Shown piece by piece: positions 1 through 64,000 of a DNA stretch of 64,000 nt; positions within the stretch are counted from its first letter, which is position 1, and each line of letters begins with the position of its first letter. Position numbers and translations under genes: made by a program. Below the pieces are notes generated by a model, which had not been told where the DNA came from, did not search any database, and was given only the letters and a program-made list of their open reading frames with translations. The DNA is from a bacterium (GTDB lineage: Bacteria; UBA8248). Location: assembly GCA_965213625.1 (NCBI GenBank), contig CBDBZU010000004.1:1504001-1568000 (forward strand), given 5' to 3'.

Positions 1-12
1 GTCGGACGAACC

Positions 13-1596
13 TCACGCCTGTTTGACTCTCAAAATCAGAATAAATGGTACGACGAAGATGAAGCCCCACCCCATGAACCAGTAGATGTCGTTGTAGGCG
101 AGCATGGTGGCTTGCTTGTCGATGGTCTGCTCGATGAGGCCCATCGCTTTGGTTTGCGCAGTGTGTGGGTCGATCTGCTTGCGGACGAGCATTTCCGTAA
201 GCGTTTCCTTATACGAGAGAAACGTAGCGTTCGAATCGGTAATGTTTCCCACCATGTTCACGCGGTGAAGGGCGGTGCGGCGCTCGAGTAGTATCGCCAT
301 GATGGCGAAGCCCAGGTTGCCGCCCAGACGGCGCGCCAGGTTGTAGAGACTCGTGGCGGAGTTGATGTCGGCCACGGGCGTGGTGCTGAAGGCGACGGTT
401 GTCAGAGTGACGAAGACGAAGGGCATGCCGAATCCAAGGATGACAAGGCGAGACACCATGCCCCAGTAGTCCGTCTGCAGCGAGAGCCCCGACATGAGGA
501 ACATGGAGATAACGGCCAGCGTAACGCCGCCGCACATTAGTATCCTGTAATCCACCAGGTTATACAGGTGGCCTACAATGGGCATCATGCAAAACAACGC
601 GATGCCCCTTGGCAGCATGACGAGGCCGGTTTCATACGGGCCATGGTCGAGGACGTTTTGCAGAAATTGCGGGAGGATGAAGGTGGTTCCGAACATCACG
701 ATCCCGAAGATCAGCACCACGAAGCACGAAGCGCTCAGGTTCAAGTTCATGAGGACCCTGAAATCGACAATGGGTTCTTCCGTCCGCAATTCCCACAAGA
801 CCAGCGCCGTGAGCGTGATGACGGTGAAGATCGTCATCACGATGATGAGGTTCGAATCGAACCAGTCCTCGTCCTGCCCGCGCTCCAAAACGACCTGAAG
901 CGCAGTGAGGCCGATCCCGATCAGGGAGATGCCCATCCAGTCGACCTTGTTGATTCCGCGCTTCATGTGGGGCGGGTCGTGAACGTAGATGGCGACGAGG
1001 GCGATTCCGACGGCGGCGACGGGCACGTTGATGTAGAATACCCAGGGCCAGCTCAGAGACTCAGTGAGCCATCCGCCCACCACCGGACCCATGGCGGGCG
1101 CAATCACCACGCCCGCCGCGAACATGGCCATGGCCCAGCCCTGTCTGTTCGGCGGATAGGTTTCTCGCAATATCGCCTGTGCCACAGGTATGAGGCCGCC
1201 ACCGCCGAGTCCTTGCAAAATGCGATAGACGAGCATCTGGATAAAGGTTTGCGAGGTGCCGACGAGAATCGAAGCCAGCGTGAACAAGATGAAGGAGATG
1301 AGAAAATAACGCTTTCGTCCCAGCAGTGTGCTCCACCAGGCCGACATGGTGATCGTTATGATCTGGGCGATGGTATAGATGGTCGCCACCCAGGTGATGG
1401 TGGACAGATCGACGTTGAACGAACCGCGCATGTGCGGCATCACCACGTTGACGATACTGGCGTCCATCACGGAGATGAACGCGGCCGACACGACAGCAAG
1501 CGTAATCATCGCGCGATTGAAGGGGGAGGGATAACTTATCTGCGAAGGGGCTTCCCCTCCGCTTCCGGAAGCGGATGACGTTGTATTTTCTCTCAA
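13..1596 (-). CDS. DHA2 family MFS efflux transporter (EmrB/QacA-like)
   Basis: 527 aa with many TM segments; DASIVNV, WVATIY, GPVVGGWL and WPWVFYINVP motifs; overlaps the upstream HlyD gene by 4 bp. Confidence 0.92.
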   Translation of the reverse strand: MRENTTSSASGSGGEAPSQISYPSPFNRAMITLAVVSAAFISVMDASIVNVVMPHMRGSFNVDLSTITWVATIYTIAQIITITMSAWWSTLLGRKRYFLISFILFTLASILVGTSQTFIQMLVYRILQGLGGGGLIPVAQAILRETYPPNRQGWAMAMFAAGVVIAPAMGPVVGGWLTESLSWPWVFYINVPVAAVGIALVAIYVHDPPHMKRGINKVDWMGISLIGIGLTALQVVLERGQDEDWFDSNLIIVMTIFTVITLTALVLWELRTEEPIVDFRVLMNLNLSASCFVVLIFGIVMFGTTFILPQFLQNVLDHGPYETGLVMLPRGIALFCMMPIVGHLYNLVDYRILMCGGVTLAVISMFLMSGLSLQTDYWGMVSRLVILGFGMPFVFVTLTTVAFSTTPVADINSATSLYNLARRLGGNLGFAIMAILLERRTALHRVNMVGNITDSNATFLSYKETLTEMLVRKQIDPHTAQTKAMGLIEQTIDKQATMLAYNDIYWFMGWGFIFVVPFILILRVKQA

Positions 1597-2939
1597 GGTT
1601 TCTGGTTTTGCGGAGTTTTATTTACGGGATACGCCAGCAGGCGGGGGCCGCGCCGTATCTTGGTGTCCACGGTCACGTAGGCGGACATGCCGATAAGCAG
1701 GGGGAAGTTTTTGGGAGGCTTTTCGTCCAGCAGTATCTTAACCGGGATGCGGCGGGTGACTTTCACCCAGTTGCCGGTCGCGTTCTCAGGCGGCAGGAGG
1801 GAGAAGGTCTCACCCGTGCCCGAGTACAGGCTCGCGATATGGCCCTTGAACGTTCGGTTCGGGTAGGCGTCGAGAACGATTTCCGCTGGCTGGCCCACGT
1901 GGATTCCTTCGAGTTTGATTTCCTTGAAATTCGCCCGAATGTATGCTTTATCGAGTTGAACGATGAGCAGCAAGGGACGCCCGGGCTGCACGAATGCGCC
2001 GGGATCGACAGATTTCTCCACGTAGCCGGATACGGGCGCGCGAATCTCGTTATAGGAAAGGAGAAGTTCCTTCTCCTTGTAGGCGGCCAGGGCCTCTTCG
2101 AGTTCGGCCTTCAGGGAATCGGCGTCATGGCTTTTCATGCGCCGGGAGCGGTCCTCGTTTTTCGCCAGCGCCACGGAGGCCTGGGCCTCTTCGATCTGGT
2201 TGACGATTGCCGAAACCTTGTTTTCTTCCACATTTAGTGCGGCCTGGGAGGCGTCGTAGTTCGCCCTGGCGACGTCATGAGATGCGCGCGCGAGTTCGAG
2301 ATTTTCCTCCGAGATGATTTTCTGACCATGAAGGCGTAGTTTTCTGTTCAAATCCTCGCGTGACTGTTTCATCGTGGCCGCATGGGCGCGCGCTTCGTTT
2401 TTTCTTTGAATCAGCAGAGCTCGGGCCGAACGGAGAGTGCGCCTCAGAGTCTCGAGGCGTGCGTGGGCTTCCTGCTGAAGACCCGCGGCTCGGCCCATGG
2501 AGTGGGTGACGGACACCTTGCTCGCCTCATACTTCGCGCGGACAACGGCTACGGCGGCCTTGGCTTTTTGGAGTGCGACCTCATGACGCCGCTTGTCGAG
2601 GACGACGAGGAGGTCGCCTTTCCGGACCGCCTGGTTGTCCTTGACCAGGAGTTTTGTCACCACGCCTGCGATTTCGGTGCTGACAGGAGTTAGCGTGCTC
2701 TTGACGTAGGCGTTGTCCGTCGAGACGAATCGCTCCCAATTCTGCCACCAGAAATATCCCGCCTCGGCGGCGAAGAACAGGCCCACGCCGAGGGTCAGAA
2801 AAAGGAGGAACTTCCTGACGAAAGAGAACGTGAAGCGTTTTTTCCGGGGTCGCCGGTTTTCACCGGACGGTGGTCCTTTTTCCCCTTGGGAGGGTCCGGA
2901 GTCGGAGGGATTTTCTCCATCTGGCGGTTTGTCCGTCAT
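1593..2939 (-). CDS. HlyD/EmrA family efflux membrane fusion protein
   Basis: N-terminal TM, STDNAYV, coiled-coil hairpin, FSLLPPENATGNWVKVTRRIPV. Confidence 0.92.
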   Translation of the reverse strand: MTDKPPDGENPSDSGPSQGEKGPPSGENRRPRKKRFTFSFVRKFLLFLTLGVGLFFAAEAGYFWWQNWERFVSTDNAYVKSTLTPVSTEIAGVVTKLLVKDNQAVRKGDLLVVLDKRRHEVALQKAKAAVAVVRAKYEASKVSVTHSMGRAAGLQQEAHARLETLRRTLRSARALLIQRKNEARAHAATMKQSREDLNRKLRLHGQKIISEENLELARASHDVARANYDASQAALNVEENKVSAIVNQIEEAQASVALAKNEDRSRRMKSHDADSLKAELEEALAAYKEKELLLSYNEIRAPVSGYVEKSVDPGAFVQPGRPLLLIVQLDKAYIRANFKEIKLEGIHVGQPAEIVLDAYPNRTFKGHIASLYSGTGETFSLLPPENATGNWVKVTRRIPVKILLDEKPPKNFPLLIGMSAYVTVDTKIRRGPRLLAYPVNKTPQNQKP

Positions 2940-3156
2940 CGCAAAGTCCGTGGTTCAATGAGAGCGCCGATTCGTCGGGAAGCGCGATATTTGAAGATAA
3001 CCCGGTTAAACTACAGTAAATAATGTAGTTTTGTCATCGCTGACAGCTGAAAATGACATGATGCGGTGCACGACGTGTCCATGGATGCGCTCGGGAGCCC
3101 CGGTGTGCTTATAATCCTTGAAAAGAGATGATCTAAGAAAAACGGGAGAAAGCCGT

Positions 3157-4713
3157 ATGTTCGCTGTAGCAGCGGCCCATAAAAAAGCGGTGGAAGCGGG
3201 GTTGCGCGTCATGGAAGAGGGAGGAGACGCCTGCGATGCGGCGGTGGCCGTCTCTCTGGCCCTTGGCGTTGTGGAGCCTTTCTATTCCGGGCTGGGCGGC
3301 GGCGGTGTTGCGCTCATCTGGCGTGAGGATGAGAAAAGAGCCAGGTTTATTGATTTCAGCAACGAGTGCCCCCAGGGAATGGAGCCCGGCATATTCGAGT
3401 GCGATGAAAACGGACAACACACAGACGATTCGCACAGCCGGGGCCATCGGTCCGTCCTGGTTCCGGGTCTGTTGCGTGGGCTTGAGGCGATTCACCGCGA
3501 ATACGGGCGTAAGCCCTGGGGCGATTTGTTCGAGAGCGCTATCCGTCTGGCGAATGCAGGCTTTGAGATCGGCTGGTTCTACCGCACTCAGCAGGAGGAG
3601 TCGCGCTTCGGGACGCTTTGTTCGAATTATTCCGAGTTCGGGAAAATCCACACGTCATCCGGCGAACCGCTACCAGAAGGCGCGCTCTTGCGCCAGCCGG
3701 ATTTGGGGAGAACGCTTCGCGGGCTGGCGGAAAAAGGAGCGCACGCCTTTTACGAGGGCGCGCTCGCGAAAGCCATGGTAGATGAGGTGAGAAGCGGCGG
3801 CGGTTATCTGGGAGCTTCCGACCTCAAAGACTACCGTGTACGGTGGATGGCCCCGCTCATCTCGCGTTACCGGGGCTTGCGTTTCCTCACTGCGCCGCCT
3901 CCTTCTTCCGGCCTTATCCTGATTCAGATTCTGAATTTCCTCGAAGTCCTGCTGCCTGAGTGGGATACGGCGGGTGAACCGGCGCGCGGGCTAGCCCTCG
4001 CAAACGCCATGCGCGCCGCGTTCCGCGACAGGTTCTCGGTCTATGGCGACCCGTACCATTACGACATGCCGATAGAACGCCTCCTGAGTAAGGAATATGC
4101 CGTTCGAGCGATTGCGCAAGAGCATTCCCCCGACGTTCATGTACACGACGCAGAACCGGGCTCCACCACTCACTTCACGGTTGTGGACCCTTGCGGCAAC
4201 GTAGTGTGTATTACACAGACCTTGGGGATGGGCTGGGGCTCAGGAGTCGCGCCGGCAGGTACGGGCGTTCTTCTAAACAACCATACGAACTGGATGGACC
4301 CCCGACCGGGACGCGGGAATTCACTAGGCGCAGGCAAGCGTCCCATGGCGGGATATGCCCCCACCCTCGTCTTCGAGGGAGAGAAATTGCGCTTAGGTGT
4401 TGGTAGTCCTGGTTCCTACCGCATCCCCACGGCAGTGGCCCAGGTAATCCTGAATTTGCTTTACCGGGAGATGACCCTACAAGAAGCGGTAGAGGCTCCC
4501 CGCATGCACCTGGATATAGGTCCCCTGCATGCCGAGGATGCGGTGGATGAAGCGATACTGGAATACGTAAGCAAGAACGGTTTCGAGGTTTTGCCCTATT
4601 CGTATCCCCATCACTTTTTCGGCGGCGTGCACGCCGTTGAAGTGGGTGATAGCGGCCGCCTCACTGCCTTCGGCGACCCGCGTCGCGCGGGAAGCGCGGG
4701 AACGAGAGAGTAG
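3157..4713 (+). CDS. ggt: gamma-glutamyltransferase family protein
   Basis: GGDACDAAVA, SGLGGGG, autoprocessing STTHFTVVD, GVLLNN, GDPRR; ATG at 3157 follows GGAG. Confidence 0.9.
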   Translation: MFAVAAAHKKAVEAGLRVMEEGGDACDAAVAVSLALGVVEPFYSGLGGGGVALIWREDEKRARFIDFSNECPQGMEPGIFECDENGQHTDDSHSRGHRSVLVPGLLRGLEAIHREYGRKPWGDLFESAIRLANAGFEIGWFYRTQQEESRFGTLCSNYSEFGKIHTSSGEPLPEGALLRQPDLGRTLRGLAEKGAHAFYEGALAKAMVDEVRSGGGYLGASDLKDYRVRWMAPLISRYRGLRFLTAPPPSSGLILIQILNFLEVLLPEWDTAGEPARGLALANAMRAAFRDRFSVYGDPYHYDMPIERLLSKEYAVRAIAQEHSPDVHVHDAEPGSTTHFTVVDPCGNVVCITQTLGMGWGSGVAPAGTGVLLNNHTNWMDPRPGRGNSLGAGKRPMAGYAPTLVFEGEKLRLGVGSPGSYRIPTAVAQVILNLLYREMTLQEAVEAPRMHLDIGPLHAEDAVDEAILEYVSKNGFEVLPYSYPHHFFGGVHAVEVGDSGRLTAFGDPRRAGSAGTRE

Positions 4714-4768
4714 AAGCGATTATCGCATTTCGATGTGTTAAGAATGAGGGGCCGGTTGACTCCCTCGT

Positions 4769-5950
4769 CTATTGAAAGTCGAGCGTTTTCGCTTCGTGGC
4801 CCAAAGCGATTTGTCCGATGGTTTCGAGGCAGCGGTCGTTGGCGGGCGGCATGACGATGCCGGCCACCGCATCTCTCAAGTGACGCTCGAGCGGTAAGGA
4901 GCGGTGAAGCCCGCGTCCGCCGCAAAGGCGGATTCCCTGCTCGGCGAGTTCTTTGGCGGCTTCGGTCGCCAGGTACTTCGCCTGGTTGAGTATGAAGGTC
5001 AGCTCCATTTTCCCGAGGTTCCCTCTGAGCGCGCCCAGCTTTTCTGCGGCGCGCCGCGCGTTTTCTAGCAGCATGGCCATCTCGCCAATCTGACGCTGCG
5101 TGCGGTCCAGTTCTCCGAGAGGAACCCCCATGCCAGATTTCGTTTTCTTCACGTAATCCACCGTGAACTGATAGGCCGCCTCGGCAATGCCGATGTAGAC
5201 GGCGGTGTATCCCAGAGACCACATGCTCATGTCCTTGCCCAGAATGCTGCCCGGCTCCCCGATGATCTCGTTTGGCTCCACGGCGACATCGTGAAACATC
5301 AGTGAGTTCGACGCGGTGCCCCGCATGCCGATGGTGTGCCAATCGTCGATGATTTCGATGTTCTCTCTCGATGAGGGAACCATCACGTTCAGAAGACCCT
5401 CCTGCAGGGTTTCCGCGCCGTCGAGGTAGCTCCAGGTGAAGTAATATGTCGCCCCTGTGGAGAGAGAGCAGAAATGTTTCTTTCCGTGAAGGTAATAATG
5501 TCCGTTGTCCTCACGAATGGAGGTGCGCACCGCCAGCTTGTCGCGGAAAGAACTGCCCGGTTCGCTCGTAATGGAGGCGAAGATGGCGCCTTTGTCCACT
5601 ACTTCCGAGAAGTAGCTCTCCATCTGTTCCTTAGAGGCGATTTGTCCCAGAAAATCCACGACGGCGCTGTGCATGTTGAACGTGAGCCCGGTAGAGGCGC
5701 AGCCTTTCGCGATTTTGGAGAGTACGGTGACGTAGGTGAGAGAATCCGCTCCGATGCCCCCGAATTCCTTGGGCACCATGAGAGAGAGAAGACCGGCGTC
5801 GGCCAGATCCTTGTAGTTCTCTGTCGGAAAGCGAGATTCCTCGTCGATCATCTTCGCGCGCGGGGCGAACTTCTCTTGCGCCAGTGATTCAGCAATGTCG
5901 ACCCATTTTTTCGAATCGGCGTTGAGCACGCCGGCGGAACTGTTCATCAA
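4769..5950 (-). CDS. acyl-CoA dehydrogenase family protein
   Basis: SITSEPGS, GKKHFCS, WHTIGMRGTASN, LERHLRDA; resembles the monooxygenase-like ACAD branch. Confidence 0.85.
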   Translation of the reverse strand: MMNSSAGVLNADSKKWVDIAESLAQEKFAPRAKMIDEESRFPTENYKDLADAGLLSLMVPKEFGGIGADSLTYVTVLSKIAKGCASTGLTFNMHSAVVDFLGQIASKEQMESYFSEVVDKGAIFASITSEPGSSFRDKLAVRTSIREDNGHYYLHGKKHFCSLSTGATYYFTWSYLDGAETLQEGLLNVMVPSSRENIEIIDDWHTIGMRGTASNSLMFHDVAVEPNEIIGEPGSILGKDMSMWSLGYTAVYIGIAEAAYQFTVDYVKKTKSGMGVPLGELDRTQRQIGEMAMLLENARRAAEKLGALRGNLGKMELTFILNQAKYLATEAAKELAEQGIRLCGGRGLHRSLPLERHLRDAVAGIVMPPANDRCLETIGQIALGHEAKTLDFQ

Positions 5951-5990
5951 AAGTTACCTCTTCGTGGTGCCTTGGCGGTGTTATCTCTCA

Positions 5991-7106
5991 TTAATCGTAT
6001 TCTGCGAGTGCCGGCAAGGGTTGCTCCAGGGTGATGGGGTCGGTATCCGCGAGAAGCGGCATGATCTCACGCCCGAAAATCTCTACTTCCTCGATGTGGG
6101 GCCACCCGGATAGGATGAACGTGTGGACGCCCACCTCCACATATTCCTTGAGAGCTTTGGCGATCATGTCGGGCGTGCCCACGAGAGAGGCGCCCGCGCC
6201 TGCGCGAACGGTGTTCACGCCCATCCACAAGGTATCGGTGATCCAGAGCGACTCGCCCTTCGCCAGTTCGTTCACGCGCGTCTGGCCGGTGCTCTCCGTA
6301 TTGGTCTTCATATCGGCCCAGGCCTGCACGTTCGAGATATCACTCCCTTCGATGAGCGCTGCCGCCGCTCGTTTTGCTTCTTCCTTGGTCTCTCTGCAGA
6401 GGATGTGCATCCGCACGCCGAATTGTATCTTATCCTCGCGCCCGAACTCAGCGGCACGCCGCCTCATGTCGAGCACGTCTTTTGCGATAGTCTCCACGTC
6501 GACGGCGTACATCATGTGCACGTCTGAAAATTTCGCCCCCACCCGGCGGCCGGGTTCCGAGCTTCCGCCGAGATAAATGGGCGGCCAGGGCTTGGAGACG
6601 TGGATCGGGAAAAAAGCGGCTTCTCGTATGTCGAAATACTTTCCCTTGTAGGTCATGGGAGCATCAGCGCTCCAGATGCGGGTCACAATCTCCAGAAACT
6701 CATTCGTCCTGTCGTAGCGCTCATCGTGCACGAGGTGGTCGCCGTAGCGCATCTGCTCCACGTGGCTCGAGCCGGTGACGACGTTTAGCGTCAAGCGACC
6801 GCCGGTGAGCGCGTCGAGCGTGCTCGCCGTCTGGGCGGCGAATACGGGGCTGGTGAGGCCCGGTCGGAACGCCACGCAAAACTTGATTCTTTCGGTATGC
6901 TGGGCCACGCCTGCGGCCACAAGCCAGGCATCCATGCAGTGGGTGCCGGTGGGCACCAGAAGGTTTACGAAACCGGCTCGCTCGGCGGCGCTCGCCACTT
7001 GTGAGAGATACTCGATGGTGGGTTTTCGCTCAGGCACCCTGGTGTTGATTTTGTGGCCGTCACCCGCTCTGGCCGACGGGAGAAACCAAGCGTATTCAGT
7101 CCCCAT
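5991..7106 (-). CDS. LLM class flavin-dependent monooxygenase (SsuD-like), copy A
   Basis: WFLPS, AERAGF, LVPTG, AFRPG, GRLTLNVVTG, PPIYLGGSS. Confidence 0.88.
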   Translation of the reverse strand: MGTEYAWFLPSARAGDGHKINTRVPERKPTIEYLSQVASAAERAGFVNLLVPTGTHCMDAWLVAAGVAQHTERIKFCVAFRPGLTSPVFAAQTASTLDALTGGRLTLNVVTGSSHVEQMRYGDHLVHDERYDRTNEFLEIVTRIWSADAPMTYKGKYFDIREAAFFPIHVSKPWPPIYLGGSSEPGRRVGAKFSDVHMMYAVDVETIAKDVLDMRRRAAEFGREDKIQFGVRMHILCRETKEEAKRAAAALIEGSDISNVQAWADMKTNTESTGQTRVNELAKGESLWITDTLWMGVNTVRAGAGASLVGTPDMIAKALKEYVEVGVHTFILSGWPHIEEVEIFGREIMPLLADTDPITLEQPLPALAEYD

Positions 7107-7279
7107 ATCCGAAAACCTCTGATGTGAAAGATGTACTCAGTATAGCCCAAAATATACGCGTACGTACTGGCTGTGTCTGTTTCGAAAATACAAACTAGTC
7201 GGATGCGCGTCAATCTCAAGATGGAGGCCGGGAGGGTCAGATGGGCATCTGTCTATCCAGTTGGCGGTATTCTTTATCT

Positions 7280-8395
7280 TCAATCGTATTCCGCGAGTGC
7301 GGGTAAGGGTTGCTCTAGGGTGATGGGCTCCGTATCCTTGAGCAGTGGCATTATCTCGCGTCCGAATATCTCGACTTCCTCGATGTGCGGCCAGCCGGAG
7401 AGAATGAACGTGTGAACGCCCGCGTCAACGTATTCCTTGAGCGCCTTGGCGATCATGTCCGGCGTTCCCACCAGGCAGGCGCCCGGGCCCGCGCGAACCG
7501 TGTTCACGCCCATCCACAATGTGTCGGTGATCCAGAGCGAATCTCCTTTCGCCAGTTCGTTCACGCGCGTCTGTCCTGTGCTCTCCGATTTGGTCTTCAA
7601 GTCGGCCCAGACCTGCACGTTAGAGATGTCGCTCCCCTCGATGAGCGCTTGTGCGGCTTTTTTTGCCTCCTCCTTTGTCTCCCGGCAAAGGATGTGCATC
7701 CGGGCGCCGAATTTTATCTGATCTTCGCGGCCGACCTCAGCGGCGCGCCGCTTCATGTCGAGCGCATCCTTGGCGATGGTCTCCACATCGACGGCGTACA
7801 TCAGGTGCACGTCCGAGAATTTCGCCCCCACCCGGCGGCCGGGCTCCGAGCTTCCGCCGAGATAGATGGGTGGCCAGGGTTTGGAGACGTGGATCGGGAA
7901 AAAGGCGGCTTCTCGTATGTCGAAATACTTTCCCTTGTAGGTGGTGGGAGCGTCGGCGCTCCAGATTTGTGTGACGATCTCCAGAAACTCCTCCGTCCTG
8001 TCGTAGCGTTCATCGTGTTGGAGGTGGTCGCCGTAGCGCATCTGCTCAGTATGGCTCGAGCCGGTGACGACGTTGAGCGTCAAGCGACCGCCGGTGAGCG
8101 TATCGAGCGTGCTTGCCGTCTGGGCGGCGAATACGGGGCTGGTGAGGCCGGGGCGAAACGCCACGCAGAATTTGATTCTCTCGGTATGCTGCGCCACGCC
8201 TGAGGCTACGAGCCAGGCGTCCAGGCAGTGGGTGCCGGTAGGCACCAGTAGGTTTACGAAACCGGCCCGCTCGGCGGCGCTCGCTACTTGGGAGAGATAC
8301 TCGATGGTGGGTTTTCGTTCAGGCACCCTGGTGTTGATTTTGTGGCCGTCACCCGCTCTGGCAGACGGGAGAAACCAAGCGTATTCCGTCCCCAT
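7280..8395 (-). CDS. LLM class flavin-dependent monooxygenase (SsuD-like), copy B
   Basis: same length (371 aa) as copy A; about 28 substitutions by hand count (~92% identical). Confidence 0.88.
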   Translation of the reverse strand: MGTEYAWFLPSARAGDGHKINTRVPERKPTIEYLSQVASAAERAGFVNLLVPTGTHCLDAWLVASGVAQHTERIKFCVAFRPGLTSPVFAAQTASTLDTLTGGRLTLNVVTGSSHTEQMRYGDHLQHDERYDRTEEFLEIVTQIWSADAPTTYKGKYFDIREAAFFPIHVSKPWPPIYLGGSSEPGRRVGAKFSDVHLMYAVDVETIAKDALDMKRRAAEVGREDQIKFGARMHILCRETKEEAKKAAQALIEGSDISNVQVWADLKTKSESTGQTRVNELAKGDSLWITDTLWMGVNTVRAGPGACLVGTPDMIAKALKEYVDAGVHTFILSGWPHIEEVEIFGREIMPLLKDTEPITLEQPLPALAEYD

Positions 8396-8526
8396 ATCCG
8401 AAAACCTCTATGGTGAGAGATGCGCTCAGTATAGCCCAAAATGGAAGCGCATGTATTGGCTGCGCCTGTATTTGAAAATTCAAACAAGGCGAATGCGCGT
8501 CAATCTCAAGATTGCGACCTCGAGGA

Positions 8527-10059
8527 TCAGACAGGCATCTGTCTGTCCAGTTGGCGGTATTGAACCGCCTCCGCCACGTGCTGGGGGGCGACTTCTCTCT
8601 CACTGGCCAGATCGCTGATTGTACGCGCCACTTTCAACACGCGATGGTAAGCGCGCGCCGAGAGTCCCAGTTTCTCCACCGCCAGTTTGAGCAGGCGCCT
8701 GCCCTCGGCGTCGAGTTTGCAGTGTTCGTTGATGAGGGCAGGACCCATATGGGCGTTGGCGTAAACGCCCGGGTGGTCCTTGAAGCGCTCTTTCTGGATT
8801 TCCTGCGCCGCGAGAACGCGGTTTTTTATCTTCTCCGAACTCTCACCTTCAGGGTCTTCGGCGAGCTCTTTCCACGGCACCCTCGGTACGTTGATATGGA
8901 TGTCGATGCGATCGAGAATCGGTCCCGAGATGCGGGAGCGGTACCGGTTCACCTGCTTGGGCGTACAGGTGCATGCGCCGTCCGTCCGCAGTCCGCATAC
9001 GCAAGGGTTCATCGCGGCGGTGAGCATGAACCGGGCCGGAAACGAGAGGCTCGCCTGGGCTCTGCTGATGGTGATCTTCCCGTCTTCGAGCGGACCACGC
9101 AGGGATTCGAGCACGTTTTTCCGAAACTCGGGCAATTCATCGAGGAACAACACGCCGTTGTGCGCGAGAGAAGCCTCGCCGGGCAGGGGCAGCGCACCAC
9201 CGCCCACCAGACCCGCGTCGCTGATGGTGTGATGCGGAGCGCGAAAGGGTCTTTCCTCAATCAGGGAATCATGTTTGGTGAGTTTGCCGAGCACGCTCCA
9301 CACCTGGCTGGTCTCGATGGCCTCGTCCAGGGAGAGCGGGGGCAATATGGTCGGGAATCTTTTCGCCAGCATGCTTTTCCCGCTACCGGGCGGGCCTATC
9401 ATCAACAGGTTGTGCGAGCCTGCAGCCGCAACCTCAACAGCGCGTTTGGCCTGGTGCTGTCCCCGGATTTCCGAGAAATCAATTCTTCCGACCTCTTTCT
9501 TCATGATACCGTTCTTCTGGCAGCACGCCGGTGAGATGTCGATCTCCTCCCGAATGAATCCCACCACTTGTGGGAGTGTGTGTACGGGATAGACTTCGAG
9601 CTTATCGACCACGGCGGCTTCGGGCGCGTTCTCCGCCGGGAGTACGAGGCCGCGTTTGCCCATCTTCTTGGCGAGAACGGCGATGTTAAGCGCTCCCCGT
9701 ATGGGACGTAGGGAACCGTCCAGCGCCAATTCGCCCAGAAACAACAACGAGTCCTCCATTTGAGAGCGTGAATGAAATGCGCCGTTTGCGCGCAGTATCG
9801 AGAGCGCAATGGGCAAATCGAAAGCGCTTCCCTCCTTGCGGACGTCCGCTGGTGATAGGCTTACAGTGATGCGCCCCATCGGGTAGATGAAGCCCGTGTT
9901 GAGGATGGCGGCTCGAATCCTGTCTTTGCTCTCCTTGACGGCGGCGTCGGGCAGGCCGACGGTGGAGTAATACGGGAGACCTGGGGCGAGGTCGACTTCC
10001 ACTTCGACGGGATAGGCGTCTACGCCCAATACGGCTGCTGCTTGGGTTTTTGCAAGCAT
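8527..10059 (-). CDS. comM: YifB/ComM Mg-chelatase-like AAA+ ATPase
   Basis: VGLPDAAVKES, GPPGSGKSM, RAPHHT, LAHNGVLFLDELPEF; ATG at 10059 with GGAG. Confidence 0.93.
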   Translation of the reverse strand: MLAKTQAAAVLGVDAYPVEVEVDLAPGLPYYSTVGLPDAAVKESKDRIRAAILNTGFIYPMGRITVSLSPADVRKEGSAFDLPIALSILRANGAFHSRSQMEDSLLFLGELALDGSLRPIRGALNIAVLAKKMGKRGLVLPAENAPEAAVVDKLEVYPVHTLPQVVGFIREEIDISPACCQKNGIMKKEVGRIDFSEIRGQHQAKRAVEVAAAGSHNLLMIGPPGSGKSMLAKRFPTILPPLSLDEAIETSQVWSVLGKLTKHDSLIEERPFRAPHHTISDAGLVGGGALPLPGEASLAHNGVLFLDELPEFRKNVLESLRGPLEDGKITISRAQASLSFPARFMLTAAMNPCVCGLRTDGACTCTPKQVNRYRSRISGPILDRIDIHINVPRVPWKELAEDPEGESSEKIKNRVLAAQEIQKERFKDHPGVYANAHMGPALINEHCKLDAEGRRLLKLAVEKLGLSARAYHRVLKVARTISDLASEREVAPQHVAEAVQYRQLDRQMPV

Positions 10060-10245
10060 GGTACATCTCCGGGTTATGTCGTGGAGTAGCAAAGATAAAG
10101 CGAATCTTATAACGAAAATATAACGAAATCAATCCAAAGGCGAAAAATTTTTCTTTTTCTAGATTACCGACGGGGGTGTTTTAGATGAGTATGAGTAAAA
10201 GCGGTTTTCAGTTAGAAGATTGCTACGTACATGATGGGCTGCGGC

Positions 10246-11457
10246 TTATTTTCGGGAAACCTCGGAGCCTGAGGCAATGACGACCTTGGATTCGATGAGT
10301 TTGTGGATTTGCTCATCCGAATAAAGAAGTAGCTCGCGTAGTAAGCCCTCGGTATCTCCCCCGTGAAGGGGTGCAGGTTCTGGATCGGGGTTTCCGTTTT
10401 CTGTGCGGTTTAGGATGGGGTTCCCCACGATTTTTACCGTTCCAATTTCGGGATATTCATATTCGCGAATCAGACGCCTCGCCTCGACCTGCTCGTTGTC
10501 GAGTGCACGGTTGAGTGGATTCACAGGTGCCGAGGGGACGCCTGCCGACTCGAAGAGTTCAATCCATTCCTCGCCCGAGCGAGTCATCAGAATTTCTTCC
10601 ATGATGGGGAGGAGGACGTCCCTGTTCTCGGAGCGCAGGTCGTTCGTTCGAAAGCGCGGATCGTCCGCTAGTTCGTCCATGCCCATGACCTCGCACATTT
10701 TTTTCCAGAATCGTTCCTCGCGCGGGGAGAGCACGATGTAAATCGTGGCCGTCGGAAACGCCTGGTAGGGCACCATGTACTCATGGGCGCTGCCGGGCGG
10801 CTCTGGTATGTCGCCGTTGTTGAGATACATGGTCGATATATAGCCTAGCATGGCGAGTTGAACGTCGAACATGGGCACTTCCAGATGAGCTCCGCTTCTT
10901 CCTTTTGCTTTGGCCAATAGGCCCGCCATGCAGGCGATGGCGGTGTAGAGTGCGGTGGAGATATCCGCCGTGGGTGAGCCGTTTCTGGCGGGCGGGCGGT
11001 TCGGCTCGCCCGTGATGGACATGTGGCCGCTCACTGCCTGTTCGACAAGATCGAAGGCGGGTTTGTCGCGCCAGGGGCCTTTGTCTCCGTATCCGCTCGA
11101 ATCGACGAACACGATGTCGGGGTTTCTCGCTTTCATCACGTCGAACCCAAGACCCAGTCGCTCCATCGTGCCGGGCCGGAAATTCACCATCACGGCGTCT
11201 GATTTTTCCACCAGATCCAAAAACACTTCCTTGCCTGCGGGTTTTTTCAGGTCGATGACGATGCCTTTCTTGCCCCGGTTGAAGGTGAGAAAAATGCTCG
11301 AAACGGGGCCGATGCCCGCAATGGCGGGGTTGCGCCCGATGTCGCCCTGGGGAGATTCGACCTTGATGACCTCGGCGCCCATGTCGGCGAGAATCATGCT
11401 GCCGATGGTACCTGCGATAACCTGTCCTAGATCGAGAATTCTGTAGCCTTCAAGCAT
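10246..11457 (-). CDS. CaiB/BaiF family (class III) CoA-transferase
   Basis: LEGYRILDL, LADMGAEVIKVE, NRGKK, NFRPG; likely start at MLEG, 11457. Confidence 0.9.
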   Translation of the reverse strand: MLEGYRILDLGQVIAGTIGSMILADMGAEVIKVESPQGDIGRNPAIAGIGPVSSIFLTFNRGKKGIVIDLKKPAGKEVFLDLVEKSDAVMVNFRPGTMERLGLGFDVMKARNPDIVFVDSSGYGDKGPWRDKPAFDLVEQAVSGHMSITGEPNRPPARNGSPTADISTALYTAIACMAGLLAKAKGRSGAHLEVPMFDVQLAMLGYISTMYLNNGDIPEPPGSAHEYMVPYQAFPTATIYIVLSPREERFWKKMCEVMGMDELADDPRFRTNDLRSENRDVLLPIMEEILMTRSGEEWIELFESAGVPSAPVNPLNRALDNEQVEARRLIREYEYPEIGTVKIVGNPILNRTENGNPDPEPAPLHGGDTEGLLRELLLYSDEQIHKLIESKVVIASGSEVSRK

Positions 11458-11473
11458 TTGGAATATCCTGAAA

Positions 11474-11917
11474 TCAGCTCTTGGGAGTGGCGGTTGCTGT
11501 CGCCTTGATGAGTACATCGCCGCGCTGATTCTCGGCGCTCGCCTCGATTTCCACGAACTGTTGCTCCGCCTCTTCATATTGACGAATAACCTTGGCCTTG
11601 CAAATCACCATGTCGCCCGGCCATGCCTGCGCGCTGAAGCGTATTTTCAAGTTCTTGAACGAATCCGGCCCCAGCCATTCACTCAACAAGCGGGCGAGAT
11701 ATCCGCCCTGGAGCATCCCGTGCGCGAAGGGTTTGTCGAATCCCGCCCGGATGGCGTAAATCTCATCGTGATGGTTGGGGTTGAAATCTCCGCTCGCACC
11801 CGCGTAGCGTACCAGGTCCGTCCGGGTGATGGGACCTACCGTCAGTTCACGCTCTGTACCCTCAGTGAGTTCTTCCCATTTCGCGTATTCAAAACTCGTT
11901 GTCATGTAATGCTCCAT
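11474..11917 (-). CDS. MaoC-like hot-dog dehydratase (catalytic subunit)
   Basis: YAGASGDFNPNH and AHGML hydratase motif. Confidence 0.88.
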   Translation of the reverse strand: MEHYMTTSFEYAKWEELTEGTERELTVGPITRTDLVRYAGASGDFNPNHHDEIYAIRAGFDKPFAHGMLQGGYLARLLSEWLGPDSFKNLKIRFSAQAWPGDMVICKAKVIRQYEEAEQQFVEIEASAENQRGDVLIKATATATPKS

Positions 11918-12384
11918 CAGGCCTCTTTGGGTGGGGCCGCGGTTTCGATGAGGGTGCGCCGCGTCACCTGAACCAACTCGCCCGCCTCGTCCACGAATCT
12001 GGTTTCGATGACGACGAAGGTCATCATCCCGCCCCGGCGACCTTCTTTTTCACGAGTTGAGACGATGGCGTTTCTTCCCTTCAAATTCATGCCGGCTACC
12101 AGGGGCTTGTGATATTCGAATTCCTGTTCTCCGTGAAGACGGCGCTTGGGGTCGTAGCCCAGATGCGGCATGGGGTCGTTCTCGGGATTTTCGTGCCAGA
12201 ACTGGCGCACGAACGTGAGCGGAGCGAGTAGATCAGCAAATCCCGCGGCCTGGGCTGCTTCTACATCCGTGTGCACTGGGTCGGTCAAACCCAGGACGAG
12301 AGCGTATTCCCTGATTTTTCCGCGTTCGACCCGGAATTCGAACTCGGGGAAGGTTCTCTCCAGTACGCTTTTATCCAACGGCAT
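11917..12384 (-). CDS. MaoC N-terminal/FAS1-like dehydratase partner subunit
   Basis: VERGKIREYA, APLTF, LHGEQEFEY; 1-bp overlap with the MaoC gene. Confidence 0.85.
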   Translation of the reverse strand: MPLDKSVLERTFPEFEFRVERGKIREYALVLGLTDPVHTDVEAAQAAGFADLLAPLTFVRQFWHENPENDPMPHLGYDPKRRLHGEQEFEYHKPLVAGMNLKGRNAIVSTREKEGRRGGMMTFVVIETRFVDEAGELVQVTRRTLIETAAPPKEA

Positions 12385-12471
12385 GTAATCGGTCCTTCAT
12401 CAATATCACTTCACCTAACGGGTAGCCTTCAGTTTCGGTTCTTTTGGGTAAATCATCAAGCGAGCGGAGGG

Positions 12472-13629
12472 TTAAAGCCCCAGCGCCTTGGCGATGATGT
12501 TTCTCTGCACCTCACTCGTGCCCGCGCCGATTGTGGCCAGACGCGCGTCGCGGTAGTGGCGCTCCATTGCGTATTCTCCGCTGTAGCCGTAGCCGCCCAT
12601 CACCTGAACGCCTAAGTCGGCCACCTGCTTATAGGCCTCTCCGGCATAGAGCTTGAGCGTCGCCGCCTCGATGCGCCCCGCTTTTCCCTGCGAGACCAGC
12701 CACGCGAATCGGTAAACTTGCAGCCTCGCCGTGTCGACGAGCATGTGCATCTCGGTGAGCATGTGGCTGACAGCTTGGAATTTACCGATGGGGCGGCCGA
12801 ATTGTTTTCTCTCCTTCGCGTGGTTCAAGGCTAAATCGAGGGCCGCCGCCGCCGCTCCCGTACGCGCTGCGGACAGGCACAAACGCTCGGTGGTGATGTA
12901 TGCCATCAGACCCTGCCAGCCGTCCCCCACTTCTCCCAGAACATCGGCCTCGCTCGCCTCGACGGCGTCATAATGCGCCACGCAGGTTCCCATCGCCCGG
13001 TGACCGAGCAAATCGAGCTTCGACCAGGTGACGCCCTCGGCGTCGGCTGGGATGATGAAATTCGTGATGCCCTCGTGTTTTGCTCCCGAGTTGTCCGTGC
13101 GCGCGGCGACAAGGATGTGCGTAGCCGTCGGCATGCCGGAGGTGAAGTTTTTGGTGCCCGTGAGACGAAAGCGGTCTTCTTCGCGATCCGCGCGGGCGAT
13201 GATGGCTGCTGCGTCTGAGCCGGCGTCCGGTTCGGTGAGGCTGAACGCGAAATACTTCTCCCCCTGAATAGTGGCGGGGATGAAATCTTTTTTCTGCGCA
13301 TCCGTTCCGCTGACGAGGAGGGCGTCCACACCGTAGCAGACGTTTCTGAAGATCATGGTGGCGAGGTCCAGGTAGTGCATGCCTGCCGTTTCCAGCACGA
13401 GTGCCAGATCGAGCGCATCGCCCCCCATGCCGCCGTATTCCTCAGGCGTGGATACGCCTATCCAACCATCATCGGCCAGAGCCTTGTAAGCCTCGACGGG
13501 AGCTTCGCCCTTCTTGTCGCATTCCATTGCGTAATCAGGCGGGCATACTCTCTCGAGAAGCTCATGCAGCGTGCGGCGCATGAGTTCCTGTCGCTCGTTG
13601 AAGGCGAAATCCAAAGCGGTAAACCTCAA
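12472..13629 (-). CDS. acyl-CoA dehydrogenase
   Basis: LTEPDAGSD, RKQFGRPIGKFQ, GGYGY, ERHYRDAR, GTSEVQR. Confidence 0.93.
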   Translation of the reverse strand: MRFTALDFAFNERQELMRRTLHELLERVCPPDYAMECDKKGEAPVEAYKALADDGWIGVSTPEEYGGMGGDALDLALVLETAGMHYLDLATMIFRNVCYGVDALLVSGTDAQKKDFIPATIQGEKYFAFSLTEPDAGSDAAAIIARADREEDRFRLTGTKNFTSGMPTATHILVAARTDNSGAKHEGITNFIIPADAEGVTWSKLDLLGHRAMGTCVAHYDAVEASEADVLGEVGDGWQGLMAYITTERLCLSAARTGAAAAALDLALNHAKERKQFGRPIGKFQAVSHMLTEMHMLVDTARLQVYRFAWLVSQGKAGRIEAATLKLYAGEAYKQVADLGVQVMGGYGYSGEYAMERHYRDARLATIGAGTSEVQRNIIAKALGL

Positions 13630-13720
13630 TCGTTAAGGGGTTGTCATGTTTCCGGGGGGCGATTGAACACCGCCGCGCGCAAAAAATCAAGCCGGATGTG
13701 CGATCTGCTCGGCATAGCCC

Positions 13721-14689
13721 TCAATCCAGGACTTCTGGGTTGTGGATGTTTATCGGCTCCCCGTCGGCGAAGGCGTTGATTTGATCGAAGGCGATACCGA
13801 AATATCTCTCGAACGTGCCTCGCGTGACGTAGCCCAGATGCGGCGTGCAAGTCGCGTTCTCCATGCTGATGAGCGGGTGTCCGGCTCCTTGAACCGGTTC
13901 TCGCTCATACACGTCCACGGCGGCGAAGCCGGGCCTTCCCGCCTTGAGCGCGGCCTCGAGAGCGCCTTCTTCTATCAGCCCGGCGCGGCTGGTGTTCACC
14001 AAGAGGGCGCTCGGTTTCATCAGGCTCAAATCCTTTGCAGTCACGATGCCCCTCGTCTGGGGAATCAGGCGAATATGGAGGCTCACCATATCGGACTCCG
14101 CGAAGAGCGCCTCTTTGCTGGACGCCATCGGGACGCCGTCCGCCCGGGCGCGCTCGGCGGAACCCTCTCTCCCGTAGGTGATAACGTCCATACCGAACGC
14201 TTTTCCCACGGCGGCCACCTGGCTGCCGATGTTGCCGTAGGAATACACGCCAAGCGTTTTGCCGAATAAGTCCTCGCCCAGCGTAGTCTGCCAGCCGCCA
14301 TTCTCCAGGTTTTTGATTTCCTGAGGGATGGAGCGCATGGCGCAGTGGATGAGGCCCCAGGTGAGTTCACACGTGGAGTGCGTGCCGGTCCCCCCTGCGG
14401 CCACGGCCACTTTGTGGCGAGTGCAGGCTTCCAGGTCGACGTGTCCGCCGAAGCCTGCTCCCGTCTGGCTCACGATTTTGAGATTGGGGAGTTTGGCGAG
14501 CAATTCATCCGTAATGTGGGTGCGCTCCCTGATCAGGACGATGGCTTCTGCATCCCGGAGCCGTTCAGCAAGGGCGTCGATGTTGTCCAGCGTATCGTTG
14601 TGGATAGTCACGTCGTGGCCACCCATTTTTGAGAAACACTCGAGGTGGCGGATGCAGTCTTGGTAATCATCTGAAATCACGACTTTCAT
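13721..14689 (-). CDS. D-2-hydroxyacid dehydrogenase family protein
   Basis: YGNIG, LVNTSRAGL, DVYEREP, TPHLGY. Confidence 0.9.
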   Translation of the reverse strand: MKVVISDDYQDCIRHLECFSKMGGHDVTIHNDTLDNIDALAERLRDAEAIVLIRERTHITDELLAKLPNLKIVSQTGAGFGGHVDLEACTRHKVAVAAGGTGTHSTCELTWGLIHCAMRSIPQEIKNLENGGWQTTLGEDLFGKTLGVYSYGNIGSQVAAVGKAFGMDVITYGREGSAERARADGVPMASSKEALFAESDMVSLHIRLIPQTRGIVTAKDLSLMKPSALLVNTSRAGLIEEGALEAALKAGRPGFAAVDVYEREPVQGAGHPLISMENATCTPHLGYVTRGTFERYFGIAFDQINAFADGEPINIHNPEVLD

Positions 14690-14821
14690 TCGGTTATCCT
14701 TTCGGAGTTGTTCATCAAGAGCAAGAGTAAAAGATGCGTTTTTTGTCTATCCTCAGTAGATGTATTATTATCCCCCCGGACGGGAATTTCCCCAAGCCGC
14801 TTCGGGATATCAGGAGAGAGA

Positions 14822-15919
14822 ATGGCGACTGCATCGGAGAGAAAAGTACAGCTTACCCGAATGGTAAAGGCGGGCGGGTGAGGCTCGAAACTGGGTCCGG
14901 AGGACCTGCGAGAGGCTTTGAGCCAGTTTGAACCGTTTTCGGATCCCAATCTGCTCTACGGAACGAACGCCGGGGACGACACGGGCGTGTATCGGCTCAG
15001 AGAAGATCTGGCCATCGTCCAGACGGTGGATTTCTTCACGCCCATCGTGGACGACCCATACGCCTATGGCCAGATAGCTGCGGCCAACGCGCTGAGCGAT
15101 TGCTTCACCATGGGTGCGCAACCGATTACCGGGCTGAATCTTGTGGGTTTTCCCTGCCACATCGGTCTGGACGTGCTAGGGAGAATCCTGGCAGGCGGCG
15201 CGGATAAGATGCGCGAGGCGGGTGGCGTCATCGTAGGTGGCCACAGCGTAGACGACGTGGAGCCCAAATATGGCATCGCCGTCACGGGAACGGTCGACCC
15301 CCGGATTATGGTGACGAACCAGGGGGCGAAACCCGGCGACAAGCTTATTTTGACGAAAAAAATCGGTACCGGCGTCGTCACCAACGTGACGAAGCAGGTG
15401 AACCCGGTGATCAAGGCAGCGCGCGGTATTTTCGGAAAGAACGGAAACCTTCGAGACGGTGTGTTCGAAGAGGCGGTAGAGTCGATGAAGACTCTGAACA
15501 AAATTTCGAGCGAGTGCATGATGCGCGTAGGCGTGAACGCCTGTACGGACGTGACCGGCTTCGGCCTACTGGGCCATCTGCACAATGTGATGGAGGCCAG
15601 CGGCGCGCGGGCGCGCGTCGTTTTTTCCGATGTGCCCCGGTTCGATGACTTGCTTCCCCACGCCATCGCGGGTACCGCAGGAGGGGGCGATCGCAATCGC
15701 CAATGGACAAAGCCGTTCGTCGAGCCGAAACCGGGCGTCGATGAGGAGATGCTCGCCTTGCTCAACGATGCGCAAACCTCCGGCGGACTCGTCATCTCGG
15801 TGGAAGCGGACAAGGCGGGAGCCTTGTTGGGCGAACTGCACGGAGGAGGTGTGGCTCCCGCCGCCGTTTTCGGCGAGGTGGTGGAAGGCCCGCCCGGGAG
15901 CGTGGAAGTAGAACTATAA
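14822..15919 (+). CDS. selD: selenide,water dikinase (selenophosphate synthetase), selenocysteine-containing
   Basis: ATG at 14822 after AGGAG reads MATASERKVQLTRMVKAGG-UGA-GSKLGPEDL, in frame with ORF 14918..15919 (QTVDFFTP, ANALSD, GGHS, TDVTGFGL, QTSGGL); UGA 14879-14881 is at the catalytic Cys/Sec position. Confidence 0.93.
14884..14912 (+). promoter_or_regulatory. putative bacterial SECIS hairpin of selD
   Basis: upper stem GGTCC/GGACC with a G-led loop 17 nt after the UGA; lower stem CTCG/CGAG. Confidence 0.7.
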
Positions 15920-15949
15920 TTCTTAACTTTAAGCGAGGGAGTGTTGTTT

Positions 15950-16414
15950 ATGGAAAAGGCAATGTTCGGCGCAGGTTGTTTCTGGGGAGTGGAGGCGGCG
16001 TTCCGCAAGGTGGAAGGCGTGGCTTACACCGCTGTGGGGTACTCAGGCGGCGAGAAGGACGAGCCGACCTACCGGGAAGTGTGTACGGGCCGCACAGGAC
16101 ATGCGGAGGTCGTCTATCTGGAGTTCGAACCCGAAAAAGTTTCTTACCAGGAGCTTTTGGATGTGCTGTGGCGCATTCATGACCCGTGTACGCTGAACCG
16201 CCAGGGACCAGACGTGGGCACCCAGTACCGCTCGGCGATCTATTTCTTCTCGCCTGAGCAGAAGGCGGCGGCGCAGGCCTCCAAGCAGGAACAAGAGGAA
16301 TCGGGTCGTCATTGGGGCCCGATTGTGACCGAGATAACTCAAGCGGCAAAATTTTGGATGGGCGAGGACTATCACCAGCAGTATGCCGAAAAGAACGGAA
16401 TTATCTGTCACTAG
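15950..16414 (+). CDS. msrA: peptide methionine sulfoxide reductase A
   Basis: GCFWG, GHAEVV, RQGPDVGTQYRS, EDYHQQY. Confidence 0.95.
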   Translation: MEKAMFGAGCFWGVEAAFRKVEGVAYTAVGYSGGEKDEPTYREVCTGRTGHAEVVYLEFEPEKVSYQELLDVLWRIHDPCTLNRQGPDVGTQYRSAIYFFSPEQKAAAQASKQEQEESGRHWGPIVTEITQAAKFWMGEDYHQQYAEKNGIICH

Positions 16415-16429
16415 CCGCATCCGAATGGT

Positions 16430-16470
16430 AAAGGCCCCCGGCGGGTTGAAACCACCGGGGGCTTTTCTTT
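16430..16470. terminator. probable bidirectional intrinsic terminator
   Basis: AAAGGCCCCCGG...CCGGGGGCTTTTCTTT between convergent genes. Confidence 0.8.
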
Positions 16471-16475
16471 TGCTC

Positions 16476-17315
16476 TTAGCCGTATTGCGCCACGACTTCG
16501 GTCAACTCGTCGAGTATCGGCAAGACGACGTCGGCCTCCGCCGATGGCAGGATGAAAATGCTCCTCCCCACTCCATTGCTCTCAAGAGCGCGAAGCTTGT
16601 CTACGTCAGGAGGTGCGAAGAAAATACTGACGGGAATGGGCGCACGCCCCGCCTTGGCGGCCATATCCTGAAGTTCCCGGATTCGCGGTGAGAGGTCCAT
16701 ATCCCCTCGCGGCAGCGGCATCCACTCATCTCCGTAGCGAACCACGCGCTCGAGCGTTCTCGCGCCGTTTCCACCCACGATTATCGGCGGGTGAGGCTTC
16801 TGGACTGGCTTGGGCCAGGACCAGATGCGCTCGAAATCCACGAAATCACCATGGTAGCTTGCCTCATCCTCCGTCCAGATGGCTTTCATGGCCTCGATGC
16901 GCTCGCGCAGGATAATCCACCGCTTCTCGTAGTTCGTTCCGTGGTTTTCCATCTCCTCGCGATTCCACCCGCCGCCGATTCCGAACAGCACGCGACCGTT
17001 CGATATGTGATCGAGCGACGCCACTTCGTTGGCAAGGACGATAGGGTCACGCTCGATGACGAGGCATATTCCCGAGCCCAGCATGATTTTTTCCGTGGCT
17101 GCCGCCGCGGCTCCGAGGCCCACGAAAAGATCGATCGAATGCGAGTATTCAAGCGGGAGTTCCGCGCCGCCGGGCCAGGGAGTTTTTCTGCTCGCCGGAA
17201 TATGGGTGTGCTCCGGGAAGAAAATGGACTCGAAACCCCTGTCTTCCGCTTCTTTGGCGACCCGGTGCGGGGCGATGGAATAATCGGTCGGGAAAATCGC
17301 GACGCCGAATTTCAT
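16476..17315 (-). CDS. LLM class probable F420-dependent oxidoreductase (Rv2161c-like)
   Basis: FPEHTHIP, GGGWNREE, PKPVQKPHPPIIVGG. Confidence 0.85.
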   Translation of the reverse strand: MKFGVAIFPTDYSIAPHRVAKEAEDRGFESIFFPEHTHIPASRKTPWPGGAELPLEYSHSIDLFVGLGAAAAATEKIMLGSGICLVIERDPIVLANEVASLDHISNGRVLFGIGGGWNREEMENHGTNYEKRWIILRERIEAMKAIWTEDEASYHGDFVDFERIWSWPKPVQKPHPPIIVGGNGARTLERVVRYGDEWMPLPRGDMDLSPRIRELQDMAAKAGRAPIPVSIFFAPPDVDKLRALESNGVGRSIFILPSAEADVVLPILDELTEVVAQYG

Positions 17316-17361
17316 GTTGTGTTCTCCTGGTTCGTGGTGATGAATGATTCGCCGATAATTT

Positions 17362-18684
17362 CTACCTCATGCCCAGGGGGTTTGGTTTTTGGCCCTCGGG
17401 GATGAGGGGGTCGTAGGTAAAGCCTCTCGTTTTCTCTTCGAACTCCTCTCGCACCTGCTTCAACACGTTCTCATTGCTGATGAGTTCGAGGGCGGTGCAC
17501 GCCATGGTCTTGGCGGATGTCATCATGCCTTTCTCTCCGATTTCCATCCCGTATTGCTGGGTGGCAAGCCATGAATGCCCGGGTGTTCCGGGCGCGTGAC
17601 AGGTCGTCATGAGATTGCCCAGGGGCGTGAGCCAGCTCACGTTGCCGCGCTCGTTGCTCGGGCGGATGTCCGCCGGGTCGAGGGGAGAGACTTCCTCCGA
17701 GAGGGGTGTTTCGTAGCCCAGTTTCCGGGCGAATTCCTTGGCCTCGTCGGTATATGTATGCGCGCCTACGAATTCGAGGTTTCGCTGCACACAATTGGCG
17801 AGAGCGTTGTTGGGGAGATTCTCGTATACGGCGGTGAGGAGGGTTTCCTTCATCGTGGTGCCGGACGCCAACGCGCCTGCTTTCGCGCAATTTCGCACGC
17901 GCTCGCTCAGTTCGTTGACCATCGCCCGTTTGGGCGCCCGCACGTAGTACCACACGCGTGAATAGGAGGGCACGACGTTGGGAGCCACTCCGCCGTCGGT
18001 GATCACATAGTGAATCTTGACCGGCTCGATGACGTGCTCGCGCATCATGTTGACGCCGTAGTTCATGATTTCCACGCCGTCCAGCGCGCTTCTGCCGTTC
18101 CACGGGTCGCGGGCCGAGTGGGCGGTTTCGCCATAAAACTCAAAGACGATGGAATCCATGGCGTTCGTGCTGCCGCCCCGTGTGAAGCTCTGATCCCCGG
18201 GGTGCCAGGTGACGGCGGCGTCGAGGCCGTCGAACGCGCCGTCGCGCGCCATGTATACCTTGCCCTCCAGGGTCTCTTCCGCCGGGCAGCCATAGCAGAC
18301 GACCTGGCCCTTCGCTCCCGATTCGCGCAGCGCGCGCGCCGCCGCAATCGCCGCGTAAGCGCTGGCCGTGCCGAAGAGGTTGTGCCCGCAGCCATGGCCT
18401 TGTTTCTCGTGGGAATCGCCGCAGTGGGGGAGCGCGTCGTATTCCCCTAGAATTCCGATGGCGGGGCCGCCCTCGCCCCACTTGGCGATGAAGGCCGTGG
18501 GCAGGTCGCCTACGCCGCGCTGCACCTCGAATCCGTTCTGCTCCAGCACGTCTTCGAGCAGTTCGGCGGACTTGAATTCCTCCAAAGCGATTTCCGCGAA
18601 GTTCCAGATTTCGCGGGCGATTTCGCGCGCTTCGCCCGTTTGGGTGTCCAGATAATCGACGGCTTTTTGTCTGAGATCGTCCAT
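17362..18684 (-). CDS. M20 amidohydrolase (AbgB-like)
   Basis: GEYDALP, HGCGHN, PAEE, WHP, GRSALD; ATG at 18684 after GGAGG. Confidence 0.87.
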   Translation of the reverse strand: MDDLRQKAVDYLDTQTGEAREIAREIWNFAEIALEEFKSAELLEDVLEQNGFEVQRGVGDLPTAFIAKWGEGGPAIGILGEYDALPHCGDSHEKQGHGCGHNLFGTASAYAAIAAARALRESGAKGQVVCYGCPAEETLEGKVYMARDGAFDGLDAAVTWHPGDQSFTRGGSTNAMDSIVFEFYGETAHSARDPWNGRSALDGVEIMNYGVNMMREHVIEPVKIHYVITDGGVAPNVVPSYSRVWYYVRAPKRAMVNELSERVRNCAKAGALASGTTMKETLLTAVYENLPNNALANCVQRNLEFVGAHTYTDEAKEFARKLGYETPLSEEVSPLDPADIRPSNERGNVSWLTPLGNLMTTCHAPGTPGHSWLATQQYGMEIGEKGMMTSAKTMACTALELISNENVLKQVREEFEEKTRGFTYDPLIPEGQKPNPLGMR

Positions 18685-18939
18685 GTCTTCCTCCACATGG
18701 TGATGCGGATACTGTTGATTGGATGGGGCGATTATAGCCGAGGCGGGGCGTTTCGTATACGGGGGTATGGGGGTCGCGCGGCCATGTATGACGCGCGCGC
18801 AGATGCGGGCTGTTGCGGGGAAATGCGCGGGAGGCGATAAACTTTTTTTGCCGCCGGATTTGAGTGGGCATCACTCAGATTATATTGGTATCCTCTATGA
18901 TTACAATCAGTTGCGAGGCAGACGGCTTTCAGTAATTTA

Positions 18940-19461
18940 TCGAATAACCCCGTGAATTTATCTAATTTTACGGGAAATAGGATTATTTTCATTTCTCCGC
19001 CTCTCTTGCATCCATGAGCGCGGCGCCTCTCCCGGCGAGCGACGAACTCGCCCGTGGCGCCATGTGCGGGCGGTGAAGAAACAGCCGCCTTCGCTCCCGG
19101 TCCGTGGTTCGAATCCATGAAAACCCCCGCATCCTTTCGTTTCGGTTCCACCGGGTGTGCGTGAAACTGTTTCTCCGCGCAGCGCGCACGATAACGCGGC
19201 GCCGCTTTCCGGCTCTTGCGGCAAATGCGGGGAATTGCGGCCCGCATTCGGGAGGCGTGATTCCGGTCCGTGGGGGACAACCCCTCACGTGTCCGTCCCA
19301 GGGGCCGCGGCCTGTCCGGGACTATGAGGCGTATGCGAGGGGGCGCAGGGGCGGACCAAGTCCCTTGAAGAATCGGTGGATAAGTACGAATAAAACCACT
19401 CTTATCTCGACTGTTTGTTAAAAATCATATTGGCGAATACTCCCCAAACGGGGTTATTCGA
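18940..19461. mobile_element. MITE-like non-coding element
   Basis: perfect 14-bp inverted repeat TCGAATAACCCCGT (18940-18953) / ACGGGGTTATTCGA (19448-19461); no credible ORF inside. Confidence 0.55.
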
Positions 19462-19711
19462 CAACCCCTCATCAATTGCGACAAACACTCGTTCATCGGA
19501 GCTGTTGAAAAGCCTTTGGCAAGGGAATGAACGCTCCCTCCCTCCTCGGTCGGTAGCCACCTCCCCGGCCGCGTCGTACACTCATTCATCTATCACGCTC
19601 GACACCCCATACGTCAGCCTTCGCACAAAGCGCTCGGCTTTTTTGAGATTCCCTTTCTTCCCGGAAATGGCCCTCAGAGGGGAGTGTTCCCGTGACCCGC
19701 ACGAGAGAAAA

Positions 19712-19943
19712 CGGCTGCGAACGGCGAAGACCGGTAACTGCCTGAGCGAGAAGCCGGCGCTGAGACTCGTGCACCAGCTCGCCATAAGCGCCGAGAAGTG
19801 ATGGCGCCGGCTGCTACGTGGTTTCCGTCATCTGGCCGACGTAATCTCGCTCACGTGAGGTTCATCAATGGTGTGGACGATACAGGAACGGGCAGGAGGG
19901 CAGTTGGATACACGAATGCCATACATCACATTTGACCGTAACT
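19712..19943 (+). pseudogene. IS256-family transposase C-terminal remnant with probable right end
   Basis: RLRTAKTGNCLSEKPALRLVHQLAISAEK*WRRLLRGFRHLADVI resembles IS256 C-termini, with an in-frame stop at 19799; followed by TACATCACATTTGACCGTAACT, which resembles an IS256 terminal repeat. Confidence 0.7.
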
Positions 19944-19987
19944 AAATTTATTGGATATTGTTCGACTACATCAGGGCCAGTCATTGC

Positions 19988-20710
19988 CTAGTTATCCCTT
20001 TTCGAAACAAACGCAGTAGCCCCTTCTAGGATAAAGTTCTTGATGTTTGCGATGACCATTATGTCTTCGCGCATCTTTCGACCAGCGGCGTGAATTCTGG
20101 CCGTGGTTTCCTCAACAACTTTTACCACGTCCGGATGCATTAGTTCGCCCGGATGGCCTAGTTCTTGGGCAAAATCTGCTGGCCCGAACATCATGTAATC
20201 AATACCTGGTACTGATAGGATATCATCAAGATTATTGATAGCATCCTGACTTTCAATCATGGCGCCAACCAGTATACTTTCATCGCATTTTTTCATAAAT
20301 GCAGGCATATCGTCGATTCCGCTCATATAGTTTGTTCCTCGACCGCCACCAAACGAACGCCGCCCCATGGGGCCAAACCTGCTTGCGTTGACCAATTGTT
20401 CGGCGTCTTTCTTGCTGGCAATGTGGGGGCCGATGATACCTCGAATTCCCCTGTCCAAGAATTGAGTGATGGTGCCATCAGAAATATCAGGAACCCGAGC
20501 AATCGGCGTCAGTCCAACTAGGTCGGCCGCTCGGCAGACGTTCTCAATCGACGGCATATCAAACACTCCGTGTTCACAGTCGAGGAAAACAAAATCCAGA
20601 CCCACCGGCTCCAACATATCAACAATTTCTGGGGACGGTACGGTTAGCCGGACTCCGTAGGCTTTTTTCCCAGCTTGAACAGCATCCTTAATCGCATTCT
20701 TAAAGATCAT
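19988..20710 (-). CDS. HpcH/HpaI aldolase family protein
   Basis: DFVFLDCEHG, FLDRG, RSFG, AMIES, GPADF; visibly more AT-rich than the flanks. Confidence 0.88.
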   Translation of the reverse strand: MIFKNAIKDAVQAGKKAYGVRLTVPSPEIVDMLEPVGLDFVFLDCEHGVFDMPSIENVCRAADLVGLTPIARVPDISDGTITQFLDRGIRGIIGPHIASKKDAEQLVNASRFGPMGRRSFGGGRGTNYMSGIDDMPAFMKKCDESILVGAMIESQDAINNLDDILSVPGIDYMMFGPADFAQELGHPGELMHPDVVKVVEETTARIHAAGRKMREDIMVIANIKNFILEGATAFVSKRDN

Positions 20711-20723
20711 CGGTCTTAAAACC

Positions 20724-20950
20724 TCATTCCTGCAAATGAGAGTACATGGGCTGTCCGGCAACGGGCATTTGAGCGACCAGCACTTTTCCATGTCCGTCCA
20801 GGATATACATGGTTTTGTTGTCGAGTCCTCCGTAGGCGATATTTGTGAGCTTATCGCTTGAGCAAGTTTCTATTCGATAGATCGGGAGTCCGATTTTGTT
20901 AAACACCCAAACCACGCCCATATTGGTTTGTACGCAAACGACATTGCCAT
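20724..20950 (-). pseudogene. SMP-30/gluconolactonase family C-terminal fragment
   Basis: DGNVVCVQTNMGVVWVFNKIG...TNIAYGGLDNKTMYI; the N-terminal part is missing and replaced by antisense ABC-transporter DNA. Confidence 0.7.
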
Positions 20951-22320
20951 CCGGCGACCTGGCCATGTCGGGAATGACATTCCAGAATCTTCGCGATGGC
21001 TTGCAGGGAGTCGTCGCCAACAGCTTTCTGTCGATTATATTTCTGATTCCGGTTTTTGGCGTCATTTTTTTGTACGACGCCATCCTCGGCGTCATCACCC
21101 TCGTCTTCAGCCTGGCTTCCCTGCTGGTCACCGTAGTCCTCGGGTGGCGCCAGATTTCACCTTATGGGCGGATGCTCAGCGCAGCGCGTCGCGTAGCCGG
21201 CCGACTGTTCCAGATCGTGGGGGGCATCTCCAAGCTGCGAATGGATAATGCGGAAGGGTCGGCTTACGCCATCTGGGCGAGGGGCTATCGTGAGCAGAAG
21301 CGCGCGGAGATAGAACTGGGCGCGCTCGAGGGACATTCGCGCGCATTCGGCGCCGCGCTCCCTTTTCTTGCCGGCGGGGTGCTGCTTTTTTCGGTGGTGG
21401 CGGTCGAAGACCGAAACATTCCGGTCGGCGATTTTCTCGTCGTTTACACGGTCTTTATCGTTTTCCAGTCCGCCATCGCCCGGCTCGGCGAGTCCTTCGG
21501 CGCAATTGCCGCCATGCGTCCGGCGTTCCAGCAGATGCGTCCGCTGCTCTCCGCAGTCCCTGAAACCGTGACGGAAGGAGAGCCGGTTGAATACCTGGGC
21601 GGTGAAATACTGTTCGACCGCATTTCATTCCGCTACGATCCCGACGGTCCGTTGATTCTCGACGACGTCTCGATTCACGCCCGTCCCGGCGAATTCGTCG
21701 CGATTGCCGGTGAGTCCGGCGCAGGGAAGAGCACCCTGTTCCGCCTCGCGCTCGGTATCGACTTGCCGGCCGCCGGCGCGGTGTATTACGACGGCCGCGA
21801 CCTGAAGCACCTGAATCTGAAACAGGTGCGCAAGAAAATTGGCGCTGTGCCGCAATCCGTCGGGCTCCATCCACAGGATCTCTGGGACAATCTGGTCAGT
21901 CACCATGATGCGGTGACGATCGATGAAGTATGGTCGGCGGTCCGTACCGCCGAAGTTGAAGCCCAAATCAAGGACATGCCCATGGGCATGATGACCATGG
22001 TGGGCACCAGCGGGTCTGTCCTGTCGGGCGGCGAGAGCCAGCGCATCACCATCGCCCGCTCGGTGATCGGCAGCCCGCGAATCATGTTGCTGGACGAGGC
22101 GACGAACTGGCTGGATAACGAAAGCCAGGCCAAGATAATGCAAAACCTTGCCGCCCTGACTTCCACCCGCCTCGTCATTGCCCACCGCCTGTCCACGCTG
22201 GAACAGGCCGACCGCATCTACGTGCTGCAAGCCGGGAAAGTCGTACAAAGCGGTTCCTTCAGCGAACTCAAGGAGGTGGACGGGGTATTCAAGGAATTGA
22301 TAAAAAGGCAAATCGCTTGA
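20947..22320 (+). pseudogene. NHLP-system ABC transporter (permease + ATPase), 5'-truncated
   Basis: begins inside the membrane domain at (P)SGDLAMSGMTFQ; Walker A GESGAGKST, LSGGESQR, LLDEAT, IAHRLST. Confidence 0.75.
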
Positions 22321-22395
22321 TCCGAATATGGAGACGATAACTCGGCGGAAAAAATGCATGTTCGGCCAAGGCCCGCGAATATGGAGTAGATATCG

Positions 22396-23697
22396 ATGAA
22401 GAAGCCTTTTGGCCTGGTTGATTCCCTCATATCGCGAGCTGGCGGCGACTACGAATTCCGGGAACGTCTTCTCGCCAAGCCCAAAGAGACCATCGAAGCG
22501 GAATTTGGCGTGTCGATGGCCGAAGACCATGAGATTCACGTACACGAAGAAACCTATACCACGACGCACCTCGTCCTTCCGCCGCGCAGCAAATTCACCG
22601 AGGCCGAACGGGAGGAGGCGAAAACCGGCGCGGAATCGCTCGAGTTTCTTCGCAAAACGATGCACGACCCCGCGCCGCCCCTTCGTCCGCCAAAACTTCA
22701 AGGGGAGAGAACCCCGAAGAACGCCGCGACCACCGGGGCGCTGGCGAAAGCGGGTGGAGAAAGCATCCGCCGCGGTCTTGGTTTCCTGGAATCCACGATA
22801 GACGAGAACGGAGCCTGGCATTGTATCCGGTTCAACTTGGGCGATCCGGATATACCGAGGCATTTCGAAAGACCTCCCTTTATTTCGGCTTTCTGCGCCC
22901 TGGCTCTCGAATGTTGCGAGGAAGCGCGCGCCAGGGCCATATGCGCTGCGACAAGGGCGTATCTCGTCGACACTATCGAATATCCCGGATTGTGGCGCTA
23001 TTATCGCCACCTGCCCCAGGATCTCGACAGCACCGCACTGTGTTCACTCGTGATTGGAGGCCACCTCTGGATTTTACTGGGGAGGAACGTTCCGCAGATA
23101 CTGGCGAATCGCGACGAGGAAGGCCGCTTCATGACCTGGGTTCTCGAAGACGACGAACCCGATGTGGTATCGCGCTTTCGTATCGAAGCCGACCCTGTAG
23201 TCAATGCGAACGTCATTGCCTATCTCGGCGACTGTCCAGAAACCAGGGATGCCCAAAGGTGGCTGGAAGCCTTGATAACCGAAGGCAATCTCGAGGGATC
23301 GTCGAAATGGTATCCCGACGAGGTCGCGATCTGCTATGCGACCGCCCGCGCCATGATTCGCGCACGGCCCGCTCTCGACCGGCTGCGCCCGATACTAGCG
23401 GAGCGCATCCTGGGCTTGCGGGACGAGGAAGGGGAATTCGGCAACATCCTCCAAACGGCTCAGGCCGTCTCGGCGCTCCATCATGTTGGACGCCTCGACG
23501 GCGTCGACGCGAAACGCGAGGTGGAGAGGTTCACGGGTTCGCAGCGTGAGGACGGTAGCTGGCCGGAGCTTCTCGCGTTTGGCGACCAAACGTTGAAGTG
23601 GGGTACGGTAGGGCGGATAGGACATGGCTCAGAATCCGTGACCACGGCGTTTTGTATCGAAGCTCTCGAACGTCTCCTCGCAATCTTGCGGACCTGA
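22396..23697 (+). CDS. NHLP-leader domain fused to a class II terpene cyclase/prenyltransferase-like alpha-barrel
   Basis: residues 1-78 are colinear with the precursor leader; QW-like repeats (FLESTIDENGAW, SQREDGSW, LRDEEGEF); DxDD-like PQDLDSTAL. Confidence 0.75.
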   Translation: MKKPFGLVDSLISRAGGDYEFRERLLAKPKETIEAEFGVSMAEDHEIHVHEETYTTTHLVLPPRSKFTEAEREEAKTGAESLEFLRKTMHDPAPPLRPPKLQGERTPKNAATTGALAKAGGESIRRGLGFLESTIDENGAWHCIRFNLGDPDIPRHFERPPFISAFCALALECCEEARARAICAATRAYLVDTIEYPGLWRYYRHLPQDLDSTALCSLVIGGHLWILLGRNVPQILANRDEEGRFMTWVLEDDEPDVVSRFRIEADPVVNANVIAYLGDCPETRDAQRWLEALITEGNLEGSSKWYPDEVAICYATARAMIRARPALDRLRPILAERILGLRDEEGEFGNILQTAQAVSALHHVGRLDGVDAKREVERFTGSQREDGSWPELLAFGDQTLKWGTVGRIGHGSESVTTAFCIEALERLLAILRT

Positions 23698-23779
23698 AAT
23701 TCCTTGCAGGTTCAGGTATTCGGGGATAAAATATCGTCCGGCCTGAGGGTTCAAATCTGTTTACTGTAAAGGAGCTGAC

Positions 23780-26176
23780 ATGCCACAAAGTCCCGTAGCA
23801 AGTGGTGGCTCCGGTCTAGGCGACGCCGAAGCCGTTCAGCGTATCGAGCCGTCCATTCTGACCGCTCTTCCGCATTATCTGCCATTGGTCGTTTTTCCGC
23901 TGATTCTTCTCGGCGCGTACAATGGAGGCTGGTGGTTGCTGCCGCCGCTCGTTTTTATGAGTGTTGCGGGGTCGCTTGATAAGGTGCTGGGTCGGGACGG
24001 ACAAAACATGGACCCGGCGAATACGTCGGAGCACCGCCTGTTCTGGCACAATCTGCCGGTCTGGTCGTGGTCGTTTCTGTGGCCGCCGACGCTCATTTTC
24101 GGTATGTGGCAAATCCTGGCGGCGGATCAATTCTCCATCTGGGAAGGCGTGCTCCTGGCGATCATCCTGACGATGGAAGCGCAAGCCGTATTCGTAGTCG
24201 GCCACGAAATGATTCACCGGCGCACGACCTGGGAACGCCGGGTGGGCGAATTCCTGCTCGCCACCGTCTCCTATCCGCAATACGCCACGGAGCACGTCTA
24301 TATTCACCATGCCCTGGTCGGCACGCCGTATGACGTCGGGTCCGCTCCGAAGGGGGAAAGTTTCTGGAGATATCTACCCAAGGAAGTTGTCAGCAACCTC
24401 GTCCATTCCTGGGAAGTCGCAAGAGAACGCTTGGCGCGGCGGCGTTTGCCCGTGTGGCATTACGACAATCCGTTCTGGCGCTACGTCGTCGGCGTCGCGT
24501 TCTGGTACGGACTGGTTTACTGGATGGGCGGGATCTGGGCCGTTCCCGTCTTCGTCTTCCTCGGTCTGTCCTGCGTCTTTTCGATGAAGATGAGCAACTA
24601 CTTTCAACACTACGGCCTGCGCCGGGTCCGTCTGGACAACGGTCGCTGGGAAAAGGCGATGCCGCGCCATTCCTGGAGCGCGGACTGGAAGTTCAGCAAC
24701 TGGATGTTTTTCAATATGCAGCGCCATGCGGATCATCATGCGGTGGCGTCGCGCCAGTATCCGCTGCTGCAGGTCAGCGGCCTCGATGAGTCGCCGGAGT
24801 TGCCGGGAACCTACGCCGACATGATGAACATCGTGCTGCGGCCCAAGCGCTGGTTCGAGAAGATGGACCCGCTGGTGGACCAATGGCGCGAACATTTCTA
24901 TCCGGAGGTTGACGACTGGGGCCCCTACGACAGCCCGATTGCCGCGGCGCGGCCCGACGCCTTTGACGCGATACTCGAAATCTTCGGCGCCGCCCCGAGG
25001 CTTGCCAAACGGGTTGAGCGGAACCCGGAACTTCTGGACAACCTGCAAGACCAGGAATTCCTCGACCTCGACCTGCCGAAGGGGTTCGGGCCGGATGATG
25101 AATACGAATCGATTGCGCGGCGCGGGCTTGCGAGAGTCTACTGGACTTACGAAATGGACGTTCAGGAATTGAAGGGTCTGGTCGCCGAACTGCCGGTGGC
25201 CGATGCGAGGGAGACCGCTGAAATCGTGCGAAACTGGTCGAACGACAAGGCGTTTCAGATCGGTATGCACGTGATGCGCGGAAACCTGTTGCCAGCGGAA
25301 GCGAGAACGGCGCTGTCGAATCTCGCCGAAGCATCGGTTGCGACCGTGCTCGCCTCCGTGGTCGCGGATTATGTCGACCGGTTCGGAATGCTGAGTGTGG
25401 GTGGAGTCGCTGCCGTTTTCCTGGGCGATCTGGCCAGCCGGGAAGCTTATCCCGGTGTTGGAATCGATATGCTGCTCGTCCATGACGGTCTGCGGTCCGG
25501 CAAAAACGAACAAGTGTGCCAAAGTTTCCGAGATGCCCTGACCGACCTGGCGCAGGACAGCCTGTTGTTCTCTCCGGTCCCGCCCGGCTCGAATTCCATT
25601 CTTGAGTTGCCGCTTTCCGAACTGGCCGAACATTATGGAGATTCGACTTCAGGCGAAGTGCCCGCCCTCACCAGGGCGCGTTGCGTGTTCGAGTATGGCG
25701 GTTCCGATATCGAAGGTCGCTTCGATGAGGCGCGGCGCCGGGTACTGGCCGAATGCAGGGCGAACGAGTCTTTGCTCGCCCGGTTGAGCGAGCGGACGGA
25801 AGACCCTGCCGAAACAGGCGTGTCCGCATACGCCCGGATGCGCGGCGGGCTGAACGATGTCGAGAAGGTCGCGCGTTACCTGCAGTTGGTGCGCGCCGGA
25901 AGCGACTTCGACGATCCGGCGCCGACCGCCGCGGCGGTGTTCGAAGCCGCAGGCGCCGAGCCGCTGGCGCAAGCCGCGGCCATGTGGCGGGATTTACAGG
26001 GCGTCATGCGCCTTGTCGGCGAGGAAGGGTTCGACGCGACGGCGGCAGGGCCGAAGGTCAAATCTCTTGTTGCGAACGCTTGCGGTCAGGAGGATTTCGA
26101 TGCGCTGGCGTCGGCGGTCGCCGAAACCGCATCCAGCGCCGCCGCCCGCATCGATACGCTCGTTTCGCGTGCATGA
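23780..26176 (+). CDS. AlkB-type membrane di-iron hydroxylase/desaturase fused to a GlnE-like domain
   Basis: GHEMIH, EHVYIHH, NYFQHYGL, QRHADHH; C-terminal LGDLASRE...GIDML, ALTRARCV, RGGLNDVEKVARYLQL; RBS AAGGAG. Confidence 0.8.
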   Translation: MPQSPVASGGSGLGDAEAVQRIEPSILTALPHYLPLVVFPLILLGAYNGGWWLLPPLVFMSVAGSLDKVLGRDGQNMDPANTSEHRLFWHNLPVWSWSFLWPPTLIFGMWQILAADQFSIWEGVLLAIILTMEAQAVFVVGHEMIHRRTTWERRVGEFLLATVSYPQYATEHVYIHHALVGTPYDVGSAPKGESFWRYLPKEVVSNLVHSWEVARERLARRRLPVWHYDNPFWRYVVGVAFWYGLVYWMGGIWAVPVFVFLGLSCVFSMKMSNYFQHYGLRRVRLDNGRWEKAMPRHSWSADWKFSNWMFFNMQRHADHHAVASRQYPLLQVSGLDESPELPGTYADMMNIVLRPKRWFEKMDPLVDQWREHFYPEVDDWGPYDSPIAAARPDAFDAILEIFGAAPRLAKRVERNPELLDNLQDQEFLDLDLPKGFGPDDEYESIARRGLARVYWTYEMDVQELKGLVAELPVADARETAEIVRNWSNDKAFQIGMHVMRGNLLPAEARTALSNLAEASVATVLASVVADYVDRFGMLSVGGVAAVFLGDLASREAYPGVGIDMLLVHDGLRSGKNEQVCQSFRDALTDLAQDSLLFSPVPPGSNSILELPLSELAEHYGDSTSGEVPALTRARCVFEYGGSDIEGRFDEARRRVLAECRANESLLARLSERTEDPAETGVSAYARMRGGLNDVEKVARYLQLVRAGSDFDDPAPTAAAVFEAAGAEPLAQAAAMWRDLQGVMRLVGEEGFDATAAGPKVKSLVANACGQEDFDALASAVAETASSAAARIDTLVSRA

Positions 26177-28527
26177 AGGCGCCGATTGAGCAGACGCGGA
26201 ATTCCCGCAAGACGTCGCAGACGAAAATGAATCCAAGACGCGGGATATTGACGAAAACGACCCCAGCGGACGAAGGCCTCGTCGAGTTCCCCGCGCTTAC
26301 CCCGCACCTGCAGTTCCACGAAATTGACGAGCAGCAGACGCTGCTGGTTTCCGAGTCGTTCGATACCCTGCTGCACGGCGGCCTGTATTGCGACCTGCTA
26401 CCGCTTCTGGGCGACCGGCGCCCGCTTGCCGGGATTGTCGCCGCCCTCGATGGCCGCCATGCCGCCGCTAACGTTCATGCGGCGGTTGTTTCACTCTCCG
26501 ACAGGGGCTACGTCGTCTCCGCCGATCATGGCATGGACCGACCTCGTGCGGCCTATTGGACCTCGCTCGGCGCATCGCCCCGCTGGGTCGAAGGGCGGCT
26601 GGCGGAATCGCGCATCGCGGTCGAAGGTGACGACGGCCGCCTCGTCCGGCATCTGGAAGAGAGCGGCGTCTGTGTGGCGGCCTGCGATCCACGGCTCACC
26701 GTTATCGTCTGCGACGATTATCTCGAAGCACGGTTTGAAGACGTGAATCGGCGCCGCCTCGAGGCGAGAGCGCCGTGGACGCTGGTGCGGCCGCACGGCA
26801 TGGAGGCGCTGTTCGGCCCCGTCTTCCGCGCGGATAGACAAGGACCCTGCTGGGAATGTCTGGTTCACCGCCTGCGCAGTCATAAGGAGGTCCACAATTT
26901 CCTGCGTAGCGTTGCCGGAGAGGAAGCCGCCTTCAAGCCGTTTGCGGCGGAGCCGACGGCGCTCGAAGCCTTGTACGGGCTGATAGCGGCCGAAATCGTC
27001 AAATGGCTGGTGCTGGAAGAGGCGGCCCCGATTCACGAGAGGGCAATAGCGATGAACCTCGGCTCGTTCACAAGTTCGCAGCACGCAGTGACGCGCCGCC
27101 CGCAGTGCCCGGCCTGTGGCGACGAGGCGTTGTACCGGCCGGACCGGCAGCCTGCGCCGCTGCGCCTGAAATCGAGTCCCAAAACCCATCGCAACAGCGG
27201 TGGTGCGCGGGCCGTGACGCCGGAAGCCACCCTGACGAAATACCGCCACTTGGTGAGCCCGATCAGCGGGGTCGTCACCTGGCTGACGCGCACTACCGAC
27301 GAGAGCGATTCCTGGCTGCACGTCTATTGGGCCGGAAGCAATCCCGCCACGAGAAGCCGGAGCCTGAGTTCGCTCAGGCGCAGCCTGCGCAGCAAGAGCG
27401 CCGGCAAGGGCAGCACGCGGGAACAATCCGAGGCCAGCGCCCTATGCGAGGCGCTAGAGCGTTATTCGGGCGCATATTGCGGAGACGAGATACGCATCCG
27501 CAAGCGATTCGTCGACTTCGCCGCAGAAGACGAGGCTATCCATCCCAACGATGCGCAGCTTTTCAGCGAGGGTCAGCTTGACGACGCGGAGAGGATCAAC
27601 GCGAAAGGCCACCCGTACAACATCGTCCCGCCGCGTCTCGAGCCCGATGCCGCAATCGACTGGACGCCCGTGTGGTCGTTCACGCAGCGGCGGCATCGCT
27701 ATCTGCCGACGTCGATGCTCTACAGCATGTCTGCCGAACAGCGCGGAGATGCCGAACTGATTGCCGACTCGAACGGCTGCGCCGCAGGGAACATCCTGGA
27801 GGAGGCCATCCTGCAAGGCTTCTATGAACTGGTCGAGCGCGATGCGTTCGCCATCTGGTGGTATAACGGGCTGAGAGCGCCCGGGGTCGATCTCTCCAGT
27901 TTTGATGATGAATTCCTGGCATCGGCCGCGGATTATTATGGTCGCTACGAGCGGGAAGTGTGGATGCTCGACGTTACTTCCGACATTGGTATCCCTTCGT
28001 TCGTTGCGCTCTCGCGCAGACCGGACGCGGAAACCGAGGACATCATATACGGCGCAGGCGCTCATGCCGACCCGCGACTGGCGGCCCTGCGCGCGATTTG
28101 CGAGTTGAACCAATGTCTTACCTGGCTGCCGCGTCCCGGAAGGGGCGACGGCCGGCCGATGATCGACGATCCCTTGGCGCTCACGTGGTGGAAGACAGCT
28201 CGAATCGCCGATTGTTCCTGGCTGGCGTCGGCGCCGGACGCGCCGCTCAAGCAAGGCTCACAGTATCCGGTGATCGAATCCGCGGACACGCTTGAGGATG
28301 TGGAACATTGCCGATCGTTGGTGGAAGCCAGGGGCATGGAGTTCCTCGTGCTGGACCAGACCCGGCCGGACATCGGTATGCCGGTTGCGCGGGTCATCGT
28401 ACCGGGCATGCGTCATTTTTGGCCAAGATTCGCGCCCGGGCGCCTGTACGACGTTCCTGTCGGCATGGGCCGCCTGAAGCGCTCCCTGGCCGAAGCCGAT
28501 TTGAATCCCGCACCCGTGATCGCGTAA
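26173..28527 (+). CDS. TOMM leader-binding (E1-like) + YcaO cyclodehydratase fusion
   Basis: GPVF...GPCWECL, CPAC, SAGKG, EALERYS, SNGCAAG, ELVERD, Pro-rich C-terminus NPAPVIA; ATG at 26173 overlaps the upstream TGA (the ORF-track extension to 25753 is unlikely). Confidence 0.92.
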   Translation: MKAPIEQTRNSRKTSQTKMNPRRGILTKTTPADEGLVEFPALTPHLQFHEIDEQQTLLVSESFDTLLHGGLYCDLLPLLGDRRPLAGIVAALDGRHAAANVHAAVVSLSDRGYVVSADHGMDRPRAAYWTSLGASPRWVEGRLAESRIAVEGDDGRLVRHLEESGVCVAACDPRLTVIVCDDYLEARFEDVNRRRLEARAPWTLVRPHGMEALFGPVFRADRQGPCWECLVHRLRSHKEVHNFLRSVAGEEAAFKPFAAEPTALEALYGLIAAEIVKWLVLEEAAPIHERAIAMNLGSFTSSQHAVTRRPQCPACGDEALYRPDRQPAPLRLKSSPKTHRNSGGARAVTPEATLTKYRHLVSPISGVVTWLTRTTDESDSWLHVYWAGSNPATRSRSLSSLRRSLRSKSAGKGSTREQSEASALCEALERYSGAYCGDEIRIRKRFVDFAAEDEAIHPNDAQLFSEGQLDDAERINAKGHPYNIVPPRLEPDAAIDWTPVWSFTQRRHRYLPTSMLYSMSAEQRGDAELIADSNGCAAGNILEEAILQGFYELVERDAFAIWWYNGLRAPGVDLSSFDDEFLASAADYYGRYEREVWMLDVTSDIGIPSFVALSRRPDAETEDIIYGAGAHADPRLAALRAICELNQCLTWLPRPGRGDGRPMIDDPLALTWWKTARIADCSWLASAPDAPLKQGSQYPVIESADTLEDVEHCRSLVEARGMEFLVLDQTRPDIGMPVARVIVPGMRHFWPRFAPGRLYDVPVGMGRLKRSLAEADLNPAPVIA

Positions 28528-28536
28528 GGAGGCAAT

Positions 28537-29655
28537 ATGGATATCGACGAAGCAGTCGCGCTTACCCAGGACCGCCTCGTCCAAGAAGGCGGCACCATGG
28601 CTGAATTGCTCGGGCAATTTCGAAGCAGAATTTCTCCGACTCTTATCGGAGAGCGGGAGTGGGGGCGCATACTGGAACGTGCGAGCCGACTTCCCATTAC
28701 CATGGGCGCCCAGCCGTTCGGCTTCGAACTGCCTCTGCATGACAGTCGGCCGGCGGCGGATTTCGGCGTCTCGCTGGCGAGCGGAAACCGGTCAGGCGAT
28801 TTTTTCGAGGAGCGGGCGCGGACCGACGAGGCGGATAAAACTGCGAGAGCGGTCAGGCGGCTGTTCAGGGAAATGGAAGCCCAGGACTCGCCTCTGCGAG
28901 AGATTGTGGGACGTAAATTGATGCTGGAATATGACATAGATTCGGCGCCGGGAAGTAAAGATTCGCTGCCGGGAATGTTCCTGCGGCCCAACGAACGCAC
29001 GTTATCCGGTGGCGACGGCCTCCAGACCGATGTCGGAGTCGTGGTTGACGCCCTCGTTTCCTGCGTCGGCTGGGAAAAGATAGCCGCTGAACGGAAAAAC
29101 GCCGAACGGGTTTACCTGGCGCAGCCGGAAGACACGCGCCTGGATTCTTTCGGGATATTCCCCTCTCGCGAACGCACAATCCGCCTGGCGATCATGGGCT
29201 TCAAATCACAGGGGGATATTTGTTCCTATCTCGAGAACATTGGCTGGCCGGGTCGGCTCTCGGCCGTAGACGCTTTGATTTCACGCTTCAAGGAACGCGC
29301 GGATATTGTGAGAACCGGAGCGAATGTTGACGTGCAGGCGGACGGTGTCGGTCCGACGCTCGGCCTGACGCTCATCGTCAAGCAGAGATATACGAAAGAT
29401 TCACGTTACTGGCTCGACGGCCTGACCGATTGGGACCCCTTTCTCGACGCCCTGAGCCATGAGGACTTTGTCGTTCCGGAAAAGATTGAGGCGCTTGCCG
29501 ATTGGGTTTCGAAACCGACGACTCTGTTCGCCAGGACCGGGCAGTTTCTCATGTTGCGCGGCATTCACCACATAAAACTGGTCATTTCCGGAAATCGGCT
29601 CAGGCAAGCCAAGGCCTATGTTTACATGGTGCTTTCCGGGGCCCTCTCCATTTGA
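28537..29655 (+). CDS. hypothetical RiPP maturase, putative ABBA-fold aromatic prenyltransferase
   Basis: AAGGAGG RBS; FGFEL..ADF, LMLEYD and HHIKL...AKAY resemble aromatic prenyltransferase strands; the function is inferred. Confidence 0.5.
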   Translation: MDIDEAVALTQDRLVQEGGTMAELLGQFRSRISPTLIGEREWGRILERASRLPITMGAQPFGFELPLHDSRPAADFGVSLASGNRSGDFFEERARTDEADKTARAVRRLFREMEAQDSPLREIVGRKLMLEYDIDSAPGSKDSLPGMFLRPNERTLSGGDGLQTDVGVVVDALVSCVGWEKIAAERKNAERVYLAQPEDTRLDSFGIFPSRERTIRLAIMGFKSQGDICSYLENIGWPGRLSAVDALISRFKERADIVRTGANVDVQADGVGPTLGLTLIVKQRYTKDSRYWLDGLTDWDPFLDALSHEDFVVPEKIEALADWVSKPTTLFARTGQFLMLRGIHHIKLVISGNRLRQAKAYVYMVLSGALSI

Positions 29656-29674
29656 GAGCCGCTTTCGCAAGGCG

Positions 29675-29717
29675 AAGTAAAAATCCCCCCGCCGATGACG
29701 AGCGGGGGGTTTTACTT
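29675..29717. terminator. probable bidirectional intrinsic terminator
   Basis: AAGTAAAAATCCCCCCGC-loop-GCGGGGGGTTTTACTT between convergent genes. Confidence 0.8.
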
Positions 29718-29767
29718 GATAAGTCTTGCGGATGCGAGGCATCCGCGCGCCGGCAGGTGTTTCTGGT

Positions 29768-30019
29768 CTACCAGCAGCAGGAGAGGCCTGCCGAAACAGC
29801 TTCGAGTTGCTCCTCGGTGATGTGCGGGTCCGGGGGCAACGCAATATGCACTGTCTGCATGTCGCTCTCATGAATCTTGATATTCATTGATTCGGGCATC
29901 GTGATGCCCAATTCCTCACAGATGGTCGACTTCGGGTCTGCGAGTAGCTGTTGCCTGAAATCCGCGTCCAGGGCGGACTTATCGACAATCTGCTTCAACA
30001 TTTCATCGCCGCTTCTCAT
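29768..30019 (-). CDS. NHLP-leader (proteusin) RiPP precursor, 83 aa, core LSCCW
   Basis: DADFRQQLLADPK...HIALPP...ITEEQLEAVSAG then LSCCW*; ATG at 30019 preceded by AAGGGG. Confidence 0.92.
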   Translation of the reverse strand: MRSGDEMLKQIVDKSALDADFRQQLLADPKSTICEELGITMPESMNIKIHESDMQTVHIALPPDPHITEEQLEAVSAGLSCCW

Positions 30020-30075
30020 GATACACCCCTTTGTATGGTTAGATGAACAATACAACCCATTCCTCAATAATATGG

Positions 30076-30105
30076 ATTTTATTCTTCGTTATTCTGCGAT
30101 GTCAA
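30076..30105 (-). promoter_or_regulatory. near-consensus sigma70 promoter of the precursor gene
   Basis: minus strand TTGACA (30105-30100), 18-nt spacer, TAAAAT (30081-30076). Confidence 0.7.
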
Positions 30106-30112
30106 TTTTTTT

Positions 30113-31524
30113 GGTCAAGTCCTGTAGATGCTGGATAATTTCTTTGGGCGCATATCGGCTGAGGGCTGCCTGATGTCGTTTTCCGCCTCGTAGTTCTGGT
30201 CCAGTTCCCTTCTGAGGGCGTCCATCTGGCGGCGCTCGAAGCCGGTGACCTTGAGCGCCCGCCATCGCTCGGAAGCCCGGATCATGGCGGCGAACATGAG
30301 CTTGAGCACCGGCTTCTCTCCGAAGGCGTTGGGGATGATTTTCATGCGCCGGCGCTCCTCGACGAACAAGCGTTCGAGCAGGTTCGTCGTGCGCACGGCC
30401 CGGCGGTGGTTGACGGGCGCTCGCAAGTGCGCGATGCAGGCTTCGAAGTCATCGCGGAAGCACGCCACGGCGCCGGGCAATTCGGACTCGTAGTCCCTGG
30501 CGAGCCCCTCGGCCAGTTCCCGGGCGATGGCGCGGGAGGGAGCCTGGTAGGCCGCCGTGGCCCGCGCCTTGAACTCCGGCCAGATGTCCTCGGGCGCCTT
30601 GGCCGCGAGGTTCCTCATCCGGTGCGCCAGGCAGCGTTGTCGCTCCGAGCGCGGGAAGCAGGTCTCGATCGCCTTGATGATGCCGGGCGCCCCGTCGCTG
30701 ACCACAACCAGCGGGTCGCCCAGGCCGCGGGCGCGCATGTCGTGGAAGAACGCGCTCACCGTCTCGGCGTCCTCCTTCGAACCCGCCATCAGATGCAGCA
30801 GGACCTTGGCGCCGTTCGCCGTGAATCCCCAGGCCGCCAATACCGGTTCGCGCTTGCTCCCCGGGCGGATACGTTCCGCAATCCCGTCGATGAACAGATA
30901 GACGACCTCGTATTCGCCCAGGTCCCGCGACGCGAACTCCTGGTAGTCCGCCCACAACCGCTCGCCGAGCTCCGAGACCGCCGTGCGCGAGAGCAGAAGA
31001 CGACCGCTCTCGTCGGTGAAGACGTCCTCGATGTCGCGCACCGACAGGCCGCGCGCCAATAGCTCCACCGCCAGCCCCTCGAGGGTCTCCGTGCGCCCCT
31101 TGAGGCCCTCCCGGATCTCCGAGCGGAACCCCTCCTCGCGCCCGGCAATCTGCGGCGCCGCGTACTCGACGAACCCTTCCGCCGTCTTCAGGCGACCCAG
31201 GCGGCGGCCGTTGCGATAGCCTTGGCCGGGCTTCGCGCCGTGTTCGTAGTACTCCCGGCCCAGAGCGTCTCGGCTCTCCGCCTCCAGCGCTTCTTCCACG
31301 ATGAGCCGCGTGGCGAGCTTCACCAGGTCGGCTCGCGCATCGGGACTCGACAGACGGCCTTCGATCAAGTCGGACAGGGATTGGCGAGTATGCATCGATG
31401 CCTGTATTCTCTTCTTCATGGGGTTGCCTCCTCGGTTGGATGCCGGCGCTTACCGGCACGGTTTTGTGATGCCTCCGCCGAGGATGCACCCCTCTAATTT
31501 TTCCAGCAAGTTTAGGACTTCACC
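30113..31524 (-). mobile_element. intact IS256-family insertion sequence
   Basis: imperfect TIRs GGTCAAGTCCTGTAGATGCTGGA / GGTGAAGTCCTAAACTTGCTGGA; 8-bp target duplication ATTTTTTT at 30105-30112 and 31525-31532. Confidence 0.93.
30115..31419 (-). CDS. IS256 family transposase
   Basis: GYRNG, GLSVRDIE, YLFIDG, VVSDG, QRCLAH, RTTNLLER. Confidence 0.95.
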   Translation of the reverse strand: MKKRIQASMHTRQSLSDLIEGRLSSPDARADLVKLATRLIVEEALEAESRDALGREYYEHGAKPGQGYRNGRRLGRLKTAEGFVEYAAPQIAGREEGFRSEIREGLKGRTETLEGLAVELLARGLSVRDIEDVFTDESGRLLLSRTAVSELGERLWADYQEFASRDLGEYEVVYLFIDGIAERIRPGSKREPVLAAWGFTANGAKVLLHLMAGSKEDAETVSAFFHDMRARGLGDPLVVVSDGAPGIIKAIETCFPRSERQRCLAHRMRNLAAKAPEDIWPEFKARATAAYQAPSRAIARELAEGLARDYESELPGAVACFRDDFEACIAHLRAPVNHRRAVRTTNLLERLFVEERRRMKIIPNAFGEKPVLKLMFAAMIRASERWRALKVTGFERRQMDALRRELDQNYEAENDIRQPSADMRPKKLSSIYRT

Positions 31525-31925
31525 ATTTTTTTTTTAGTATTTCACTTAAATATTAATTTTTTAAAATACGATATCTCGTGAATAGGGAGTTGAGGAAACT
31601 ACCGTTAACTTTGTTGTATGGGTACCGGGAGTCAAGCGGTCCACCTGCCCGATTTTCAGAAAATTAGGCGATTACGGCCTGATTACGGGAGGGGGGTACG
31701 CCTGTTGCGGATAGGCCACTGTGCCTGACCTTGCCTACCGCGCCTGTCCACCCCCCCCCCGTGCCGAATACGCAAATTCGATTGCGTATCCCGCGGCAAG
31801 AAAGCTATGATGCCGCCGCCATCAAGCGCATCCGCACAATCACTGTTTCCCGGACGGTCTCCAGAGTCGATTGGAACCCGGCTCCGGGAATATAATATTG
31901 TCCTCGTTTTTTAGGGAGATGAATC

Positions 31926-32834
31926 ATGGAGAAAAGAACACTCGGACGCACGGGTTTGGAAGTCACGGTCATCGGGTTCGGCGCCATGACCATCGGGGGC
32001 GTGTTCGGCCCCGTGGACGACGGGGAGAGCAACCGCGCCCTGCACGCCGCTATCGATTCGGGCATGAACTTCATCGACACCTCTGACGCATACGGCGCCG
32101 GCCACAGCGAGACTGTCATCGGCAAGTTCCTCACCGAGCGCACGGACCGCGCCGACATCCTCATCTTCACCAAGGGCGGGAACGACATGTCGACGGGCGC
32201 GCGCAATTTCACGCCCGAGTACATCGGGGGCTGTCTGGAGGGGAGCTTGAAGCGTCTCGGGATGGACGCCATCGACTACTACCAGCTTCACAACCCCACC
32301 GTCGACAACATGGCGGCGGAGGACAGCTACGCCCTTCTGGAGAAGGCGAAGGACGACGGGAAGATCAAGCACTGGGGCGTTTCGATAAACACGGTGGAGG
32401 AATGCAACCTGGCCGCGGATCAGAACAAGCCCTCCACTATGCAGATGGAATACAACGTCATCAGCCAGGAGGCGGCGCCAGCCTTCGCCCGCGCGAAAGC
32501 GGCAGACGTGGGCGTAATTTCCCGCGTACCCCTGAAGCGGGGCTTTCTCTCGGGCCGCATCGACGAGGCGTTCGAGTTCGCCGAAGGCGACCGGCGAAAG
32601 GGCATCCTCTCGCCCGAGAACATCCGCAAGTTCCAGACCCAGCTCTCCCGCACCAGCGAGGTGGCGGCGAACCTGGGCATTACGGCGGCCCAGGCGGCCA
32701 TACGGTTTTGCGTCTCGAACGAGAACGTGAGCTGCGTGATTCCGGGCATCAGGACGCCCGAGCAGTCCGAGCAGAACGCCGCATGCGGCGAATCCCTGCC
32801 CGCCGAAGCCGTCAGGAGGCTCCAGGAGGTCTAG
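31926..32834 (+). CDS. aldo/keto reductase
   Basis: RTLGRTG, FIDTSDAYG, SLKRL, DYYQLH, IPG. Confidence 0.93.
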   Translation: MEKRTLGRTGLEVTVIGFGAMTIGGVFGPVDDGESNRALHAAIDSGMNFIDTSDAYGAGHSETVIGKFLTERTDRADILIFTKGGNDMSTGARNFTPEYIGGCLEGSLKRLGMDAIDYYQLHNPTVDNMAAEDSYALLEKAKDDGKIKHWGVSINTVEECNLAADQNKPSTMQMEYNVISQEAAPAFARAKAADVGVISRVPLKRGFLSGRIDEAFEFAEGDRRKGILSPENIRKFQTQLSRTSEVAANLGITAAQAAIRFCVSNENVSCVIPGIRTPEQSEQNAACGESLPAEAVRRLQEV

Positions 32835-32861
32835 GTTAGTGCAGGAGGGCGCAATGGTTTT

Positions 32862-32938
32862 GTAGGGACAACCCTCCGTGGTTGTCCTGCCTTCCTTGGT
32901 TGTCCTTCGTCAGGACAGGCACGGAGGCCTGTCCCTAC
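32862..32938. repeat. inverted pair of GTAG-type REP palindromes (REPIN-like)
   Basis: GTAGGGACAACCCTCCGTGGTTGTCCT ... AGGACAGGCACGGAGGCCTGTCCCTAC. Confidence 0.75.
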
Positions 32939-33053
32939 GTTGAACAGTTCGATGATCGGGATTCCCTCCCTCCTCGGGAGAGAGACTTTTTAACAATCCC
33001 GTGACGTTCAAGACGCCGTAATTTCTTTGTTGTGGACAATGGAGGAGACGAAA

Positions 33054-33455
33054 ATGCCTGTGACGAATTGGGACGAACTGCCTGTCAAGGTGCCGTTCCC
33101 GGGGGTGGAAGTGGGCCTCGTGAGCGGGAAGCACTGCATGATCAGCTACATCCACGCGAAAGGCGGGAATTCCACCCGCAGGCACCACCATGAGGCGGAG
33201 CAGATTTTCTGCCTCATCAGCGGCTCCGCCCGCGTGCAGTGTGGAGACGACCCGGTGGCGGTCTTGAAGCCGGGCGACGTCTGGTACGTGCCGCCGCACA
33301 CCGAGCACCAGGCGGACTATCTCGAAGACACGGTGGCCTTCGAGGCCGCAGGCCCCATACGGCTGGACAACTTCGCCGGCTACCTGCACCCGGACACGCA
33401 TTTCGTCGAGCAAAGCGACCTCGCGGCGGACATGGAGCGGGAACAGGCCGGGTAA
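33054..33455 (+). CDS. cupin domain protein
   Basis: HHHEAEQ and PGDVWYVPPHTEH cupin motifs; GGAGGAG RBS. Confidence 0.85.
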   Translation: MPVTNWDELPVKVPFPGVEVGLVSGKHCMISYIHAKGGNSTRRHHHEAEQIFCLISGSARVQCGDDPVAVLKPGDVWYVPPHTEHQADYLEDTVAFEAAGPIRLDNFAGYLHPDTHFVEQSDLAADMEREQAG

Positions 33456-33505
33456 GGGAGTTTCCGGTTTTCGCTTTGCCCGCATGCCCGACGGCAAAAA
33501 AGAAT

Positions 33506-33664
33506 AACCCCCCTGCCCCTTTATCAGGGGGGCTGTGATTTTACCCCTCTGTCAAGGGGGGATACAGGGGGTTGGTTTTTCTCGTAGGGGCGGACCTATG
33601 TGTCCGCCCGGTTGGCTCATTGCCCGAGATAAACCACCGCCATTCCTGCGAAAGCCGGAATCCA
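33506..33664. repeat. cluster of short palindromic repeats of three types
   Basis: TTACCCCTCTGTCAAGGGGGGATACAGGGGGTT (similar copy at 46473-46504), GTAGGGGCGGACCTATGTGTCCGCCC (33584-33609), CATTCCTGCGAAAGCCGGAATCCA (33641-33664). Confidence 0.65.
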
Positions 33665-34025
33665 TGTGATTTTGCCTTTGGTGTTGCGCTGTAGCCGGCC
33701 GGAAATAATTTCGAATTGGGACAGAAATAACTGCGAATGGCCTTGGAAAAACGCCGGTTTTCGGGCCATGGGTCACTTGTAAATCGAGGCGGATTCCTCA
33801 GCAGCCCTCTCCGCGTCATCGCTCCAATCGCCCTCGCACTTGTAGGGAAAACTCAATATCACAACGGAGTCGGGTTTGACTCTGCCATGCTCGCCGTCCG
33901 CGCCACCTCCTTGGTCCGCGCGCAAACTATCCCTGAGCGGATAGACTGAAGAACTTGCTCTTGCTGAGGAGTTGTTCCACCGGTAGAGTGATGCGGACGT
34001 TCGAGGCCCCGCGCGGAATGGAGGG

Positions 34026-35894
34026 ATGATGACGGAACGCAAGCCAAAATCCCGCCACGAGTCGATAAAGGCGGGCGATTTCTTTCGTGTCGGCATGCTG
34101 GATGAGCTGAAACGCAATCGCATGAAAGTGGTGAGCGGCCGGCGCCATCCCATCCTTGTGGTGTATGAGCAGGGCTGCCTTCACGCGCTCGACAACCGCT
34201 GTCCCCATCTCGGCTTCCCGCTCCAACGGGGGTCGGTGGAGAACGGCATCCTCACCTGCCACTGGCATCACGCCCGCTTCGATCTCGAGAGCGGTTGTAC
34301 CTTTGATCTGTGGGCCGACGATGTGCCGAGGGCCAAGGTCGAGGTGCGAGGCGATGCGGTCTGGGTCGCGGCCGATTGCAGTTATCCTGACGAGGGCGAC
34401 TATTGGCGCACGCGGCTCGGCGACGCCATGGCGCACGACCTGGATCTGGTAGCCGGGAAGGCGGTGCTCGGACTGCTCGATCAATCCGTTGCGAGCGCCG
34501 ATATCCTCGCCGATGCCTTCCTGTTCGGCGCGCGGAATCGCGATGACTGGAGTGCCGGTTCTACGATTCTGGCCGCGTTGGCGAACGTGTTGCCGAGCCT
34601 CGATGAGGACGACCGCTATCTCGCGCTGTTCAAGGGCATCTCCGAGGTGGCCGGCGACTGTGCCGGCGAGATGCCGCGCCGCGACCGCAAGCCCTTAGCC
34701 AAGGCCGCGCCGTCGCGGGACACCATGCGGGACTGGCTCCGGCACTGGTCCCTGGTGCGTCACCGTGACGGCGCGGAGCGCACCGTGCTGACCGCGATCG
34801 CCGCCGGTGCGATGCCCGCGGAGCTCGCCGATCTCCTGATCACCGCACAGACCGATCGCTACTATGCCGATCGCGGCCACAGCCTCGATTTCATCAACAA
34901 GGCGATGGAGTGCCTCGATACCATCGGCTGGCAACACGCCGAGGCTATCCTTCCCACGGTGGTCAAGACCATGGTGGCAGCGCGCGGCGAGGAGGAGGCG
35001 AACGCCTGGCGCCACCCGCTCGATCTGGTGCCCCTCCTGGAGGCGGCCTTCGCCGAGCTTCCCGAGCTTTTCAGGAAGGGGGGCGAGACGAAGGGCGTCT
35101 GGCGGGATCACCGCGTGCTGGCCGGGGCAATCCTCGGTGAGGAGGCCGAGCCCATCATCGCCGCCATCAACGCCGCCATCGCCGCTGGCGCCCGGCCGAC
35201 GGACCTGTCCCGCGCGCTCGCTTATGCGGCGGCGATCCGCGTGGCGCGCTTCGGCACCTCGAACGAGTTTTCCGACTGGAACGCGGCGCTTCACGCCTTC
35301 ACCTACGCAAACGCATTGCATCAGGTTCTAAAGCGTATCACCGCGGAGGGCATGGCGCCGCCCGAGGCCCATGGCAACGTTGTACGCGGCGTGTTCCACG
35401 GCGCCATGGCGGTCTATACGAACCGCTTTCTCAATGTGCCCCCGGCTCGACTGCCGGAGGAGGAGCCTGCGTCGTTGGCCCAACTCCCCGTGGACGCGAC
35501 GGCGCTCCGTCGGGGCCTGCTCGATGTGATGGACCGCCAGCAGCAGGTCCAGCCGGCGGCGCGGCTGGTCGCTCGGTATTTGAACCAGGGCCACGATCCC
35601 GCAGATATCATCGCGACGCTAGGCCATGCGCTCCTGCGCGAGGACGCGAGCTTTCACATGTTCCAAATGTACGAGGCGGGCGTGCAACAGTACCGCGAGT
35701 GGGCGGGTGAGCCCGAAGGCGGTCACATTCTGATAGCCGTGACCCGCTTTCTCGCCGCGCATTCCCCGACCCAGCGCGCCAGGCACCAGACCGCGACCAT
35801 CGCCCGCCGGCTGCATCGCGGGGACAGCGTGCATGAGAGCGAGGGCGGGGACGCGGCCGATCCGGATGCCCTGTCCGATTCGGCTGCGAAATAG
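34026..35894 (+). CDS. Rieske [2Fe-2S] domain protein with a long helical C-terminal region
   Basis: NRCPHLG...TCHWHHARFD; the remainder is not recognised. Confidence 0.8.
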   Translation: MMTERKPKSRHESIKAGDFFRVGMLDELKRNRMKVVSGRRHPILVVYEQGCLHALDNRCPHLGFPLQRGSVENGILTCHWHHARFDLESGCTFDLWADDVPRAKVEVRGDAVWVAADCSYPDEGDYWRTRLGDAMAHDLDLVAGKAVLGLLDQSVASADILADAFLFGARNRDDWSAGSTILAALANVLPSLDEDDRYLALFKGISEVAGDCAGEMPRRDRKPLAKAAPSRDTMRDWLRHWSLVRHRDGAERTVLTAIAAGAMPAELADLLITAQTDRYYADRGHSLDFINKAMECLDTIGWQHAEAILPTVVKTMVAARGEEEANAWRHPLDLVPLLEAAFAELPELFRKGGETKGVWRDHRVLAGAILGEEAEPIIAAINAAIAAGARPTDLSRALAYAAAIRVARFGTSNEFSDWNAALHAFTYANALHQVLKRITAEGMAPPEAHGNVVRGVFHGAMAVYTNRFLNVPPARLPEEEPASLAQLPVDATALRRGLLDVMDRQQQVQPAARLVARYLNQGHDPADIIATLGHALLREDASFHMFQMYEAGVQQYREWAGEPEGGHILIAVTRFLAAHSPTQRARHQTATIARRLHRGDSVHESEGGDAADPDALSDSAAK

Positions 35895-35971
35895 GTTTGG
35901 ACGAATGCCGACGCCTTTCGCTTCGAGACCATCCGGCCCGCTCGCTATACGGGGCGCACGCCGCAGGCCGC

Positions 35972-36122
35972 GCACCAAGCGGATTACCTCGTAGACACGG
36001 TGGCCTTCGAGGCCACAGGCCCCATACGGCTGGACAATTTCGCGGGCTGCCTCCACCCGGACACGCAATTCGTCGATCAAAGGGAACTGGCGGCGGACAT
36101 GGATTGGGAGCAAGCCGGGTAG
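35972..36122 (+). pseudogene. diverged duplicate of the 3' end of the cupin gene
   Basis: aligns without gaps to 33305-33455 (HQADYLVDTVAFEATGPIRLDNFAG...EQAG*), offset 2667 bp. Confidence 0.88.
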
Positions 36123-36365
36123 GGATGCGTGGTAAACGGGCACGAGAAATGGAATTTGTAGCCGGACAGGTCCTCGCGTCTGTCCTTACGACCCCGCGAC
36201 CGCTGATGGCCGTCATTGTGGTAAACTCGACCGCAGGCGCGAATCGGCGGTTCTTGAATGAGCGTTGTGGAGAACCGGATCATAAGTTCGGATGAACGCA
36301 TATGGGTCGGGCCTTAAAGGTAATAAATTGTATTTGACCGACGTCGAGCGAAGGGAGGAAAAATC

Positions 36366-36569
36366 GTGAAACTCAAGGTAGTCGTTCACGAGGCGGAAGA
36401 AGGTGGATTTTGGGCCGAGGTCCCGGCCGTCCCCGGGTGTGCGACGCAGGGAGATACGTTCGAGGAGTTGTTGAGCAATCTTTACGAGGCGGTAGAAGGA
36501 TGCCTGTCCGTGGATGTTCGTGAAGTGGACGTTTCGGGCGCAGGCAGGGTCGTCGAGATCGCCGTGTGA
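36366..36569 (+). CDS. hicB: short HicB family antitoxin
   Basis: EEGGFWAEVPAVPGCATQGDTFEE. Confidence 0.9.
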   Translation: MKLKVVVHEAEEGGFWAEVPAVPGCATQGDTFEELLSNLYEAVEGCLSVDVREVDVSGAGRVVEIAV

Positions 36570-36772
36570 AAATCGTCAGTGGAAAGCGCTTTTGCCGTAT
36601 ATTGGAAGCGAAGGGCTGGCAACTGGCGCGCACTCGTGGCAGCCACCGCATTTACGCGAAACAGGGTTCGGATTTCCGCATCTCGGTGCCGGTCCATGGC
36701 GACGTGTCGCTTAAGCGCGGCTTGCAGAGACATCTCATGAAGCTGGCGGATATCAAGGATTCCGAACTGTAG
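36566..36772 (+). CDS. hicA: HicA family mRNA interferase toxin
   Basis: LEAKGW, RGSH, VPVHG; GTGA overlap with hicB. Confidence 0.9.
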   Translation: MKIVSGKRFCRILEAKGWQLARTRGSHRIYAKQGSDFRISVPVHGDVSLKRGLQRHLMKLADIKDSEL

Positions 36773-36876
36773 GCCGGGAGCACGGACGCCGCAATTTACC
36801 CACCCACATCGGCTCTGGCCAACCTGTCGGTCGCCGCCAACATTCGCCGGAATATCGATCAAACGCCGCCTTCACC

Positions 36877-36933
36877 GTAGGGACAGGCCTCCGTGCCTGC
36901 CCGGGGATCGACGCGCCTGCCCGAAACCCCTAC
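36877..36933. repeat. GTAG-type REP palindrome
   Basis: GTAGGGACAGGCCTCCGTGCCTGCCC is nearly the reverse complement of 32912-32938; closed by CCCCTAC. Confidence 0.75.
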
Positions 36934-38183
36934 GTATTCGGCAGAATCGCCGCATCCTCCGCTTCGGGATGAATTTCGCCGAAAGAGAAATTCCTGGTCC
37001 GGCCTCCTGCATCGAAATCGATGATCTCGGCTTCGTGGATTACCTTGTCGATCATCTCCTGTACGGGCAGGCGGGATTCCAGCCCGCGCAGGTGTCCCGC
37101 ATGGGAGCGGATGGCGGGGTGTTTGGGCACGAACAGCGAGCAGCAATCCTGGTCGGGCTCGATGGAAATCTCAAAGGTGCCGAGTTTTTTCGCCCCCTCG
37201 ATTATCTCGTCTTTATCCATGCCGATCAGAGGCCTCAGGATCGGCAACTGCACCGCATCCTCGATGGCGGCCAGGTTATGGAGCGTCTGGCTCGCCACCT
37301 GGCCCAGGCTCTCTCCGGTGACGAGGGCGCGGGCATTCTCGAGCCTGGCTATCTGCTCTGCGATGCGCACCATGAACCGTCGGTAGAGTACGACGCGATA
37401 TTCGGGTTTTGTGGCGAGAACGATCTCTTTTTGCAGGTTCCCGAACGGGATCATGTAGAGCCTGCCGCCCAACTGGTAGCCGTTCAGCACGTGGGCCAGG
37501 TCCTTCGCCTTATCGGCGGATGCGCGGCTTAAATAGGGCGCGCCGTGAAAATGGATGAACACCACCTCGCAGCCCCGCTTCATGATGCGCCAGGCGGCCA
37601 GCGGCGAGTCGATGCCGCCCGACAGGAGCGCCGCCACCCTGCCGACCGAGCCGACGGGCAAGCCGCCGGGACCCGGAATCTTCTCGGCGTACACCCAGGC
37701 TTCCCTTGGAATGACCTCGATGTGCACCGTAAGGCCGGGACGCTCCAGATCGACTGGCAGGTGTCTTCTGGCCTGAATCCTTCCGCCGATCGTCCTGTCC
37801 CACTCCCTCGTGCTGATGGGCGTGGTCGGGAACGATTTCCGGGTCCGCACCCGGAAACTGTTGATTTTCAGGGGAGCGATCATTTCGAGCGCCGTATTCG
37901 CCGCCGCCTCGAGATCGAGCGGAACGCTTTGCGCCCGGGCGAAATAAGCGACCCCGAATACCTTGCCGAGCGCCTCGATCAGGTCGTCGGGCGCTTTGAG
38001 GCCGCTCGTTTCCAGAATCAGCCTTCCCGTACGTTTCCTGACTTTCGCTTCGCAGAATAAGGAAGCCGCGCGCTCTATCCTCTGGGAGAGGCGCTCGATG
38101 AACAGCGGGCGGTTTTTTCCCTTGAGTCCAATCTCATCGTAATGAATGAGGATGGAGAGGTCTTTCGGTTCCCTGGAATTCAC
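36930..38183 (-). CDS. thiI: tRNA 4-thiouridine(8) synthase
   Basis: YDEIGLKGKNR, THUMP region, LSGGIDSP, TGESLGQVASQT, DCC; GTG at 38183 overlaps the upstream TGA. Confidence 0.93.
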   Translation of the reverse strand: MNSREPKDLSILIHYDEIGLKGKNRPLFIERLSQRIERAASLFCEAKVRKRTGRLILETSGLKAPDDLIEALGKVFGVAYFARAQSVPLDLEAAANTALEMIAPLKINSFRVRTRKSFPTTPISTREWDRTIGGRIQARRHLPVDLERPGLTVHIEVIPREAWVYAEKIPGPGGLPVGSVGRVAALLSGGIDSPLAAWRIMKRGCEVVFIHFHGAPYLSRASADKAKDLAHVLNGYQLGGRLYMIPFGNLQKEIVLATKPEYRVVLYRRFMVRIAEQIARLENARALVTGESLGQVASQTLHNLAAIEDAVQLPILRPLIGMDKDEIIEGAKKLGTFEISIEPDQDCCSLFVPKHPAIRSHAGHLRGLESRLPVQEMIDKVIHEAEIIDFDAGGRTRNFSFGEIHPEAEDAAILPNT

Positions 38184-38575
38184 GGTGTTTTCTCCAGAAG
38201 AACCTCCTCCCCGGAGCGAACGCTCAAAAATTCTTTCGGATCGCCCATCACTTTGCCCAGCGGATTCACGGGGCTGGCCGCGCGGGGCGCATCGTCCACG
38301 CTCGCAGGCGTTCTGCCGAAAAAGATGCAGAATGCGCCTCCGGGAGGCCAGTAGGCGATCTCTCCGACTTCCATCTCCTCGCGCGCGGAATCCTCCAGCG
38401 GCGCATCGACCGGAATCTGAAAATAGATTTCCTCGCCCCATACGTTCGCCATGCCGGTAATCGGCAAAGCCTCCCACAAGGTGCTCGCGGATTCAGACTC
38501 CTTCAGTTCCGCCTCCATGCTTATGTTGCCGATAGTGATTTGCATTTTTCTGCTCAAAACCGGAACTCTCCTCAT
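38180..38575 (-). CDS. cyclophilin-like fold protein (DUF369-like)
   Basis: ALPI, WGEEIYF, GEIAYWPPGGAFCIFFG; the start may be 38545. Confidence 0.8.
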   Translation of the reverse strand: MRRVPVLSRKMQITIGNISMEAELKESESASTLWEALPITGMANVWGEEIYFQIPVDAPLEDSAREEMEVGEIAYWPPGGAFCIFFGRTPASVDDAPRAASPVNPLGKVMGDPKEFLSVRSGEEVLLEKTP

Positions 38576-38646
38576 GGTTGGATAATCGCCTTGTTTCTGG
38601 CAACATAGCCGAGCTTCGTCTTGAGGAAAAGGGGCGTTTCATCGCC

Positions 38647-38675
38647 TTGACACCCTTGGGCCTCCTCAATAGATT
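38647..38675 (+). promoter_or_regulatory. sigma70-type promoter upstream of the ispB operon
   Basis: TTGACA, 17-nt spacer, TAGATT. Confidence 0.6.
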
Positions 38676-38763
38676 GAGTTGCTCTTGAGTTCAGCTCTCA
38701 GGGAAATTTGTCGGGAGAAGGAAAACTTCGTTTCGGGAGAAGTTCCAGCAGTTCGGAGGTGGA

Positions 38764-39741
38764 ATGAAATTTTCTGAGATTGCGGATTCAATCGCTTCCG
38801 AGATGAAGGAAGTAGAAGAAGCGATTCATGCGAATTTCCATTCGGACGTCGTCTTGATACCCGATGTAAGCGATTATCTCATTGGTTCCGGCGGTAAGAG
38901 AATCCGCCCGATGCTTCTGGTGCTGGTCGCCAAGGCGTGTGGTTACGAGGGTGCGCGCGCGACCACGATGGGCTGCGTGGTGGAATACATCCACACGGCC
39001 ACCCTCCTGCACGACGACGTGGTAGATGACGCGAAGATGAGGCGGGGCAACCCGTCCGCCAATGCGAAATGGAATAACGAGACGAGCGTCCTGGTGGGTG
39101 ATTTCCTGTTCGCCAAGAGTTTTTCGCTCATGGCCGAAGACGCCGATTTGCGAATCATCAAAACCATGAGCGAAGCCTGCACCCTGCTCTCCGAGGGGGA
39201 AGTGCTCCAACTGGTCAACATGTACAACCTGAAGCTCAAAGAAGAGGAATATCTCGACGTCATCTACCGCAAGACGGCGGCCCTCATCGCCGCGAGTTGC
39301 CGCGTCGGCGCCCTGATCCCCGACAGCCCGCCCACGATGACGAACGCGCTCCATCAGTTCGGCGTTCAGATTGGATACGCTTTTCAACTGGTCGATGACG
39401 CCCTCGATTACATGGGTGATGTGCAAAGAATTGGAAAATCCGTGGGCGAGGACCTGCGCGAGGGGAACGTGACGCTGCCTTTGCTCCGGGTTTGCGCCCG
39501 GGCCACGGAAGCGGAGTTCGAGAAGTTGAATCATCTGGTGGTTCACGCGGATGAGATTCGGGCGGAAGATCTGGATGACGTTCTCGAACTGATGAACAAA
39601 TACGGCGCGGTGAACTACACCCTTGACAGGGCGCGGGGATACGTGGAGGCGGGAAAAGCGGCTCTCTCCATTTTGCCGGATTCCGACCATGTCGACGTGT
39701 TGCGCGACGTCGCCGACTACATTGTCGATCGAGACAATTAG
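38764..39741 (+). CDS. ispB: long-chain polyprenyl diphosphate synthase
   Basis: GGKRIRP, LLHDDVVD, KTA, FQLVDD. Confidence 0.85.
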   Translation: MKFSEIADSIASEMKEVEEAIHANFHSDVVLIPDVSDYLIGSGGKRIRPMLLVLVAKACGYEGARATTMGCVVEYIHTATLLHDDVVDDAKMRRGNPSANAKWNNETSVLVGDFLFAKSFSLMAEDADLRIIKTMSEACTLLSEGEVLQLVNMYNLKLKEEEYLDVIYRKTAALIAASCRVGALIPDSPPTMTNALHQFGVQIGYAFQLVDDALDYMGDVQRIGKSVGEDLREGNVTLPLLRVCARATEAEFEKLNHLVVHADEIRAEDLDDVLELMNKYGAVNYTLDRARGYVEAGKAALSILPDSDHVDVLRDVADYIVDRDN

Positions 39742-39760
39742 CCTTCCGCAGGTCTGATTC

Positions 39761-40366
39761 TTGCGACAGCTTCAGCATTTCATTCTGGCATCGGGTTCTC
39801 CGCGCAGAAAACGTCTCCTGGAAGATGCGGGCCTTGTCTTTGACGTCGTAGGGGCGCCCCCGGACGTGGAGGAGGATGTCGCACCGGGGCTCGGGGCCCA
39901 AGCCGAGGCCAGGAGTCGCGCCCTGGCGAAGGCGAGTTGCGTGGCGAAGACGCATCCGGGCGCGTTCGTGCTCGGAGCCGATACGGTGGTCGTCCTGGAC
40001 GGGGAAATCCTCGGAAAACCATCGAACGCCGACGACGCCTCGCGCATGCTGGGGTTGCTTTCGGGAAGAACGCATGAGGTGATAACCGCGTTCACGCTCC
40101 TGGGGGCGGATTCCCGCCAGGAGGATGCGGTCGCGACGAAGGTTTCTTTCCGGCAAATTGACGAGGAAACCATCGAGCGCTACGTGGATAGCGGCGAGCC
40201 CATGGACAAGGCGGGCGCATACGCCATTCAGGGGTTGGGCGGAGGCCTTGTGGACAAGGTGGAGGGAAGTTACACCAACGTCGTGGGCCTGCCCGTTGCG
40301 GAGGTGTTGAAGGTGTTCATGAGGTGTGGCGTCGTGACGGATGCGCCTCTTCACTCGGCGATATGA
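39761..40366 (+). CDS. maf: Maf family nucleotide pyrophosphatase
   Basis: LASGSPRR, GADTVV, DKAGAYAIQ, NVVGLP. Confidence 0.93.
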   Translation: MRQLQHFILASGSPRRKRLLEDAGLVFDVVGAPPDVEEDVAPGLGAQAEARSRALAKASCVAKTHPGAFVLGADTVVVLDGEILGKPSNADDASRMLGLLSGRTHEVITAFTLLGADSRQEDAVATKVSFRQIDEETIERYVDSGEPMDKAGAYAIQGLGGGLVDKVEGSYTNVVGLPVAEVLKVFMRCGVVTDAPLHSAI

Positions 40367-40381
40367 GAAACGGGGATAATT

Positions 40382-41545
40382 ATGCGTTTGGCTGAAAGGA
40401 TGAATCTGCTCAAAACGGAAAGCGCTTTCGTGGTTCTCGCCAAGGCGAGTGAAATGGAACGCCAGGGACGGGACATCATCCATCTGGAGATTGGCGATAC
40501 CGATTTCGACACGCCTTCGAGCATCGTCGATGAAGCGTATGCGCAGTTGAAGGCGGGCCAGACGCACTATTGCCCATCCGCCGGTGTGCTGGAGCTCCGC
40601 GAAGCGGCCTGCGAGTGGCTCAGGCGCGATGGGCGCGGGGAGTATTCGCCGAACGAGATCGTCGTCGGTCCGGGGGGAAAGCCGTTTCTGTACTACACCA
40701 TCATGGCCACGGCGGGACCGGGCGATGAGGTGATTTGTCCGGATCCGGGTTTTCCGGTCTATGAGTCCGTGGCGCTCTATGCGGGCGCGAAGCCCGTGCC
40801 GCTGCCGATACTGGAAGAAAATAATTTTCGCTTCACGCCGGACGACCTGCGCGCGCGCGTCACCGACAAGACCCGCCTCCTCATCCTGAACTATCCGCAC
40901 AACCCCACCGGCGGGACGCTGACGAGAAACGAACTCGAAGCCATTGCCGAGATCGCCGTGGAGAACGACATCATCGTTTTGTCTGATGAAGTGTACGCCC
41001 ACATGCTTTTCGAGGGAGAACATATCTCCCTGGGCACGCTGCCCGGTATGAGAGAACGAACCATCATGCTCGAGACGTTCTCGAAAACTTACGCCATGAC
41101 CGGCTGGCGCCTCGGTTTTATCGCTGCGCCTGAGACGCTTGCCGATCCGCTTGCCCAGCTCATCACCAACTCGGTGAGCTGCGTGCCTCCCTTCATTCAA
41201 CTGGCGGGCGCGAAGGGACTTCTGGAGGATCAGTCCGAGAGCCGCGCCATGATGGACGATTTCAAGCGCAGGCGCGATATCTTTATCGGGGGTCTCAACG
41301 AGGTGGAAGGCATATCCTGCCAATACCCCGACGGCGCTTTCTATGCGTTCCCCAACGTGAGCCGGATTCCCATGAGCGCGGATGATTTCGCCGATTATCT
41401 TCTCGACGATGCGGGGGTGGCGACTCTGCCCGGCTCGGCCTTCGGCGTTCATGCGGACAATCACCTGAGAATGTGCTTCGCCAACAGCGTGGAGAATCTG
41501 GAGCGGGCCGTGGACCGGATCGCGGATGCCGTGAAGCGGTTGTGA
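40382..41545 (+). CDS. class I/II PLP-dependent aminotransferase
   Basis: NYPHNPTG, DEVY, FSKTYAMTGWRLG. Confidence 0.92.
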   Translation: MRLAERMNLLKTESAFVVLAKASEMERQGRDIIHLEIGDTDFDTPSSIVDEAYAQLKAGQTHYCPSAGVLELREAACEWLRRDGRGEYSPNEIVVGPGGKPFLYYTIMATAGPGDEVICPDPGFPVYESVALYAGAKPVPLPILEENNFRFTPDDLRARVTDKTRLLILNYPHNPTGGTLTRNELEAIAEIAVENDIIVLSDEVYAHMLFEGEHISLGTLPGMRERTIMLETFSKTYAMTGWRLGFIAAPETLADPLAQLITNSVSCVPPFIQLAGAKGLLEDQSESRAMMDDFKRRRDIFIGGLNEVEGISCQYPDGAFYAFPNVSRIPMSADDFADYLLDDAGVATLPGSAFGVHADNHLRMCFANSVENLERAVDRIADAVKRL

Positions 41546-41547
41546 AA

Positions 41548-42558
41548 ATGAACGACAAGGTGTCCTCTGCGGAACTTCCGCGCGTGTTTCTCTCCCGGAA
41601 ATTTCCTGTCCGTCATTTCGAAGAGCTGAAACGAATCTCCGAGTTCGTCATGCACGCAAGAGACGTGAAGCCGAGCCCCGCCGGCTACAGGCGCGCCGTG
41701 CGGCATACGGACGTTCTCATCGCGATGGTGGGAGACGAGATAGACGCCGGTTTCCTGGATGCCGCGCCGCGCCTCAAATTGGTCGCCAACTGCGGTGTCG
41801 GTTTCAACAATCTCGATTTGGGCGAGATCACGAGGCGGGGCATCCTGGCCACCAACACGCCCGGCGTTGTCACCGAGCCCACGGCGGAATGCGCAATGTC
41901 GCTCCTGCTCGCGGTGAGCAGGCGGGTGGCGGAAGCGGATACGTATATCAGAACGGGGCGATGGAAGGGCTGGACGCCCACCTTGCTGGAGGGCCGGGGC
42001 CTGAACGGCCGGGTTCTCGGCATCGTCGGTCTGGGGCGCATTGGCTGCGCAGTGGCGCGCATGGCGAATGCGTTCGGCATGAAGGTCCGCTACTGGAGCC
42101 GGAACAGGAAAAGTCCCAGGATGGAAAAGGAGACGGGCGTTTCGTACCGCGCTTTCGGCAGGCTGCTTCGCGAATCCGATTTTCTGAGCATACACCTGGC
42201 ATTGAACGATGAGACGCGCCATCTCATCGGAGCGGAGGAGTTCGCCCGCATGAAAGAGGGAGCTGTGATCATCAACACCGCCCGGGGCCCCATTCTGGAC
42301 GAAAAAGCCCTGGTCGATGCGCTCCGCTCGGGCCGCCTCGGCGGAGCGGGGCTGGATGTGTTCGAGAATGAGCCCGACCCGCACCCGAGACTCCTGCGGA
42401 TGAAGAACGTCGTCATGATGCCGCATCTGGGGACGAATACCGATCTGGGCCGGGACGCGGTTTCAGATCGCGTGGAGAGAAACGTAAAAGCCTATCTGCT
42501 CGGCAAGCGTCCTCCTGATTTGCTGAACCCCGAAGTCTGGCCTCACAGGAGGCGCTGA
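41548..42558 (+). CDS. D-glycerate dehydrogenase/glyoxylate reductase
   Basis: GVGFNN, TNTPGV, GLGRIG, INTARG, LDVFENEP, PHLG. Confidence 0.88.
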   Translation: MNDKVSSAELPRVFLSRKFPVRHFEELKRISEFVMHARDVKPSPAGYRRAVRHTDVLIAMVGDEIDAGFLDAAPRLKLVANCGVGFNNLDLGEITRRGILATNTPGVVTEPTAECAMSLLLAVSRRVAEADTYIRTGRWKGWTPTLLEGRGLNGRVLGIVGLGRIGCAVARMANAFGMKVRYWSRNRKSPRMEKETGVSYRAFGRLLRESDFLSIHLALNDETRHLIGAEEFARMKEGAVIINTARGPILDEKALVDALRSGRLGGAGLDVFENEPDPHPRLLRMKNVVMMPHLGTNTDLGRDAVSDRVERNVKAYLLGKRPPDLLNPEVWPHRRR

Positions 42559-44573
42559 TGCCCGAGCGTGAAAAAAAGACGCTTAGAATCGGCGTCGACA
42601 CAGGCGGTACTTTTACGGATTTCATCTCGTTCGACGGCTCCCGGGTGCGAGTACACAAGGTGCCCTCTACGCCCGATGCGCCCGAGTGCGCCATCTTGCA
42701 GGGGCTGGATGAAATCCTGGATGGCCGCGGCGTTGCCCTGGATATCACCCATGGCTCCACCGTGGCGACGAACGCCCTCCTTACCCGCCGTGGCGCAAAA
42801 ACCGCCCTCGTGACGACGGCCGGCTTCGAGGACCTCATCGAGATCGGCCGCCAGAACCGGAAAGAACTCTACAATCTGGCGTACCGCAGACCTCCCGCCC
42901 TGGTGCCCAGGGATCTCAGAATGGGCGTGGCGGAGCGCCTGGATGAAAAGGGCGGCGAACTCCTGCGGGTCAAGGCGTCGGACTTGCGGTCGCTGAACCA
43001 AAAACTCCGGAAAGCGGGCGTCGAGTCCGTCGCCATCTGCCTGCTTCACTCTTATGCGAATCCTGCGCATGAAGAGAAAGTGGCCGACGCGATTCGCCGG
43101 AGCGGCATCCACGTATCGATGTCCAGCCAGGTGCTTCCTGAATTCAGGGAATACGAGCGCATGAGCACCACGTGCGTGAACGCCTATGTGTCTCCCATGA
43201 TGAACAGGTACCTGAAGGATCTGGAATCGCGCCTGGGTTCCGGCCGCTTGCGGGTCATGCAGAGTAACGGCGGCGTCATATCGAGCACGATGGCGGGCGA
43301 GGAAGCCATACGGACCATCCTGTCCGGCCCCGCAGGCGGCGTTGTGGGCGCTCATGAGGTGGCGAAACGAGCGGGGTTCGAGCATGCGATCGCGTTTGAT
43401 ATGGGCGGCACGAGTACGGACGTCTCCTTGCTGCACGGCGGCATCGGGTTCACGGCGGAAACGGAAGTGGCCGGCTGTCCGATCCGGGTTCCCCTCATCG
43501 ACATTCACACGGTTGGCGCAGGCGGCGGCTCCATCGCCCGGGTCGATCCGGGAGGCGCTCTGGCCGTCGGCCCGCAGAGCGCGGGGGCCGATCCGGGTCC
43601 GATATGCTACGGCAAGGGCGATCAGGTTACCGTCACGGACGCGAACCTTTTCCTCGGTCGTCTCGATCCCGATCAGTTCCTGGGCGGCAGGATGGCGCTC
43701 GACATGGAGCCGGTGAAAGTCGGGGTCGCGCGCTTGGCGAAGTCCCTGCGGCTGGATGCTCGACAAGCGGCCGAGGGCGTCATTCGCGTCGCCAACCAGC
43801 ACATGGCGCGCGCGATACGCCTGATCAGCGTGGAGCGGGGCCACGACCCGCGCACATTCGCCCTCATCTCCTTCGGCGGCGCCGGGGCGATGCACGCCTG
43901 TTCCCTGGCGGAGATTTTAAGGATTCCGCACGTCGTCGTGCCGAATGATCCGGGGATTCTCTCCGCACGCGGCATGCTGACGGCCGACGTGGTGAAAGAC
44001 TACGCCCGGACGGTGTTGCTGCCGCTCGAGGGGTTGAGCAAGAAATCTCTCGCAAGCCATTTTTCGCCATTGCTGCAAAAAGGCCGGGCGGATCTGAAGT
44101 TCGAGGGTTTCGCGAAACCGGCTTTTTCATTTTTCATCGATATGCGCTATCTCGGGCAATCGTATGAACTGACGCTTCCCTACCTGCCCGAAACGGGCGT
44201 GGACCTCCGCAAGAGCCTCCGTGCCGCGTTCGATGAATTGCACGATGAGCGTTTCGGCACTTCGAGCCCGGAGAGTCCCATCGAGATCGTGACGCTCAGG
44301 GTGCGGGGCGTCGGCGTGGTGGAGCGTCCGCCCGCGAGGCGGCTTCCAAAAGCTCGAAAGGACGTATCCCAGGCACGCATGGGGAGCCGGGAAATGGTTT
44401 TTGAAGGAAAGCGAATTGAGGGTTCCGTGTATGCGCGGGATAAATTTTCTCGCGGGAATCGCCTCGAAGGCCCGGCGCTGGTGTGTGAGTTCAGCGCCAC
44501 GACGGTCGTCCCGCCGGGCTGGGAATGCCGGGTGGATGACTGGGGCAATCTCGTTTTGAAGAACGCAGGCTGA
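42558..44573 (+). CDS. hydantoinase A/oxoprolinase family subunit
   Basis: GVDTGGTFTD, HGSTVATN, SGPAGG, DMGGTSTD. Confidence 0.93.
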   Translation: MPEREKKTLRIGVDTGGTFTDFISFDGSRVRVHKVPSTPDAPECAILQGLDEILDGRGVALDITHGSTVATNALLTRRGAKTALVTTAGFEDLIEIGRQNRKELYNLAYRRPPALVPRDLRMGVAERLDEKGGELLRVKASDLRSLNQKLRKAGVESVAICLLHSYANPAHEEKVADAIRRSGIHVSMSSQVLPEFREYERMSTTCVNAYVSPMMNRYLKDLESRLGSGRLRVMQSNGGVISSTMAGEEAIRTILSGPAGGVVGAHEVAKRAGFEHAIAFDMGGTSTDVSLLHGGIGFTAETEVAGCPIRVPLIDIHTVGAGGGSIARVDPGGALAVGPQSAGADPGPICYGKGDQVTVTDANLFLGRLDPDQFLGGRMALDMEPVKVGVARLAKSLRLDARQAAEGVIRVANQHMARAIRLISVERGHDPRTFALISFGGAGAMHACSLAEILRIPHVVVPNDPGILSARGMLTADVVKDYARTVLLPLEGLSKKSLASHFSPLLQKGRADLKFEGFAKPAFSFFIDMRYLGQSYELTLPYLPETGVDLRKSLRAAFDELHDERFGTSSPESPIEIVTLRVRGVGVVERPPARRLPKARKDVSQARMGSREMVFEGKRIEGSVYARDKFSRGNRLEGPALVCEFSATTVVPPGWECRVDDWGNLVLKNAG

Positions 44574-44582
44574 GAGGGCGCG

Positions 44583-46175
44583 ATGGCGAGTACATACGAT
44601 CCGATACTCCTGGAAGTTTTCCGCAACCTCTTGTTTGCGGCCTCGGAAGAGATGGGCGTGGCGCTGTGCCGCTCCTCGTTTTCTCCCAACATCAAGGAGC
44701 GGAAGGATTATTCGTGCGCCATCTTCGATACGAAGGGCCGGATGGCGGCGCAGGCGGCGCATCTGCCCGCTCACCTGGGCTCCATGCCGATGTCGGTGGA
44801 ATACGTCATCGAGCGGATGGTGCTCGACCCGGGCGACGTAGTCGTGCTGAACGACCCTTTCCACGGAGGAAACCACCTGCCGGACATCACGATGATCTCG
44901 CCCGTATACGGGGAGGTGAGGGGCGAGGAAAAACTCATCTATTACGTGGCCAACCGGGCGCACCATGCCGACGTGGGCGGCATCGCGCCCGGCTCGATGA
45001 GCATCACGACGGAGATATTCCAGGACGGCGTGGTTATTCCGCCGGTGAGGCTCGTGCGGGGGGGAGAGATACAGGAAGACGTTTTCTCCCTCATCCTCGC
45101 GAACGTGCGCACCGCCGAGGAGCGCAGGGGAGACATCGCCGCGCAAATCGCGGCGAATCGCGTGGGGGAAAGGAGAATCCTGGAAATCATCGAGCGCCAC
45201 GGCCTGGCCGAGACGCTGCGCTACACGGTGGAACTGCAAAAGTATTCAGAGCGCCTGACCAAGGCGGTGATACACGGCATACCCGATGGACGGTATGGCT
45301 TCGAGGACTTCATGGATGACGACGGTTTCGGCAGCGGCCCCGTGCCGATACGCGTGGAGATCGCGGTGCGCGGCTCGAAGATGCGCGTGGATTACACTGG
45401 CTCCGCTCCGCAGACGCAAGGTAGCGTCAACGCCGTGGAATCCATCGCCCGCACGGCGGCCTATTACGCCCTGCGTTGTCTGGTGCCATACGACATCCCG
45501 AACAACTCAGGGTGTATGACTCCCATCGAGGTCATCGCGCCCTCGGGCACAGTGGTGAACGCGGAGTTTCCCGCCGCCGTCGCGGGCGGGAACGTGGAAA
45601 CGAGTCAGAGGATGGTGGACGTGATACTCGGCGCGCTCGCTAAGGCCTGTCCCGGCAAGATACCCGCCGCCTCGTGCGGCACGATGAACAACCTCACGGT
45701 GGGGGGCATAGATCACCGCGCAGGCCCCCGGCAGGGCCGTCCGTACGCCTACTACGAGACCACGGGCGGCGGCATGGGCGGAGGCCCCTGGGGCGACGGG
45801 GAGGACGCCATCCACACCCATCTCACCAACACCCTGAACACCCCGATAGAAGCGCTCGAACACGCCTATCCGTTCCGGGTGAGCCGCTACACCGTCCGCC
45901 GGGGCAGCGGGGGCGGGGGAAAGCATCGCGGCGGCGACGGTATCATCCGGGAGATAGAACTCCTGGGCGACGCCACCGTTTCATTCATGACGGAAAGGCG
46001 CGACAAGCCGCCCTGGCCCCTGAACGGCGGGGAGCCGGGCACGAAGGGCAGGAATTCGCTCACAAGCGGGGATGAGGAGAGGCAATACTCCGGCAAGGCC
46101 CGTCTCTCGGCGAAACGCGGGGACAGGATACGTCTGGAAACACCCGGCGGCGGCGGTTGGGGGAAGAAGGATTGA
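44583..46175 (+). CDS. hydantoinase B/oxoprolinase family subunit
   Basis: SPNIKERKDYS, NDPFHGGNHLPD, HHADVGG, TPGGGGWG. Confidence 0.93.
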   Translation: MASTYDPILLEVFRNLLFAASEEMGVALCRSSFSPNIKERKDYSCAIFDTKGRMAAQAAHLPAHLGSMPMSVEYVIERMVLDPGDVVVLNDPFHGGNHLPDITMISPVYGEVRGEEKLIYYVANRAHHADVGGIAPGSMSITTEIFQDGVVIPPVRLVRGGEIQEDVFSLILANVRTAEERRGDIAAQIAANRVGERRILEIIERHGLAETLRYTVELQKYSERLTKAVIHGIPDGRYGFEDFMDDDGFGSGPVPIRVEIAVRGSKMRVDYTGSAPQTQGSVNAVESIARTAAYYALRCLVPYDIPNNSGCMTPIEVIAPSGTVVNAEFPAAVAGGNVETSQRMVDVILGALAKACPGKIPAASCGTMNNLTVGGIDHRAGPRQGRPYAYYETTGGGMGGGPWGDGEDAIHTHLTNTLNTPIEALEHAYPFRVSRYTVRRGSGGGGKHRGGDGIIREIELLGDATVSFMTERRDKPPWPLNGGEPGTKGRNSLTSGDEERQYSGKARLSAKRGDRIRLETPGGGGWGKKD

Positions 46176-46214
46176 GCGTGTTCATAGAGAGAGGCGACTT
46201 CACTCCCCCCTTGA

Positions 46215-46854
46215 GGGTTGTTGAAAAAGTCCTGATAAACGAGTGTTTTACGCGACTAGGGAGGAGGCGGATTTATCGAGGCCGCGTGGTTTTGTAGGGG
46301 CCGCATATTATGCGGCACTGCCTTTTCGCCTTCACTATGCGGGTCGCATAATAAGTGGCGCTCCCAAGTAGGGAGCGCCACCTACGCGAGTATTGACATC
46401 CCGACCAAGGGGGGTGTGGGTCGGCCGACCCTCAAGGGCCTGTTGAAAAAGCCCTCGCCGGGGGTGTTGCTTTTACCCCCCTGACAAGGGGGGACAGGGG
46501 GGTTGCTTTTTCAATCGAGAGGGGTGCCCCTCCTACCCCCTAAAAGGCCATTCGCGGCTCCTGCGCCGGACCGCGCCCTCTTTCATATGTCGTGTCCGCC
46601 TATGGGAAAACGTGGTTTTCGAAAACACGCGCCGCGCAACCCCAAACCCTCATCCTGAATAGGCGCGTAAGCGCCGTATCGAAGGATGGGAGGTGCTTCT
46701 CCTCCGCAGGCGAGAACTTCGCCCTTCGATACGCCGCCTTCGGCTGCTACTCAGAGTGAGGTCAATATAGCGGTAAAGCAAGACGAGGACTTGACGCGAC
46801 CGATGAGGGAGCGTCAAATGTGTCCGCTTCCAGGGCCAGCTTTTTCAACAACCC
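46215..46854. mobile_element. MITE-like element with nested palindromic repeats
   Basis: perfect 15-bp TIR GGGTTGTTGAAAAAG (46215-46229) / CTTTTTCAACAACCC (46840-46854); internal second end GGCCTGTTGAAAAAG at 46437; REP at 46294; palindrome at 46355-46381. Confidence 0.7.
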
Positions 46855-47044
46855 CCATATGCATGAATGGTAAAACCCTGTTCCGGTCATGCCTCGGACT
46901 GGCGGAATTTCCCGGAGCGAGTTTGCCCTTCGGCCTTTTCTTTGTAAGATGGATGTATGTAGGATGATATTTCATATTACACGTGGCTGTGCCCCTGTTA
47001 CCGGGCCGGCCTTTCTTTATTGATGCGCATGGGAGGAATGTCCG

Positions 47045-47962
47045 ATGCCGGGTGAGCGATTCGTCTATCTCAATGGTGAGATTTTAGAGGAGAAGAACGC
47101 CAGGATATCGCCCTTCGATCGCGGCTTCCTCTGGGGCGATGGGGTATATGAAGTCACCCCCTGTTTCGCGGGCAAGCTCTATCGGCTCGATGACCATATC
47201 GACCGCCTCTATCGCTCGCTCAAGTATGTCCGAATCGACGTGGGTCTGAGTGAAGCGGAGATGAGGCAGGCGACGCTGGCTACCCTGGAGTCGAATCTGT
47301 GCCGACTCGAAGAGGGCGCTATGTACCGCGTCGGTCATTGGGTCACCCGTGGTGCCGACGATCCCTCCATGGCGGCGCACGCGGCGGGTCCCGCTTCGGT
47401 ATTCATCTTCTGGCGGCCCGTGAACGTCGCGTCTTTCGCGGAGCGGTATCTGAACGGCGTACGCCTGTCGATTACGCCCACGAGGCGCAATCCGCCCGAA
47501 TGCATCGAGACGAGAGCCAAGGTGACGAGCAAGATGAACCAGATTTTGGCGGAACTCGATGCCGCCGCATCGGGTTCTTTGTCCTTGATGCTCGACGTTC
47601 ACGGGAACGTGGCGGAAAACTCGTCCGCCAACTTTTTCATGGTGAAGGACGGCGCGCTCTGGACGCCGCCCGAGAGGAACATATTGCAGGGGGTAACCCG
47701 CCTGGCGGTGTTCGAACTGGCCGCGCGCCTGGGAATTGCCGTCGAGGAAAGAGACATCACGACGTACGATTTGGCGCAGGCGGAGGAGTATTTCATCACC
47801 TCGAGCGCGATATGCGCCATGCCGGTGCATGAAATCGACAGCTTCAAGCCGAGCGTGCCGGTTCCGGGGCCTGTCACGAAACGCCTGATCGAAGCGTTCG
47901 TGGAGGACACGGGGTACGATTTTAGAGAGCAGGTGAAGGAAAAGATTGCTGGAGGCGCTTAA
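47045..47962 (+). CDS. class IV aminotransferase (branched-chain/D-amino acid type)
   Basis: DRGFLWGDGVYE, HIDRL, ENSSANFF, ILQGVTR. Confidence 0.9.
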   Translation: MPGERFVYLNGEILEEKNARISPFDRGFLWGDGVYEVTPCFAGKLYRLDDHIDRLYRSLKYVRIDVGLSEAEMRQATLATLESNLCRLEEGAMYRVGHWVTRGADDPSMAAHAAGPASVFIFWRPVNVASFAERYLNGVRLSITPTRRNPPECIETRAKVTSKMNQILAELDAAASGSLSLMLDVHGNVAENSSANFFMVKDGALWTPPERNILQGVTRLAVFELAARLGIAVEERDITTYDLAQAEEYFITSSAICAMPVHEIDSFKPSVPVPGPVTKRLIEAFVEDTGYDFREQVKEKIAGGA

Positions 47963-48004
47963 GGCGCGTTTTTCGATTATTTCAAACCGCTGAATGAGGA
48001 AGAG

Positions 48005-48484
48005 ATGCCGTATTACATTACGAAAGCGAGCCTCGAGGGGTTGAGGCAAAAGGTTGGAGAAATTCAACATCGTCTGAAGCACTACGTGGCGAAAGAAATC
48101 GGCAAGGCGGCGAGCCTGGGCGATTTGAGCGAGAACGCCGAGTGGGAGGCGGCTATCGAGCTGCAGGGCAACCTCAAGAACGAAATCAGCCGCATTATGG
48201 ACAAGATCCGCGAGGCGAGCGTGATCGAGGAACTCCCCATCGCCGGCGACAGGGTCACCATCGGCACGAAAGTCACGCTTTTCGACCTGGATAAGGATGA
48301 AGAGATTACCTACAAGATATTGGGCGAGGAGGAAAGCGACCTCCCCAACGGGATCATCTCCTTCAGCGCGCCGCTCTCGCGCGGGCTCATGCAAAAAGAA
48401 CCGGGCGATGAGGTGGCGGTTCAGTTGCCCGGCGGCGTGAGAAATTTCGAAATCGTCGACGTCGAGAAAATCGAATTTCCCTGA
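48005..48484 (+). CDS. greA: transcription elongation factor GreA
   Basis: GDLSENAE, ISFSAPL. Confidence 0.88.
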   Translation: MPYYITKASLEGLRQKVGEIQHRLKHYVAKEIGKAASLGDLSENAEWEAAIELQGNLKNEISRIMDKIREASVIEELPIAGDRVTIGTKVTLFDLDKDEEITYKILGEEESDLPNGIISFSAPLSRGLMQKEPGDEVAVQLPGGVRNFEIVDVEKIEFP

Positions 48485-48489
48485 TTTTC

Positions 48490-49263
48490 ATGAGAAGACT
48501 CGATATCGGTGACAGGCTGCTTGCGTATCTCGTCTTCGCTGCGGCGGTCGTTCTGGTCACATTCTTCGCGTTTCAACACGAATTGCCGCGTGATTGGCAT
48601 CTGCCGGGTTCCCCGACGCTGTATCTGATAGGCGTGGCGGGGACGATTCTCCTCTGCGTCTCCGTCATCTTCGTGATCACGAAGAGATCGGGCATAGGCG
48701 GCTCCCCCATTGGCTGGTTTTCCGCCCATGTCGTGACGGCCACCCTGGGCGGCGTGCTGGTGACGGTCCACTCGGGCGGGTTTCTTCGCTATGCGCCGGC
48801 GCTTTTGCTCGTCGCACTTTTGCTATTGGTCATTCTGGGCGTGTGGGCGCGCGTTCGTCTTTCCAGAGATATGTCGGCCACGTTCGCCTCGAGGGATGAA
48901 TCCTTCTCTCCGCTCACTTCCGAAAACCGCGAGCAAATGGCCCGCCTCATCGAAGAGAAAGAATCCCTGTTGGCGAGGCTCGAGCCGGGAGCGAATGAGG
49001 GCGTCTTCTCTCCGAGACTCAAACACTGGCTCACAAGACCGGGTCTTACGCTCGCCTATGCCCGGCTGGTCGGGCGTGAAAATAAATTGATGGGCATGCG
49101 CGCGAGCGTATCAACTGCGCAGGCGTACTGGCGGCTGGTTCACATCGTTTTGGCGTTTGCCTTCATTCTCGGTATGCTGGGGCATATCATCACCGTCACA
49201 TTTTTTGCCGGTTATGTTTCGGGCGGGGGAGAGATTTACTGGTGGCATCTGACGAAGTGGTAG
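48490..49263 (+). CDS. membrane protein with four TM-proximal His residues (possible cytochrome b anchor)
   Basis: about 5-6 hydrophobic segments; WFSAHV, VTVHS, WRLVHI, MLGHII. Confidence 0.55.
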   Translation: MRRLDIGDRLLAYLVFAAAVVLVTFFAFQHELPRDWHLPGSPTLYLIGVAGTILLCVSVIFVITKRSGIGGSPIGWFSAHVVTATLGGVLVTVHSGGFLRYAPALLLVALLLLVILGVWARVRLSRDMSATFASRDESFSPLTSENREQMARLIEEKESLLARLEPGANEGVFSPRLKHWLTRPGLTLAYARLVGRENKLMGMRASVSTAQAYWRLVHIVLAFAFILGMLGHIITVTFFAGYVSGGGEIYWWHLTKW

Positions 49264-49288
49264 CCTGTATGTCTTCTAGGAGTGAGTC

Positions 49289-52240
49289 TTGAGCCAACTG
49301 GCATTGATGATTGATCTGGAGCGATGCTTCGGCTGCAAGAGCTGCGAGGCGGCATGCAAGCAGGAGCACAGGCTCGGCCCCGGCCAATACCGCAACAAGG
49401 TCGTCTGGCTGGGGAACGCTTCCACGGGAGCGCCCGATTTCCTCACGCTCACCTGTCAGCATTGCGAACGGCCCGCTTGCCTGCGGGCCTGCCCCGTTCA
49501 TCCCAAGGCGATTACGAAAGACCCCGATACAGGTGTGGTGGAAGTACATGAGTCGCTCTGCACGGGTTGCGGGGAATGCGTCATGGCGTGTCCCTACAGC
49601 GCGATGGGCTATGACGCCCAGGGGCATCATTCGGTGAAGTGCGACCTGTGCCCCGAGCGGCGGGAGAAGGAACTGGAGCCCGCCTGCGCCGAAATCTGCC
49701 CGGGCTACGCCATCTCGTTCGGGGAGAGGGAGACGCTTCTCGAAAAGGCGGAAGAAGAGGAGCGGAGCCTTAGGGATCACGACCATTTTCTCCTGAAGCC
49801 TCAAACGATTTATCTGGAGAAAATCGAGAGGGAAAACGGCCGCCTGAATGGAGCGGAAAATTTAAGTTTGCACGAAAAGCCCAAACGGCCTCGTTTCGTG
49901 GATTCACCCGCAGCGAACGGCGTTTTCGAAGAGAAAGGCCCTGCCTTCCCATATCTGCACGACAAAAAGACGCTCCAGGCGGACCGCGTCGTGCCCGGTG
50001 GTTGTAATTTCTGCTTCAACTGCTGCACCGCCAAGTTTCATTTTCAGGGCGATAAGCTCATCAACGTGACGGGGAACGATGAGGACCCCGTCCTGAACGG
50101 AAAGATATGCCCCAAGGCGCAGTTCACGCTCCAGATGCATCACAACGAGCACCGTCTGCAATATCCCCTCAAGCGCGTGGGCCGTCGGGGCGACAACGAG
50201 TTCGAGCGCATCACCTGGGATCAGGCGCTGGATGAGATAGCCGCGAAACTGGAAGTCTTGAGAGAACGCTGGGGCACGGAGGCGCTGGCGATGTTCGTGG
50301 GGACCCGCACGGGTTTGATCACGCAAAAAGGGTATGCGCGCCTGTTCAGCCAGATGTGGGGCACCCCCAACCTGCAGGGGACGGACCCTTTTTGCGCGGC
50401 GGGCAAGGTGGTCGCCTACGAGGTGACGCACGGGACCAACGGAAACGGGAACAGCTATACGCCCGAGGATATCGGCAGCGCCGGCATGTATCTCTACATC
50501 GGGGACAACCAGGCGGAGACGCGGCCGGTCTACTTCGGCAAGGTGAACGACTGGCGCATCAAGAACAAAACAAAGATGGTGGTGGTAGACCCGAGGTATA
50601 CCGCCACGGCGAGCAAGGCGGATAAATGGCTCGCCATCCGTCCGGGTACCGATATGGCTCTGGGCCTCGCCATGGCGCACCATATTCTCTCTGGAAATTT
50701 GCACGACCAGCGTTTCTGCGAGGAATGGGTGCTGGGCTGGGAGCGCTGGCGCGATTTCATAATCGCAAAAGGCTATTCCCCCGATTGGGCGGAAGCCGTC
50801 ACGGGCATACCGGCGGAGGAGATTCGCGCGCTTTCCGAGGACGTGGCTAGGGCGGACGGCTGCGTCATCTTCGGTAGCCGGGGTCTCAACCAGCACACCA
50901 ACTCGGTGCAGACCAACCGGGCCATGATGTTCGTCGCCGCGATAACGGGAAACTGGGGCCGTAAGGGCGGCGCTTATGTAAACATGACGGCGGGGCCGCC
51001 CATCGCCGCCAACGCGCCGGAGAACAGAAGGGCGGAAATCAGGAAGCCGATGGCCCGCAGGAGCCCGGCCGGTTGGCTGAGCGCCATGCGGGAGGGCAAG
51101 CCTTACGCCATCAAGGGACTCATCACGTGCAACAACCCGCTGGCGCAATGGCCTGGGCAGGAAGACGCGCGCGAGGCCTTCAAAGCGCTCGACCTCGTCG
51201 TTCATATCGAATTGTTCGCGAACGAAACCTCAGCCTATGCGGATTATGTGCTGCCTGCGGCGGGCGGGATCGAAAAAGGGGAACTTGGCCGCACGAATGA
51301 CGACAGAAGGGTCGTGTGGATAGACAAGATGATCGATCCGCCGGGAGAGGCGAAGCCCGATGGCTGGATATGGATAGAGCTTGGGCGTCGCCTGGGGTTC
51401 GGCGACGTCATGAAAGAGGAATACAAGGACCCGGGCAAGTTCTGGGACGAGATGTGCATCGACAACGATTTCCTGCGGGGCGTGACGCAGAAACGTCTTC
51501 ACTCGGTTCCCTATCGCTGGGTGCGTTTCCCCGTAGCGAGCGAGGATGCCCCGGAGCAGGAGACGTTGTATCTCGAAGGAACGACCGCCACCGGGCAGCC
51601 CGAGGGTAAGCGATTCCCCACGCCGAGCGGGCGGCTTGAGTTCTGGACGGAATCGTTGGAGGAAAAATTCTCTAAAGTAGGACTCTCGGCGTTGCCGGAG
51701 TTTTACAGCGAAAAAGAGAATCTCCTGGAGTTGCCCTATCTCGAATATGAACACGGGGATGACGATCTGGAAGTCATCTCTCCGTTCAGCAAGGCGCCGA
51801 CGGGTTCTCGCTCTGCCAGAATCGTTCAGCCGGACGAGAAAAACCTGGGCGATGTGCTTCGTCGCCAAGGCTTTGAGACGACGTTGATAACGGGCCGGCC
51901 GCCAGCGCCGCATTTCCATAGCTGGACGCACTATTTCTGGCAGGCGCAGGAGATGTGGCCCGACCTCTACTGCCAGATACATCCCGAAAAAGCGGGTGAA
52001 TTGGGAATCGAAGACGGAGAGAAGGTCCGGGTGGAGACGGCCCATGGCGCCATCGAGGCGATGGCCTGGGTGAATGCGGGGATAAGGGAGGATTCGGTGT
52101 TCGTTCCCATCGGCTGGGGGGAGCGTCAGCCCTACCATCCCTGGCGCTCGGTGAATTTCCTGACGGACATCACGCAGCGCGACCCATGCTCGGACCAGAC
52201 GAATCTCAAGAGCCTGCTGTGCCGTATCTCCAGGGCGTGA
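49289..52240 (+). CDS. 4Fe-4S (DmsB-like) domain fused to a molybdopterin oxidoreductase
   Basis: CFGCKSCEAAC, CQHCERPACLRACP, CTGCGECVMACP, KCDLC; then CNFCFNC...CPK, RLQYPLKR, VVVDPR, RPGTD, ADYVLPAA, HPEKA; no Tat signal. Confidence 0.88.
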   Translation: MSQLALMIDLERCFGCKSCEAACKQEHRLGPGQYRNKVVWLGNASTGAPDFLTLTCQHCERPACLRACPVHPKAITKDPDTGVVEVHESLCTGCGECVMACPYSAMGYDAQGHHSVKCDLCPERREKELEPACAEICPGYAISFGERETLLEKAEEEERSLRDHDHFLLKPQTIYLEKIERENGRLNGAENLSLHEKPKRPRFVDSPAANGVFEEKGPAFPYLHDKKTLQADRVVPGGCNFCFNCCTAKFHFQGDKLINVTGNDEDPVLNGKICPKAQFTLQMHHNEHRLQYPLKRVGRRGDNEFERITWDQALDEIAAKLEVLRERWGTEALAMFVGTRTGLITQKGYARLFSQMWGTPNLQGTDPFCAAGKVVAYEVTHGTNGNGNSYTPEDIGSAGMYLYIGDNQAETRPVYFGKVNDWRIKNKTKMVVVDPRYTATASKADKWLAIRPGTDMALGLAMAHHILSGNLHDQRFCEEWVLGWERWRDFIIAKGYSPDWAEAVTGIPAEEIRALSEDVARADGCVIFGSRGLNQHTNSVQTNRAMMFVAAITGNWGRKGGAYVNMTAGPPIAANAPENRRAEIRKPMARRSPAGWLSAMREGKPYAIKGLITCNNPLAQWPGQEDAREAFKALDLVVHIELFANETSAYADYVLPAAGGIEKGELGRTNDDRRVVWIDKMIDPPGEAKPDGWIWIELGRRLGFGDVMKEEYKDPGKFWDEMCIDNDFLRGVTQKRLHSVPYRWVRFPVASEDAPEQETLYLEGTTATGQPEGKRFPTPSGRLEFWTESLEEKFSKVGLSALPEFYSEKENLLELPYLEYEHGDDDLEVISPFSKAPTGSRSARIVQPDEKNLGDVLRRQGFETTLITGRPPAPHFHSWTHYFWQAQEMWPDLYCQIHPEKAGELGIEDGEKVRVETAHGAIEAMAWVNAGIREDSVFVPIGWGERQPYHPWRSVNFLTDITQRDPCSDQTNLKSLLCRISRA

Positions 52241-52297
52241 AGGATCGATAATATTGGGAGTTATACCAGGTACGTGAACAACACCTGTCGGAGGAGA

Positions 52298-52370
52298 GGA
52301 CGTTTCACGAAGCACCCTACGGGTCGATTCGATACGCTCTGTTTTTGTAGGGACAGGTCGTGACCTGTCC
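52298..52370. repeat. GTAG-type REP palindromes between convergent genes
   Basis: GGACGTTTCACGAAGCACCCTAC and GTAGGGACAGGTCGTGACCTGTCC. Confidence 0.65.
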
Positions 52371-52375
52371 GACAC

Positions 52376-52837
52376 TCACTCAATCGGGTCGGGCTGAACG
52401 GGCACGCAGATTTCGGTTCGGGCGTCGACCTCCGCCGCTTCGCGGGGGTCGGTGATGTAGCGGTACATCACCGGGCCTTCTCTTCTCTTGAATCCGCTGT
52501 GCGGCATCCATTTATCGAGCATCTCTTCCAAAGTAAGCCTAAGCGTGTCGTATCCCCCGGTGTGTGTTCCCACCGCATGCCATCCGCCCATAAAATTCGT
52601 CTCAAGGAGTTCCTCAGGTTTTGGCAGGTCGGTGAGTGCCCCCCGGCAGGCTTCGTATCCCCCCTCTCCATAGTCGAGTCCGTAAGCGGGGCCGATTGCG
52701 GGAAGATTCCTGCAGATCCTGAGCAGGCGGGCCTGGGTGAGGCCGATAATCTCAGGGCTGGCGGGCGCATCGGTGCGAAGCGCCCAACCCTGAATGGGGT
52801 CCAGTTCCAGAATTTTAACGGGCTGTGAAGCGCTCAT
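52376..52837 (-). CDS. GyrI-like small-molecule-binding protein
   Basis: GGWHAVGTHTGGYD, WMPHSG, YITDP, TEICVPV. Confidence 0.75.
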   Translation of the reverse strand: MSASQPVKILELDPIQGWALRTDAPASPEIIGLTQARLLRICRNLPAIGPAYGLDYGEGGYEACRGALTDLPKPEELLETNFMGGWHAVGTHTGGYDTLRLTLEEMLDKWMPHSGFKRREGPVMYRYITDPREAAEVDARTEICVPVQPDPIE

Positions 52838-52844
52838 GGAAGGG

Positions 52845-53228
52845 TCAGCTTGCGTTTCTCGATTTGAGCGCGTTTTGCAGTACGCGCCGGGCGAGGGTGG
52901 CGCAGTGGCGTTTGTGGGAGGGGAGGCCGCCCACGCTCTCGGCGATTTCCTCTGCGGTCATTCGCCCGAGTTCCTCCGCTGTTTTTCCGCGTACAAGGTC
53001 CGTCAGGGAACTCATGGCGGCCGTAATCGCCCCGCAACCAAGGATTCTGATCTTGGCGTCCGAGACCGCCTCGCCCTCGAATTTGAGAAAAAGCGTCACT
53101 TCATCGCCGCAGGCGGGGTTCGTTCCGCTCCCCTCGGCGTCCGCGTCTTCGATGACGCCGATGTTGCGCGGGTCCGCAATGTGGGAGAGCACCGTCTCGT
53201 TATAGTGGTAGTCGTCTCTCGGAGCCAA
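52845..53228 (-). CDS. IscU/NifU-N Fe-S scaffold protein
   Basis: PRNIG, NPACGD, GCG, KRHCA. Confidence 0.88.
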   Translation of the reverse strand: MAPRDDYHYNETVLSHIADPRNIGVIEDADAEGSGTNPACGDEVTLFLKFEGEAVSDAKIRILGCGAITAAMSSLTDLVRGKTAEELGRMTAEEIAESVGGLPSHKRHCATLARRVLQNALKSRNAS

Positions 53229-53237
53229 ATGTTCTTC

Positions 53238-54407
53238 TCATGTTTTCGTTGATTTGAGGCGAGGCGCCATTTCGCGCACTTTACTGACGGCTTCGGGCAA
53301 CACTTCGAGGAGCCTGTCGATATCCGCATCCGTGTTCCCGTAGCCGAGGCTGAATCTGAGCGAACCTTGTACGGTTTCTTTCGGTAAATCCATCGCCAGC
53401 AGAACGTGGCTGGGCTCGGGAGAACCCGAGCTGCAGGCCGCGCCGGTGCTCACGGCGATGCCCTCCAGATCGAGGCGGATCAAGAGCGTTTCCCCTTCCG
53501 CGCCGATGAAGCCCAGGTTCGATGTCCCCGGAAGCCTGTGGTCCGAATCACCGTTGACCAGCACGTCAGGAACGTGTTCGCAAATTTCGTTTTCGAGCCG
53601 ATCCCGAAGGGCGGCGATGTTCTTTGCGAACTCTGGGCCTTCCTCCTTCGCAATGCGGCAGGCTTCTCCCAACGCCACGATGCCGGCCACGTTTTCCGTA
53701 CCCGAGCGCAGGTTTTGCTCCTGCCCGCCGCCGGTGATGAAGGGGTCGAGCTTGGTTCCTTTTTTGACGTACAAAAAACCCGTTCCTTTGGAAGCGTTAA
53801 TTTTGTGTCCGGTGGCGGAAAGCAAAGAAACGCCGGCGCGCTCCACGTCAATGGGTTCCTTCCCCAGCGCCTGTACGGCATCCGTGTGAAATACGATTCC
53901 GTGCTCCCGGCAAATAGCGCCGATTTCATGAATCGGCTGTATGGTGCCCACCTCGTTGTTGCCCCATATGACGGACACGATGCGCGTGTCCGGCAGAATC
54001 GCCGCCGCCACGTCTTCCGCTGAAACGCGTCCTTTCCGGTTCGGCTTCACATAAGTGACCTCTGCCCCTTCCGCTTCCAGGGTTTGGCATGTCGCGAGTA
54101 CCGCCTCGTGCTCGATCTGTGTGGTGATGACATGGCTCCTCCCCTGGGCGGCGGAGATGACGCCGCGAAGCGCCCAGTTGTCGCTTTCCGTTCCGCCGGA
54201 GGTGAAGAAAATTTCATCGCTTTCCGCAGCGCCGATGAGGGCCGCCGCATGATCGCGGGCGTTTTCAATCGCGATTCTGGTTTCACGTCCATAGCGGTGA
54301 ATGCTGTTCGGATTTCCGAATTTCTCACTGAGATACGGCTGCATCGCGGCCAGAACCTCAGGACGCATCGGGGTCGTTGCGTTGTGGTCCATGTATATGG
54401 TTTTCAT
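53238..54407 (-). CDS. iscS: IscS/NifS-type cysteine desulfurase
   Basis: DHNATTP, FTSGGTES, HTDAVQA, GHK, RSGTEN, STGAACSS. Confidence 0.9.
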   Translation of the reverse strand: MKTIYMDHNATTPMRPEVLAAMQPYLSEKFGNPNSIHRYGRETRIAIENARDHAAALIGAAESDEIFFTSGGTESDNWALRGVISAAQGRSHVITTQIEHEAVLATCQTLEAEGAEVTYVKPNRKGRVSAEDVAAAILPDTRIVSVIWGNNEVGTIQPIHEIGAICREHGIVFHTDAVQALGKEPIDVERAGVSLLSATGHKINASKGTGFLYVKKGTKLDPFITGGGQEQNLRSGTENVAGIVALGEACRIAKEEGPEFAKNIAALRDRLENEICEHVPDVLVNGDSDHRLPGTSNLGFIGAEGETLLIRLDLEGIAVSTGAACSSGSPEPSHVLLAMDLPKETVQGSLRFSLGYGNTDADIDRLLEVLPEAVSKVREMAPRLKSTKT

Positions 54408-54415
54408 GAGGTCTC

Positions 54416-55111
54416 TTATTTTTCCCGTGTCGGCTCTCGCACCTGGGCAAGCTCTTTCTCGAGGGCCGCAATGCGCTGGTTCAATGCTTGAATGGCCCCT
54501 TCCACCGGGTCGGGCAACTCGTGGTGCTCGAAAGAAACGGGGAGCAGAACGTCCGTTTTGCCTTCTCCCTCCCGGTAGACGATGCGCGCGGGCACGCCGA
54601 CGACCGTGCAGCCGGGCGGAACGTCCGAGATGACGACCGAACTCGCGCCGATGCGGCTGCCGGCGCCGATGACGTGCGGACCCAGCACCTGGGCTCCGAC
54701 ACCCACAACCACGTTGTCCTCCAGAGAGGGGTGTCTTTTTTCTTTCTTGAGGCTAACGCCGCCGAGCGTCACCCCCTGGTAGATGGTGCAGTTTTTCCCG
54801 ATTTCCGTCGTTTCCCCGATGACGACGCCCATACCATGGTCGATAAAAAGCCCCTCGCCGATCTTTGCGCCCGGATGAATTTCGATACCCGTTATGAACC
54901 GGTTCCAGTGGCTCAGCCAGCGTGCGACGAGCAGAAATTTCCTTTTCCAGAAGTAGTGGGCCATGCGGTGCAGGCAGACGGCGTGAAACCCCGGATAGCA
55001 GAGAATCACCTCCGTTTTTGTTCTGCAGGCGGGGTCGCGCTCCATGACGGCGGCGATGTCCTTTCGAATCGATTCGAATCCGCGCCTGAAACTTCCGAGG
55101 AGTCCGCCCAT
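54416..55111 (-). CDS. cysE: serine O-acetyltransferase
   Basis: [30 protein letters not shown]. Confidence 0.95.
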
Positions 55112-55224
55112 GGCTTGTAATCCTTAAGTCAAAGAAAAATCGGGGAAACAGGCGTGTCCCCCCGCGTTACTCGTCCATGATAGCACAGTGTGTTTCGGTA
55201 CGCCTTTCGCCTTGGGGGAACATG

Positions 55225-55641
55225 CTAATACTTCTTTGAAAAATAATCACTTAGTATGTCCTCGTGATCAAATGCAATTTCAGGCGGCAGGGAATTTTCG
55301 CTGAAAACGCCTGCGCGCCTGGCGTCGTCTCGCGCTTCGAGGACACCGTTGAGGGGCCTTGCGATGAACACGACCGTGACGTTGTGCTGCCTCTCATCGC
55401 GCCTGGGGTCGCTGTAAGCATGAAACTGGCGTATCAGTTCCACGTCGAGCGAGGTTTCCTCCCTGGCTTCCCGGATTGCCGCCGTTTCGAGCGTTTCTCC
55501 GTAGTCGACGAATCCACCCGGCAGCGCCCAGCCGTGAGGTGGATTTTTCCGCTCGATCATCACAATGCCATCATCGCCCGTCTCGTTCTTTAATTCGATG
55601 ATAACGTCCACCGTAAGGTAAGGGTTTCTCGGGGTATTCAC
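55225..55641 (-). CDS. NUDIX hydrolase
   Basis: [25 protein letters not shown] Nudix box; likely GTG start. Confidence 0.9.
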
Positions 55642-55832
55642 CTGCGTTCTCACTTTTTTTGTTGAAATACAGTCCATGACGATTCGCAATTTTCGCACAT
55701 CAAGCCGTGCTCTTGCGACTATGATTCATAGGCCCATATAATGCGGCGGTTTCAAGGGAAATTTCGCTGTTGCCGACTTAATTCAAATCGAAGCATCGTC
55801 AATTTCAGCTTCCAATATGCAGAGGTGATGAA

Positions 55833-56804
55833 ATGGTGAAATTCAATATGGCGCCTACCGCCAGGCGTATCGTAGAGCAGGTTCTTGACGTGAAATCGGG
55901 CGAGCTGGTGCTTCTCGTAACGGATTCGGATCGCCCCGCATCGGTTACAGAGGCGCTTGCGCATGCCTTGAGCGCCACGGGCGCCAGGCTGTCCGTCATG
56001 CACATGCCCCCGCATATGAATGGGGGTATCGACCCGCTGCCTCACGTGGGAGCGGCGATGGCGGCTTCAGACGTGGTGATACTCCAGACCAGCTTCGCCA
56101 CCATCCATACCGAGACGGCGAGGAACGCGCTCAAGGAGGGCGCTCGCGTGCTGGATATGTGGGGGTGGCGCGAGGATATGATGGTCGCAGGCGGTGCTTT
56201 GGCCGATTACGACGAGGTCGCCCGGGTCACCCGGTTGATTTCCGACATATACACTGAGGCCAAAACGGGCCGGTTCACGACGCCCGATGGATGCGACATG
56301 GAGTTTTCGCTGGAGGGAAGGACTTGTTTCCCGCTCATCGGCGTGGCGAGAAAATCCGGAGAATTCGCGGCGTGCCCGGATGGAGAAGCGGCTATGAGTC
56401 CCCTGGAGGGCACGTCCAACGGCGTGATGGTGAATCCCTTCTCCATCGAGCGAAAAGATTTGGGCTTCGTTACCGAGCCGATGAGCATCGAGATCAAGGA
56501 CGGCAAGGTGGCCTCCATCACGGGAAGCGCCGCTGCGGACAGGTTCTGGAAATTGCTGGATGAAAACGGGGATTTGGCGAAGAACGTGGCGGAATTCGCC
56601 ATTGGCACGAATCCGGCATGTCGTCCCCGGGAAACGATGCGGGAGGCGAAAAAGACGTGGGGCACTTGCCACATGGCGGTGGGTGACAGCGGTAGCATCG
56701 GGGGCGTGGTCGAAGCCCCGCTTCACATCGACATGATTTTCGACAACCCCACCGTATGGGCGGATGAGCAGATGATCATCCAGGACGGAAAGATTCTGGT
56801 ATAG
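55833..56804 (+). CDS. M29/aminopeptidase-T-like metalloprotein
   Basis: PDGE, AEFAIGTNP, HMAVG, LHID. Confidence 0.75.
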   Translation: MVKFNMAPTARRIVEQVLDVKSGELVLLVTDSDRPASVTEALAHALSATGARLSVMHMPPHMNGGIDPLPHVGAAMAASDVVILQTSFATIHTETARNALKEGARVLDMWGWREDMMVAGGALADYDEVARVTRLISDIYTEAKTGRFTTPDGCDMEFSLEGRTCFPLIGVARKSGEFAACPDGEAAMSPLEGTSNGVMVNPFSIERKDLGFVTEPMSIEIKDGKVASITGSAAADRFWKLLDENGDLAKNVAEFAIGTNPACRPRETMREAKKTWGTCHMAVGDSGSIGGVVEAPLHIDMIFDNPTVWADEQMIIQDGKILV

Positions 56805-56854
56805 TCGCCAAATTGAAAAATCCGCCTCAGCACGCCCGATGATGAAGGATGAAG

Positions 56855-57721
56855 ATGGCACAAGCCCTGCTTCTTAAAGGTAAACCTGTAGCGGATAAGG
56901 TGATGGAGGAGCTTAAGACCTCTATCGATGCACTACTTCCCAAGGTTGGCAGGCCTCCGGGGCTTGCCGTCGTTCTCGTGGGTGAGGATCCGGCCTCTCA
57001 GGTGTATGTCCGCATCAAAGGTCGCTCCGCCAAGCGACTCGGCATCCAGACTTTCGATCACCGTTTGGACGAGGATACCAGCCAGGATGATATCGTCTCC
57101 CTCATCGAAGCGTTGAACCACGACGATAAAGTGGACGGGATGCTGGTGCAGTTGCCGCTTCCCGGACATCTGAACGAAGAAGAAGTGTTGCGGAAGGTGT
57201 CCCCCCAAAAAGACGCCGATGTATTTCATCCGGAAAATTTTGGAAAACTGGCGCTGAAACAAGGTACGCTCAAGCCGTGTACGCCTGCCGGCGTGCTCGA
57301 GATTCTGAAGTTCTACGATATCCCCCTGGAGGGCAAGAAAACCGTCATCATCGGGCGCAGTAAGATTGTGGGTCTCCCCTTGGCCATATTGATGATGCAT
57401 GAGAACGCGACGATTACGGTGTGCCACTCCCGAACGCGCGACATTCCCGCCATCACCAGAGAGGCCGATGTCGTGGTGGCCGCCATGGGGCGTCCGAAAT
57501 TCCTGACCGCCGATATGGTTCGGGAAGGGGCGGTTGTGGTCGACGTCGGCATCAATCGGGTGGATGGGGAATTGGTCGGCGATTGTGATTTCGAACCTTT
57601 GCTCGAAAAAGTTTCTGCCATCACGCCGGTGCCGGGCGGGGTGGGGCCCATGACGGTCGCCATGCTGATGGCGAATACGGTTCGCGCTTACTCTCTCCAG
57701 TCACAGGAATCGAGAGGATAG
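56855..57721 (+). CDS. folD: bifunctional methylene-THF dehydrogenase/cyclohydrolase
   Basis: PASQVYV, VQLPLP, PCTP, GRSKIVG, TPVPGGVGPMT. Confidence 0.96.
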   Translation: MAQALLLKGKPVADKVMEELKTSIDALLPKVGRPPGLAVVLVGEDPASQVYVRIKGRSAKRLGIQTFDHRLDEDTSQDDIVSLIEALNHDDKVDGMLVQLPLPGHLNEEEVLRKVSPQKDADVFHPENFGKLALKQGTLKPCTPAGVLEILKFYDIPLEGKKTVIIGRSKIVGLPLAILMMHENATITVCHSRTRDIPAITREADVVVAAMGRPKFLTADMVREGAVVVDVGINRVDGELVGDCDFEPLLEKVSAITPVPGGVGPMTVAMLMANTVRAYSLQSQESRG

Positions 57722-57740
57722 AGCTGATAAAGGTTCTCGA

Positions 57741-59141
57741 ATGAATGTAGACCTTCTGGGTGACGATACGCCTCGCGCAACGCCTGCGGTGCTCACCGTC
57801 TCACAACTCAACGCTCGCGTGAAAGAATTGCTGGAAGGTGAATTCGGCGAAGTATTGGTCGAGGGAGAAATTTCCTCCTGGCGCACCTATCCATCGGGGC
57901 ATTCCTATTTTGACCTGAAAGACGCCGCATCCAAGGTGGGCGCCGTGATGTTTTCGGGCCGCAGGCGGTTTTTGCGCTTCGAGCCGGAAGTGGGCATGCG
58001 CGTGATGATCCGCTGCCGGGTGACGCTTTATGAGAAAGACGGGCGCTTCCAGGTTTCTGCGCTTTCCATGGAGCCCTTGGGAGAAGGTGCGCTGGAGGTC
58101 GCTTTTCGCCAGTTCCATGAACGCCTGGAAAAAGAAGGATTGTTCGATCCTGCGCGAAAAAAGGAGATCCCAGATCGCCCCCGACGCGTGGCGTTGGTGA
58201 CGAGCCGCGAAGGCGCCGCTTTGCAGGATTTGCTGCGGGTCTTCAGGGAGCGCGCCCCGATTGTCGAACTCGTCATCATCCACACACAGGTACAGGGAGA
58301 GGGGGCGCCATCTTCTATCGCGGCGGCGATCAAAAAGGCGGACGAGGGCCTTGCAAACATGAAACGCCCCGTGGATCTCATCATCACGGGCCGTGGCGGA
58401 GGAAGCCGGGAGGATTTATGGGCGTTCAACGAAGAAGAAGTAGTGCGGGCAATCGCCGGATGCGCGACGCCCCTCATATCGGCGGTGGGACATGAGGTCG
58501 ATATCTCGCTCAGTGATCTGGCCGCCGACGAATCGGCGCATACGCCTACGGCGGCGGCCGAGCGTGTGGCCAGGGGCTGGCTGGGTGTCGCCCGGGACAT
58601 CACCAACCTGGTCCATGATGCGCGCCGGGCAGTAGCGACTCACATTGCCTCTCTCGATGAGAGGTTGTCTCGTTTACTCCGGGAAGCCGCATTCAGAAGG
58701 CCGGAGGCTCCGCTCGAATCGTTGGCGCAGCGCCTGGATGCGCTCTACGAGCGCATGAGCAGAGAAGCCGGGCATCAACAGGAAATGAGACGGGCCCGTT
58801 TGACCGGAATGGTTCCGAGGCTGCGGGTACTCTCACCCAAAGAAAAAATTGTTGTGTCCATATCGAGACTTGAAGATAATTTGAAGCGCCTGCGCGCAGC
58901 GCATGGATTGTTTTTGAAGAACAGGGCGGATGTCCTCAAGAGCGCCGCCGGGCGTCTCGAGTTGGTATCGCCGCTGGCCGTTTTGGCGCGAGGGTATAGC
59001 CTGGTGTACAAGGAGCCGGATGGGTCCTTGGTGAAAAATGCCGAAGATGTGAGGGAAAAAGAATCCGTGCGGATTCGTTTACGGCAAGGCGGTTTGATGT
59101 GCCGTGTAGAAGAAGTCTTTCCCGAGGGAGAGGGCCCATGA
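57741..59141 (+). CDS. xseA: exodeoxyribonuclease VII large subunit
   Basis: GEIS, SGHSYFDLKD, RGGGSREDLWAFN, SAVGHE, TPTAAA. Confidence 0.96.
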   Translation: MNVDLLGDDTPRATPAVLTVSQLNARVKELLEGEFGEVLVEGEISSWRTYPSGHSYFDLKDAASKVGAVMFSGRRRFLRFEPEVGMRVMIRCRVTLYEKDGRFQVSALSMEPLGEGALEVAFRQFHERLEKEGLFDPARKKEIPDRPRRVALVTSREGAALQDLLRVFRERAPIVELVIIHTQVQGEGAPSSIAAAIKKADEGLANMKRPVDLIITGRGGGSREDLWAFNEEEVVRAIAGCATPLISAVGHEVDISLSDLAADESAHTPTAAAERVARGWLGVARDITNLVHDARRAVATHIASLDERLSRLLREAAFRRPEAPLESLAQRLDALYERMSREAGHQQEMRRARLTGMVPRLRVLSPKEKIVVSISRLEDNLKRLRAAHGLFLKNRADVLKSAAGRLELVSPLAVLARGYSLVYKEPDGSLVKNAEDVREKESVRIRLRQGGLMCRVEEVFPEGEGP

Positions 59142-59407
59142 ATGTGACGAATGAATCCGCGAATCCTGATGCGGAACCAAAAAGTTTCGAAGAAGCGCTG
59201 AAGCGCCTGGAAGCAATCGTGGAAGAACTCGAAGAGGGTGAGCCTTCCCTGGAAAAGGCCGTTTTGCTGTATGAAGAGGGTGTGAAGCTCTTCCGCTATA
59301 GCCGGGAGCAGTTGAACGCGGCTCAAAAGAAGGTGGAAGAACTCGTGGGGGAATCGGAGGAAACATTTTCGTTGCAACCATTCGATAATGGTGAAGATGA
59401 TGAATGA
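59138..59407 (+). CDS. xseB: exodeoxyribonuclease VII small subunit
   Basis: SFEEALKRLEAIVEELE, YEEG; ATGA overlap with xseA. Confidence 0.94.
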   Translation: MNVTNESANPDAEPKSFEEALKRLEAIVEELEEGEPSLEKAVLLYEEGVKLFRYSREQLNAAQKKVEELVGESEETFSLQPFDNGEDDE

Positions 59408-60314
59408 AGCCGAACCATCGGGCGGCATCGATGCGGCGGATTACCTTAATAACTGGGCGAAACGTGTCGGGGAAGAACTCGACCGCCTGGTGCCGAAATC
59501 TTTTGAGCCTCCCGAAATTTTCGAGATCATGCGCTACAGCCTTTTCGCCGGAGGTAAGCGCCTGCGTCCCGTGCTTTGCGTGGCCGGTTGTGAAGCCGTA
59601 GGTGGAAATCCTGAACTTATCCTGCCCGCCGCATGCGCCCTCGAGTGTATTCACTCTTATTCTTTGATCCATGATGATCTACCCGCCATGGACGATGATG
59701 ACCTCAGGCGCGGGATGCCTACGAGCCATAAGGTTTATGGAGAGGCGGCGGCGATTCTCGCGGGGGATGGATTGCAGGCCCTGGCCTTCGAGTTGATGGC
59801 GAATGAAAAAATGAGCGAGAAAATATCGCCCGGGCGTCATGTGAAGGCGATTCGAATGGTCGCCGATGCGGCAGGCGCTACAGGCATGGTGGGGGGACAG
59901 CTTCTGGACATCCGCGCCAATGGCCGGGTGAGTGACGTAGCGCATTTAGAGGAAATTCACAGGAGAAAGACGGGCGCGCTTTTGAGAGTTTCCGTTTGCC
60001 TGGGGGGGCTCCTCGGGGGTGGTGATGAAGCGCAGTTGAATGCGCTGCATGTTTATGGCGAAAAAATTGGACTGGCGTTTCAAATTGTGGACGACATTCT
60101 GGATGTGGAAGGCGATGAGGCCCTCATGGGAAAACCCATAGGTTCGGATGAGGGGTTGAACAAGGCGACATATCCCGCCTTGTATGGCATGGAGACGTCG
60201 AAACAACTGGCGCGCACCACTTGCGAGGAAGCGTTGGCGGCGCTCGAAAATTTACCGAAAAAAGCGCCTGAATTGGAATCTTTGGCGCATTTTATTATCT
60301 TGCGTCGTTTCTGA
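59388..60314 (+). CDS. ispA: farnesyl/geranylgeranyl diphosphate synthase
   Basis: GGKRLRP, IHDDLPAMDDDDLRRG, FQIVDDILD; the start may be 59397 or 59400. Confidence 0.92.
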   Translation: MVKMMNEAEPSGGIDAADYLNNWAKRVGEELDRLVPKSFEPPEIFEIMRYSLFAGGKRLRPVLCVAGCEAVGGNPELILPAACALECIHSYSLIHDDLPAMDDDDLRRGMPTSHKVYGEAAAILAGDGLQALAFELMANEKMSEKISPGRHVKAIRMVADAAGATGMVGGQLLDIRANGRVSDVAHLEEIHRRKTGALLRVSVCLGGLLGGGDEAQLNALHVYGEKIGLAFQIVDDILDVEGDEALMGKPIGSDEGLNKATYPALYGMETSKQLARTTCEEALAALENLPKKAPELESLAHFIILRRF

Positions 60315-60429
60315 CGATTGACTATCATTATTTGGTTAGTCTTAGTATGACAGCGGAATGTAGTACAACGAGACGTTCCCTTGATGAAGTAAGATTCGTT
60401 TTAAGATGAATTCCCGTGGGGGAGATGAT

Positions 60430-62364
60430 ATGGGCGAATTGCTCGAGCGCATTGATAGCCCGGCGGATTTGAGACTATTGCCGGAAGAGGAACTTTCGCA
60501 AGTCGTGGATGAGCTCCGCGATATGGTAATTCAGGTAACGTCCAATACGGGTGGGCATCTGGGCGCTTCTCTGGGAGCTGCGGAACTCATTGTAGCGCTT
60601 CACTATCTCTATGAAACGCCGAAGGATAAGCTGATTTGGGATGTTGGACATCAGGCCTACACGCACAAGATTCTCACAGGACGCCGTGATCGATTCCACA
60701 CGCTAAGGCAGTGGGAGGGGGTCGCCGGTTTTCCGGATAGGCGCGAGAGTGAATATGATCATCTGAATGTGGCGCATGGAGGCACGTCCATATCTGCGGC
60801 GCTGGGTATGGCCACGGCGCGAGACCTCTCGGGCGAGGATTTCCAGGTTGTCGCCATTATCGGAGATGGAAGCCTTACCGCCGGCATGGCGATGGAAGGG
60901 CTGAACAATGCCGGCGATTCGAAGAGAAACCTCACAGTAATCCTCAATGACAATAAAATGGGAATTTCTCATAACGTGGGCGCAATGTGTTCATACCTGG
61001 CGCGTATCATGACGGGTGAATGGGCGAACCGGGCCCGCAAGGTGCGTGGAGAAGTCCAGAAAATACTCAGCCATCTTCCTTTGGTGGGCAGTCATGCCGT
61101 CACGCTCATGGACAGGGTGGAGGAGTCTCTCAAAAATATCATCGTGCCGGGTATCTTGTTTGAGGAACTGGGTTTCCGGTACATCGGCCCGGTGGATGGT
61201 CACAGGCTGGATTTGTTGATTCCCACTCTGAAGAACGTGAGAAATCTGGATGGCCCCAACCTGGTTCATGTTGTTACCCGTAAAGGCTATGGGTACCCCT
61301 ATAGCGAAGCGGAACCCATCACATATCACGGCGTGACGAAATTCGATCCTGAATCCGGCAAATTTCACAAAAAAGCGCCTGGGCCTCCCGGCTACTCTAA
61401 AGTTTTTAATGATACGATGATTAAGCTCAGCAAAAAAGATGAAAAGATAGTAGCCATCTCGGCAGCTATGCTCGAGGGTACGGCGCTCGTGAACTATCAA
61501 AAAGAGTTGCCCGATCGCTGCTTTGACGTAGGGATGTGTGAACAGCATGCGGTAACTTTTGCCGCGGGGCTGGCGCTTGAGGGGATGAAGCCGGTCGCCG
61601 CGATTTACAGCACATTTTTGCAGCGCGCCTATGATCAGATCATCCACGATGTCTGCCTCACGAACGTGCCCGTTACCTTTGCGCTGGACCGGGCCGGTCT
61701 CGTAGGTGATGATGGGCCCACTCACCAGGGTGCTTATGACCTAGCCTATCTTCGGTGTCTGCCGAACATGATGATCATGTCGCCTAAAGACGAAAATGAA
61801 CTTCAAAAAATGGTGTTGACCGCAATTGAGCATCCAGGGCCGGCCGCGGTGCGCTTCGCGCGTGGTTCCGGTGAAGGGGTGCCGATGGATGAGGATATCG
61901 AGACGATACCCATCGGAGAGGCGGAGCTGCTTCGTGATGGTGATGACGTTGCGCTCATCGCTTTGGGACCCATGGTGGGGCTCGCGATGGAGTCTGCCGG
62001 GCAATTGGAGGAACTCGGCATACAAGCGTCGGTCTTGAACCTTCGCTTTGTGAAGCCGATGGATGAGGAGAAGGTTCTGGAACTCGCGAGACGGTGCAAG
62101 CGCGTCGTGACGATTGAGGAGGGGACGCGCATCGGTGGAATGGGCGCCGGCGTTTTGGAACTATTTGCGGCGCAAGGAATCCAGGACGTTTCCGTCACGG
62201 TTTTGGGTATTCCCGATAGGTTTATTGAACACGGGGCGCCCCAACTCCAGCGCGAGGATTGTGGGCTTACGCCGGGCGACATTACCCAGGCGGCTCGCGA
62301 TCTGATGAATGACGAAACAGATTCTGCCAACCTGGCGGCGCATGGCAACGAAACAGAGGCTTGA
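60430..62364 (+). CDS. dxs: 1-deoxy-D-xylulose-5-phosphate synthase
   Basis: GGHLGASLG, WDVGHQAY, GDGSLT, LNDN, YSTFLQRAYDQ. Confidence 0.97.
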   Translation: MGELLERIDSPADLRLLPEEELSQVVDELRDMVIQVTSNTGGHLGASLGAAELIVALHYLYETPKDKLIWDVGHQAYTHKILTGRRDRFHTLRQWEGVAGFPDRRESEYDHLNVAHGGTSISAALGMATARDLSGEDFQVVAIIGDGSLTAGMAMEGLNNAGDSKRNLTVILNDNKMGISHNVGAMCSYLARIMTGEWANRARKVRGEVQKILSHLPLVGSHAVTLMDRVEESLKNIIVPGILFEELGFRYIGPVDGHRLDLLIPTLKNVRNLDGPNLVHVVTRKGYGYPYSEAEPITYHGVTKFDPESGKFHKKAPGPPGYSKVFNDTMIKLSKKDEKIVAISAAMLEGTALVNYQKELPDRCFDVGMCEQHAVTFAAGLALEGMKPVAAIYSTFLQRAYDQIIHDVCLTNVPVTFALDRAGLVGDDGPTHQGAYDLAYLRCLPNMMIMSPKDENELQKMVLTAIEHPGPAAVRFARGSGEGVPMDEDIETIPIGEAELLRDGDDVALIALGPMVGLAMESAGQLEELGIQASVLNLRFVKPMDEEKVLELARRCKRVVTIEEGTRIGGMGAGVLELFAAQGIQDVSVTVLGIPDRFIEHGAPQLQREDCGLTPGDITQAARDLMNDETDSANLAAHGNETEA

Positions 62365-63154
62365 TAAATTACTCGTTGAACGTGCGCTGGCCCCAAGCCG
62401 GGAGCGTGCGCGCAGCCTGATTTTGGCAGGTCTTGTGAGTGTTGACGGAAAACCCGCCACCAAGGCGGGTTCTTCATTTCCGGAAGACGCATCAATCACC
62501 CTCAAAGAAAATCCTTGTCCCTATGTGAGCCGGGGAGGTTTGAAGCTCGCCGGTGCGCTGGATGTCTTTGATGTTGACCCTATCGAGAAATACTGTATGG
62601 ATATCGGCGCATCCACGGGTGGATTCACCGATGTGCTGCTCACCCGTGGCGCCCGCCGCGTTTCGGCGGTGGATGTAGGGAAAGGTCTGATTGACTGGAA
62701 ATTAAGGAATGACCCCAGAGTCACTCTTCTAGAAGGGGTGAACGCCAGGCATCTTACGCCGGAAAAATTTCAGACGCTGGCGGGAGAAGAACGCCCTGGT
62801 TTATGCGTCGTGGACCTCTCGTTCATCTCCGTCATGAAGGTGCTCGAACCGGTCCATGAGTTGCTCGACGATGGCGGGGAGATGCTCGTTCTCATTAAAC
62901 CACAGTTCGAAGTGGGGAAAGGACGTGTCGGGAAAGGAGGGATAGTCCGGGACCCCGGGCTTCACCGTGAAGTTCTCAACCGTATCTGGGATGATACGCT
63001 TCGGATGAAATTGGCTCCCCAGGGTATCTCCTTGAGCGCGATTACGGGCGCGAAAGGAAACCGGGAATTCTTTATGTATTTGAAACCCGGGGCGAATTCT
63101 CCGGGGTCGCTAGATGTGGTTGAAAACGTCTTGGCGCAGGACCAAGAAACTTAA
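62342..63154 (+). CDS. tlyA: TlyA family rRNA methyltransferase
   Basis: RLDKLL S4 domain, YVSRGGLKL, DIGASTGGFTD, KPQFE, GNREF. Confidence 0.95.
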   Translation: MATKQRLDKLLVERALAPSRERARSLILAGLVSVDGKPATKAGSSFPEDASITLKENPCPYVSRGGLKLAGALDVFDVDPIEKYCMDIGASTGGFTDVLLTRGARRVSAVDVGKGLIDWKLRNDPRVTLLEGVNARHLTPEKFQTLAGEERPGLCVVDLSFISVMKVLEPVHELLDDGGEMLVLIKPQFEVGKGRVGKGGIVRDPGLHREVLNRIWDDTLRMKLAPQGISLSAITGAKGNREFFMYLKPGANSPGSLDVVENVLAQDQET

Positions 63155-63954
63155 GCAATCTTTATTATCCCGCCATCCAATTTTGGGACGATGCTCGTAA
63201 TGTCCTTCTGTGCGCAGAAGGAGATGTCCTCATCAAGTCCCAGAGACGATAAATGTCTGCCCCACCAACTATGAAAAAGCATCTTTTCCAGGTTTTTTTC
63301 AGTTCCATGTGCGACATACAGAGCTGCTCGAGCGGTGTCGGAGAATTCCAGGTTCTCTAAGTGCTTGGATAATATTTGCAGGAGCATTCCTGCCCCTACG
63401 GTATCTTCTTCACAATAAGCTCCTTCACGACCTGAACAGGCTATCAGGAGGGATTTGTTCGGGTTTGCATGAAGAATAGACGCTATACGATCGGCGGCAG
63501 CCGTGATGTTCACGAAAGCGGCGGTGAAAATTTCTCCGCAATCTTTTGCAGCGGAAAGCGTTTTGGTTCCGTTGCTCGTAGAGAATATCAATAATTTCCC
63601 GCTGATTCTGCTGAGCGTGTATTCGAGAGGGGAATTGCCCCCGTCAAAACCTTCAATCGGCTTGCCGTCTTGCTCTCCGCCCAGGATGATTTTTTCGGAA
63701 CCGTGCCGCAGGCGCAATTCTTGGGCCATTTCAAGGGCCATTTCTGGAGACGCGCACGGATATATCGCGGAACATCCATTCTCCAGGATTGCGGCGATAT
63801 TCGTGGTGGCTCTTAAAATGTCTATGACGACGCACACAATGTTTTGTGCATTTACTCCGTTTGCCCGATGCGCATCTTTGAGTCTCGTGGGGATTTCAGG
63901 GTGGGAAAAGGCAACGTCGCACCAGGTGCTTTTGCTCACGAGGGCGATTCCCAA
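63151..63954 (-). CDS. comB: 2-phosphosulfolactate phosphatase family
   Basis: VVIDILRATT, GGE, GNSP, TSNGT, ED; start uncertain. Confidence 0.85.
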   Translation of the reverse strand: MGIALVSKSTWCDVAFSHPEIPTRLKDAHRANGVNAQNIVCVVIDILRATTNIAAILENGCSAIYPCASPEMALEMAQELRLRHGSEKIILGGEQDGKPIEGFDGGNSPLEYTLSRISGKLLIFSTSNGTKTLSAAKDCGEIFTAAFVNITAAADRIASILHANPNKSLLIACSGREGAYCEEDTVGAGMLLQILSKHLENLEFSDTARAALYVAHGTEKNLEKMLFHSWWGRHLSSLGLDEDISFCAQKDITSIVPKLDGGIIKIA

Positions 63955-64000
63955 ACAATGTCCAAATAGAAAAAATCATTGATTAGCGCGGATAAGAGAA

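Follow-up and report, generated by a model that had tools for sequence, protein, structure and literature searches.

An AlkB-type oxygenase joined to a degenerate GlnE half: a candidate oxidative tailoring enzyme of srp proteusin clusters

Introduction

What does an AlkB-type di-iron enzyme, joined in a single polypeptide to a GlnE-like nucleotidyltransferase (NTase) domain, do in the middle of a RiPP operon? The question is raised by a gene at 23780..26176 on the forward strand of the window, by which is meant the whole 64,000-nucleotide stretch of bacterial DNA analysed here. The open reading frame encodes 798 amino acids, and AAGGAG lies 5 nt 5' of its ATG. A sequence-only reading had taken the product to be a membrane hydroxylase or desaturase acting on a lipidated peptide, with a catalytically dead C-terminal NTase fold as scaffold or sensor that possibly linked it to nitrogen signalling.

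The operon around this gene is not a new system; it is the already published srp proteusin cluster. The srp clusters are sponge-derived RiPP proteusin clusters with an SrpE precursor, a YcaO protein (SrpC) and a brominase (SrpI) (Nguyen et al., JACS 2021). According to papers citing that work only these three have been characterised. The texts on the clusters that were searched assign functions to just three srp genes, and one such text refers to 'several genes of unknown function' (PMC11832590). The clusters are described as among the most widely shared biosynthetic loci of sponge microbiomes, and according to one preprint they also belong to the most highly transcribed ones. In the texts searched, which cite the defining srp paper, no role is described for the fusion gene, and SrpB and SrpD are not named in the srp context. 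In the wider literature searched, nothing was found on a fusion of AlkB with GlnE, on YcaO together with sponges and alkane hydroxylase, or of relevance on proteusins with a prenyltransferase, terpene cyclase or alkane, and YcaO was not mentioned in the AlkB papers listed.

Results

The AlkB-type domain

The AlkB-type membrane di-iron oxygenase domain is encoded at 23870..24889 (+ strand; amino acids 31-370). The four histidine boxes that had been called intact were located at residues 142-146 (HEMIH), 171-177 (EHVYIHH), 273-279 (NYFQHYG) and 314-320 (QRHADHH), and all nine histidine ligands are unchanged in 47 full-length fusions (29-90% identity). Pfam placed FA_desaturase at residues 121-329 (E 7.3e-27). 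When the PDB was searched with phmmer, residues 51-368 matched 50-364 of 8f6t (E 4.1e-47), and AlkB 8sbb was also found (E 5.6e-36). The closest stand-alone relatives of this part are named alkane 1-monooxygenase and share 36-42% identity with it. A crude hydropathy scan showed long hydrophobic stretches at 26-54, 112-145 and 243-273, each of which could hold a hairpin; AlkB has six transmembrane helices. As read from these alignments, the AlkB active-site scaffold of the fusion is intact.

A pseudogene or gene-call artefact was ruled out as an explanation of the fusion: its length is 784-815 amino acids in 120 of 120 clusters among the matches listed, and dN/dS is below 1.

No electron donor or redox partner is encoded in the conserved cassette, as judged from the gene clusters common to the loci. 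Rubredoxin (PF00301) gave no match in the window's genome, which is 96.6% complete, and matches in one of five other host genomes, that is, no match in five of the six searched. This lack, from the cassette and from most host genomes, is a point against the reading favoured below.

The GlnE-like domain

The rest of the gene, 24890..26173 (+ strand; amino acids 371-798), encodes a GlnE-half-like pseudo-nucleotidyltransferase domain. Pfam GlnE (PF03710) was matched at 397-637 (E 5.5e-6, 26.4 bits against a cut-off of 24). The fusion, with FA_desaturase and GlnE on one protein, is real. The NCBIfam GlnE model PRK14108 matched at E 4.1e-24, residues 627-796 falling on model positions 804-983 of 986, a match far under the equivalog cut-off; phmmer found the GlnE AT domain 3k7d at E 0.003. 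With the C-terminal half of one GlnE of 1013 aa the domain shares 33% identity (E 2.9e-46), and by sequence the domain is nearest to the C-terminal AT half of GlnE. It comprises one half, residues 370-798, without the second tandem half; the GlnE likeness noticed earlier stands, with a length of about 430 amino acids, a whole GlnE half, in place of about 320.

The fold agrees with this. The AF2 model of the domain (pLDDT 88.9, pTM 0.91) matched 1v4a in Foldseek (E 4.4e-9, TM 0.66), and in the VIA structure comparison it aligned with 1v4a over 378 residues (Z 30.0, rmsd 3.6), with 3k7d_B 513-946 over 368 residues (Z 27.0) and with DrrA (6yx5) at Z 18.4. The similarity of the C-terminus to GlnE is clear.

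The catalytic motif is another matter. At 25424..25468 (+ strand; amino acids 549-563) the fusion carries GDLASREAYPGVGID, in which GDLAS stands at 549-553 and VGID at 560-563; a glycine is found at the first catalytic aspartate, and A-S in place of G[GS]. In the genuine GlnE P0164 the motif is GKLGS...SSDLDL, and in the canonical GlnE that the window's genome encodes separately it is GKLGGLELNFSSDID. Recent descent of the domain from this host GlnE was ruled out, because blastp gave no match between the two at E <= 1e-3. The degeneracy that had been noticed in the one protein extends to the family: in the main fusion clade the first aspartate of DxD is replaced by G or A, any of D, E, N, K, R, S and H can occur at the second position, and most remote fusions likewise have a degenerate motif. 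Two carboxylates are kept in some divergent members (SDLE in L009-L011, ELD/EID in L031/L071 and DVE in P0146); L012 reads SVLE.

Those carboxylates, and the possession of a whole GlnE/DrrA-like fold, are what could be said for a domain that is still an active NTase, AMPylating the peptide or a partner. We regard this as highly improbable, since the window's protein and its clade have Gly/Ala for the first aspartate, do not conserve the second position and have lost the phosphate-binding G[GS] turn, and since no column of the NTase core is invariant among the fusions. In the alignment of fusions the invariant columns of the GlnE-like domain are confined to 392-500, and conservation peaks in the helical part abutting AlkB and not in the nucleotide pocket. 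Median dN/dS (429/465 pairs, those with 0.05 < dS < 1) was 0.12 for AlkB, 0.14 for the helical part (371-520), 0.33 for the NTase core and 0.37 for the tail. The free variation of the catalytic carboxylates across the family, together with dN/dS below 1, indicates that the GlnE-like part is a retained, non-catalytic domain, a dead NTase under purifying selection; the sequence-only reading had likewise taken the NTase fold to be dead.

The same domain was also found capping RND pumps (P0182, P0196, P0166, P0176 and L089:6701-11275), where it is 28-35% identical to that of the window and mostly degenerate. The L089 pump lies downstream of an HlyD-type adaptor gene, and no RiPP genes were found within 10 kb at this, the single locus inspected. 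That RND pumps in a non-RiPP setting carry the dead domain as well speaks against a role peculiar to RiPPs. It has also to be asked whether the domain senses a ligand or a protein, as a regulatory module that responds to a nucleotide, glutamine or PII-type signal and gates the membrane protein to which it is attached; this is the sensor suggested earlier. Its origin in the AT half of GlnE, which is regulated, its attachment to two unrelated membrane proteins and purifying selection would all fit such a sensor. We nevertheless think it unlikely, as the cassette has no linked PII or nitrogen gene and the most conserved part is the helical one beside AlkB, not the nucleotide pocket; nothing was found that bears on the link to nitrogen signalling suggested earlier.

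The cassette in the window and in related loci

The stop codon of the fusion gene overlaps the start of the next gene in an ATGA at 26173-26176, read directly from the DNA; the overlap with YcaO that had been noticed is thereby confirmed. This next gene, at 26173..28527 (+ strand; 784 aa from the ATG at 26173), encodes an E1-like/YcaO cyclodehydratase of the SrpC type (Pfam YcaO PF02624, E 2.1e-90, plus wHTH; NCBIfam TIGR03604 and TIGR03882). An SrpE-type NHLP precursor of 83 aa, ending ...HITEEQLEAVSAGLSCCW, is encoded on the opposite strand at 29768..30019. A complex prediction of the full-length fusion with an SrpE-type precursor scored 0.00; it was run without controls and has no bearing on binding either way.

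The copy of the cassette in the window is a truncated duplicate, and the same genome carries a complete one at another site. The duplicated block begins at 20947, within the remnant of a second ABC exporter (20896..22320, + strand; a 474-aa ORF, homologous from about residue 18) in which only positions 231-686 of the NCBIfam model NHLM_micro_ABC2 were matched; the complete gene, in the other copy, encodes 980 aa. Half of ABC2, the C39-ABC and the halogenase are absent from the window copy. A Trp halogenase of the SrpI type was not found by search of the window's cassette, and in the complete copy it is a 429-aa ORF 78% identical to a Trp_halogenase representative. The precursor core is LSCCW in the window and LCCCW in the second copy. 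A Mutator-family transposase (30115..31419, - strand; PF00872, E 2.7e-59) flanks the cassette.

The cassette is common to MAGs of many phyla, at 57-93% identity. Among 80 loci examined by tblastn the AlkB-GlnE fusion was present in 80, YcaO in 79, the 372-aa protein described below in 70, the NHLP fusion in 68 and the ABC exporter in 61, and the genes flanking the cassette in the window occurred in 0-1 of the 80. There were 60 SrpE-type precursors, in 59 of the loci, and 57 of these ended LCCCW; a Trp halogenase lay within 8 kb in 31 loci, and LolA-like genes were present in some. In all 79 loci with downstream sequence (79/80 overall) YcaO starts between -4 and +133 nt from the fusion stop, with the 4-nt overlap in 24 of them. 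With YcaO adjoining in 79 of 80 loci and the GlnE fold recovered, the RiPP setting of the fusion and the GlnE-like nature of its C-terminus both hold; what has to be amended is that the RiPP operon is that of the published srp cluster, in the form of a truncated duplicate.

These data bear upon the view that the fusion is a conventional hydroxylase of alkanes or lipids, with hydrocarbons or the lipids of host membranes as its substrates or with a self-protective function, and is no more than a passenger of the cassette. For 8f6t it is established that AlkB substrates come in from the membrane, and the 36-42% identity to stand-alone alkane 1-monooxygenases is in keeping with such a role. It is nonetheless very unlikely, for inheritance with YcaO is strict across phyla while the flanks are not conserved, and neither rubredoxin nor alk genes were found nearby.

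More distant relatives show which parts of the association persist. Metagenome fusions at 42-52% identity were accompanied by YcaO, the 372-aa protein, the NHLP precursor and ABCs in 5 of 11 loci, the other loci being too short. L026 and L028-L031, which make up one clade, have the fusion and YcaO as a pair with no prenyltransferase-like or cyclase-like gene within 8 kb, the neighbours in L030 being quite different; the fusion therefore seems bound more to YcaO than to prenylation. In a divergent family the fusion gene does not adjoin YcaO, and the precursor cores of divergent relatives end in G or L, not W, so that indole is not a universal prenyl acceptor.

An alternative that draws upon these observations is that the AlkB domain is a desaturase-type oxidase that converts YcaO-made thiazolines to thiazoles and so stands in for an FMN-dependent azoline dehydrogenase, which is missing from the cassette. 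Its electrons might derive from the substrate, in which case rubredoxin would not be needed. The constant adjacency to YcaO, in 24 of the 79 loci with overlapping codons, the survival of the pair in loci without the prenyltransferase-like and cyclase-like genes, the absence of a nitroreductase/SagB-type gene among the gene clusters shared by at least 9 loci, the lack of rubredoxin in five of six host genomes and the membership of AlkB in the FA_desaturase superfamily are all consistent with this. Against it, the motifs are of the AlkB/XylM type (NYxxHYG), the closest relatives are alkane 1-monooxygenases, the divergent family does not keep the fusion gene next to YcaO, and we know of no AlkB-type enzyme that oxidises a heterocycle. 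Such an azoline oxidase is conceivable, though on balance doubtful.

Neighbouring prenyltransferase-like and cyclase-like proteins

Upstream of the fusion gene, 22396..23697 (+ strand) encodes a 433-aa protein with an NHLP-leader-like domain (about residues 1-95) and a terpene-cyclase/prenyltransferase-like alpha/alpha toroid; its long form is present in 63 of the 80 loci. The leader was matched by TIGR03793 (leader_NHLP) at 9-70 (E 1.4e-11). The protein also matched Pfam SQHop_cyclase_C (E 6e-4), and the Atlas gave SQHop_cyclase_C clusters at 0.96. A profile of the family hit drimenol synthase in its class II cyclase domain (9mhs_B, E 9.8e-6) and SHC (E 2e-3). With a narrower cyclase-like profile the drimenol-synthase match was gone and nothing was left but a match to SHC in a QW-like repeat, at E 0.004, and the terpene-cyclase assignment is for this reason a weak lead.

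Downstream of YcaO, 28537..29655 (+ strand) encodes a 372-aa protein that matched no Pfam or NCBIfam family and whose profile gave 0 matches to PDB sequences; its relationships are visible by fold search alone. Its AF2 model (pLDDT 91.6) matched 62 PDB chains at E <= 1e-3, and among the matches listed all were ABBA prenyltransferases (EpzP, NphB/Orf2, AmbP1, DMATS1, PatF); the Atlas lead was Trp_DMAT, at 0.91. By its modelled fold this protein looks like an ABBA prenyltransferase. The ABBA fold and the toroid lend circumstantial support to the action on a lipidated peptide that had been suggested, and the LolA-like genes of some loci belong to the same lipid-related surroundings.

Discussion

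An intact AlkB-type iron enzyme beside a relic NTase without its catalytic residues points to oxidation and not to nucleotide addition; the fusion most likely oxidises the greasy part of a small peptide product. The reading that we favour, at roughly even chances of being right, is a di-iron enzyme of the membrane that uses O2 for oxidative tailoring in the srp pathway, with a non-catalytic pseudo-GlnE adaptor or regulatory domain. Its chemistry is inferred from its family and its neighbours. The AlkB domain would hydroxylate a methyl group, terminal or allylic, of a hydrophobic moiety borne by the SrpE core (L-C/S-C-C-W) after its processing by YcaO. Most likely this moiety would be prenyl or terpenoid: the ABBA prenyltransferase-like neighbour would attach it, and the cyclase-like protein with the NHLP tag may then cyclise it; alternatively, the side chain of the invariant leucine of the core may be the target. 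Oxidation would take place at the membrane, beside the ABC exporter. The pseudo-GlnE domain would lie on the cytoplasmic face, in the position of the fused rubredoxin of FtAlkB-AlkG, and would act as a non-catalytic adaptor or regulatory module, with its conserved helical subdomain beside AlkB, and not as an AMP-transferase.

A bolder proposal, tentative and as a whole rather unlikely, would make the srp product a terpenoid-peptide hybrid: the ABBA-fold protein prenylates a thiazoline pentapeptide, the NHLP-tagged class II cyclase-like protein cyclises the prenyl chain and AlkB-GlnE oxidises it at the membrane before export, with the dead GlnE half a portable cytoplasmic adaptor on AlkB and RND pumps, or else with AlkB as a reductant-free azoline oxidase.

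From the intact AlkB-type oxygenase with its dead GlnE half, the prenyltransferase-fold and cyclase-like neighbours and the redox partner missing in most hosts, oxygenated and possibly lipidated products are predicted. An AlkB-family enzyme in RiPP tailoring, if true, would be a new enzyme class for the field, and pseudo-GlnE, as a domain that recurs on membrane proteins, would represent a new type of accessory module.

Set against known systems, the cassette shares with the srp type an 83-aa (252-bp) NHLP precursor with an ITEEQL motif and an LCCCW-type core, an E1-YcaO, two ABC exporters, a Trp halogenase (in the genome's complete copy) and its spread across phyla; it departs from that type in that the window copy is truncated and its core, LSCCW, is a one-residue variant of LCCCW. 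As in the Fontimonas thermophila AlkB-AlkG fusion (8f6t), the second domain follows C-terminally, right after the AlkB core, but there it is a rubredoxin and here a dead GlnE half. In contrast to AlkB in the alk operon, the setting is a RiPP cluster and no redox partner is encoded nearby. With GlnE, the glutamine synthetase adenylyltransferase (1v4a, 3k7d), and the GlnE-like AMPylase domain of DrrA (6yx5) the C-terminal part shares the whole fold of one GlnE half. Genuine GlnE has two tandem halves (AR and AT) in some 950-1000 aa, and P0164 and P0192 accordingly carry two GlnE stretches; unlike GlnE, the fusion family has lost, and does not conserve, the G-x-L-G-[GS]...S-D-x-D motif, and its GlnE-like half is attached to a membrane enzyme. 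RND (AcrB-type) transporters likewise carry a homologous GlnE-half domain at their cytoplasmic C-terminus, although the carrier there is an efflux pump, set in a non-RiPP operon at the locus inspected.

The fusion gene lies in srp clusters

The AlkB-GlnE fusion ORF (window 23780..26176, + strand, 798 aa) is preceded by a good ribosome-binding site (AAGGAG), and its stop codon overlaps the start of the YcaO gene (GCATGA, 26173-26176), as the sequence-only reading had noted. A word-based search returned 921 relatives; all 120 among the matches listed are 784-815 aa long and 73-90% identical. One genome per species was scanned, giving 168 loci, of which 80, with fusions 57-93% identical, were kept for comparison. 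Their host MAG titles include Nitrospinota, Terriglobia, Bryobacterales, Vicinamibacterales, Binatia and Thermodesulfobacteriota, together with several alphaproteobacterial and gammaproteobacterial groups. By tblastn with the window genes, the fusion was found in 80/80 loci, YcaO in 79, the 372-aa protein in 70, the 433-aa NHLP-fusion protein in 68 (long form in 63) and the ABC exporter in 61; flanking window genes were found in 0-1 of 80. The sole locus without YcaO (L062) stops 138 nt past the fusion gene, and in the 79 others the YcaO start lies between -4 and +133 nt from the fusion stop, with a 4-nt overlap in 24. It is clear that the linkage of the fusion to the YcaO gene is obligate.

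Just downstream of the cassette, on the - strand, lies a gene for an 83-aa NHLP peptide ending HITEEQLEAVSAGLSCCW (29768..30019). Sixty such precursors were found in 59/80 loci, 57 of them ending in LCCCW. In the published descriptions, LCCCW is the core of SrpE, thiazolines are made by the YcaO SrpC and the terminal Trp is brominated by SrpI (PMC10858898, PMC10286304); a preprint describes a 252-bp precursor gene with an ITEEQL motif, highly transcribed across phyla. The locus bears the signature of srp (sponge-derived RiPP proteusin) clusters, and the cluster holding the fusion has already been published.

The genome containing the window (4.15 Mb, 96.6% complete) has the fusion twice and, at a separate place, a canonical GlnE. 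The second copy (G000:C4:3525804-3540954) is complete, with halogenase, HlyD-like, C39-ABC, 980-aa ABC, 433-aa gene, fusion, YcaO, 372-aa gene and a precursor ending LCCCW, and is 99.97% identical to window 20947-29650 over 8704 nt. In the window copy the halogenase and the first ABC are missing and only half of the second ABC remains; the precursor of this copy is just 88% identical to that of the second copy, with core LSCCW rather than LCCCW. Transposases flank both, Mutator at the window copy and DDE at the second. Since the window cassette (20947..30045) is 99.97% identical over those 8704 nt and its precursor gene only 88%, gene conversion between older copies is suggested.

The AlkB part is intact

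The four AlkB motifs that had been claimed are all present: HEMIH (142-146), EHVYIHH (171-177), NYFQHYG (273-279) and QRHADHH (314-320). Pfam places FA_desaturase at residues 121-329 (E 7.3e-27), and among solved structures AlkB 8f6t matches residues 51-368 (E 4.1e-47), with 8sbb at E 5.6e-36. Nine histidines are all invariant across 47 fusions with identity down to 29%; among 64 family members, 47% of columns are invariant in the AlkB part and 38% in the linker (331-396). These data show that the AlkB catalytic scaffold is intact. The closest stand-alone AlkBs, 36-42% identical, are named alkane 1-monooxygenase and come mostly from Rhodobacterales. No rubredoxin gene was found in the conserved cassette, and the rubredoxin family PF00301 has no match in the window's own genome or in four of five other chromosome-level host genomes carrying the fusion.

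Neighbouring genes and the likely reaction

The 372-aa protein (28537..29655, +) had no Pfam, NCBIfam or PDB-sequence match. Its model (pLDDT 91.6) matched 62 PDB chains at E <= 1e-3; every one of the matches listed is an ABBA aromatic prenyltransferase, though the TM-scores are modest (0.38-0.56), and Atlas also points to a prenyltransferase. This fold is a hint that srp clusters include a prenylation step not described before.

The 433-aa protein (22396..23697, +) has a bona fide NHLP leader at its N-terminus (NCBIfam), followed by a region resembling a class II terpene cyclase/prenyltransferase toroid (Pfam SQHop_cyclase_C, E 6e-4). The family profile matched drimenol synthase 9mhs_B (E 9.8e-6), and Atlas pointed to the same cyclase family at 0.96; a narrower profile retained only a QW-like repeat. 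D209-L-D211-S-T-A is invariant in the family, and we take it to resemble the class II DxD[D/T]T motif. The protein resembles an enzyme tagged with a leader more than it does a precursor. No SagB-type dehydrogenase was found among the conserved genes of the loci.

Downstream of the cassette, LolA-like (PF17131, E 1.5e-57) and weakly DUF1302-like genes were seen in 14-16 loci (for example L064:14283-15233 and L060:15336-16568). Such genes are usually tied to envelope handling of hydrophobic or lipidated molecules. Also observed was a clade of five loci (L026, L028-L031) in which the fusion and YcaO pair has, within 8 kb, neither prenyltransferase-like and cyclase-like genes nor genes for ABCs and NHLP precursors; in L030:7395-18344 the pair is accompanied by a radical SAM gene and by genes for a cupin, an amidohydrolase, an MMPL transporter and a 554-aa anthrone-oxygenase-like protein.

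We infer that the fusion carries out an oxygen-dependent tailoring reaction in the srp pathway. Most likely, the AlkB part would hydroxylate a prenyl or terpenoid group carried by the thiazoline peptide, at a methyl group in terminal or allylic position; alternatively, the target may be the invariant Leu of that peptide. The main rival explanation is that the fusion oxidises azolines to azoles, which is favoured by its strict linkage to YcaO, by the clade that has fusion and YcaO without the prenyltransferase-like and cyclase-like genes, and by the missing reductant. Hydroxylation, the preferred reading, would take place next to the exporter at the membrane.

The C-terminal part is a GlnE half without catalytic residues

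Pfam GlnE (PF03710) covers residues 397-637 at E 5.5e-6, barely above the curated cut-off, and residues 627-796 align to the last 180 positions of the alphaproteobacterial-type GlnE model of NCBIfam, a match (E 4.1e-24) far under the equivalog cut-off. The E. coli GlnE adenylylation domain 3k7d matched residues 462-704 weakly (E 0.003). The motif reads GDLAS...VGID in the fusion, against GKLGS...SSDLDL in a genuine GlnE (P0164) and GKLGGLELNFSSDID in the genome's own GlnE. Every element of the earlier observation, including the degenerate motif, was therefore borne out except the size of the GlnE-like part, which is a whole GlnE half of ~430 aa and not ~320 aa.

An AlphaFold2 model of residues 370-798 was built from 37 family members (mean pLDDT 88.9, pTM 0.91). 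The top Foldseek matches are both solved GlnE halves, 1v4a (E 4.4e-9, TM 0.66/0.66) and 3k7d (E 5.3e-9), followed by the GlnE-like AMPylase DrrA. A second structural aligner gave 1v4a at Z 30.0 (378 residues, rmsd 3.6), 3k7d_B 513-946 at Z 27.0 and DrrA at Z 18.4. The modelled C-terminus is structurally similar to GlnE, contrary to the lack of similarity that would have counted against the earlier reading.

In the main clade the first position of the catalytic DxD is Gly or Ala and the second varies (D, E, N, K, R, S or H); two carboxylates are retained only by small divergent groups, and in remote fusions the NTase motif is mostly degenerate too. Invariant columns make up 14% of the GlnE-like region 397-637 and 1.2% of the tail among the 64 family members; across the 47 fusions (as low as 29% identity) the helical subdomain 392-500 holds every invariant column of the C-terminal part, leaving the NTase core with none. 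The proposed catalytically dead NTase fold is consistent with this family-wide pattern. For dN/dS, 31 sequences of exactly 798 aa were treated as collinear without re-alignment; the median over 429 of their 465 pairs was 0.12 for AlkB, 0.14 for 371-520, 0.33 for 521-640 and 0.37 for 641-798. These results show that the GlnE half is non-catalytic yet under selection, and not decaying. Furthermore, dS is below 1 between hosts from different phyla, which is evidence of recent horizontal spread.

The GlnE-like domain outside the cassette

An exhaustive search with residues 370-798 gave 551 representatives at E <= 1e-3, 24 of which were covered by a Pfam scan. Twelve of these are AlkB fusions or their fragments; six are genuine two-half GlnE, matched in the C-terminal half (best E 2.9e-46, 33% identity); two have the GlnE domain alone; and four are AcrB-type RND transporters with a mostly degenerate domain at the C-terminus (P0182, P0196, P0166, P0176). 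Since the same domain is found on AcrB-type RND transporters and on AlkB, it is a module that membrane proteins of unrelated kinds have in common.

A metagenome scan that used RND-type domains as queries gave one RND-GlnE-like gene (L089:6701-11275, 1524 aa), preceded by an HlyD-type adaptor gene and surrounded by a permease, an outer-membrane protein and hydrolases, with no RiPP genes within 10 kb. The remaining 11 loci are AlkB-GlnE fusions of 42-52% identity. The five with enough flank have YcaO, the 372-aa protein, ABCs and NHLP precursors in a different gene order, with cores LCCCG, LSCCL and LCCCL. Four loci (L094, L095, L096, L099; fusion 49-52% identical) form a divergent srp-like family whose cores lack the terminal Trp, the residue that SrpI brominates (PMC10858898, PMC10286304). 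The AlkB fusion was met only in RiPP-type loci, contrary to the mostly non-RiPP occurrence that would have counted against the earlier reading; the dead GlnE domain itself is not RiPP-specific.

Discussion

To the published cluster this analysis adds a partitioned selection analysis and a rubredoxin survey, the window copy as a truncated duplicate with a variant core, a YcaO-only context, and the occurrence of this dead GlnE domain at the C-terminus of RND pumps away from RiPP loci. The pseudo-GlnE half may act as an adaptor or regulator.

By its sequence the fusion has the features of the AlkB family and is probably AlkB-like in its working, but it lacks the expected partner. It holds a single GlnE half without the catalytic motif and is hence not a GlnE. 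Compared with the natural AlkB-AlkG fusion, the pseudo-GlnE half takes the position that is held there by rubredoxin.
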